Position numbers and translations under genes: made by a program
Assembly: GCF_038025025.1 (NCBI RefSeq)
Contig: NW_027117338.1
Span: 1,612,001-1,676,000 of the forward strand
DNA from: Phyllosticta citribraziliensis
Lineage: Eukaryota
Length of the DNA stretch: 64,000 bases
Direction: 5' to 3'
Shown here: piece after piece, positions 1 through 64,000 of the stretch
Position numbering within the stretch: position 1 is the stretch's first letter
Layout of the letters: each line of letters starts with the position of its first letter
The notes under the pieces: model-generated
Databases searched by the model: none
Seen by the model: the letters and a program-made list of their open reading frames with translations, nothing else
Told to the model about the DNA's origin: nothing

Positions 1-1383
1 TTTTCAATCGACTCTGGAAAGGCGTGGTCTGGCTCAGGCTACAACGGTGTCATTTGACTCTTGTACAGCACCTTTTGGCAAACTCAAAACTCAGACACCG
101 TTGCACCAAGTCACAAGAGAAAACAAAGTTCTTTCTAAAACTACCTACGAAGCAGCTGCCGTAGTTCGAAGTCAAATGCCGTGGCTACTACTGACACCTG
201 CCAAATTAGGAAAGGACGGCTATTCCGTCGTCGGTTTCGGCACAGTTCGGCATCTTGAGCTGAAGGAGGACAACGGGTGGAGACGCGGGGACTGGGTGAA
301 AAATTCTCCGCGCCTTCGCCCTGCGTTTGAAGTCCATACCTGGTGGATCACCATGGCTTGTCGACTAACATGCAGAAATACACGCGTTGTTCTCTTTTGT
401 ACAGCTGGACTCGTACAAATTCACAGCATCCAGGACTACAACACTGCATTTCCCGCCTTTTGTTCACACATTCTTAAGGCTGTTGCTCAAAAGCCTAGTC
501 TACAAGATCATTTATTTGCCAGGCTGAACAAGGTCACTGTAAAGCTCCATTGGGAATAATTCACCATCTTACTAACGCAGTCAGATGCCGGTCTTGGCCG
601 CACACCCGAAGACAATTGGACGATGATTGTCGGTCAAGGGGCGGTCCCCAAGTCTGACGGTGTGCTCGGCATCCTAGCTTTAAAGCGGACGTTACGTTCG
701 ATCTGCGTCCAGTCTCTTCGTAGTACCGTCTAGCCCTTGTCGAAAAATTGCACACGCCACTGTCGAAATACCGCGAAACGACTCATTCACTCGTGCTGGG
801 AACCGTGGATTGGACATCGTTTCAAAAGAAACGGGAAAAGAAAACACCTTATCCACGCGGGTATGCACGTTGGAGATCAAATGACGTTGGTGATTCGCTC
901 GGCAAGAAACCAATCCCTGCACTCTGCACCCCATTGCAACCGCGGAGAGAGAGCTTGATCCGGCGCCTCGCACTCGAGGACAGCCATCTGGGGAATTTTC
1001 TCGTTGGTGCGGGACCAATGACACCATCTTCACGAGGCCGAAAACAAAGTCAGCCGTAGTGTGCTATCATCGACCTCGACTCCCCGCATCCCTGCCGTTG
1101 CACCCTTAGCTCACCCACTATTCGCATGCAAGTTTATCAGCGATACCCATGCACTGAAGACCAATCGTCCATCTCGTAGTCGTACCATCGACTGGCTCCG
1201 CAACAAAAAGGGCAATATTGGCAGCCGCCTCATCCTCGATGCTGACCAGGCACACGCGATAGTAGGACAGAGCGCGCATGGATGGTGGGCTTGGAGGCTC
1301 GACAAGAGGGACTTTAAACGCAAGCCTCTCCCGCAAGCTTGTCCAGCCAGTCAGCCCTTTGGCGTCTGCTTGGTACCGCCATC

Positions 1384-3603
1384 ATGAAGATGCTCAAACG
1401 TCTTTGGAACCAACGGCTTCCCTCGTCGCCGACGTCTTCGACTCCGGACAATACGAGCGCGGACGCCGTCTCATATCGCGACAATGCCAAAATCGAGGCA
1501 AACATCAAAATCGATCCAGCGGAGCATGAACAACATGGCGCGAACCGGCCCATTGGTGTTGCCAAAGTGGAAGCTGTCCAGGCGCTTTACGGCAAATATG
1601 GCAAATACTGTCTTTGGTTGGGCCTGGCCATGATCATGATTGGCTTGTAAGTTTTCTTAAGGGTACCTTCTGTATGAAAAAAAATCTGAACTTGGATACA
1701 GTGAACTCGACAACAGTCTGGTCTACACATATCAAAACTACGGCACATCAGCCTTCAACAGCCTGTCCCTCCTGAGCACGCTCTCCACGGCCGGCACCAT
1801 TGTGAGCGCAGTCATCAAGCCGCCAGTCGCCAAAATCAGCGATGTCATCGGGCGTGGAGAGACGTACCTTTTCACCGTCTCCTTCTACCTCCTCTCCTAC
1901 GTCCTAACAGCCGCCTCTAAAAACATAAATACCTATGCTGCAGGCAAAATGTTTTACAGTGTCGGCCAATCTGGCACCAACATCTTGAATTCTGTCGTCT
2001 TTTCCGATGTCTCGACGCCCAGGTGGCGTGGCTTCGTCATTGGAATATCCTTTACCCCGTTTTTGATCATGCCGTGGATCTCGGCCTTTATTGTCGACGA
2101 TGTCACTAAGCCTGATGGGGTTGGTTGGAGGTGGGGCATTGGCATGTTTGCCATTATCATGGTGAGCTTCTCTCATTTCAATTTCTTCCCATAATTTTTT
2201 ACCAATTGCCCTTTTGCCGTCGCTCGCAAAGTTCTCAAACTGACAATACTCCAGCCAGTCGCAACGGGTCCGCTCATCGGAACGCTGCTCTACTTCCAAC
2301 GCAAAGCCAAAAAGTCTGGCCTCGTGCCCAGAGTCAAGATCAGCGTGTGGGAGTTTTGCTCACTCATCGATCTCGGCGGCATGATCCTTCTGTGCGGCGG
2401 CTTCGCCATGCTGCTCTTGCCCTTCACGCTAGCGGCGTCGACGCCGGGCAAGTGGTCGACGCCGTGGGTCGACGTGCTGATTGCGCTCGGAGTGGTGCTC
2501 CTGGTCGCACTTGTGCCGTACGAGAAGTACGTTGCGAAGCACCCGGTGGTGCCGGTGCACTATGGCAAGAACCTGACGATCGTGCTCGCGTGTACGCTTG
2601 CGGGCATTGACCAGATTGGCTTCTCGGCCACGCACACGTACTTGTATGCTTGGGCGACTGTGGCACACAATTACTCGGCGCGTGATGCGACCTTCCTTGT
2701 AAGTCAGAGCGCTATTCACGCACACGGGGAAGACAAAAGGGGGCAGGAATGTTGGAAGAGATGGCAGAGCAAGACATGCTAATCTCTCCTCGTCTTGCAG
2801 CAATACACCAACGGCGTGACCGAATGCCTGGCCGGCATCGTCGCCGGCATCATCATGTACAAGACGCGCCGCTACAAGTGGCTGACGATGCTGGGCGTCA
2901 TAGTCCGCTGCATCGGCTACGGCGTCATGATCCGGCTGCGCGGCGCGCACAACAGCACCGCGGAGCTCTTCATCGTCCAGCTCATCCAAGGCATCGGGTC
3001 GGGCTTCATCCAGCAAATCGCCCTCGTCGCCGCTCAGGTCGTCGTGCCGCACGCCGAACTCGCCCAGATCTCGTCGCTCGTCTTGCTCATTTCGTTCCTG
3101 GGCTCGGCCGTCGGAAGTTGCGTCGCTGGTGGCATCTATACGAATGAGTTCAAGGTCTTTTTGAGGAGGTACTTGGCCGAGGGTACGCCGCAGAGCGTGA
3201 TTGATCAGGTGTACGATTCCATCACTGGAACTCTTCCAGAGTGGGGCTCGGCGCAGCGCGAGGCAATTAATTTGGCGGTACGGCACTTTTCCCCTTCTTG
3301 CGTGGCGTGTGGTTTGGCTGACTTTCTTGCAGTACTCGGAAGTCATGAAGAAAATCACCATTGTCGGGTTTGCCGTCGCGGTGCCGTTGATTCTGTGCGC
3401 CTGGTTCCTGCCAAACCTCGAACTGCAGTGAGTTCAATACCATTAGATGAACTTAGAGCAGAGACTGACTTGAGCACAGGGACATGGCCATTTTGTCCAT
3501 GTTTGAGGGTGGCGCGGAGCCGACGGAGAGGCGCGATGAAAGTGTCGAGATGGATGCTGCCGGGTCCAAATCGGATTCCCTCGCGAAAGTCAGGACTGGG
3601 TAG
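1384..3603 (+). CDS. MFS siderophore-iron transporter (SIT/ARN family, Sit1/MirB-like), 6 exons
   Basis: Spliced translation gives the family motifs ELDNSLVYTYQNY..SAF, KPPVAKISDVIGRGE, WRWGIGMFAII and RRYKWL. Inferred GT-AG introns: 1647-1701, 2162-2254, 2699-2800, 3278-3332, 3428-3479. Stop TAG at 3601-3603. Confidence 0.9.
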
Positions 3604-4320
3604 GCTTTGGAATGCATTCTTTGCGATACCTGATAGACATTTTCAGCTGTCCAGTAGAGTTGGATGGACCGTCACGGGTTGACGACTTAGTGGGGTTGCA
3701 TCTTGCTCCTATATGTAGAGGTCGGACTACTTACATTCTCAATCAGATACCTAGAGGGGGGAATGGGATGATGTCGTTGAAGCGTTCGTAACTCATGCAG
3801 TCAAGCCTTCTACTTCTCCTGTGCAATGTGGGTACGCAGGAGCATTCCATACAAACCCCAAAGATTCTTGCAGCAAACTTTTCGAGACAATGATGCGATT
3901 TTCCCGTTTCAGAAAGGGACTTTCGAGAAAGAGCCAGATGCAAGGCGCAAACTCCAACCCGTGTTGAGCGTCTCAACTGGAAAGTTGCTGAACTCAGGGA
4001 GATGACATTCAGCACTACTCGAACGGACCCAGAGGGTGGCCAAATCCGCTGTGGTGCGGCGTAGAAAAATGGAGACGAAGGCGAGCATGTTGAGGCCACG
4101 AGGGTCACTCCGTACTGAGAAATAGTTGACCTCTACGGAAATTTGAGCTTCGGGCCTGGCATCTGGCATCACAGGACTGGAATTTTGCAACTACCGAAAC
4201 GCCACGTATCTGTGATTTGAGGCCCGTTCCGCAAGTCCGTAGGCTGGCCGCTAGCCGGACAGGCACATCCATCGCATCACAATCCGTCATGATTCCCTCT
4301 CCGAAAGCTTTGAGCCCACA

Positions 4321-4619
4321 TCAATTGCCTTGGATATCCTGCGTGGCTCCCAGGCAATCCTTCTTCAAGTGGCCGACCTTGCCGCAGGTGAAGCAAGAAC
4401 GACGAGGGCACTTTCTCTTGATGTGGCCGATCTCTCCGCAAACGAAGCACGCACGGTAGTTAGGGCCATTTTTAACAACCGCGTTGGAGGCTGTACGGAA
4501 GGTAGTGGTCTAATCCCCACCTTCGGATTCGCGCTCAGCAATGAATGCTCCTTGGGTGTTTGGGCTTTTTGATGCGGCTATCGTGAACGAGATGGACGCT
4601 TTTGCCTTAGTGGACCCAT
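4321..4619 (-). pseudogene. Decayed gene or gag-like remnant with two tandem CCHC zinc knuckles
   Basis: Minus strand 4449-4354 reads [32 protein letters not shown]. The frame is closed by TAG at 4510-4512 and TGA at 4321-4323, with no in-frame ATG. An intron-like segment lies at 4637-4693 and an out-of-frame ATG at 4619. Confidence 0.6.
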
Positions 4620-4840
4620 GTTCGGCTACTGCCGCCCTGAGGAAAACTTAGATGACTATCTCCTCATCTCTTGGGGCGCAAAAGTCGACTTACGTGAATG
4701 TACACAGTCGTGGTGAGAGAAGGTGTGAGGGAAGTGGTCGGATGGTTGTTGTGGACGAGACTGAGGAAGAAGAGGCAGAAAGGGGAAGTCGGTGCCTTCC
4801 GTGCAGAACCAAAAGCAGCCACGATCGCTCCACACCCCAA

Positions 4841-6730
4841 TCATTCCAGCTTCCCGAGCCTCTTCATCCTGACAAAATCATCCATCTTCTCGCGGGTCAA
4901 GTAGTGCCTTCTGACTACTTCAGGCTTGATATCGCCCTCAAGCGCGGAATCCGTCAACGGCCTCGCCACCATGCGGGCGAATTCGCATAGCTCCCGAACC
5001 TGCTGGATGGTCAAATCCTCACCGTCGTCGCGCATCACCACAACGCTCCCGATGATGCCGTAGTGAGCCTGCCATTGCGGTGGTGGCCAGCCCCAACCGT
5101 CGCTCGATGTATCGTGGAGTTGATGAAGCAGCAGCGTCGCCTCCGGGTTGAAAGTCTCAGTCTTTTGATCGCCATGCTCGCGCACCACGCGACGCAGGTG
5201 GAGCGGCATGTCGACGAGCTGCGAAATGTGAGAGGCGTGGTAGGATTTAGACGAGGGCACTTTCGAGCAACAGTAGGTCGCCGCGTCGGTCACTGGCAAC
5301 ACAACGTGCTTGAATTTGGCAGAGCCACCGTGAAGGTCGCCTTCGCAGGCGATGCGCACGCACTGGACGGTGCTCTTGTCGTCAGTCGTTGGGGGGCTTG
5401 TTTTCTTCGACTCTTCGTCATCGCCCTGTTCGCCGAGAATGCTCTCGTCGTCGGTCGTTGGGAGGTTTGTTTTCTTCGACTCTTTGTCATCGCCCTGTGC
5501 GCCGAGAATGCTCTCGTTGTCGGTCGATGGGGGGCTTTCATCACCCCCTTCGCCGAAAATTCTCTTGTCGTCAGTCGTTGGCGGGTTTGTTTTCTTCGAC
5601 TCTTTGTCATCGCCCTGTTCACCGAGAATGTTCTCGTCTTCAGTCGATGGGGGGCTTTCATCATCCCCTTCGCCGAAAAGGCTTTTCGGTTGCTTGTCAT
5701 CGTCCCCGTCGCCGAAAAGGCTCTTCGGCTGCTTAACATCCTCCCCGTCGCCGAAAATACTCTTCGGTTGCTTGACATCCTCCCCGTCGCCGAAAATACT
5801 CTTCGGTTGCTTGACATCCTCCCCGTCGCTGAAAATGCTCTTCGGCTGCTTGGCATCCTCCCCTTCGCCGAAGATACTCTTCGGTTGCTGGACATCCTCC
5901 CCATCGCCGAAGATACTCTTTGGTTGCTTGACATCCTCCCCATCACCGGAAATGCTCTTCGGTTGCTTGGCATCCTCCCCTTCGCCGGAAATGCTTTTCT
6001 GTTCCTTGCCATCGTCCTCGTGGTCGGAAATGTTATCGCTGAGGACAAGTTTGCGGAAGTCGGCAGCAAGGTCAAAGTTCGACTCGAAGGGCTTCGAAGG
6101 GAGCAGGTAGCTATGGTCCTTGTAGACTGGATTGCCGAATGCGATCAAGAAGTCGATAATGTCCAGGTAGTCCCTAGCCTCTATGTCTCCATAATCCAGC
6201 TCATCTGGAGTGAAACCGATCTTCTTCAAGAAAATGACTGGACCCTTGAAGTCGTAGAAGTTGCGGACGTCGGTCGCCTCACGGACGCTGTAGTTGATTG
6301 TATTACGTTCGCAAAAGTTGACGACGAGGGTGTGTTTCAGATCACGGTCGCGGCGGACGTTGCGTTGAAACCCAAGGCCGCTGACGGCGTCTTGGGTGCA
6401 TGCCAGGAAATCAGCGATCGTGCGAGCGGTAGAAAGGCGCGTCTTTCCTTCATCATCCGGGTCCTGCATGCGTTGAGTTTCAAGCCAGACAAGGCGTGGC
6501 TTCTCATCGTCGGGCTTGAAAAGGATGGCGCGCTTGAAGTCGCCCTCCGGCCGCTCGAGATTGTCCACGACTTGAGAGCAAATGTTTTTGTGGCTCTTCC
6601 AATCAGAATGTTGGCACTTCTTGCAGCAGTAGGCGACAGAGTGGCAAGCCGAGCAAAGACGTCCTTCCGAGTGAAGACATATCAGGCAAGGGTCTGGCGG
6701 TCCTGACGGAGGAGACTGCTCGTCGGCCAT
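4841..6730 (-). CDS. MYND zinc-finger protein with acidic internal tandem repeats (629 aa)
   Basis: N-terminal CLIC..CSACHSVAYCCKKCQHSDWKSHKNIC is a zf-MYND signature. Single long ORF. Confidence 0.85.
   Translation of the reverse strand: MADEQSPPSGPPDPCLICLHSEGRLCSACHSVAYCCKKCQHSDWKSHKNICSQVVDNLERPEGDFKRAILFKPDDEKPRLVWLETQRMQDPDDEGKTRLSTARTIADFLACTQDAVSGLGFQRNVRRDRDLKHTLVVNFCERNTINYSVREATDVRNFYDFKGPVIFLKKIGFTPDELDYGDIEARDYLDIIDFLIAFGNPVYKDHSYLLPSKPFESNFDLAADFRKLVLSDNISDHEDDGKEQKSISGEGEDAKQPKSISGDGEDVKQPKSIFGDGEDVQQPKSIFGEGEDAKQPKSIFSDGEDVKQPKSIFGDGEDVKQPKSIFGDGEDVKQPKSLFGDGDDDKQPKSLFGEGDDESPPSTEDENILGEQGDDKESKKTNPPTTDDKRIFGEGGDESPPSTDNESILGAQGDDKESKKTNLPTTDDESILGEQGDDEESKKTSPPTTDDKSTVQCVRIACEGDLHGGSAKFKHVVLPVTDAATYCCSKVPSSKSYHASHISQLVDMPLHLRRVVREHGDQKTETFNPEATLLLHQLHDTSSDGWGWPPPQWQAHYGIIGSVVVMRDDGEDLTIQQVRELCEFARMVARPLTDSALEGDIKPEVVRRHYLTREKMDDFVRMKRLGKLE
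5370..6020 (-). repeat. Coding minisatellite: ~9 x 39 bp (KQPKSIFGDGEDV) plus 69/120-bp higher-order units
   Basis: GCCGAA-type unit starts every 39 bp from 5672 to 5984. TTGTTTTCTTCGACTC recurs at 5398, 5467 and 5587. Confidence 0.95.
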
Positions 6731-7216
6731 GGTGTGGGCTTGGTGGCGATGAGAGGTGGCTCAAGGGCTCAGATAAAAAGAGATTGTCGCTGTTGACTTT
6801 GATTGGTCAGCATCGGCCGTTGTCAGAGCAGAATGGGAGGATGTTTGTGGTGAGAAGAAGGTGAGGAGTTGGACTATATTTGACTGAAGAGTGGAGCGTT
6901 CGAAGGACCAACCTTGAGCAAGAGGAAAATACCACAGGGCCCCTCAAGTGAAGAGTGCAGCCACTGCTGTGAGATAGCCGATGTGTCTGTATTGTAGTAA
7001 GCAACGATATCATGTGTTTACGGTTGCCAAACCTCTGACAAGTCGCGAGAGAAAGGGTTTGTTGTCTATCCTCAAAAAGGAAAGAAGCTTGTTAAATCAC
7101 CAGGACGCGCTTTCCCCGCCCTCTCTTGCCACGAACGACGGAAATTCAAAAGGTAAGAAACTCTAACAAGTCTATGTATTCACTGATGCTCGACGAGAAA
7201 ATGCAGGCCCAATGAA

Positions 7217-9123
7217 TCAATCACCTCTCCCAGCAGCGTCTGTACCACGAGCCTCGTTCTTCACTGCTCGGCTCCTGCGCCACTTTACCCCTCTGATATG
7301 CAGCAGCACAATAGGAAGAAATCCTGCGGCAAACACAATTGCGGCCATGACCCCTCCGGTCGCACTCATGCCCAAGCCTGCAATCATGTCCGGGGCAAAG
7401 AATGGCACGATGAAACCCCACTATTTGTCTCGTTAGTACTCAATGCGTGATATTTTGGCCCGAGCAGATACTCACTGTGCTACGAATCAAGTTGACAAAT
7501 ACTCCAATGCTTGAAGAAGCTCCTGGATGGCAGTCGACGGCATAGGTGACGAGAACCGTCGTGATGATCTGGTTTCCCACAGCCGATATGGCGATCCCGA
7601 CGATTGGCGTCACATTCCAATGCAGGTGCTTCGCGTCCTCAGTTTGTACACCGAAGACAATGAGACCAACAATCACCAAGAGAAATCCAAAGTAGCTCAG
7701 CCACAGGCGGTACTCGGGTGCTGGCCTGATTTGGCCGCTTTTCTTCGTCCTTCGATTTATCCAAAAGTCGCTGAGAGGGCCACCCAATTGCTCGCCGATC
7801 ATGGAGCCAATGATCAGGCCCAAGAACTGGAGACCAATCTGCTGAGGGTTGAAGGCAAACTTCTCGATAAAGATTTGTGGAATCTCCACGGTGAGGAAGA
7901 CACTAGCGAATCCAAAGACCATCGTGTATGCAAAAGTGGGAATCATTACGGAGGTGTACTTGGCCAGGCTTGCTGGTTGTAAGAACTCATACCAGTGGAG
8001 CGGCTTCGGGTCAAGGCGCTGGAACGTGAGGTACTCCCGTTTGAAGGTGCTGCCAGTGTGTTTGACGCCTTGGCGAATGTAACGCGTCTCAGGGCCAAAA
8101 AAGAAATAGCCGACAAACTGGACAGCGTTGATCTGGATCGATTAGTGGACGTACTCGAGTGTCGATTTTCCCACATACTATTGTGAATATCCAGAAAATC
8201 CAGCGGTACCCGACATGATACGCCACAAACCCCATGATGAACGGTCCGGTTGGCGGGCCAAGAGTGACCATAAGCCTTGGTAAGTCAGTGGCGCATTCCA
8301 GAAAAGCTTGGTTTGACATACGCCCAAATACCCATGTACCGACCCCGATCTTTTTTGAAGAAAGTTTCCACGACAACACCACTACCAATCGCGATTGCAG
8401 GGCTGATGAAGAAGGCAACCAAGCAACGACAAGCTGCCATGGCTGCATAGCTGTGACTCACGGCACACCCGATGTTGCAAACGGCAGATAATAACGTTGA
8501 CAGCAGCCATACAGGTCTTCGTCCATATCTGTAGGATATTGGCTTCCAGAAAAGGGGTGCGTATCCAAGCACTGCAATTTGCATCGAAGTCAGGTAAGAC
8601 GCTCTTTGCAAAGTGCAGCCGAGATCTTCTGCTATGGACTCGAAAGCGGGAATGATGCCCGCGGCAGTGAAGGTCGTCATCATGGCGTGGAAGGCGACGA
8701 GAAAGAGGTTGGCATTTTTCTGCAAAGTTGTCAGCAAAGTTTGAATCGATGCATGGAAGTCCTCGTCTCTAGCTCCCTGTCTTGAGACCTGGTAAAAGAC
8801 GAGGACTTTGGTACAGAGAGCAAGCGATTATTTCTACGAGCTAATGGAAAACATAGGGGGAATCATACCTTCCAATCAGGCCAGTTGTAAGGATCTGCTG
8901 GATCTTGCGAGGGCAAAGGGTCCAGAGTCAGAGTGCCATGTCGTTGAAGAAGATACTGGCGGTGTTCGTTTGGCAAGTGCGAGGCCTCCCCATCTCCAAG
9001 ATAGGTGGACTGCAAATGCAGCGACTCTGCGTTTTCAACGTCTTTTTCCGACCCGTTGTTGGGAGACTCCATGTTCTCTTGCCTGTAGGCGGCAGATTTC
9101 TCGTCTTCTGCGGTGGCAGACAT
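7217..9123 (-). CDS. MFS transporter (DHA1-like drug:H+ antiporter family), 5 exons
   Basis: Motifs DPADPYNWPDWK, PLFWKPISYRYGRRPV, GPFIMGFV..GYRWIFW and PEYRLW. Inferred introns 8720-8868, 8276-8321, 8133-8178, 7421-7475. Confidence 0.88.
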
Positions 9124-10544
9124 GACTGCTTTGTAGGAGACGAAACTTTGCACAACGAATAGAAATTACGAGACAGAATGAGACGCAAGCAGTGTGACGA
9201 GAAGGTGGAAACTGAGTATGCAAGAGCATTCAAGATAACCATTCCGCAAGTCGGACCTAGAAGTAGTTGAGGGACTGTGCATCACTTCTCCACAAAAAGT
9301 GCGGCTTACCCCCGCATTCCCCAGACGCCATCACTCTCCAGAGTACGCGAGTTGCCGCATCATCAACAAAGACGTGTCTCCTGTATGGCTGGAACTTTCC
9401 ACTCTTGGCGGATCGCTGCCTCTTCTAGATAGATGTCCGCAGCTGTGGCTGCAGCGGGGGAGCCGCCGGGGCTCAATTGACACAATGTGCCGTGAAACCT
9501 AACCGTGGTCGTTGACGTATCCGCCTAAGCAGAGCTACCCCGAGGTCGACAAGGAGGAAAGATATCCGAGCAGTTCGACCGAGACCCGAGCTCTTGAATG
9601 CCTGACGCAGCAGGAAGGAAAAGCCATCTTCAAGTGATGATTAGCTCTTTTCCCGATTGCGGTGGAGCAAGTGATGCGCAGCGTGCGGTCCTTGGAAATG
9701 AGGTCAAACAAAGGGGCCGGTCTCGCAGAGTTGTGGTGTTTGTCTTAAGTAAAGGGATGAAACGAGGAAAAAACAAGGTGAGGCAACTTTTAGGGATCTC
9801 GGGCTGTGATACCCCCGCACTTGGCAGATGAGCTTGACTCTTCCAGCGCTCTCACAGAGGTCTTCGGCCAGACCCACATCCTGACCCGCACGGGCATATC
9901 CGCTATTCAGTTCCAGGCAAGAGATGCCCGGAGCAAGGCGCCACTGGAATCATCCGAATCCTCAACAAGAAACGCAATAGGCAGGTCAAATTGCTCTGAT
10001 TGGGCGTGCCCGGTCTGCTCGTATCTTGCATTCAAGGAGAGTCCGGCGATGGCAGTGTCGAGGATCGATGTCAATTTTCTCGGTGTTAAATCGATTAGAG
10101 TCTCGGTGTCTTTGGAAGTAGCAACCATCGGTATAGCGGTTCTGGAGAAGAATGGGTCTCGTCTTCAAATCGCGACAATCCAATCAACAAATGCCGCAGT
10201 GGAACATGAGGATCATTGTCCATCTTTGGATATTGTCGTCTCTGCGAGATAGCATGAATCCTGGATTCTCAGCGGCCAGCCTCAGAGTAAGAGGGGGCCG
10301 TAAGTTGCGGGATAGGACCGATTTGAGGGAGCAGAGGCAAAAGGTGTGGACGGTCTAGAATCCGGGACTCATCTTTGTCGGTTCCATGATGCATCATCAT
10401 AGCCTATACGGAGTACGCAGAGCGATAATTCTGAAGATGGGGATTGTGCAATGAAACCGAACGCTTGGGCGATTGGTCAACTTTCAGGCAGTCGGAAAAT
10501 CCGAGGACATCTGGCCATGAACAAATGGTCGAGAGAGAGATGAA

Positions 10545-10681
10545 GCGGGGGGCGTTCGTTTACTGCCGCGGTGGCGCCTTGGGAGCAGTCGTCTTCCATC
10601 ACGTATGCGCTCGAGGAATCGTCGCTCGTTTCTGCAGCTGTATAAACCCAGGGAGTCTCATTTCTTTCGACACCCACAGTG
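10545..10681. repeat. Dispersed 33-bp-period array, copy with 4 units (homologous to 52845-52948)
   Basis: Cores end at 10559, 10592, 10625 and 10661. Two blocks match the 52.9-kb copy at 31/41 and 34/36 nt. Confidence 0.8.
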
Positions 10682-11036
10682 CGTCCCTGCTCACTGAAGA
10701 CAGAAAGTAACCTTCGTGGCAACAGGATTGTTTTCATCCGCTGTCGGTGGCTGCAGTGCTGCCTGAGGTCATGGCTCAACATGTACGCGTCCGGCGGTAC
10801 CGGATCCTTTGGTGTCGTCTGAGGTCGAAACAGGCGGCGGAGATGGCTCGCGTCATAATGTACTCTGTGGGTTGGAGATGATTCGTTGCAGAGGTTGATC
10901 GTATCAGATGGGGGACAGGGAGTAGACGAGCTCAGCCAGGCACGCCGGACGCGGTCTGCCAACGTGTCCAAGCTCCGATTCTTAGCACCACCGCAACAAA
11001 CTCCGAAACCTCTCTCGGACAACCGAATCAAACATC

Positions 11037-11489
11037 ATGCGCTTCATCACTCTGATCGCCACTTTCCTCCCGCTTGTCTTTGCTCTGGACAAGCCTCTTC
11101 ACATTGAGGTTACTCACGAGGTCGAGTGCAAACGCAAGACCGTCGCCGGAGACTCGGTTGACGTCCACTATCGCGGCACATTGGAGGATGGCACAGGTAC
11201 ACGAGCGCGTCAATTTGAATGTTTGGTGCAGGCTGACGCAATGATTGCAGAATTCGATGCTTCCTACAATCGTGGCCAGCCGCTCAGTTTCCCAGTCGGC
11301 AGCGGCCGTGTGATCAAAGGATGGGATCAGGGACTTCTTGACATGTGTCCTGGCGAGAAGAGAAAGTTGACAATCCAGCCGGAATGGGCATATGGTTCCA
11401 AGGGCATTGGACCCATTCCCGGAAACAGCGTTCTCATCTTTGAGACAGAGCTTGTGGGTATCAAAGGAGTCTCGAAAGATGAGTTGTAG
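11037..11489 (+). CDS. fpr2: ER FKBP-type peptidyl-prolyl isomerase (Fpr2/FKBP13-like)
   Basis: Signal peptide, VHYRGTLEDG..FDASY, VIKGWDQGL, IPGNSVLIFETEL and C-terminal KDEL. Intron 11197-11250. Confidence 0.93.
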   Translation: MRFITLIATFLPLVFALDKPLHIEVTHEVECKRKTVAGDSVDVHYRGTLEDGTGTRARQFECLVQADAMIAEFDASYNRGQPLSFPVGSGRVIKGWDQGLLDMCPGEKRKLTIQPEWAYGSKGIGPIPGNSVLIFETELVGIKGVSKDEL

Positions 11490-11665
11490 AACCATCAGCG
11501 GATGAGACTCTACCCACAGCCGTGCTATTCTCCGTACAATGGCGGGGAATGCTTGTTATCAATCGAAAGAGACGGCCCTTTATTGCATCGACCGACTATT
11601 CGTCAGAAGAAAATATGAACCCGGTATCTTGTTCCCTCCGTCTTGACGCTTGAAATGCCCCTCCC

Positions 11666-12193
11666 TTAATCCCCTTGTGTGGCTTGCTCCTCCAACGCGA
11701 CAACCGCATTGTCTAGCTCCCTAATCCTTTGCCCCACTCTGCGACGGACTTCATCCGCTACTGAACTGTCCGTGCCATTAACCACAGCTTCGTACTTCTC
11801 TTTCAGCTTGTCCAAAGCCTCCCTAGCTGCGGCGCGGTCGTCGGCTGCATACACAGTGTTTCCCTCGGTCTCTTCAGCAGCAATCTCGAACTCGTCGCGG
11901 GCAGTGGAATAGCTGTGTATTTGTCAATGGATGCTTTCATGGAGATGTTGGAAGTCCGGGGTGACTCACAGCTCCTGTATGTCATCGACGACCTCGTCTG
12001 CTGTCCTCTTGCTGCTGAAGCTCTGAATCTGGGCTCCCCGCCGAGCAATGATGGGTTGATGCAGCTGGCGGAAGCTGGTGACAGCTACTCGGGGTGTCTG
12101 AAGTTTCGCGCTTGTGCGGTATCGGCGGGCCAAAGGCGAGACGGCGAAACGCGCTGGTCTCAAGATGGTTCGCGGCAGGATGCGAGCGTGCAT
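11666..12193 (-). CDS. Conserved fungal hypothetical protein, probable mitochondrial targeting
   Basis: Arg/Ser-rich presequence-like N-terminus. Splicing intron 11913-11969 joins ..DDIQEL to YSTARDEFEIAAEETE..VYAADDR..RVGQRIREL. Confidence 0.8.
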
Positions 12194-12434
12194 GGCTTAT
12201 TCCGGTGCTCAAGTGTCGTTTCCTTGGGCGAAACAAGACAGAAACTGGGTTGGCAAAGCTGGAGCTTCCGTGGCAGCTTGGAACCTGAACGTGGTCGATG
12301 ACGACGTCGCGAGTCAAGTGTTTGATGATCCATGACTCGCCGCTAGCGCCCCACCACCTGCACCTTGTCCGCGGCCGCGAGCCAACCGGACTTTGGTTAT
12401 TTCTTCTCACACGCGTCGCCCCGCAACCCCCGCC

Positions 12435-13502
12435 ATGCTCTTTGGCATTTCACTACTTTTGGTCTCTGCGACATTCTTATTCTATCGCCACCCGCCTACA
12501 GCATGGCTGGCGCACTTCTTCCGAGAACTCTCGAGGCGTCGCATGCCGTCAGGGACTGGAAATCAAGGCGCCCTCGACGGACAGACTCGAGATGATCCAA
12601 CCGACGAGCCGCAAGCTCCCAACGATTCCCAAAAGCAAGAGAGTCGACAAGCTGTCATCGAAGCGAGAGACAGCTCTGTCGCGAATCATGGCCCGAGTCC
12701 GTTGAATTTACCCAAGATCGAGACCGTCCCTAGCGACAAAGGGAGCGAATCCCCCACAACGCCAAAGGCGACGGCCCCACCCACGATACCACAGTTCTCC
12801 TTGGCCACAAGCGACTCGGAGGATACGGATAACGAGGACAAGATGCCACCACCACAGTTTCCCGCCGTCAATTCTGCACAACGTGCATCTGGCTCGGGCA
12901 TGAAGCCACCTGCAATGAAGCCTCCCACGTTGAAGCCGTTGCCAAAACAGACAGCTTCCCAGCTCATGCCTCCACCTCCTCGTCTTCCACAGTCCTCCCT
13001 TCGAGTCCCTTCGTCCGGACCCGTGCCTAACCGAGGAAGACCGGCCGCACCTAGCTCGAATTCTCTCGGAATTCCAGCTACCGCCCCTATAAAAACACCC
13101 AACCCTCGGCAAAAAGTACAGCTCACTCCGGGACACTCCCCTCTCGACTGGGCTGCTCTTGTCAAATCCAACTCGAACCTCTCTGGCGTTTCCTCTCTCC
13201 AGCGCGTAACCCCGTCCATGCTGAAAGCACACAACGGTCGGCGGAACAAACAAACTGGGCAAACCATGCCAGCTTGGTCTGCATACCAAGGCAAGGTCTA
13301 CAACATCACACCCTATTTGCCATATCACCCTGGCGGCGAAGGAGAGTTGAGGAGAGCGGCTGGAAAGGACGGGGAGAGGTTGTTCAACGAAGTTCACCCC
13401 TGGGTCAACTGGGACAACATGCTGAGTGAATGTGTCGTGGGCATCCTGGTGCCAGAGCCTTTGGTGGAAGAGACCACAGGAAGTCTGGATGACATGGATT
13501 GA
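12435..13502 (+). CDS. Cytochrome b5-like heme-binding domain protein (Irc21-like) with N-terminal hydrophobic anchor
   Basis: KVQLTPGHSPLDW, GKVYNITPYLPYHPGG and LFNEVHPWVNW motifs. ATG at 12435. Confidence 0.85.
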   Translation: MLFGISLLLVSATFLFYRHPPTAWLAHFFRELSRRRMPSGTGNQGALDGQTRDDPTDEPQAPNDSQKQESRQAVIEARDSSVANHGPSPLNLPKIETVPSDKGSESPTTPKATAPPTIPQFSLATSDSEDTDNEDKMPPPQFPAVNSAQRASGSGMKPPAMKPPTLKPLPKQTASQLMPPPPRLPQSSLRVPSSGPVPNRGRPAAPSSNSLGIPATAPIKTPNPRQKVQLTPGHSPLDWAALVKSNSNLSGVSSLQRVTPSMLKAHNGRRNKQTGQTMPAWSAYQGKVYNITPYLPYHPGGEGELRRAAGKDGERLFNEVHPWVNWDNMLSECVVGILVPEPLVEETTGSLDDMD

Positions 13503-13845
13503 ATGTATAGGGTTGTGTTCGCGGGCTTTTTCCATCCATGATACCCAAGACAGGCGGTTTCAAATGAAATTTTGTCAACACCCACGCTATGATCACTATC
13601 GTCATATTGAGACGTGAAGATTGTCGATTTGTAGAAAGGTTCCAGTCTTTTGCGAGATGGATAGGGAGCATTCTTTCCATTCTGGCGATTTTGTAATCAT
13701 GTGATGCGCGTTGGACCCTAGCGCGTCTCGCGTCTGCCTATCGCCAGCGCGTCTCCCGCAACTAACCTTCTACACCCTCCTTCAACCCGAACCCTCGAGC
13801 TCACATTCGACGACGCATCTCGATGACAACATAACCAATCGCACA

Positions 13846-16536
13846 ATGTGGCTCCTCTCGAACGAGGGCAATTTCCTCGGCGGCAAACGCATTTGGCTGT
13901 CGCCAGGAACAGAGCACCTCTTTGGCCGCGGCAAAGATCATTCAGGACCCAACTGCTACATGTACCCCGAGCAGAAGAGCTTCTCACGCAAGCACTTGGT
14001 CATTCAAGTCAAGGACACTGAGCCAGATGTGGGTGGCAAGCCAGATCGCAAGTCAGAAGTTGTTCTGAGGGATCTTGGAAGCAAATTCGGAACGGAACTC
14101 GACGGCGACAAATTCACGGGCAGCGAAAAGGTGATAGCGACGAAGACTCAGGGAAAAGAGGTGCACTCCATCAAGATGGGCCAATGCAAAGACCTGTGGC
14201 GGTACGTGAACCAACCGGACATTTTAGACTTGACTGACTTGGATCACCCCAGACTCGAATGGCGTCCTGTCAACCTCACCCTCAGCTCCCAAAAGGCCAA
14301 GAAGAAAAAGTCGCAGCAAGCCAATTCGCAAGACATGCAAGAACACCTCGAGAGCTGCGACGTCAAGTTCACCGAAAGATTTCAGCCCCAACACACAACG
14401 CATGTCATCGCAAGCAAGCGCAATACTCCCAAGGGTCTACAGGCGCTGGTGAGCGGAAAATGGATTGTGACATCTGCATGGCTGGATGCTTTGGAACGAC
14501 AAGTTTCAAAGCCAGAGGTCGCTCAAGACGAAGAACAGCCAATGAGTGCTCTGGCTCTGGATTTCGATGCGAATTGGCCAAACGAAGCTGATTTCATACC
14601 GGACGTCGGACAGGAGCCGGTTCCGAGGGACGCTGCGCTGTTCAGGCCCAATCCCGAGCGCGAAAGTGTTTTCAAGGGGTACACTTTCGTGTTCACCGAC
14701 GACTCTCAGTACGCACATCTTGCTCCGGTCATTGAGCAGGGAAGTGGGAAAGCACTCTTCCACGACATTGATGAAGAGTCTACAAGAGCGGAAAACGTGG
14801 TGCAGTACATCAAGAGCGTTGCAGGCGAAAACGGCATGGGAGAATTCGAAGATGGCAGCGAAGGCAAAGGCGTTGTCTTGGTTCGCCCCAGAGATGATGA
14901 CATTGAAAAGGCACGGATCGTCGAGGCTGCCGACATTATACTGGGACAGCGAAGCATCAGACAAGGCGACTTCCTCGATGCTATCGTGATGAACGACGCT
15001 ACAGGTCTGAGGAAGCAGCTGGAAGAGTCCGTAGGGGGTACGCCTTTTCCTACGCCCCAGGAACAGCAACCAGGAGAGACACCAGCATCCTCTGCGCCGC
15101 CTCCGAGCACCGAGCCACCACCTGAAACAAGGACTGAGCAGCCCACAGCAAGGCGTCGTGGATTCCGCCGTGCTGTCACGACTTCGCGATTCAAGGGATT
15201 TGACACTTTTGACCCTTCTGAATCTTCGAGCTTACCTCCACCGCCAGAAGATGGTGGGTGGAGAACACAAGTTGGCAACTCAATCCATGATGAGCCGTCA
15301 CCTGTAGAATCGCAGATTTCCGCTCCATCTCGCCATGTTTCCGAGGCCCCAGCGGTAATAGGCCGGAAAAGACCATATGAAGGTGATACGGTCGTCGAGT
15401 CCACTGAAAGCCGAGAGAACAAGGTGGACAAAATCCTACCCGCTTCGGCCGCTATGAAGAGGAGGCGAATCGAGCAAGGATTCCAGACGTCTTCTGGAGA
15501 GGGAACACCGACTTCTGAACCGATTTCTGATGGAGGACAAAAGAGCGCCAAGCCGAGCGCCAAACTTCCCTTCGAATCGCGCAAGAAGAAAGTCGAAGAA
15601 ATCAACGTTCAAGAGCTGACCAAGGAGCGGCTTCAGAAAGAAGAGCAGCAGAGAATAGAGGACGAAGAGGCTTTGCGCGAGGGGCTCGAGGGAATGGACA
15701 TAGGATCCATAAGGAATCTGGCACAAGTTGAAGAGATGGAAGTGAAGCCACGCAAAGACCGGCTGGACAGAGGTGATGAGAATCCAGACAGTGCTCGCTG
15801 GAAAGCAGAATGGAACGGACGCAAGAACTTCAAGAAATTTCGGAAGCGGAGACGCGGAGGCCCCAACGACGAAGCCCCTCTACGCGGCCGCAAAGTCATC
15901 GTTCGTCTGGAGGAGGTCAAGCAAAAGGATCCCAACATAATCAACGATGAATTACTTGGCGACCAACCTGATCGCGACAGTTCGAGGCGGAGGGGCAGTC
16001 TCGCAACGATTGCGAGCTCTCGAAACAGGCTGCTGGGCTCACGAGACGACGACTCTGGCGACGACGGTCCCTCGTTCCGCCGCCGAGCTCCGCGCTCAAA
16101 CACGGGCGCCTCTCAGCAAAGCGGGCCAGTCAGCTCGATATCGACGCGCGCGCGAGAGGACGTCGAGTTGCAAAACGTCGAACCCGAAGAAATTGCGGGA
16201 GAAGCTCGCAACCAGCGCATCGCGTCCATGGCCAAAGGTGCCAAAGACCAATCTTCTTTTGGGAGCGACAGGTCAAGAAATACGTCGCACCGCCACACAC
16301 CGGACAGCGAATCTCAAAGCCAGACCATCGTCGGCGACTCGTTCCGGCCTTCGACTGCGAATTCGACGGCGAGTTCGAGGGGGAAGAGGCCAGCCATGGG
16401 TCCGCCATATGGATCTAAGGAACCGTCGAGTAAGAAGAGCGCCTTCGGGAGCGCTCGTAGTGCTACTTTGCGATCGGTCGAAGATGACGACGACGATAGT
16501 GGCGATGAGTTGAGGTTCAGGAGACGGCGGAAGTAG
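13846..16536 (+). CDS. nbs1: Nibrin/Nbs1 (MRN complex; FHA-BRCT, Mre11-binding motif)
   Basis: N-terminal FHA (LFGR..SRKH..DLGSKFGT), BRCT region (THVIASKRNTPKGLQALV), GRKNFKKFRK Mre11-binding motif and acidic DDSGDELRFRR tail. Intron 14202-14252. Confidence 0.92.
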   Translation: MWLLSNEGNFLGGKRIWLSPGTEHLFGRGKDHSGPNCYMYPEQKSFSRKHLVIQVKDTEPDVGGKPDRKSEVVLRDLGSKFGTELDGDKFTGSEKVIATKTQGKEVHSIKMGQCKDLWRYVNQPDILDLTDLDHPRLEWRPVNLTLSSQKAKKKKSQQANSQDMQEHLESCDVKFTERFQPQHTTHVIASKRNTPKGLQALVSGKWIVTSAWLDALERQVSKPEVAQDEEQPMSALALDFDANWPNEADFIPDVGQEPVPRDAALFRPNPERESVFKGYTFVFTDDSQYAHLAPVIEQGSGKALFHDIDEESTRAENVVQYIKSVAGENGMGEFEDGSEGKGVVLVRPRDDDIEKARIVEAADIILGQRSIRQGDFLDAIVMNDATGLRKQLEESVGGTPFPTPQEQQPGETPASSAPPPSTEPPPETRTEQPTARRRGFRRAVTTSRFKGFDTFDPSESSSLPPPPEDGGWRTQVGNSIHDEPSPVESQISAPSRHVSEAPAVIGRKRPYEGDTVVESTESRENKVDKILPASAAMKRRRIEQGFQTSSGEGTPTSEPISDGGQKSAKPSAKLPFESRKKKVEEINVQELTKERLQKEEQQRIEDEEALREGLEGMDIGSIRNLAQVEEMEVKPRKDRLDRGDENPDSARWKAEWNGRKNFKKFRKRRRGGPNDEAPLRGRKVIVRLEEVKQKDPNIINDELLGDQPDRDSSRRRGSLATIASSRNRLLGSRDDDSGDDGPSFRRRAPRSNTGASQQSGPVSSISTRAREDVELQNVEPEEIAGEARNQRIASMAKGAKDQSSFGSDRSRNTSHRHTPDSESQSQTIVGDSFRPSTANSTASSRGKRPAMGPPYGSKEPSSKKSAFGSARSATLRSVEDDDDDSGDELRFRRRRK

Positions 16537-16685
16537 TCATTTATTGCGGTTCAGGCGTCGTTGCTAAGTGCGGGTGGGTTGCTTCACGAGTTTGCATGCT
16601 AGCTACATACAGTACGGGGCCAATCGAGCAGAAGATAATGGGTAGAAATTACGACGAACTCAATGAATGTTGCTCTCTATTGCAG

Positions 16686-16900
16686 TTGATGAATGCTCCT
16701 TGGGCTACTAAGTAAAGTAACAGGCGATGGAGCCTCCCAGGACTACACGTCTAGCACCGATTTGACGAATGCTCCCTGAGCCACTGGATATAGTAGCAGG
16801 CGATGAAGCCTCCTAAGACTACGCGTCTAGTCTAGCCGTGAGTTGACGAATGCTCCTTGAGCCATTGAATAGAGTAGCAGGTGATGGAGCCTCTCAGGAC
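16686..16900. repeat. Tandem repeat, 3 x ~76 bp, each a dimer of 38-bp subunits; same core as the dispersed arrays
   Basis: Cores at 16689, 16727, 16765, 16803, 16846 and 16884. The single 43-bp step is a TCTAG duplication. Confidence 0.92.
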
Positions 16901-16912
16901 TCAACAAATTCC

Positions 16913-17761
16913 TTACTCGTCCTCCCTCTTCTTTTTTACCGGCACATTTCCCGCCGCCCACACGGCATACTCCTCTGAATTGGCATTCTCATTCTTGACA
17001 AACTCGGCAACATGGTCCGGGACCTTCACCTTGTTATACGGCGCGGGAACGGGCTCGCCAAAGCACTCCCACACGGGGACAACGCCGGCCCAAAAGGCGT
17101 TTGCAACAGCCTCGTTGCGCAAGTCCTTGCGCTCGTCAGCCGGAACGCTAGCAGCGTCCTTCGCGCTCGCCGCCACAATGGAGATCTTGATGACATGCGT
17201 GGCGGCCAGCTCGCCCTTATCAGGGGGGCGCGAGTGCGCCCACCGGCCGGGGACGACACTGTCGGTGATGAGCTCGAGAGCCCAGGTCTTCTCGGCGGGA
17301 TCGGTGACCAGGGCGGCGTGGCCCTGCAGCAGGGCGCTGCGGTAGTTGTAGCTGTGGTGGAAGGGCGTCAGGGCGAGCTTGTAGCCGTCGACCTTGGTCG
17401 CCGTGACGCATACGGGGAAGCCCGGGTCGTCGTGGCTGCCGCTGAGCTTCACGATGCGGCTGGAGACGTAGCCGTGCAGGTAGCAGGCTGCCTCTGCGGT
17501 GTCGTCGCCCGGGTAGGTCCCTATCTGGCCGATCATGGGGAGGATGACGGGGAATGGGTCATCGGGCGAGGGCAGGAAGGAGACGTGCACTACGCTCGTT
17601 GTGTTGAAGATGTTGTGGATAGTCTCGACATCGTAGGAGCCTGTGGGTTGGTGAGTAAGTTGTCGGTTGTCTTTTGAGGTTTGAGGAGGTCGGAAAATAC
17701 CTCTTTCCTTGTAACGGTTGAATGTCGTTGAAGGGGTGGGAGCGTATGATTCATCGGCCAT
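16913..17761 (-). CDS. Flavin-nucleotide-binding protein (pyridoxamine 5'-phosphate oxidase-like / NimA-related split barrel)
   Basis: RYKER..YD..TIH.I, HVSF, YLHGYVSSR, VDG..LALTPFHHSYNYRSA and WAGVVP motifs. Intron 17641-17700. Confidence 0.88.
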   Translation of the reverse strand: MADESYAPTPSTTFNRYKERGIFRPPQTSKDNRQLTHQPTGSYDVETIHNIFNTTSVVHVSFLPSPDDPFPVILPMIGQIGTYPGDDTAEAACYLHGYVSSRIVKLSGSHDDPGFPVCVTATKVDGYKLALTPFHHSYNYRSALLQGHAALVTDPAEKTWALELITDSVVPGRWAHSRPPDKGELAATHVIKISIVAASAKDAASVPADERKDLRNEAVANAFWAGVVPVWECFGEPVPAPYNKVKVPDHVAEFVKNENANSEEYAVWAAGNVPVKKKREDE

Positions 17762-18486
17762 TTTCGTAGTCGTGAGAAACCGGCGCAAAGGTATTGGTGG
17801 AGTGTTCCCTCGGTTGACACAACGGCTTCTTATATGCCCTCATGGTTTCTGGGCTGATGGTTGGAGTCACATAGCTTTACCACACCCTAGAACATGAGCA
17901 AACGCAGTGAACAGGACCCCAGAAGCTTGCAGCGCCCCGCGGTTTCGCATGTACCAGCCTATTTGGGTTGGCGTTCCCGCCGGAGCTGCAAACAAGTCGA
18001 AAACCCTACCCTATGGCGGAGGGACCAATCCTTGCCTCCCGCGCCGCTGTTGACGCCGAGACACACGTGCGATGCTTGCAAATAGCGGCGTTCTATTCGA
18101 CACCTGTGACTCACTTGCCAAGACTTGCCATGATTATCTTTGAACACCGCTTTCAGTGGCGGCTTGCGAGTGTATCTGGATAGAGTGGGGTGGAAGGACC
18201 AAGATCGCCAAGTATTGCGAGATGTTCCGGTTGCAAGACTCGTCAGGTCTGTGACTCACGGCCTGCAAAGCAGCCTTGCTGTCACGACGGTCGCCTATAG
18301 CGCCATTGCAACATAGCAGCCTCTCATGGGCATGAGATATCATCACTCAGTCAAGCGTCGTCCGCAGAAGTTCTTCTCACGCCTTGGCAGACCAGGGGGA
18401 AAGGTATCGATCCGAACAATTCTCGTACGCTGTCGTACGCCAGTAAGCGAAAATCCCACGACACTGATTCGGGAAATTTTACCACT

Positions 18487-19632
18487 TCAATCCTGAGTGT
18501 CGGGTGGCAGGGACAACTCTTGCCCTTTCCAGCCGCCGTCCTTTGCGGCGCCCACTGCGTCTCCGTGCGGATTGGCGAAGCTCGAAACCCAATCCTTCAC
18601 CCTTGCCGCCTTCTCGACTGATGCCAGTCCGCCCATCTTGTCCACTCCATGCCTGGCGAGCAACTGAAGCTTGGTCTGGTTTTTCTGTATGCTCTTCCGC
18701 AGACTGGATCCAAACACCTTGTCTCGAAAGGAGTCCAGGGCCACGTTCTCGATCAAGATGACGTCCTGAAGACGGAGGTTCTCCAGTGCGTCTCTCAGGG
18801 GCTCAGTAGGGGCCACTCTTGCACCACCGTTTGCACGCTGACTTTCTCTAGCCGGAAACCAAAAGGTGACTTTGAAGCCGATGCCCGTTTCGTCGCCCAC
18901 GAGGATCTCAGCCATGTCTCGAAGCCCATAACGTGTCTGCTTGGAATGTGGAGGGAGAATCGACATGACGCCCACGATGAGATTGACGACGATGGTCTGG
19001 GGGATGATTCTCTTCAAGTGCCCAGCGCTGGGTATTTCACACAAGTTCTTGATGGCCCGCGGTAGTCGGACGTCTGTTTGGGTCGTCTCGCTCAGGGATA
19101 TATTGCTTTGATCCATATACATGTCGCTGTTGAAGGAGTCGAGCATGGTGGTTTCTTCCATGGGACTCAGGCTTAGGTCCAGCTGCGAGGAAAGAAGGGT
19201 GTCATGGACGGCCATTGAATACTCGATGAACCGGGACTCCTCCTCGTCGTCTTGTTCCACTCCGCCATTTCTGCCTCTGGTCCCACGCAATGGCTGAGTG
19301 GTCGTTGAGGGCAAAATGCTGTTTCCAATGGCAGTCTCATCAACAGACCTCTGGGTCAACCCTCCGTGGAACTGCTGTACGTTCAGCGACCCGAATTCCT
19401 GCGTGAGTCCAGTCTGCAGCCGTGTCTTTGCCAGCGGTACGCTACGCCAGCGATAGAGAGCTTCTTCTTGTATGTCCTGGTCACGATCATGGCTGGCGCC
19501 AGTGGCCGGCATTCCAGCCGTCGAATCCAAGAAGCGCGCAATTGCTGGCACCCAATCACACAGCAACAAGTTGTCGTCCCACGAAAGCCGTTCGGGATCC
19601 GGGGCCCCCGCGAGCACGACGCGCGATGTCAT
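18487..19632 (-). CDS. Uncharacterised protein with C-terminal OB-fold (nucleic-acid-binding)
   Basis: VNLIVGVMSI..EILVGDETG.GFKVTFW..LRLQDVILIENVAL..FRDKVFG is a typical OB-fold strand pattern. ATG at 19632. Confidence 0.7.
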   Translation of the reverse strand: MTSRVVLAGAPDPERLSWDDNLLLCDWVPAIARFLDSTAGMPATGASHDRDQDIQEEALYRWRSVPLAKTRLQTGLTQEFGSLNVQQFHGGLTQRSVDETAIGNSILPSTTTQPLRGTRGRNGGVEQDDEEESRFIEYSMAVHDTLLSSQLDLSLSPMEETTMLDSFNSDMYMDQSNISLSETTQTDVRLPRAIKNLCEIPSAGHLKRIIPQTIVVNLIVGVMSILPPHSKQTRYGLRDMAEILVGDETGIGFKVTFWFPARESQRANGGARVAPTEPLRDALENLRLQDVILIENVALDSFRDKVFGSSLRKSIQKNQTKLQLLARHGVDKMGGLASVEKAARVKDWVSSFANPHGDAVGAAKDGGWKGQELSLPPDTQD

Positions 19633-20184
19633 TGCCGGAACTTGTCCTCCAGCAGACGGGACTGTGGCGGGGCATGTGGTCACAAAGAAGCGCGTCCGAT
19701 GGCCGAGGCCGAGCTAGAGGCTTCGGAGTCAGGGCGGTTCGGTCGAAGCGCTAGCACCGAGGACAGGCAGGCAGCAACAAGTCAAGACAATGCATGGAGA
19801 CAGCTTGAGCTCAACGGTTCCAAAAAAGGCGTGCTCGACGGAACCCTGTGTCGATGCGGCCCGGTGCTGACAATCTCGCGCTCGACGACTTGTTGTGTCG
19901 GTGTATCCGTCGGCCGTCGGCTCGTTCGGAGATATGACCCCTGTTTCCGTCGCGGGGCGCCAAATTCCGCACTTTTTATCAATCTAATCACCGCCCGCCA
20001 ACAGCGTCCCATCAGATCAACACCTCCACCCGCATCTTTCCTGCGCGTTCCTGCGCTGCTGCTGCTACTGCTGCTGCCTTTCAAATACTGCCTTGTCCAC
20101 GCCAATTCGGCAACCCTCCTTTCTTTCCTTTTCCTCCTCTTCCCCCCATCTCCTTCTCCTTCGAAATCTGGATTCCGCGCCGCC

Positions 20185-21440
20185 ATGGCTTCCGCGCTCA
20201 AGAATTTATGGGGCCGCGTCGCCTCGCATTCAGGCTCCGCGCAGCATGAAGACGGCTTCTCTAAAGCGCCCAAGGCGGGCGAGCTCTTCCCCGTCACGGA
20301 CCCGGCCGTTGACGGCGAAGACTGCCTGCGCGACTGCGCAAACTGCACCATCAAGTACCCGCGCAAGTGGAGCGTCAACGAGGGCGATAACATGTACGGC
20401 AACATCAGTGGCTGGGATACGCACTTGATTGTCGCCACGGGCAAGACGGACTGGGTAAGTTGTCTTCATTCTGGGGAGAGGCGAACCAGCCGGAAAGGCG
20501 TTCTGATGATTGACTGCAGGTCAGGGATGTGGCAGACGAGAAGGGCAGCATCATGGAGGCGGTCAACAAGTGTGGCATCAAACCATCTAATGGGGTAAGT
20601 TTCGTGCGTTCCAAAGCCTTCAAATAAACAATTCCCCGAACTTTTGCTTAATCCTGGCGCTAGAAAATGATGCTCTCGGCCTCCGACATGCCTCTTCCCC
20701 ACGAAGTCCACAACACGGCCGTCCCCGACGGCGCCGAATCCCCCACGACAGTGCTACTGCTTCCGAGTTTTACTCTCGTCGACAACGTCACGCCGTCGTC
20801 GGTTCCCACCCTCATTCAAACCCACATCAGCACCGGTCCGACAAATACGCAACCCCTAGACGGTCTCCCACGGCCAACCTCTTCAAGCTCTGCCAAATCC
20901 GCAAAGTCCCCCAAGTCCTCCAAACCCGTGCCGCAGCCGACGTTGCCTCTGGTAGTGCGGGACTGCCCTCACAATTACCTTATCCTCCTCTGCAGCCACA
21001 AGACGCGTGACGCGCGCTGTGGTCAATCCGCGCCTCTCCTGCGGCGAGAATTCGAACGGCACCTGCGGCCCCTCGGCCTGTACCGCGACCTCCACGACGA
21101 GCGACCAGGTGGCGTCGGAATCTACTTCATCAACCACGTCGGTGGACACAAGTACGCGGCCAACGTGCTGATATACCGCCGAGCAGGGAGCGTAGGGACG
21201 GGATCTGCCGCGGCGCACGCAGGCCAGGCGCAGGAGAATGGAGACAAGGAGGCGGAGAAGGAGGGCAACGGGACGGCTAAGGAGAACCGAGAGGCGGCGC
21301 AGTGCATGTGGCTAGCCCGCGTGCGGCCTGAACACTGCGAGAATATTGTCAAGTACACCATCTTGCAAGGCAAGCTGCTGGATCCGGACCGGCAGCTTCG
21401 AGGCGGTTTTGACAGGAGTAGGCAGCTCATAAGCTGGTAG
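20185..21440 (+). CDS. apd1: Sucrase/ferredoxin-like (thioredoxin-like 2Fe-2S) protein, Apd1 family
   Basis: VATGKTDW, LLCSHKTRDARCG and NHVGGHKYAANV (bis-Cys, bis-His ligands). Introns ~20455-20519 and ~20595-20663. Confidence 0.85.
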
Positions 21441-21737
21441 TCCAGGAGACGTAGAAGCATATTTTTTTCTGCTCTTGTTGCGATTTGGATGGTTTTCCGC
21501 GAACCGCGGACATTAGATATTAGAGCTACCGGAGACTAGTCGAATATTTTGACTTCCTATACAGATGATTTTTACAAATGACTTTGGCGAAAAAGCGCGT
21601 CCATTTTTGGGCATCGAACTGGGCCGGTTTGATGAATCGATCCAGCGTTGGAGCAAGTCCAGAGTGGTAGTCGGCTAACATCGAAGCTTGGTATAGCCAT
21701 GACTTTTTCAGTGGTATCCGCACTCTCGTTCACCTCC

Positions 21738-34243: not shown

Positions 34244-37200
34244 CTTGGCTCGTCGGCCTGGCCGCGTGCCTGCAATCCGTCCAATCCACTCTGCGTGCAA
34301 CCACAGTGCTACTCCTGCGCTACCGGTGGAACCACCTTGCTGCCTCTGTCCACTCAGCGACACCATCGTGTCTCAGGGCCCGCAGAGACCCAAAAAATGT
34401 CACGACTCGCCAGAGCCCTTGCTGTCCCGTCCCCGTCACCACTCTCCCCTCTCCCACGAGAAAATCCACAAGACAAAGCCACGCGCAAAACTATCCAGAC
34501 AATCCCTTTGTGCTCCCATGCCCGTCATCTTCCTCACCGCTGTCGCCTGCGAGCGTTGGACCCGACAGAGACACCGTCTCACTCTGCCGCCGCCCTTTAA
34601 TGCTCAAGGAACATCCCTCCAGAATGCCGTCAAGGCCACGGCCGTCCCGTTCCGACGGCCAACCGTCATCCCATCTCCCAGCCCCCACCTCTTGGGATTT
34701 TGGCCTCAGCCTCACCCTTTCCCCAGACGTCCCGTCACCTCCTGCTGCCTGCCCGCTGTTTCCTCGATCATGTCTCTGGAACAATTGCGCAATCCCCGAA
34801 ATAGACGCCTCAAATTTGGTCGCTTCGTGCTCCGCTTTGCCAACACACACAACTGGGGCGCTTTTTTTTTTTTCTAGAAAGACCGACGCTACCGCGCCGC
34901 AGCGTTGGCCGTTGATCGTCTGCATATCAACCGACAAGCCGAACATGATGCCGAAGCCGTGCGCCCGCTGCAGAATCTTGTCCCGAAACAGGTCGTCAGC
35001 AACCGCAGAGCCCGGCACGGTCGAGCAGACTCCGACTTGACATTAGCAAGGCGTTGTGATGGTGCTGCAGGACGGCTCATGGATGGCCGTCGACGGTTGG
35101 AGAGCGTCAGCGGCATCGGGGATATTCGGCTCATGACGTGCCAAGTCGATTGCAGGGGACTCGTTGCCAGTCGCCAGCGCCACGCAACCACGTCCCGACC
35201 ACCTCTCCACCAACCACTGCATCTCATGCGCTGCGCTTGCTTCGACATGGCCTTGATCAGATGCCTGCCGCTTCGCCATTCCACGCCGAGATACGCCCTC
35301 GACACGAGCGATACCACTCTCAACCGCCCACCCTCACACAAGCCCGCCTCATGCTCCACATCTGGAGCCGCTCCTGCAGCTGTTGCTGAACTGTAAAACA
35401 ACCTTCAATTTCCAACCCCAGCCACGACTGGACGTCGGTCCTGCTGGCCAAGTGGGTTCAACCAAGTCTTCCAATCAGGCTGAGTCTACTGCATGCTCAT
35501 CACCAGAGAATACACTGATAACAACCCATCCGAAAACCCCGCTCCGCTTATCCATCTCAATCGGCTTCCTTCCCCTCATCTCACTCTGGCTCCATGTTCG
35601 GTATCACCTTGACGTCTCATCATCACGTCATGGCTGTGGATACCATGATACGTGGGCACCAAGTCGGTACCTGCACCACGAACCTACCACCACCCCCCGT
35701 CTTGGACTAGCCGTTGGCCTCGCCTGCACCAGACCTAGCCAGTGAGCCAACCAAGCTCCGAGTAGTGCGTCCATGCACAAGCAGTTGTGCTAAACGGCCA
35801 AACAGCCGAACGCACAGCTGCTTGGTGCTTCGCCTCGCGCCTTGGTCGGCCGGCCGGTTTGTCGTCTGAGTGGCTTGGTCTCGGCATTTTCATGTCGAGA
35901 GCGGTACCTGCTCTACGTAGGAGAGTGCATGTAAGGCATTGTAGGTATTATTCACCAGTGTGGCGAAGATCAAGGCACGATGTCGGCTTTGGCTCTGGCT
36001 CACCAACACAGACCAGACCGTGAGTTGCTCAGAGGTAGGTTTGTGGACCTTTTCTTTTTTTTTCTTTTTTTTTTCTCTTCGTCCTTGGCCCGCTCTCTTC
36101 TCCCGTCCGTCCTTGCTCGAGCGCCAGACACAGATGCTCTGCTGGACTGTGTCACTTGACCGGTGGCAGGGTCTTGGGGACGGGACGCAAAAAGGCAGAG
36201 GCTACCGGGGTGGATGGACCGCTTCGTCGACTGTGTGTGCGGATACCGTGGCCATCACCAAGTTGCTCTGTGTGGACGACTGCTCATCATCAGCCAGTAG
36301 AGGAGCTGGGCTGCAGCGGCTGTGGTCAACACCGCCACTGTTGGTCGCTATTCTTGTCCCGTCCCATTATTGTTCTAGCTCGGTACGTTCTTCTGCGGAG
36401 CTTCCAACAACAACCGCAGACCAACGAGCTGCGAGCACATGCAGCCGCCAGTTCTGGAAACTCCTTGCTCGACGTACACGCTGACAATCGAGCTCGGCAG
36501 ACCACCCAAGGAAAGTACCTCTACATCTTTTCACCCGTCGCGTTGCAATCTCGCCCGCTACAAACATGCCGCTTCCCCTACACACCTCGCCATCTAGCTG
36601 CATGAACCGCTCCCTCTCACCTCTCCTTCGCCGCTTAGCCGCCACTCAAATGCCACTCAAATGCCTGTCTACTCGCCTTTCCCCCCACTCCCTCTACTCA
36701 TTAGCCGCATGAACCGCTACTCGCTCGCCCGTCCATCCACCTCTGCCCCATCAAATCTATCCATGGACCGGGCTGGACTGCCCGCCTTGCAGCGAGGAGA
36801 CTGCCTATTTACGGCAACCTTGGGCCTTGCAGCTTGCTGCATCATCTCGAATCGAGTCGAGCAAGCGGCAGTGGCGGCGGCGGCGGCGGCAGTGATGTGA
36901 AGGCGGTATAGACGCGGGAGGGTGGTTTATGCAAGACGGTTTTTGAGGTGAGTGCCGTGGCGCAGCAATGCTCCGATTATGCGACTAACTGTACGAATGG
37001 CTCGCAGCGGACGAAACCGATGGTAGTTTACTTGTTCGTTTGGTTTGGTTTGGTTTGTTTTCGTCAGTGTTTGTCTGTTTGTTGAAACGGTAAACACCAG
37101 ATCCGCTACGCCTCCAGTCTTCTCTTTGATCGCATCATCCGTCCTCTTGCTTCGCACATTGCTTGAACGTTTCTTTTGCTATGGGTAGCGAGAGCGTCTG

Positions 37201-38073
37201 GTGGAATCGTTGTGTCTATCCATCTACAGATGTGTGGGATGCAAGCATCTACTCCGCACTCCGCCGCTGCCCAAGCCCCAGAAGTTCCATCCGTCTAATC
37301 CAGTCTTCACCAACTACTCCTCTTAGCTCTCTTACCGCTCAGTCAATCCTACCTAATTCCTCTTGACCGCCACCAGTGCTGCGGCGGCAGGAGCAGAAAG
37401 AAGCCATCTCACCGACACCGCGGCGCTGCATCGACGTGCAGACAGAGCAGAGCTACGCCTCTACGTCTCCCCCGGCATACTCACCGATGACAATGGTGTA
37501 AATGCACATTGCATCCTTTTTCATGTCCTTTCGCTGTATTTTTCACGCGCATCTCGTTACATTGGTCATGCTTTTGGCCGCCACGTTTTTTTTTTTTTTT
37601 TTGAGTCCACCCCAACGCATTTGTTTCACAGGTCCGGCAGATCTGCCACGAACATGGAATATAGAGAACATTTTGTAGTACAGTATTATTCCAAGCAAGA
37701 TGTCATGTCAGAATGAAAACGTCGCGGCCTTGTACACCGAACACTGCACTGTTGTATCCATGCTCGGTGAAGAGCTTCCATTCAAGGACGGCAATGTACC
37801 ATTTACAGTTGATTCAAAGGACTGCCTACCTTTGACCCTTCTTTTCCAACTCCGTCATCAAACTGTGTGACACTATAATCATAAAGCGTGCGGTGTGAGT
37901 TATCTTTCTACCATTCACGCGCCAATGAGTACTCTCAAGGGCAGGAGAGTCTTCGTCGCTTGCCCGCCGTGATGGCCACGACGCGCGATATGGCAACAAG
38001 GAATACTTCTCGTGGGCGACGTGCGTTCCTTCACCCGTGCCAATCAATCAGGCGTTGGGCAGTGTGCCAATAA

Positions 38074-38155
38074 ACGAATGCTCCTTGTGCGTGGCTGTAT
38101 TCGGGGATGACAGCTTCAGAAACGTGATCAATTTCTCCCATGAGCCCCCCCCATT
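38074..38155. repeat. Degenerate 33-bp-period array of the dispersed family
   Basis: ACGAATGCTCCTTGTG at 38074, ATGACAGCTTC at 38107 and ATGAGCCCCCC at 38140. The first two cores are followed by CGTG, as in the 52.9-kb copy. Confidence 0.55.
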
Positions 38156-38817
38156 CGATTCCGCAAGTGCGCCAGCCAGCGGATGCTGGTGTTTTGGCAT
38201 GTCTGTTCGCCGCATCTTGGATTTGGTCTGCTTGGTTCCTGGCAACCAATTCTCTTCCTACTCGCTTTTTGTCCGTTCTTGTGGCGCTGGGCTTGCTGTA
38301 TGAGCTGGAAGCGCCAATGCTGATGAGGTATGGTGCTGGTGCTGTGCGTGCGGTACATGAGGTCTGGCACCTGCCCCCTTATCTACTTTTCTGTTGTTGC
38401 CTACGCTGCAGAAATAAGGAGAAGAAGTAGGAAGCTTGTCTGGCGACTTGGGCCCAAATCACCGCGGCGTAAACATTGAACTAGATGAAATGAATTTCTA
38501 TCGACGACTCTATGGTTGAGACTGCACAATGTGAAGCAGCAGCTAGTTTTAATTTTTTTCCACAGAACACTGCGAGCATTTGCCCACCAGAGTATTCCTT
38601 ACACTCACTCTACAGGGCAGCCAGACAATCATTCGACGACACCACCTCACCAGATCAACAACCGTGATGCCCGGCGGCAAGTAGTCGAGGAAACAAACAC
38701 ATGCCAAACACGTCTCGAAACCTGCTACGCCACGCGCCCGCCAATCCTCAACCGCGCGCCTCGCACGCCCCCTTAGTGCATACAAACACAGTTCCACAAC
38801 GACGGCGATCAGCACGC

Positions 38818-38851
38818 TGTCTCGCGTCGTCTCGTCTCGTCTCGTCTCGTC
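38818..38851. repeat. (CGTCT)n pentanucleotide microsatellite
   Basis: Directly visible. Confidence 0.85.
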
Positions 38852-41548
38852 TGGTCTCGACGCCCGCAACAACGACAGTGACGCCATGTGGAACGGTCCT
38901 ACGATTGCGTGGCGGCAAGAGTAGAGCCAGCGCGTAAGTGGCCACCAGGCCGGCGCTTAACGCAGCGCCGCCAGCCCAGCGCTTCCTCGACGACGGCGAC
39001 GAGACGAGAAAACTCCCGTGTCGTTTCGATCGCTCGCTTCGTCGCTTGCCTTCATCCATGCGCCATCAAATTCAAATTTTGCACTCCAAAGCCAGCTGCT
39101 TGCGAAGGGGTATCGACAGGCCCGCTCCGCACCGCACGCACCCAACGAGCTGGCCCTCCCGACAGCGCGTGCCACAAGCGGAGCCGCGGAGCCGGCTCGG
39201 CATGGGCGCCGTTTGCGATTGTAGGTGCTGCGTCGGACGCCATACATACGTACCTGTCGACCTGTCGAACGGGCTCAACATTCCTGTTTACGAATATGTA
39301 TATATGTAAAGACGGGATGCAACGCCCCGCCTGACCCCGTTTCTGATGCAGAAATGTCGGCTGGGAGGTCAATCGAGCAAGAGCTCCAGCTCCAGCATCA
39401 AGGCTCGGTCCGTCATGGCACGGCGTCCGTCGGCGACGCCGTCGCATAGATGTGTGCGGTATGTAGTTATCCCAGCGATGGGTCGCAAGTCTACATGTCA
39501 ATACAAGGGGCCGCGCGCGAGGCCGGGACCTGCGTCCCGATCTAATAATGACTCAACCAGATACATACGTGCTCCGCACGCGGATAGGCCAGGCGCTCCA
39601 TTCTTGTGCGGAGCGGAGAGGTCAGGCGCCGGCACACTTCTCCTCCTCCTGTCTCGAGACGACGCGAACACCTCTTTCAGCTGTCGGGGGCCTTGCAGCG
39701 CGCCCGCTCGCCTGCTGCTACAAACCATGCGTAGGCGAGGCAGCGTGACAGCCCGCGACAGGGGAGAGCGAGCCGGTGGGGAAGGGAATCCGGGGGGTGC
39801 ACGAGGGGCACGGTTTGATAAGGAAGGGGGTTTATATGACACGGCTCATGGATTTGCTGTACGGATGGGTTTTGCGCCCGTTTAGGGAACGCAACGCTGC
39901 GAGCTGACTCGAAAGGCTGACGTCGAGCCTTGCTCTCGTCGAGAGTGGGAGATGATGATTCGTCGCCGCCCGACGTCGGACGCAACCGGGGCGCGATGAA
40001 AATGTGATGGACCGCCGTGGGTGGCGAGATCCACGAGATGGGCGGTTCTCACGGCGCGGCAGCTGCTGCTGCATCATGCGATGGATGCCAGCCCTGAGGA
40101 TCCGGAGGGCGCTGATTAGTCGAGGTAAGCCTTACAAGGAAGTCAGACTGGATCGATGAGCAGAAACAGTTGGACGAGAGGCGTGGAGATGGGGTCAGAC
40201 TGACGCACTGGATTGGGAAGTCCAGCATGCCGTTGCAATCATGTCGGAGCTGCCAGAGCGTCGCCACAGGGACTCTTCGCACACGAGCTTGCGCGACCAC
40301 TTTCGTAACTGCTGTGCTGCTGCGCAACATGGTGCCGTCTGTCGCTCCCTCGTTTCCGTTATTGCTGCTGTGCGACGAGGCAATCTTGCAATCCCGCCAC
40401 TTGCATGACAGGAGGGCCGGATCGCACATGGGCCAGACATGGCCGGACAATGCTCGCGCGTCAGATTGCAGATTGGTCGTGGAACCGGGCCAAGTTTATC
40501 TTTGGCCAAAAGTTGCCAATGCCTGTTGCACACGGGGAGGCTGCCCGTGACTGGCCAAGCGTTGCAGCACGTTGCCATTTCCACATCCGGGAAAAGGTGT
40601 TGGCGGATCTTCTGATCGAGCCGGCGGGCCGGAGTGCGAAGGTGGTACAAACGTCATGGCAATCGTTCTGACGTGGTGGACTTGGTGTGGCTTCGACTGG
40701 CTCTGGATGGCTAAAGTGCAGTCCAACATGGTCGACATCAAAGCTTTTGGTGAGGCTTGCAGTCCTGCAGACGATGAAGAAAAGCAAAGTGTCGTGAGTT
40801 GTTCAGCGGCCGATGCGAGTGTTGAGATGGTGCATCATCGACTCTTCATGTCTTTGAATCCCCAGTAGAAGAGAAGCCATTCCCTCGCCTCAACCTCCGC
40901 GAAATCCTGTTGTGTTGATTGGCCAGGAATGAGCTGACGGCATTGTACCAGCAGGTAGGTTCATGAAAGACCACATCGATCATACCAGAAAGACGACCGT
41001 CGTGAGCCGGAGAAGGCCATTTTTCCTGTCTCTTAGTTTCCTTTGTCCTCATTTCGACACGTGCGAGTGAAACAGCTCTTGGTTCAGCGCACAAGAAGGC
41101 TTCATTCAGTTGTCAAGGCCGTGAGAATGTGAGTATCTCCAAAATGATGATGGAAGAGGTGCAAAGTTGATGGAAAACGGAAAGCGCAGACGACGTTATG
41201 GCCTCGAGACCCAGCCCCGCCAAAGGAAGTTCGGCCCCGGGAAAGGCCGATTCGGCAGAGGGTTTTGACATCATCTGTCAACCCCTCGCCAAGACAGTCC
41301 AACATCAGAACAAACATCGACGCGGCATCTCGAGGTTAGATTGCGCGTTGCTAGAGGCTGTCGCGACCAAGTTGCTGAAGATCCGTTGACCGAAACCGAC
41401 CATCTCGCGGGCGGAAACAATGAGCTCGTGAGGGACAATAGCAGTAGAAACCAAAGCGACCGCTCGACAACCCCGGTGCATGCTTGCAGAGCCCACCATT
41501 TCCCAAAACGACCAGCCAGACCCGTGGACTTCCTTTATTCTTCAGTCG

Positions 41549-43267
41549 ATGCGACGCCGCAAAGTCGTCTTCAAACCCCGCAGCGCGTCCCAGCAGCAGC
41601 CGTCGCCGCACCAAGACCGCGCCCAAGCTGCCCGCAAACCATCCCCGACACGACGCCTGGACGAGCTGCTGTCCGATTCTGCGCGCATCGAAGAGCTTTC
41701 AGACTCCGAGTTTGAGACCATGGAGGGCGGCGGTGGTGGCGCTTCAGAGGTCGTGCCCCACCTTGTCGGTCTCGACATCAAACCCCTGCCCGAGATGTTT
41801 TCGCAGAAACCCGTGATTGAGGATGATCTGGAGACGGAAACTTCGCAAGAGCAGAGCAAGACCGTGGAAAAGGTTCTGCCGTTTCTGACGGGTAATCCAA
41901 ACAAATTTCCGCTCAACTCGCACGGTGTTCCGCATCTGAACAGGAAGGCTACCGTGCCATATGCCGCCGACGCATTGGACGAGTGGCCGGAGCAATTTAT
42001 CATCTTGGACGCGAGTCGACCATGGATTCCATACTGGAGTCTGACTGCACTGGCACTCCTGGGTGAGGATGTGACATCTAATCGAGAGGGGTAAGTTGTT
42101 GAAGATTCTACCAATCAACCCCTTGAACCGTTCGATATTCTCATTACAAACTAACACGATTAGACTCGCCGAGACTTACAGACCCCTTCAAGATTCAGCC
42201 GGTGGCTTTGGTGGTGGCCACGGTCAAACACCGCACGTCATCTGCTCCTACGCAACGACGCTCGCGCTCCTCACAGCCGGCGGGCCTCCCTGCTACGATG
42301 TCATCAATCGCACGACAATGCATTCCTTCCTAAGCCGAATGAAGCAGCCATCCGGCGGCTTCACTGTAACCGAAGATGGCGAAGAAGACGTGCGCGGAGC
42401 CTACTGCGCGCTGGTAATCACATCGCTCCTAAACCTGCCACTCACGCTGCCCTCGTCCGCACCAGCCTACGCAGCACTCAAAGCGCAGTGCAGCGGCGAC
42501 GAAGAGCCGACGCTCGTTACCGGGCTCAGCGCATGGCTGTCGCGGTGCCAGACGTTCGAAGGCGGCATCGGCGGCGCGCCGGACAACGAGGCGCACGGCG
42601 CGTACGCCTTTTGCGCGCTGGCCTGCCTCTGCATCATGGGGCCGCCTCGCGAGTCCATCGCGGCGTCCCTCGACGTGGCGGCGCTCGTCCGCTGGCTCAG
42701 CAGCAGGCAGCTGGCGCCCGAGGGCGGCTTCGCGGGCCGCGCCAACAAGCTCGTCGACGGCTGCTACAACCACTGGGTCGGCGGGTGCTGGGCGCTGGTG
42801 GAGGCGGCGCTGGGCCTGTCTGGCGAGGACGAGGAGCTGTGGAGTCGAGAGGGCATGATCAGGTATATTTTGTGCGCGTGTCAGGGCCCCAAGGGCGGGC
42901 TGAGGGATAAGCCGGGCAAGTGAGTGTTCTCCGTCCCCTTTCCACCCAACTCCTTCATCTAATACGTACCCTCATCAGACCCGTCGACGGCTACCACACT
43001 GCCTACAACCTGTGCGGTCTTTCGGCCGCCCAGCACCGCTACACGTATCCCAGCAACGCGTCCTCCGCCCAACTCTTCTCCGGCTCCCTCGCCGCGGCGT
43101 ACAATTGGGAAGCCGCGGACGTGCCGACTGGGAGGTTGCCATTCGACGAGAGCGACCGCGTCGGCCGCGTGCATCCCGTGTTTGTGCTGCCGTGGGGTAA
43201 AGCGGAGCTGGCGCGCGCGTACTTTGAGGAGAAGGGGTGGCCGGGGGAGGATTTGGAGAGGATGTGA
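41549..43267 (+). CDS. ram1: Protein farnesyltransferase beta subunit
   Basis: LDASRPWIPYW, GGFGGGHGQ, GEEDVRGAYC, EAHGAYAFC, NKLVDGCY and GGLRDKPGK|PVDGYH. Introns 42091-42163 and 42920-42978. Confidence 0.93.
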
Positions 43268-43563
43268 TTGATGGAGTGGTGGATTTTGGACATCGGGCAA
43301 AGGTGGTGGAATACCTTGCGAGGCATTGGGGCATGTGGGGGTGTAGTGTATAGTAGAATCCGCTGGTTGGGCCAATTGCTTGCCAGCTTGCTCCAGGGAG
43401 AGGGGCGAGCGAGGCACAATGGTGAGACATGCGGGTAGGTCGCCAATGACCATGTATCCAGTCTACGATTGTCCCTCGTGCTTGTCTACATACAAACCCC
43501 CGATCCCAGCCAGCATATCTAGCCCCTCTATGACGCACCCAGCAAATCAGACAATCAGCCAAC

Positions 43564-44159
43564 TCAAACCTCAAAGTAGACGGTCATGATGCCCTGCAGG
43601 AGAGGCTTGAGAAACGTCTTGATTTGGCCGTGGGCCTCGCAGCCCTCGTCGTAAAACTTCATGTCGTCGAGCGACTTGAAGACGGTGGTGGCGGCGACGG
43701 TGTAGCCCTGGTTGCGGCCGGCCGGGTCGGGAATGACCTTGGCGGCGCGCGCCGAGAGGATGTAGGGGGCCGAGTCCTGGTGGTGGTGGTGAGCCGAGGG
43801 GTACCTTACGGTAGGTGCGGACGTCATGGGAGGTAGGCAGCAATCGAGGCAGATGGATTGGAAAGAAACGGTGCCGGCTGCTGAGTGAGCGCGGGCGTGG
43901 CTGACCGGTGATGGACAGCAGCAGGTGGAGCGAGGCAACGGTGCGGGTGGTGTGGGGGATGATGTCTGAAATCAAGGGATGGGGAGACGGAGACGGCGAT
44001 GAAGTTTGAGGACCCGACGGGGCTTGACCCGAGGCTGTGGCATTGGAGAGGGAGTTGTCGTACCTTTTTCGCGTCGGCGGCCAGCGTCGTGTACTTTGCG
44101 AGCACGGCGGGGATTTGGTCTTCGGCGACCTTGAACAGGGTGACGCGGTTGATGGGCAT
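43564..44159 (-). CDS. Dabb family stress-responsive A/B barrel protein
   Basis: MPINRVTLFKV..KK|DSAPYILS..RNQGYT..FKSLDDMKFYDEGCEAH. Intron 43777-44063. Confidence 0.88.
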
Positions 44160-45102
44160 GATGGTGGCGTTTGTGCGACGGGAGGGACGGAGGACGGGAG
44201 AGCAGGATGCAGAGGTGCAGCGGAGGATGCAGCGAGGATGCAGGTGGGTCGGGCGGGCGGGCGGTCGGTCGGTGGAGGAGAGATTGGATCGAGGAGGAGG
44301 AGGAGGAGGAGGAAGAGAAGTAGGTTGGAGGAGTAGAGGAGTAGTAGTTGGTGATGGACGGGACCCCGCTGCGGATGGTGGGGGAGAGAGAGAGGCCAGG
44401 GACCTACCTCAGCCAGGCCGAACGCGGGGAAGAGGGAGACGGCACTCCCTCCCCCTGCTCCCTGCTCCATGCAATACTCTCCTACAGCACCGCACGTCCG
44501 TCTGTATTGACGGCTCAGTCCATGGACCGACGCTGCTGCTTGGGGCTCACCGCCAAAACAAACGTTTGACCGGCCTCAGTCAGACGGGATCCAGCAGCAC
44601 TTTCGTCAAGCATGCTCTGTATGTATGTATGTATGTATGTACTTCTAGTTCCACCTCATGCCAACTCATTGTGCATGAAGCGCGGTACGACCGTCTCCTG
44701 CGGCCTCTGGCTGGCTGCGCGTGCCCGCCAGGCTGGTTGGCTTTCCGGCGAACGTGCTGCTTGAGTGACCATCACGCCGTGGCGACCTGGACTACACGCC
44801 AACGGCGCCGAACCCTCGATCAATCCGCCTTTCCCCATCCGTCCTCTCACTGGACTGGCCAAAACGCCCGCCAGCACATCACTCGACTGAACAAGAGCCT
44901 CCATCCAAGCTTACATATTCACCGTGTCCCGCCTCTCTCACGCACGTTTCCACCACTGCTACTGCTCCTGCTCCCCTCCAACTTTCGAGTCCCTTGGCTC
45001 GACTCGACAATCATCGAGACAAAAGAAAAAGCCTTCCGCCTGTCGTGACACAGCCCTCCTGCGATTGTCGACCAGTTTGGAATCCCACGCGCCCAATTCA
45101 TC

Positions 45103-45647
45103 ATGTTCTACATCATGTACTTGACCGGTTAGTCGTCTTGCAACTGCCCATTGCTTTTCTGACCCTCGCTTCCTGTTCCAAAGGCCTCTGCCAGCGCCGC
45201 CATTGGCCCGACCCGCTCTACGAATGCTACCGCTCCCGTCACGGCTTCACCTGCACCGTCCGAGTCAACAATCGCGAATACACGACCGACGCCGCCTACG
45301 AGTCGGACGAGCTGGCCCGCAATGCTGCCGCGACCCGTGCCTACATGATTTGCCGCAACTTTTCCGTCAACGACGGCATGTACCCGGGCCAGAGGCAGGG
45401 CCAGGCCGGCGTCATCCAAGGCCTGCCCGTCGCCATTGGCACGGGCCGCCGCAGCACCTACAGCTCCTCCAACGACTACGACAGCACCAGCGGCGGCAGC
45501 AGTCCTAGGAGCTCCGACTACGGCCTCGAGCCCCCCGCCAGCCGCAGATCCAGCAAAAGCTCCTCTGGCAGCTGCTTCTGCGGCAGAGGCGAGGTCCGCG
45601 CCTACGAGAGGTGCACCTCGTGTCTGCGCGAGGGTGGCTGGCGCTGA
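45103..45647 (+). CDS. Small protein with a dsRNA-binding-domain-like fold
   Basis: MFYIMYLT|GLCQRRHWPDPLYEC..FTCTVRVNNREY..ARNAAATRAY fits an alpha-beta-beta-beta-alpha pattern. Intron 45128-45183. Confidence 0.75.
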
Positions 45648-46891
45648 CCAACGCCTCGTCTTTTCGTCCTTTCAAGATTTCGCTTCTCACGACCACTTCA
45701 CTTACGATCTTACGACTCTGTCTTCTTAATCCGGGCGGCTTGTTTGATTACACTGAATTCAAGAAATCCAGCGTCAGTCGGGCCACGGCACTGCCTGGAC
45801 ATACCACGACCGTCTCGCGTGTTTGGGCGGCCTCTTAATTGGTTTCCTTTGGGCCAAAACAAAACTGCATGAACGATAGCATCTCGGCGGAGGGTCACCG
45901 GCGGGCGGCTTTTTTGCTCCTTTTTCTCCTACAGACACGGCCTTTTTTGGACATGGCATGTCGTCGACTTTTATATTTTCTTCTCTTGGGATGTCGGTTG
46001 TGGCGGCGCAGGATTCGGCTGTCGCTTCTGCAGCTTTTCTTTTCGCCCAACGGTCGCTTAACGCTCCCTCTGCACCAGACTGGCGGTTTCGCGATCCACT
46101 GGGAGGGGACATAGCCAAATCAATCGATGCAGTCCATTTCTCTGCCACGCGTATCCCATCATGGATTCTTCGTCACTCACCGCGCACTGACTTTGTTGAA
46201 CGATCGCTCCGAAGCAAAAGCCCACAAAGTTCTCTGCACACGTTTCGCCCATGGTTCGTGTTTGAGATTCGCTGGGTTATCCATGCTCTTGGTTGAGTGC
46301 ACTGGCGAAAAGGTGGTCTGTTCAACAATCGATGCGCGGACGGTACGGTCCGCGACGCTCGAGCTTCCCAGACCCGCGGTACCGCGGGCCCGTTGTTCGT
46401 CGCAGAGTTGTTTTTCTTTCTTTGCTTCTTTCACCGCCCACATGGCTGGTGCTTGGACGCCATTGGTTGAGAAAGGGAGAATATCTGCTCATCGATGCGG
46501 TCGGTTGTCATCCCCACCCCTGGCTACGCAAGTCTGGTATTGCCGCGCGAAAGTGTCGCGGCACGGTAAGGCTAGGGACTGGAGACCGTGGAAATTTCCT
46601 GTTTGTTTGCTTTTTCCTTTCTCTTCCTCTCGCGTGTTGGGGGAACGACTGACGATGAATAGTGCCATGGAGTCAACATTGTCGCCTCCTGGGGAAGGTC
46701 GCTTATTCGGGCTGATCAATCTGGTAAGAACACTTTCCTTGCTAGAGTTCCATGGATGAATCGAATTCTCGTCGTCTGGTGGTCCTAGGAGGGATATTTT
46801 GGACGATTGTTGGGGTTTTGATGCGTATAAAGAGCTCACTCATAGCCCGCGGAAACCTTCATGTTCTCGACATCTTTCAAGTCACATCACC

Positions 46892-48607
46892 ATGAGGCCT
46901 CTTAGCCCCAAAATGGTTCTGCTCCTCGGAGCACTCTTGCTTCTTGCCATGGCGCCTTTGTGCGTCGTGGCAGATGCCATAAATGGCACAATCGAACACT
47001 ACAAGGACCAGGACCCGTATGGTGTCCTGATACAGCTGCCGCCGCCCGTCGACCAGGTCGTCAAAAACCTGGAGACAATTCCTATCGTCAGCGTACATAG
47101 AAAAAAGCCACATGGGATCGCCGAGAACCTCGCTCCCCATGAGTCTCTGGTCTCCCATCGTTCTCCGGTCTTGGCCAAAGGTCCCCACCCGTCTTTTACA
47201 CCCCACACGCTCATCAGGGCGAAGCGGGCCGTCGAGACGCCTGACCAGTCTGTGCCGCAGACTGCTCTCCCGGACATCGCCCCATCGTCTTCGACTCTTC
47301 CTCTGGATGCGCCTGTCTTGTCTCGGCATGTTAGGGAAGAACTCCTTTGGCCCCGGCAGTTGGTGTGGGATCCCACGTTGATCCAGAAGCCCTCGTCGAG
47401 TGCAGTGCCCCTCTCTGGAGACCGACTCGTCAGGGCCACACTTGCTGCCTCGATTCCTTCCGAGGGTACTGCCCGTGTCGAGAAGAGAGATGTCAACCTG
47501 TCGGGGTCTCAATACGGCGGTACTCTACGTCCTCAGGCTTTTTCTTCGAGTAAAGGGGGTCCCCCCAGCTCTTCCACTCGGAGAGCAGGTGGTGCCACGG
47601 AGCACTTGAAGCCATACATGAACCGCGTGTTCCCACAGCTGCCCCATTCACACTCGACGCGGACCTGGAGCACGAGAACCGCCTCGGTAGCGGCAACGAG
47701 CAAGCTTCCCCACCGCCATGGCTTCCACGACCATCAACAACTCCCTTTTCGCCCTTCGCCCTCGTCGTCGTCGTCGCCTTCGCCATCTCGCCCCTCTTCG
47801 CGCCGACCGGTCCTCAACACCACGCGCCCCGCGGCCGCTGACGCCGCCAAAAAGGAGAAGGGAACCGCCGGGCAGTGGGTAGCCATCGGCATCTGCGCCT
47901 TCCTCGTCCTCGCCATCTTTCTCTACCTCCTCATCCGTGGTGTCTCGTGCGAAATTAAAGACGGCCAGCGGCGCCGCTCCGCCGCCAACGGCAGCGGCAA
48001 CAACAACGGCGGAGACGGCCACGCGCTGCAAAGCATCCGCACTTCTCGTCCTGCTTCGGACACGGCCAACACGAACGCCGCCGTGCCAGATGATGCTAAG
48101 CTGCCCTCGACATTCATTAATCCCCTACGCCAGAATCCTCCCACGCCACCTAGGGCGAGCTGGCAGTGGGGTGGCATGCGCAGCGTCGGTCAGGTAGAAG
48201 AGGACCGTGTGGACAACCCGTACACCTATCCCTCCGCCCCTCGGGTGGAAGAGGACCGCAACCCATACACCTACCACCTGGCCTCTGACCACGCGCCTGC
48301 CGCATATCCCTCCCTGTCGCGCGCCAAATCGGCGACAGACGCTACCAGCAAGGTCCCCACCACGTCGTCTGGTCGTCTCCCCCTCCCCACGCTCTCGAAC
48401 CTGGCGCCCGTGGCTGGCGGTAGTGTGACTCGTTCCAGCTCCAGCGCCAGCTCGTCGACTCTGTTTGACAGTTCCAAAGATGCGCATGTGAGGGACATGT
48501 TGGCTTCGCGGAACAAGAAGAACAGGGAGAGTTGGGAGATCTGGAACAAGAGGTGTTGCCAGAATGAGAAGGAAAGGGATGGCGTGGAGGAGCAGAAGGG
48601 CGTCTAG
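46892..48607 (+). CDS. Hypothetical single-pass membrane protein (signal peptide, Ser/Pro-rich ectodomain)
   Basis: Long intronless ORF with a hydrophobic N-terminus and one TM segment (WVAIGICAFLVLAIFLYLLI). No recognisable domain. Confidence 0.65.
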   Translation: MRPLSPKMVLLLGALLLLAMAPLCVVADAINGTIEHYKDQDPYGVLIQLPPPVDQVVKNLETIPIVSVHRKKPHGIAENLAPHESLVSHRSPVLAKGPHPSFTPHTLIRAKRAVETPDQSVPQTALPDIAPSSSTLPLDAPVLSRHVREELLWPRQLVWDPTLIQKPSSSAVPLSGDRLVRATLAASIPSEGTARVEKRDVNLSGSQYGGTLRPQAFSSSKGGPPSSSTRRAGGATEHLKPYMNRVFPQLPHSHSTRTWSTRTASVAATSKLPHRHGFHDHQQLPFRPSPSSSSSPSPSRPSSRRPVLNTTRPAAADAAKKEKGTAGQWVAIGICAFLVLAIFLYLLIRGVSCEIKDGQRRRSAANGSGNNNGGDGHALQSIRTSRPASDTANTNAAVPDDAKLPSTFINPLRQNPPTPPRASWQWGGMRSVGQVEEDRVDNPYTYPSAPRVEEDRNPYTYHLASDHAPAAYPSLSRAKSATDATSKVPTTSSGRLPLPTLSNLAPVAGGSVTRSSSSASSSTLFDSSKDAHVRDMLASRNKKNRESWEIWNKRCCQNEKERDGVEEQKGV

Positions 48608-49170
48608 AAGAATAACGACGTCGAGAAGAAGAAGGGTGCGAGCAAGTTCATGCCCAAGTGGCCTGGCTTCCGCCACGAGCAGAGGAGCTGCACCGTTTAA
48701 TGGTCAGTGTTAGATTGTAGATTAACATCCCCCAAATTGACGTTGATTCCATTTTGGTGTTGTCCTTGCTGCGAGCTGTAAGCAACGGAGACATTTCCAC
48801 GACGCCCTTTGGCCCGGAGACATTGACGGAAATAAGCCGAATGCGCCGAACCCTTTCTGGACGACAAAGCCCCATCCACAATTCTTGTCAGCCTGTCAAA
48901 TGTTTGCGAGTGACCAGATTTCTTTGATGCTATTCGGAGCGATTTTTTGGGGGCTGTCGGCTTGGATTGCATTTCAGCGAGTCAGTACTTAAGAGCGCCT
49001 TTGCTGCAAGAGTGGCCTTCATCATTTCGGATTCAAGGCAAAGTTGCTTTCGAAGCTCTCACCATCTCTCAAGAAATCCTACCTCATCCAGTCGGTGCAG
49101 TTGCTCGAGACTGCTTTTATTCGTCATCGCCCACCTGATTCTAAGCCCAACCCCTCCCAAACGAGCAATC

Positions 49171-50133
49171 ATGGACTGGCACAACCCACAAGCCGCAACG
49201 CGCTACAAGCCAGGAGAAGAGCTCACCCAGCCCTTCGCCAGCGTCCTCGTGCACAAGAGCGGACTTTCCAAACCCTCGGCCTCTTCAGACGTTGTCGTGC
49301 TGGACAACGCGTGCGGCACCGGCATCGTCAGTGTCCAGCTATACGCGCTGCTCCCGGACGACGCCAAAGCGAGGCTTCACCTGACGTGTGCGGATGTTTC
49401 GGCTAGCATGATTGACAGCATCGCCCAGCGCATTGAGGAGAATGGGTGGAAGGGGGCGCAGGCACAGGTTGCGGATGCCTTGGTGAGCGAGCTTGTTTCC
49501 TTCTCTTCCCTTCGCCTGGAGTGGTGGCGCGATAAGATACCTATGTCCAGTGACTGACCTGACTGAACCATGCAGGCCCTCCCCTTCCCACCTTCCTCAT
49601 TCACCCACGTCCTCACCAACTTCGGCATCATCGGCATGCCGGACCCGCGCCAGGCCCTGCGCGAGCAACACCGCGTGCTGCGGCCCGCCGGCACCGCCGC
49701 CTTCTCCGTCTGGCAGATGACCGGCTGGTACCCGATCGTCGAGCGCGCCGTCGCGTCAATCCCGGGCGCGCCGCCCTTCCCGCCATTTTCGCAGTTTTGC
49801 GCGACCTGGGCCTCGCAGGGCGGCCCGGAGGAGCGCTGGACCGAGGGCGGCTTTCTCGAGCGCGTGGCGCGGGAGGCGGGCTTTGTGGATGTCGTGGCGG
49901 AGTTGGTGCCGAATGTGACGAGGCATCGTGATGCCGATGCTTTTTGCGCGCTGTATGGGGATATGCTGAGGATGGTGACGAGGGGCTGTTGGAGTGAGGA
50001 GCAGCGGGAGAAGATGGGGGATCTGGTTGTGCCGGCGGTTGTGAGCGTTTTGAAGGAGGAGTTTGGTGATGGTGAAGTGTCGTTGCAGTGGGCGGCTTGG
50101 TGCGTGACTGCAAAGAAACCGGGGGCTTCGTAG
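49171..50133 (+). CDS. Class I SAM-dependent methyltransferase
   Basis: VLDNACGTG motif I, ADVSASM, LPFPPSSFTHVLTNFG and RVLRPAG. Intron 49483-49575. Confidence 0.9.
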
Positions 50134-50389
50134 TGGGATGCTGTGGTCTGTCTGAATGCGTCAAGAGTTTTACTTCAAGAGTCTTCGTCAGGAGTCTCTT
50201 GTCAAGTTAGTGATTGGACAGATGTATGAGAAGTGTGTGAATTTTTGGAAGCTCGAGCGTTGAAAGCAAGCGATGGTCTACAGTCAGCTTTTTGCTTGGA
50301 ATCGCTGCACAGATCCAGAGAATGGAACAGTCCAGTCACTTCTGCTTCGACCCTGTTGCGACGCGGTTCCTTTCGCCAGACGGCCACGA

Positions 50390-51183
50390 CTACGAGAAGA
50401 CGTGACCAGTCTTTTTCACCGCCCTCTTATACGCCTCACACTCTTCGCATCTCTTCAACCACTCCTCAGTTCGCGGCCAGCGATCCCTCTTCGTCCCCAA
50501 CTCTTTCTCAAAGATGAACCTCACACCAAACTGCATCATGACATCCGCGACAGTCACCTCCTTTCCCACCAAGAACCCTCCCGAGCTCTTCTCCAACTCG
50601 CCTTCCAGCCAGCCAAAGTCGTTTTCGACGTTCTTCGACATGCTGGCCTCCATTTGCGCGAGGCCTTCGGCCGGCGCCTCTTTGGGGTAGTACCAGCGCG
50701 CGTACACGATCGCGAGACTGTGCAGAGCGAACGTCGCTTCGGCTGCGTGCAGCCACTCCAAAGCTTTGATGCGCGCGGCCGGATCAGATGGGATCAGGCG
50801 ATGCAACTTGTCGTATTTCTCGCACAGATATCTGGTGTTTACTTTCAGCCCCCAATTTCCCTGTAGATGCTACCATCCCGCGCCGCGAAAGATAATCCCG
50901 TCGTGACTTTCGCGCGGGAGAGCGATTGGATGGAATGGCGCAAAGGAAAATGTGTGACACACTGCGTGATTGCTCCGCTCTCCATGACCACGTCGTCGCC
51001 GTCCTTGATGGTCGGGAATTTCCCCATTGCCGTGCCCACCGCGTCGCGGTCCTCCTGGGACGCCCGGCCGTCGGCCATTCTGTCCGAGAACTTGACGTCG
51101 TAGTCCAGTGACAGTTCTTCCAGCAGCCATGCCGTGCGAATGCTCCGGGAGCTTTGGAGAAAGCAGAGCGTGATGGGCGGCAT
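50390..51183 (-). CDS. Glutathione S-transferase (Gtt1-like)
   Basis: SRSIRTAWLLEEL, GKFPTIKDG..ESGAITQ|YL and VTVADVMM. Intron 50832-50962. Confidence 0.92.
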
Positions 51184-51817
51184 TGTCTTGATTGCGAAGT
51201 TATTGTTTGACAGACAAATTCGTGGGGTCGGAATTGGAGCTGGTCAGTCGATCTGGAATGTGGAGCCAGGTTTCTTGAGCGGGGTGAAATACCCGGGGAT
51301 GGTTGCACTTGATGCGTCATCAACGTTCTGGATTGCAGGGTTTCTTGTGGGGAGGTCAGAACTAGCTTACCAAACTTCTGGTCGAATGGTGAACGATTGC
51401 TGAATATGTTTGGCCTGATTGACCGGTCCCAAAGCACTACAAAAGCCGTGATTGCCAGGTGGTCAGTTCCTTAAACCTTCACACCCCTTGTTGTTGCGTT
51501 TGAGTTGCTGAGTTGATACTTCCATAAGACAAACCGGATTGAGTTGGTGGCTCATGAGCCGCAGTTTTGAAAGCAGTAAGATCACAGATACACAGTGATT
51601 TCTGCTGTCAAGTTCTTCGTGGTTCCCTTGAATGGAAAAGACGAGAATAAAAGAAGGGAAGAAGAATATGCATTTTGAAGCAACGCCATGGCCAAAATAG
51701 CCAGGGATTAGGTTATTGAGACCCAAATCAATCGCTCTCTTCAATTTTGATGTTAAATATATTGTATTGTAGCGAAGTGCCTCTCAACAACCAGCGAATA
51801 GGAGCCTCCTACAAGCT

Positions 51818-51917
51818 GCCCGGCTAGCTCAATCGGTAGAGCGTGAGACTCTTACAACACCGATTCAACGGTGATATAGGCATCTCAAGGCTGCGGGTTC
51901 GACCCCCGCGTTGGGCT
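51818..51917 (+). tRNA. tRNA-Lys(CTT) with 27-nt intron
   Basis: Acceptor stem GCCCGGC/GTTGGGC, D arm TAGCTCAATCGGTAGAGC, anticodon stem TGAGA/TCTCA with CTT at 51851-53, intron 51855-51881, T arm GGTTCGA, and a T-run terminator at ~51936. Confidence 0.95.
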
Positions 51918-52844
51918 CAATCCCCGACTACTGTCTTTTTGACCTTTTTGGCCCTGTTTCTATGCATGATGTTGAGTTTTGGTGTTTTTGAGCCAAAACA
52001 TTTTTTTTCGACGCGACACGCGTTTTGAGCACGTTTTTTTGCTCCCCACGGAAAGAGCGAGCATTGGAAAGCATACTGGATTAATTTCGAGCTGATTGAA
52101 CCATTGTTGGGCGCGCGCCGTCGAAGTGATACGCGAGGGCGGATTTTCCCGTGTGTCGGCGATGGCTCGGGACACGGAGCATTTCCGCTGGTTTCCGGAT
52201 TTGGCTAGCTCCCAAATCAAGCTGCAGGCCCTTCTGCACAAGACAAGAAGTTCATGGGACTCGTTGTTCTCTTTTACATGCAATGGTGCTTCACTCAGGT
52301 CGTGGACTAGGCAAATGCTCACAACAGAGGCAGTTTTTGTCGCAACAGCCTCATTGCTTGCGCAAACTCGACATTACGACTCAATTGACTTAGAACCAGA
52401 GGAGATGAGTCCGTCTTAACAGCACCGGACATTCACACGGCATTTGGAATCGAAGCGGAACCCAACTTCATTCATTACAAATTGACCTTTACATGTACTG
52501 CTCGGCTATCGGACATTGTCAAGACGAGGCTCGTTAATGCGAATCTAGAAGCCACTTTCGGGACTCGGGGATCCGAAGTCAGCAAGCCCGTCTTTCAACG
52601 GACAAGGCGGACTGCTTTTCATCGTAGTCGAATTGCGGAAAGGGCGGAATCAGGAAGACTACTGCAGTACTTGCAGAATACATCCCGTCGACGACTTCTA
52701 CCATATCGGTATATTCAGCAGCGTTGCATCCGCGAGAAGGCGACTCATCAAATAAGGAGTTCTTGGCAACAAATACAAGCGATCCAAGAGTTGGGGCACA
52801 GTGGATGTCGAAAAACTGAGATCTTCTGGCAGTAGGAGTGTGCA

Positions 52845-52948
52845 CTTAGGGAGCATTCATTCACTACCGCAGTCACGCTTAGGGAGCAGTCTTTCTTTAC
52901 TGCAGCCAGACCCAAGGAGTCTCATTTCTTTCAACGACACCCACTGTG
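52845..52948. repeat. Dispersed 33-bp-period array, copy with 3 units (homologous to 10545-10681)
   Basis: CTTAGGGAGCA at 52845 and 52878, CCCAAGGAGTCTCAT at 52911, then GACACCCACTGTG. Confidence 0.82.
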
Positions 52949-53662
52949 GGGGACTGAAATCAATGTGGTCGTAGTTCTTTTGAAAAAATGTCGAGGACGA
53001 GCGGAGAAAACCCGAAAGTGAGCTCTTTCGCTCGCCAGTGATACAGAGCTGTACAGTGCTGAAATATCACGCAAGATACTGGACTACTCTGCTGCTCCGT
53101 ATGCAACTTTCACCGACCATTCCCTTGAAGTCAGGTGCGCCCATTAGTGCTCCGTCGGGAAGATTGAAATATACTCTAGCAAAACTCTGAACAAATAGTG
53201 CGTCATCTTCGAGGAGATGAGTTTGGAGTCGGGAGAATCTTGGTAGAGGCGGATTTTTTTTCTGATGCTGGTCTAGACGCGGTTTCCAGACTTGCGCCAA
53301 AGAGTCGTTCGAGGCAGATGCGGAGTCACATTTTGAGCACTGCCGAGTCCATCAGATGGCTTCAAGATGATGATGAAGACCAAAATCAGGACGGCAAAGA
53401 GATTGACCTGGATTAAATGAGAGATGGTGTTCAGAAGCCGGCAGACGCGAAAGAAACAAGGCTGCGGGCCGCATTCCGCTCCGAGCTTCGGGCAGGCGTT
53501 CTCGCTGACGTCACAGCACCGTACCTGGACGCCGCGACATCGTTGCCCTGCAGCTGTCAAGAAACCTGCAAACAAACTTCCATCAGCTCTCAGATCATGC
53601 GAGGACATACCCGGTTGAGAGTCTCATAACCCATCCAACATTCAGTATCCACATCCTCCAAC

Positions 53663-55262
53663 ATGCGACCTCTTCAACACGCGATCAGAACCCTAGCGCA
53701 AGCCTCCCCTGCTGCGCACCACCTCCTATCTCCTTCGCGCGCGAGAATATCAAGTCTTCGGACCCTGAAACCGCCAAAATGCTCGATCAGATCGTACACG
53801 ACTACGCCTCTGCTTCGACTGCAGGAGAATGTCGCGTCCCATGCGATGCCCGCCATCGAGCTGAACAACAACGTCACCAAAGAGGAGGAAACCGACTTTG
53901 AGCGGAAGGTAGCGGAAGACAAGAGCAAACAAATTCGGAGACCATGGCATAGAGAGGGCTCAGGCGAGCCTCCGGTCGCGCGTCAAAGATCTGCTGGGGC
54001 CATGACCAAGGGTATCCTTTCCTCGTACCCCATCCTAGCACAATGACTGACAATCAAATCGAAAGGAAAGCTCCTTACCACGCCCAGTCGCATGCTCAAG
54101 TTGATCCTGCCTTTGACGACCAAAGACCACAACACGGACCGCAAAGATGTCGAACCTCTGGCCCTGCTGGTGCACCCACAGCAACCGCTATCCTACCTTG
54201 AGCGCTTAATACAATCGGAGCTTCCCACGATTGAAAAGGACGGGAAGGAAAAGATTCCAAACATCTACTTTCGAGCGGAAGACTCGACTCAAGACAAAAT
54301 GGAGCCTGCGAAGGAGACCCCGGTAGAGCTTCCCGAAGCTGAAGCCAAGAAAAAGGCCTCAGAGCCTGACGACATTGAGGACGGTGATGAGGTTTACATT
54401 GATGGGAAAATGCAACGGACAGGCAAAGTGAACCGCAAGACGAGAGAACAAGCAGACCGTCTGCGTGGAGGTGTTGGAGAAGGCGGAGTCGAATCGTACT
54501 CGGGGCTTGGCCATGAAGCGCGGTCGGACGCAACAAGAGAGAGACGCTTCGTCCGCTGGTCTTCGTCGACTGAGATTGGCGACTTTATTCGCGATGCCGC
54601 GCGTGGGCAAGAATTCGCTGTCGAGATTGAGGGCGCACCGTACGACATTCGCGTTGGAGTGCCCAGCTTCAACGACCGAACGTACTATCTGCGCATGCGG
54701 TTGAGATCGACCAGTCACAAGATTGCCAAAATGGCTGACATCAAGAAGGAGTGCGACCAGCTCGCACATAAGGGAGCGCAAAGGGTCGCGTCAGGTGGAC
54801 TTGCTGTCATAGTCGGCTGGTGGGCGACAGTGTACAAGTTGACATTCGACACTGATCTGGGCTGGGACGTCATGGAGCCAGTTACGGTGAGTTCATGTGT
54901 TTGTTTTGAAGACGTTTCGCTGACCAAAATAGTACCTCGTAGGCTTGACCACATTGATCGGAGGCTACATCTGGTTCTTGTACCACAACCGCGAGGTCTC
55001 GTACCGGTCTGCCATGAACTTGACGATTTCGCGCCGTCAGTCGAAGCATTATGCTGAAAAAGGATTTGACCTCCAAAAATGGGAATCCTTGATTGAGGAG
55101 GCCAATGCCTTAAGAAAGGAGATCAAGATGATTGCAAACGAGTACGACGTCGAGTGGGATGAGCTTGCCGACGAAAAGGACGAAAAAGTCGCCGAGGCCT
55201 TGAGAAAGGAGAGGAAGAAGCAAAAGCAAGACAAGGATGACGACAAGGAGTCAGACGACTGA
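53663..55262 (+). CDS. mcu: Mitochondrial calcium uniporter
   Basis: Mitochondrial presequence, [19 protein letters not shown] and the pore motif [10 protein letters not shown]. Introns 54012-54065 and 54887-54932. Confidence 0.93.
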
Positions 55263-55886
55263 ACGGAGCATTTGCCGCGTTCACAGGCATAAGCATGGCG
55301 TTTGGAGTTGGTCAGCGTGTTCATACCCCATCAAACAGCAGATGCGGATGGCGAGTCTTGGAGCGGCCATCGAGTCTTTGATTTAGACAGTCGGATGGAA
55401 GAAGGACTAGTCGGGTAGAGTACTAGATAGGGAAGAAGTGGTTGCTGTCCGCATCCGAAAATCGTGAACCGGGCGAAGCCGGAGCCGAGGCTGCTGGGTC
55501 GGCAAAGTGCTTGCCGCCGGCTTGCCGATGACGGGGCCCCAGAAGCGGCCAGTTCTAAAATTGCATTTCGGCATGAGGGGCATCCAGCGGGAGAGCGGAT
55601 GCTTGAAGTCTATGGCAAAGATGACTCGACATCGTCAACCGCCAGCTTCACCATGCCAGCCAGCAGGCCGCCGCCGCTCCTTTTCAATCCTCCCCTCCCC
55701 ATTTCCACCGCCGTCCGCCGCTTTCCCGCGCGCTGACAAACGGCGCCTGAGCTTCTCATAATCATATGCAAAGTGGGCCCTGCGATTGCGAACGAACCCG
55801 GCGAAATAATACACCAACACGGCACCACAGAGGACCACGACTACAACTGCCTGACGCCCTCCTACCGCCCTCCACTCTCCATCGCC

Positions 55887-56684
55887 ATGTCTACCGGAAA
55901 CCCCGCCCCAGCCGTCAACGGCACCTCGACCCCCTCGCATCCCGCCTTCGACCCCATTCCCCATGTCATACAAGCATTCGGTACTGCCGTCTCCTGATCT
56001 GGGGCCTCTCCATGAAGCACACTAATAACTGGATGCTCAGGCCGCGGCGAATTCGTCATCGTGCTGGACTCGCCCTCGCGCGAAAACGAAGGCGACCTCA
56101 TCATCGCAGCGTCGGCCCTCACGCCCGCAAAAGCCTCGTTCATGATCCGCTACACGTCGGGATACATTTGCGCGCCGCTGCTGCCGGCGCGCGCAAAAGC
56201 GCTCGCGCTGCCGCAGATGGTCGTCGACAACGCAGACCCGAACCGCACCGCCTACGCCGTCTCGGTCGACGCGGCGTCGCAGCACGGCATCAGCACCGGC
56301 ATCAGCGCCCGAGACCGCAGCGTGACGTGCCGGCTGCTTGCCGACGGCAACGCCACGGTCGAAGACTTTAGGAGGCCGGGACACGTGTTGCCGCTGCAGG
56401 CGAGGGAGGGCGGCGTGAGGGAGAGGCGCGGTCACACCGAGGCGGCGGTCGAGCTGTGTCGGTTAGCGCAGTTGCCGGAAGTCGGTGTCATCTGCGAGTT
56501 GATTACTGATGGCGAGGAAAAGGAGGGTGTTCCAGAATTGGTTGGAGGCGGCATGATGAGGCGGGACGAGTGCCTGGCATTCGGCAAGAAGTGGGGCATC
56601 AAGGTGTGCACCATTGAAGACTTGGTGCGTTATGTCGAGGACACGGAGGGCAAGTTGGAGGGCGTGGATGCCGTCGACTACTGA
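55887..56684 (+). CDS. rib3: 3,4-dihydroxy-2-butanone 4-phosphate synthase
   Basis: RENEGDLI, TGISARDR, DFRRPGHVLPL and ERRGHTEAAV. Intron 55981-56040. Confidence 0.96.
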
Positions 56685-58678
56685 AGAGGAGGATCAAAGC
56701 CATGAGGCGACTGATGTCAACTTCATTGTACAGCAACCATTGCTGCGCCAGCGATCTTTGGATTCCGACCATCTCATTCTTGTCCACTTTTGATTGGAGT
56801 TGGACATCTAACATTTGCCGCGGATGAAGGAAGATGTCGCAAAAGGTACGAGAGCCACGGGCTTTTCATTGAGTCAAAATTCTCTGTACGAGTCGAAAAG
56901 GGCAAAATATAGACATGGGGCCTGCAAAGGAGCAAGGAATCTCTTCACCAACCACTCGAGACCTTTTTGTGACATCATGACTCTCTTTTCATATACGGTA
57001 TAGTCTCAGCCCCCTCGACTGCTTTTGGCACGCAGGCACGCTTGGTTGATTATCCTGCACGTTGCGTTCGCGTGCATGACATGTGTGTGGGCATCTGCGA
57101 AAAGAAGATTCCGACATGTCTTCTCTGTCTCAGCTGCAAAAAGCACCGCACCGCTGTACAGCATGTGCATTCCATCTCAGCCCCAGAAACCCATCCAGTC
57201 AGTTCTTTCAAAGCGCAAGCTCGCCATTGAAGAAGTCCTCCTCGCAATACTGATGCCCAAGAGCCTCCCTCAAATCTTCGAACACGCTTCCGCGATCGGT
57301 GGCGCAACCCCAATCCCCCCGCCACGCCAGCTCGCCTGGCAAGCGCGACTCAGTGTTCGTTCACTAGAGCACTAGCACCCTCGCAAGCGCGGCGAAGGAA
57401 GCAAGCCAGCGAGCCATGGCGCCGGCGCGCGCCTCTATCCGCCCACGCCTGTCCGGCCGCTCGGTGCTTGGCCGCCAGTATGCCACTCCCGCCGCCGCCA
57501 TCCAAAAGCCTTTCTCGACGGTTCGCCAAGTAGTGGGCGTGTCGGCTTCCGCCACAGGTACGTGACGGCCGGTGGAGCGAACGAGGCGCGACTGACAGTG
57601 GCAGCGCCGCCTCGTGCTGGCTTGTGGGCGGAGGCGCAGCGCGCTGTTGCTGGACGAGTCTGCGTGCGTGGAGTACGAGAGCGAGGCACGGATGAAGTGG
57701 AGGGTATGGTGCTGGGACAGCCTCTTTGTTCGGCCGAGTCGACGGTGTGGTTGGTTGTCTTGATCAAGGAGAGCAGAAGCGTGGGCAAAGAGCGTGGGAA
57801 TTATGTTGACAAGACAATCATTGCTTGGACGAAGTGCATGTGTGGCAGGTACCTGTAACTGCGTTCTCTCTTGCTGTGGTCTTAGAAGCAGCTGTCTTTT
57901 TCAAGTCTTGATGCTATATTCCAACAGCAAACTCTCTCTCCCCTCAGCCCTATGGCATTTGTACCACTGTCTGCTCTTTTGTCCCCGGTGCTCATGCCGT
58001 GCACCCACATCACTTCTACGCTGCGCCGTCAATCACTGCTGTCTCACCTGCGGCGCCTACATGCGTCAAGTCTCCGTCCCGTCTTTCTCACTCGTTCCGC
58101 TCCCATGCGCTCTTGTCCTATTCCGCCAAGCATAATTCCCGTCATGGCGGACAAAATGCTCCGACGTGCGTCTTGGCTGGCGGACAGCTCGCATAATGGG
58201 AAATGAGCTTGGAGTGGGGTGAATAGGGGAAGGGAACGTTGCGGAAGTGGATCGGGTGGAGCTTCGGTACTGTCTGCATCCATGTAGTTTCTAGACTTTG
58301 AGTGGATACAGTGTTTCCTATGACGCCCGCTGTGCGCATTATAATTGAATCCCATCATATGGTACATGTAGTTCCGCTGCTGCTGATGCCAAGGATGATG
58401 GAGCCGAATAAAGGTAAAGAATCTATAGAAGCCGCGCCCCTCTAATCTTTCTTTCTTGAAGTTGATCCAACCGCCCAATTATAATACAAATCTACAAGGA
58501 ACAGAGTCGTAAATATCGTCATACATGTATCTCCTTGCCACTCTTTCAACAATGCATGCAAAACACGCTCGCTGGGGGTGTGCAGAGCCAAGTCGAGGCG
58601 GCCCCTGGGTATTTTGAGCCGATGAATGTGAAAAGCAGTCTTGTGTACAGTCCCGAGGACGTTTCTCTCGTCGTGAAT

Positions 58679-60909
58679 TTACAGTCCCGAATCGGTCTTG
58701 GGGTAAATACTAGTCTTCCAGTACTTGTCCCAGTTGGAGCAGGTCTGCTGGTAATCCGGTCCAGGCAGTTTGATCTTGTCCTTGGACTCGAGGAATTGCA
58801 CGCCGAGACCTTCGGAGATGTGGTTGGCAATATGGCCTTGAGTGGTGTTAGCGCGTTGGATAGAGAAGGAGCGATGGTGTCGACTTACAGTGCATCAGCC
58901 AGGAGCCAGGGTTGTCGGTCGGGAAGGCAATCGCGAGCCAGCCACGTGCGGGCAAAATTGCGCTATCACGGCGCGTAGGATTGTTGAAGTTGAGCTTAGA
59001 CGGTGAGGTCGCAGTATCGAAGATGCCCGTTCCATAACCAAGGATGTAGAAATCATGTCCGTGCAAATGCATCGGATGCGCAATTGGAACCTTTGTGCCG
59101 GCTGTCTCTTGAATAATCCAGTAGGTCCACTATTGTTGGAGGGCTAGTCAGTAAACGTGTCAGGGGAAGCCAACGGGGCAATGTTGGAGACGGAAGGTGG
59201 GAAGGCACGTGGCGGTGCAGGGTGGGAAGGCACGAATGGTGCGAGGCAACAAAGGTCAGAAGACTTACAATGTCCGAAGTGGGCAGCTCAATCAAGTTGT
59301 AGGTGTGCGGATAAGTCGTGTTCTTGTCCATGACGTACTGAATCGTGGGTTTCTCCCAATCAATATCAATAGCAGTCATGTTGATGCCCCAGAAGACAAT
59401 GTTTTGCTGGTTGGTAGTCACGTTTGAAACAGTCAAGTCGACACCCAAGTTCTTGACTTGGCTCAGAAACGTCGCACTGGGAACAGCGTTTGGGACCACA
59501 GGCGTTGGGAGAGGCTCATCACATCCGCCAGGCTGAGGCGTGTTCGACGTCGCGGGGTCGACGGCAGGTGCGCCATCATACTTGAAGATGGCCTTGCCGT
59601 TAAGAGCGCTGGTGGTGTTGCAGCCAGGGGCGGAATTGGCGCGGAACCAGTAGTTGCTGGCAGTCTGATTGGCGGTGATGATGACATCGTAACGTTGTCC
59701 TTGTGGAGTATTAGAACTTGTCGAGGCCCGAGGAAAATGCACACTTACCAATAGCCACCAGCAGCCAATTGGTGTTCCATGGGACCGTAGGCACGAAATC
59801 AGAAGTGATGACCTGCATTGAGTGGCCATCGAGCGACACCCAGATCGCGTCGATGACGGAATTGTTAATCAGACGCAGGCGGTATCTCTTGCCAGGCTTC
59901 ATCGTGGTGGTGCTGTAGCTACCCGTTCCGGTGGCGCTTTTGCTCGTGCCGTTCACAAGAATGTTGTCGGGATTGGGGCCGGGTTGCCCCCTTTGGAGCG
60001 CCGCCATAGTGAGAGCCTCAATACCGAAAGAGCCACGGTAGTACCAGTCGCTAAGAGTAAAGGTTCCCAAATCTTCATCATAGTTGGCCGAAGCAGGGCC
60101 ATTGATGACAATCTGACCACTAGCACCATCGCCGTATTGAGTCGAGAAATGAGAGTGAAACCACCTATCAGGTGTTAGAGGGGCAAATCTGAAAGAGGAA
60201 AAAAAACCAGAAACTTACGAGGTACCGAATTGAGTTGCTTGAAAGGTGTATGTCTTGGTGTCTCCAGGTGCTAGGGGGCCTATAAATGGTCAGCACGAGG
60301 CATGGCAAATTGGGGAGCAACATACACTCGGTAAGACCATTGGTACCGTCCTGAGAGTTGGTTTGATATTGTCTGATACCATGCCAGTGCACACTCGTTC
60401 CTTGTCCCTGTCAGCAATTGAAGAATATAAAGAACAGTGCTCATACCGTTACTTGGCATCTTGTTGGTGACAGTCACTTGAATCATATCGCCCCAGTCTT
60501 GATCAATTAGCTCATGTTTCCGCAATCAGACAAGTTTCTTACTGGCATAGATGGTCGGGCCTGGAAGTTGGCCATTGAAGAGTAGACAGGGTCGCGCAAC
60601 AGCACCGTCAGGGTTGCACGTGGAGTTTGTAATCTCCAAATTGTACTTGACGGTTCGGCCCGTGTTAGGCCACTTGGCATCAAAGTCGGTGGCAATGCTG
60701 TAGCCATTGGCCCAGCAGCCCCTGGTATTGGGTCCATTGGAGCAGACGCCGTCAGGAGTTCTGGTGGAAGCTGCCTTTGACGAAGTGGGAGATGCCTGGC
60801 GCTGTATCAAAGTTTGCGGAGGTCCACCCGGTCCCCACAGAACATGATCGGCGGGAAGGTTGCTGGCCGAAGCCAACCCCACCAAGACAGCGAGTTGGTA
60901 GAGACGCAT
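58679..60909 (-). CDS. Laccase / multicopper oxidase (AA1), 8 exons
   Basis: Copper motifs HWHG, WFHSH, HPMHLHGH and WLMHCHIANHISEGL, C-terminal DSGL, and a signal peptide. Introns 60498-60542, 60401-60446, 60280-60325, 60165-60218, 59700-59748, 59130-59268, 58837-58888. Confidence 0.95.
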
Positions 60910-63000
60910 GGCGAAGAGACGGAAACGAAAAGAATGGATTTCAACCGAATTGGGGTAGGTCTCCGTAGGGCGAGGTTGAGGCTTCTATATACAAGGAGAG
61001 GGAGACACTGGATGGAGGCATTGGCGCTGAAACGCCATAGGCTGGATCCTTGTTCGGGAGGCCGGCATGAAGATGGTCCTGGGCAGAAGAAGGCGGACAG
61101 CATCAGCTGGAGCGGCTATTGCAGATTGGAGATGGTAAGGCATGGGTAGTGACGCGTGCATTTCGCGCGTGGTGGTGCATCGGGAGTCGACGAGAGCGCC
61201 CATGGCGCAGGGGCGTTCATCTTGGATTCAAGCCAAGCGGTAGCGGCTCGAATGGTGGACAGTTTTGGCAACAGTCGGGACCAAACAAAACAAGGGCTGA
61301 GCATCGGCCAAGTGTTGACAGGGTGATGCTGGTACAGCACATGAAGGCAAGACACGAGCTCGTGCTGTGCGTCAGATGAAGGTGGTTGAGAAAAAGTGCG
61401 ACAAAGAAGAGAGCATGGGTGTCAGACGCAAGGGCGGCAGAGGCTCAGTCGACGGCAGGCTCGCAGCGCCATGGGGGCTGCAGACAGCTGCATACATGGA
61501 GTGATTATGCACTGGGAGCGCCCAAAGACGGAATGGCCAAGTCAAGGCGGAGCACAGGCGGAGGTCAGAGCGGAAGCGCGGAGAAACGGAGACTCGGAGA
61601 ATGGTCAGGTACAGCACGATGGTACCTGGCGGTTAGAGTCGACCATGGCGAGTGCAACGTCTGCAGAGCCAGATACCAAAGTCTCGGATACGCCAAGGAT
61701 CAGTAAGAGCTGCGGCTGATGGCATTGGACTTGCGCCTCCACCGTCACATTTGCGCCGAGCGAGGGCCGGCCCCGACTAGTCTGGCTCTTGACACGGAAC
61801 TCGGGTGGATCGAACACTCTCGGCCGCTCGGGCGCCTGGTCGCGACGACTGTTCAAGTCCATGGCACCATGAGGGAGCGGTCTGCCACGTGAAGCCTGGA
61901 ATACAATCAGCCTTGTGCATCCGGACAATTTGCTAATCGATATTCCTTTTGAGCCGAACTCACCTGTGTTTAAGCGAGTGCCTGCGCCCCAAAGGCGAAT
62001 TGTCAGGACTGCGCTGGGCGCGGAGCTATAGTTAGCATGTCACAGGCACACAGGCGAGGAGGATGAGGCGTGGTGGAGGTGTGGTGGAGGTTCTTGGGCG
62101 ACGTGGACCTGAGAGGACCCTGCGCCGATCTCTCGCTTAGCGGGCGGGACTGAGCCGATTCCGACTCGTCGACGAAGCGAGGGAGGCGGCCTGGGCTTCA
62201 GGTTGGTGGCTCCCCACCTCTCTACTCCGACCTGACCTGAACCACCTCTTCCACTCGCCCCACACCGCAACAAACACCTACAGCTGCTTCATAATGAAAT
62301 CAAACGCATCATCCAATCGCTTTCCCGACATCAGTGGCTGAGCTCCAAAAGCTGCCGACCTAGTGCTGACTGCTCTCCCTTGGCAATATCCGACCGCTGT
62401 CATGTCAGAACTCACCATCAGCCGCTTCATGGCTCCCGGCCCTGTGTCGCGCTCGAGCCCACGCCTCGAGGCTAGCTACGCGAAAACGAGCGTCTAGATC
62501 TTGGCCTAGCCCTCTTGGTGCTGCTGATCCGCACATGGCGGTACCCGTTGACCACACTTGGGCCCGTTTCGTGCATCTTAGCTGGCTCTGTGGCTTGGGC
62601 TACTTTGAGTACACTTCTTGGATACCGTTTACTCCTACTGAGCCCCGTGTCTCCAACCCATTTTTTGCACCTCGCCGCGTCCTTGGCCTTGTGAATTCTC
62701 GACCAAGGAACCGTCCTCTCGGTTCAGCTCGAACGCGCTCCTTCGTCATGAGGCGGCAGCGAGACTGTTGGCCATGGCCTCCCATGGCAGTCCCGAGTGG
62801 CTCCAGCCAAAGCACCTAAGCCCGCATGATACGGACTGCCGAATCCATTTTTACAGCACCGGCTAGCTTCCGATGTGCATGCTCTCTCAGCTGGCTCACG
62901 TTTAGGTTGATTTGTTAAATTTGACCCGTCGCCATCGCTCGTCCACCTGCATCTCGCCAAACACGTCAATCCCTTTGTTCTTTGACTTTGATACTTGACC

Positions 63001-64000
63001 ATGTCTCCAGTCGCCTCTGTACTCGGCGGCCTCGGCGCCCTTGCTTTGCTGACCCGGCCCGTCCTCGCCCAAGACGACCAAACGCAGACATGTTTTACCT
63101 ACGGCATGGACTTTCAGGGTGGTGGCACTTACTTTCAGAACGTTGCCTCTAGTGACAACTTCACATTTGTACAAGAGTTTGAGGGTAAGACTGAATGGAC
63201 AGCCATGTGTGGCAGTTGCTGATGCATGTCTAGGTTGCAAGAATGACGCTGCGTTGAACTTCCTCGTCGACCCCAACGGCAACCAGATTCAGTGTTCTTC
63301 GACACCGCTGCAGCCTGACGATGCGGACCAAATGTCGACATGGTGCGTTGCTCAACATCATCAGCCAGGCTAACGCTAACATGCCCAGTCCAATCACCAA
63401 GAGCAAATTGATTTCCGGAGCCTGGTCCATTCTCATCATGAGCAACAACGGAAAGGCTCCAGATGCAGGCCTTCCCATTGCCTACGAGCGTGACTTTAGC
63501 CTGACGGTTGGGCCACAACTGACTACGACTGTGAGTACTTATATTTCTCTTCCAGGACATGGCCTGACGTTCCTCAGTACACACCAACCGTCACTTCAAC
63601 AACTGTGATTCCTTCCATCGTCAACTCCACCACGACCTCGACGTCCCTCGTCTCAAAGACTCTCGCTGCTTCTACGGTTGTTGCACCTTCGACTACGCTT
63701 CAAAGGACCGTGACCATCACTCCGAAGGAGGTTATTGTCACCAAGACCACTGCCCTTCTTACCATTACGATCCCCAGCTTGTCCCTCTCGGTTTCCAAGG
63801 CCGTGGTCACGCAGACTGCCACCTGTATTCTCCCTACCAAGCCGCAAATTCCCGATCCTTTCGCCCACATTTGGCCCAAGTTCCCCACCGCAAAGTCCAT
63901 CATGAGTGCTGCTTCCGCCGCAGCCACTCCCACTTCGGCCAAATTTCGCTTCGTCAAGGGCCGTGGTCTGGTCCATGATGATCTCCCCAAGTGGCTGGAA
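63001..64000 (+). CDS. Secreted/cell-wall protein with Cys-containing N-domain and Thr/Ser-rich stalk (3' end beyond window)
   Basis: Signal peptide, then CFTYGMDFQGGGTYFQN..C..LVDPNG..C..WSILIMSNNG. Introns ~63185-63233, 63343-63388, 63531-63578. Confidence 0.8.

What the first reader, a model, noticed from the sequence alone, without database searches (positions are those of the whole stretch)
10545..10681. Two arrays 42 kb apart share a conserved flank ending in CACWGTG and differ by one unit
Seen: 10646-10681 matches 52910-52948 at 34/36 nt (one 3-nt indel), and 10550-10590 matches 52851-52891 at 31/41 nt, with 8 of 10 differences being transitions. The 10.6-kb copy carries one extra ~33-bp unit between these blocks. 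Strong similarity stops at the quasi-palindrome CACAGTG/CACTGTG. Inference: a fixed flank plus a variable number of units resembles a DNA-transposon end with subterminal repeats (CACTA/Transib-type ends begin with CAC), or a leader-plus-array unit. No second terminus or target-site duplication was found.
Basis: partly seen in the sequence, partly recalled or inferred. Interest (0 to 1): 0.7.

Follow-up and report, generated by a model that had tools for sequence, protein, structure and literature searches.

The report
Two copies of a fungal MITE
The two look-alike stretches are old copies of a small non-coding jumping-DNA element scattered through this fungal genome; this is an ordinary kind of element, and only the enzyme that once moved it is still unidentified.

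Summary
The 10.6-kb copy (10520-10681) has a decayed left end and no duplication. The family has 27-bp terminal inverted repeats beginning CACAGTG around 0-5 (mostly 2-4) head-to-tail 33-bp units. Exact 4-bp target duplications occur in 34 of 53 two-ended copies (shuffled mean 1.2); 5-bp ones in 0 of 53. Targets are GC-rich and symmetric. Unit number changes in clean 33- or 66-bp steps. The ends fit the CMC/CMCT clade (Chapaev-like), not canonical Transib: no 5-bp duplication, no recombination-signal nonamer. No parent transposase was found, but those searches were weak, so the superfamily stays open. This scan already reported the family on other DNA of this genome (e1-7587714, e1-7587916, e1-7566237). 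Verdict: new member of a known kind, low interest.

The parts
10520..10681 (+). MITE copy A, 162 bp, three units, short-left-arm type; no target duplication (CATG left, CGTC right)
   Evidence: Aligns end to end without a gap to the 162-bp two-ended element in L044 at 119 of 162; family profile hit 10548-10681, E 7.8e-23
10520..10546 (+). Decayed left terminal inverted repeat (probable)
   Evidence: 16 of 27 to the family terminus; 14 of 63973 window positions reach that score; it lies exactly where L044 predicts; profile score reached by 2 of 3000 random positions
10547..10579 (+). 33-bp unit 1
   Evidence: In register with units of copy B
10580..10612 (+). 33-bp unit 2
10613..10649 (+).
10655..10681 (-). 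Right terminal inverted repeat
   Evidence: 26 of 27 to the family terminus; listed among exact matches
52793..52796 (+). Left copy of the 4-bp target duplication GGGG
   Evidence: Sequence
52797..52948 (+). MITE copy B, 152 bp, complete, two units
   Evidence: Profile hit over model positions 1-181 of 181, E 1.5e-33; termini pair in the fold, z -3.6
52797..52822 (+). Left terminal inverted repeat, begins CACAGTG
52848..52880 (+). 33-bp unit 1
   Evidence: (family D20)
52881..52913 (+). 33-bp unit 2
52919..52948 (-). Right terminal inverted repeat with a 3-nt insertion
52949..52952 (+). Right copy of the 4-bp target duplication GGGG

Best explanation
Both stretches are independent old insertions of one non-autonomous cut-and-paste DNA transposon family (a MITE with internal tandem repeats). 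Shown: dispersed copies, matching 27-bp inverted termini beginning CACAGTG, 4-bp duplication of a GC-rich symmetric target, and unit number changing in whole 33-bp steps. Inferred: a DDE transposase of the CMC/CMCT clade, supplied in trans by a parent element now lost or not found, paired the two ends, cut the element out and inserted it with a 4-nt stagger. Also inferred: the units are tandem expansions of the inner motif of the right terminus and served as extra transposase-binding sites, gained and lost by slippage or unequal exchange. The copies now decay passively in gene spacers.
For: 60 matches on at least 14 contigs with only 40 of 77 candidates scored. 78 terminus matches versus 0 control; 119 versus 11 for the 11-mer. 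128 distinct footprints in 109 of 131 fetched loci, which were chosen for holding the family. Left and right terminus majorities identical over 27 nt. 4-bp duplications in 34 of 53, shuffled mean 1.18, maximum 6; lengths 2, 3 and 5-9 at chance. Duplications 74% GC versus 52% in distal flanks; symmetric pattern Y-N-[S-Y-R-S]-N-R, each position met by 25-29 of 34. Core spacing of 33 dominates (82 cases; next commonest 31 with 7); last core to right-terminus motif is 33 in 39 of 52. L071/L072 differ by one 33-nt gap at 211 of 215 identity, L006/L010 by one 66-nt gap at 137 of 148. CA..TG ends with 2-5 bp duplications define CMCT (PMC12730594, passages); CAC..GTG with 3-4 bp duplications are Chapaev hallmarks (PMC4079192, passages).
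Against: No autonomous partner or transposase was found: six Pfam searches of the own genome gave no candidate, with silent controls. No empty site was seen in four laid runs. 19 of 53 two-ended copies and window copy A lack an exact duplication. The binding-site role of the units is untested. Terminus and duplication length are labile characters that should not override transposase homology (bioRxiv 10.64898/2026.08.26.747230, passages).
Confidence: 0.9

Rival explanations
1. Non-autonomous Transib or RAG-like element with true recombination-signal ends in an ascomycete.
For: The terminal heptamer equals the RSS heptamer CACAGTG, and targets are GC-rich as for Transib and RAG (PMC1131882, passages). 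Duplication length varies inside one Transib lineage (bioRxiv 10.64898/2026.08.26.747230). At the left end only, AA falls at nonamer positions 5-6 with a 24-nt spacer in 21 of 53.
Against: 5-bp duplication in 0 of 53. Nonamer AA at 12- or 23-nt spacing in at most 4 of 53 per end; mean nonamer match at 24 nt only 1.9 of 9. RAG1 family search: no candidate, control silent. Transib reported absent from fungi in PMC5751038 and only in soybean rust in PMC1131882.
Confidence: 0.08
2. A dispersed regulatory or non-coding-RNA module (fixed leader plus array) kept by selection in promoters.
For: Both window copies lie between genes: about 355 bp upstream of an FKBP-like start (name recalled) and about 715 bp upstream of a mitochondrial calcium uniporter gene. 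The unit core is well conserved, 85-97% at most of its first 12 positions.
Against: Inverted termini plus target duplications are insertion footprints. Many copies are truncated at varied points. No Rfam match at either copy. The fold is explained by the termini pairing.
Confidence: 0.05
3. Old segmental duplication of a decayed gene.
For: None found.
Against: Flanks share nothing beyond chance. Many more than two copies. The overlapping 185-codon frame at 10477-11034 has no Pfam match.
Confidence: 0.01

Closest known systems
Chapaev non-autonomous elements (CMC group; PMC4079192)
   Same: CAC..GTG termini and a duplication inside the 3-4 bp range
   Different: Described there from animals (the word 'fung' does not occur in its main text); Chapaev3 makes a TWA duplication, unlike the GC-rich 4-mer here; no transposase to compare
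Fungal CMCT lineages: EnSpm, ESTA, Plavaka (PMC12730594); Cryptococcus CNIRT6 and CNEST (bioRxiv 10.1101/2025.05.19.654958)
   Same: CA..TG or CAC..GTG ends and short terminal repeats (24 and 33 bp in CNIRT6 and CNEST)
   Different: Reported duplications are 3 bp (EnSpm), TA (ESTA, CNEST) and 2-3 bp (Plavaka); none is 4 bp in the passages read
Sly1-1 of Neurospora crassa (CMC element of Pezizomycotina; PMC4592977)
   Same: A CMC transposase exists in filamentous ascomycetes, so a parent of this kind is plausible
   Different: Its terminus and duplication sequences are in a figure and in supplements that could not be read, so no direct comparison was possible
Transib and RAG recombination signals (PMC1131882)
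   Same: Heptamer CACAGTG; GC-rich targets
   Different: 4-bp rather than 5-bp duplication; no conserved nonamer
Degenerate fungal MITEs of Epichloe festucae (PMC3227409)
   Same: Short, degenerate, orphan families with many deleted copies near genes
   Different: The duplications listed in the passages seen are TA, AT, TWY or 8 bp (the table was shown in part)

Membership tests
MITE (non-autonomous TIR DNA transposon) | Short (<500 bp) and non-coding | tested here: met
   95-248 bp in 53 two-ended copies; no Pfam hit in the frame overlapping copy A
MITE (non-autonomous TIR DNA transposon) | Terminal inverted repeats | tested here: met
   27-nt identical majority at both ends
MITE (non-autonomous TIR DNA transposon) | Target-site duplication | tested here: met
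   4 bp in 34 of 53, shuffled mean 1.18; present at copy B, absent at copy A
MITE (non-autonomous TIR DNA transposon) | Dispersed, high copy number | tested here: met
MITE (non-autonomous TIR DNA transposon) | Empty orthologous or paralogous site | tested here: inconclusive
   No joint across copy B in 4 runs of contigs; one run other than the top holder has it unchanged
CMC/CMCT clade | CA..TG ends, 2-5 bp duplication | tested here: met
   definition in PMC12730594
CMC/CMCT clade | DDE transposase with C(2)C and H(3-4)H motifs | tested here: inconclusive
   No candidate for Transposase_21, Plavaka, RAG1 or DUF6589 in the own genome; controls silent
Chapaev | CAC..GTG ends with 3-4 bp duplication | tested here: met
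   PMC4079192
Chapaev | Chapaev-type transposase | not testable with these tools
   No query sequence or family model was at hand and no parent element was found
Transib / RAGL | 5-bp duplication | tested here: not met
   0 of 53
Transib / RAGL | RSS-like heptamer | tested here: met
   CACAGTG majority at both ends, 86-100% per position
Transib / RAGL | RSS-like nonamer at 12/23 spacing | tested here: not met
   AA at nonamer positions 5-6 in at most 4 of 53 at spacers 11-13 and 22-23; 21 of 53 at spacer 24 on the left end only
Fungal EnSpm/CACTA | 3-bp duplication | tested here: not met
   5 of 53, shuffled maximum 6; three such cases are G or C runs that also satisfy 4 bp
KDZ (Kyakuja, Dileera, Zisupton) | 7-8 bp duplication | tested here: not met
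   0 of 53; lengths from PMC12730594

The most novel reading that the evidence does not exclude
The family is the footprint of an undescribed CMCT lineage in Dothideomycetes, either a Chapaev-like element outside animals or a Transib-adjacent branch. Its transposase would recognise an exact RSS heptamer, replace the nonamer by phased 33-bp subterminal sites, and make 4-bp duplications at symmetric GC-rich targets. An intact parent in a related genome would be a new reference point for the CMC-Transib-RAG tree.
Probability: 0.3. Interest if true: 0.55.

Novelty: new member of a known kind. Interest (0 to 1): 0.22.

Why it matters
Mainly as annotation: a Phyllosticta MITE family with at least 128 footprints that lies in gene spacers and can be mistaken for regulatory arrays. 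Its signature (CACAGTG ends, 4-bp GC-rich symmetric duplication) was not among the fungal CMCT lineages in the passages read, so it gives a precise probe for finding a possibly uncatalogued transposase lineage in related genomes. Nothing here shows a function for the host.

Tried and rejected
Parent element. Pfam searches of the own genome for KDZ, CxC5, Plavaka, Transposase_21, RAG1 and DUF6589 gave no candidate, but none of their controls rang, so absence is not shown. I fetched DNA inside 37 unpaired termini and 39 unpaired 11-mer sites plus one pair (19 of its 119 matches were not listed and not examined). These were short two-ended copies, truncated copies or chance matches, and no long internal DNA was shared between loci. 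Two termini 4.5 kb apart in L053 are both left-type ends without a matching duplication, and two frames between them have no Pfam hit. Transition-tolerant terminus patterns gave 6 and 43 matches, close to the ordinary terminus; a few new places among them were not fetched. Empty site: none in four runs of contigs; cover was partial and the best holder may be the source sample. RIP: no CpA bias in the termini (C-to-T at CA 16 of 361, CC 25 of 310, CG 11 of 206, CT 10 of 310). RNA family: no Rfam hit at either copy. Literature: searches for CACAGTG with fungi, MITE or Chapaev terms and for Phyllosticta with MITE listed nothing describing this family (listings only, and the library lacks most subscription papers and Repbase). 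Supplements of PMC4592977 could not be read and may bear on the comparison with Sly1-1.

Full report
Setting. The window is G000:C1:1612001-1676000 of a 31.35-Mb, 22-contig genome. Two of six window proteins looked up fall in 90% clusters whose named members are Phyllosticta species; the genus was first suggested by earlier scan notes. Copy A lies between an MFS transporter gene on the minus strand (Pfam) and an FKBP-like gene starting at 11037 (name recalled from the translation). Copy B lies between a tRNA at 51818-51917 and a mitochondrial calcium uniporter gene.

Observation. The 2-kb flanks share only one 18-nt hit at E 0.29, so this is not a segmental duplication.

Family. A 136-nt query from copy B gave 60 matches in the own genome, with 40 of 77 candidates scored. 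A 23-nt terminus pattern with one mismatch gave 78 matches against 0 for the reversed control, and the exact 11-mer gave 119 against 11. A profile found 128 distinct footprints in 109 of 131 fetched loci (669 kb, chosen for holding the family), so this is a lower bound and not a density. From these loci 53 distinct two-ended copies of 95-248 bp passed a terminus filter; window copy B did not pass because of its 3-nt insertion and is not among the 53. An earlier, slightly different filter gave 54 copies, one counted twice as a nested pair, with the same 34 duplications. Left and right majority termini are identical over 27 nt. Nearest-neighbour identity is 78-98%, median 88%, so activity was spread over time and no identical young pair was found.

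Insertion footprint. Exact 4-bp duplications flank 34 of 53 copies (shuffled pairing: mean 1.18, maximum 6 in 2000 trials). Lengths 2 and 3 are at chance (6 and 5) and lengths 5-9 are 0. The duplications are 74% GC against 52% in distal flanks. The rebuilt target is symmetric, Y-N-[S-Y-R-S]-N-R, with 25-29 of 34 sites fitting each position; this pattern was read from the same 34 sites and has no separate test set. A symmetric target suggests a two-fold symmetric DDE transposase complex (inference).

The two window copies. Copy B is complete: 52797-52948, 152 bp, two units, GGGG on both sides. A contig from a run other than the top holder spans 52514-53233 with no difference, and no laid run shows an empty site. 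Copy A aligns without gaps to the 162-bp element of L044 at 119 of 162, which puts its left end at 10520. That end matches the terminus at 16 of 27, a score reached at 14 of 63973 window positions, while the right end matches 26 of 27. No duplication survives (CATG versus CGTC), so the left boundary is probable and not proven. The CACAGTG/CACTGTG difference is a single change in the right terminus, also seen in L023, L026 and L067. Copies A and B differ in left-arm length as well as unit number, so they are not a simple parent and daughter.

Units. Copies carry 0-5 cores, 50 of 53 carrying 2-4, and core spacing is 33 in 82 cases. The last core lies 33 nt before the similar inner motif of the right terminus in 39 of 52 copies, which suggests the array grew from that motif (inference). 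L071 and L072 differ by one clean 33-nt gap (211 of 215 identical), and L006 and L010 by one 66-nt gap (137 of 148), so unit number changes in whole steps. 33 bp is about three helical turns; phased transposase-binding sites, as recalled for En/Spm subterminal repeats, are the likely but untested role.

Superfamily. PMC12730594 (passages and sections 11, 22) gives CA..TG ends and 2-5 bp duplications for CMCT, 3 bp for fungal EnSpm, TA for ESTA, 2-3 bp for Plavaka and 7-8 bp for KDZ. PMC4079192 (passages) gives CAC..GTG and 3-4 bp for Chapaev. PMC1131882 (passages) gives 5 bp, GC-rich targets and a heptamer-nonamer end for Transib. Here the heptamer and GC preference fit Transib, but the duplication is 4 bp and the nonamer is missing: AA at positions 5-6 in at most 4 of 53 at spacers 11-13 and 22-23, and 21 of 53 at spacer 24 on the left end only. 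PMC5751038 (passages) reports Transib absent from fungi. Against over-reading these characters, bioRxiv 10.64898/2026.08.26.747230 (passages) shows duplication length varying within a Transib lineage. Sly1-1 (PMC4592977, passages and part 1 of section 19) shows that CMC transposases exist in filamentous ascomycetes, but its end sequences could not be seen. The element works like a CMCT non-autonomous element; membership of a named superfamily cannot be decided without the transposase.

Parent search. Six family searches of the own genome gave no candidate with silent controls. DNA beside unpaired termini held short or truncated copies or chance matches, with no long shared sequence. Transition-tolerant patterns revealed no heavily mutated termini, and the termini show no CpA bias. 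Metagenome scans gave no relative.

Prior notes and verdict. The scan had already described this family on other DNA of the same genome (e1-7587714, e1-7587916, e1-7566237, e1-7566651). My reading was formed before that look-up and the counts above are my own. Literature searches listed no description of the family (listings only). It is a real, old, uncatalogued MITE family: a new member of a known kind. The only open point of interest is the identity of a parent transposase that combines RSS-heptamer ends with 4-bp duplications in an ascomycete.

Noticed in passing
window 16673-16901: Three 76-81 bp repeats with the same core word as the MITE unit, in the spacer between the 3' ends of a nibrin-like gene and a pyridoxamine-oxidase-like gene; one other copy was found at G000:C14:768976-769312. 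No terminus of this family was seen beside it.
   Followed up: partly
L132 8100-10000 and L133 1-650 (G000:C14 about 767.1-769.6 kb): A DUF7626 gene flanked on both sides by arrays of the same core word in opposite orientation; no clear termini found.
   Followed up: partly
window 38064-38129 (-): Weak decayed remnant of the MITE units, profile E 8e-6.
   Followed up: no
window 4540-4559 and 13663-13681: Isolated matches to the unit core; may be remnants or chance.
   Followed up: no
window 4844-6760 (-): Long frame with a MYND finger and 39-, 69- and 120-bp coding tandem repeats that score as Nucleoporin_FG.
   Followed up: no
window 24009-24104 and 51818-51917: Afu_190 C/D-box snoRNA and a tRNA longer than the model (probably intron-bearing), missed by ARAGORN.
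   Followed up: no
L011 1094-1422; L096: Nested or composite MITE copies: one element abutting another, and one with an inverted piece inside its right terminus.
   Followed up: no
L136 (G000:C14:799001-808214): AT-rich (28% GC) contig end with a 600-bp inverted repeat about 4.2 kb apart, probably a mutated unrelated transposon.
   Followed up: no
L139, L141, L143 and many more loci: A repeat family in other metagenome contigs contains the 17-mer internally with a conserved upstream flank; unrelated to this MITE.
   Followed up: partly
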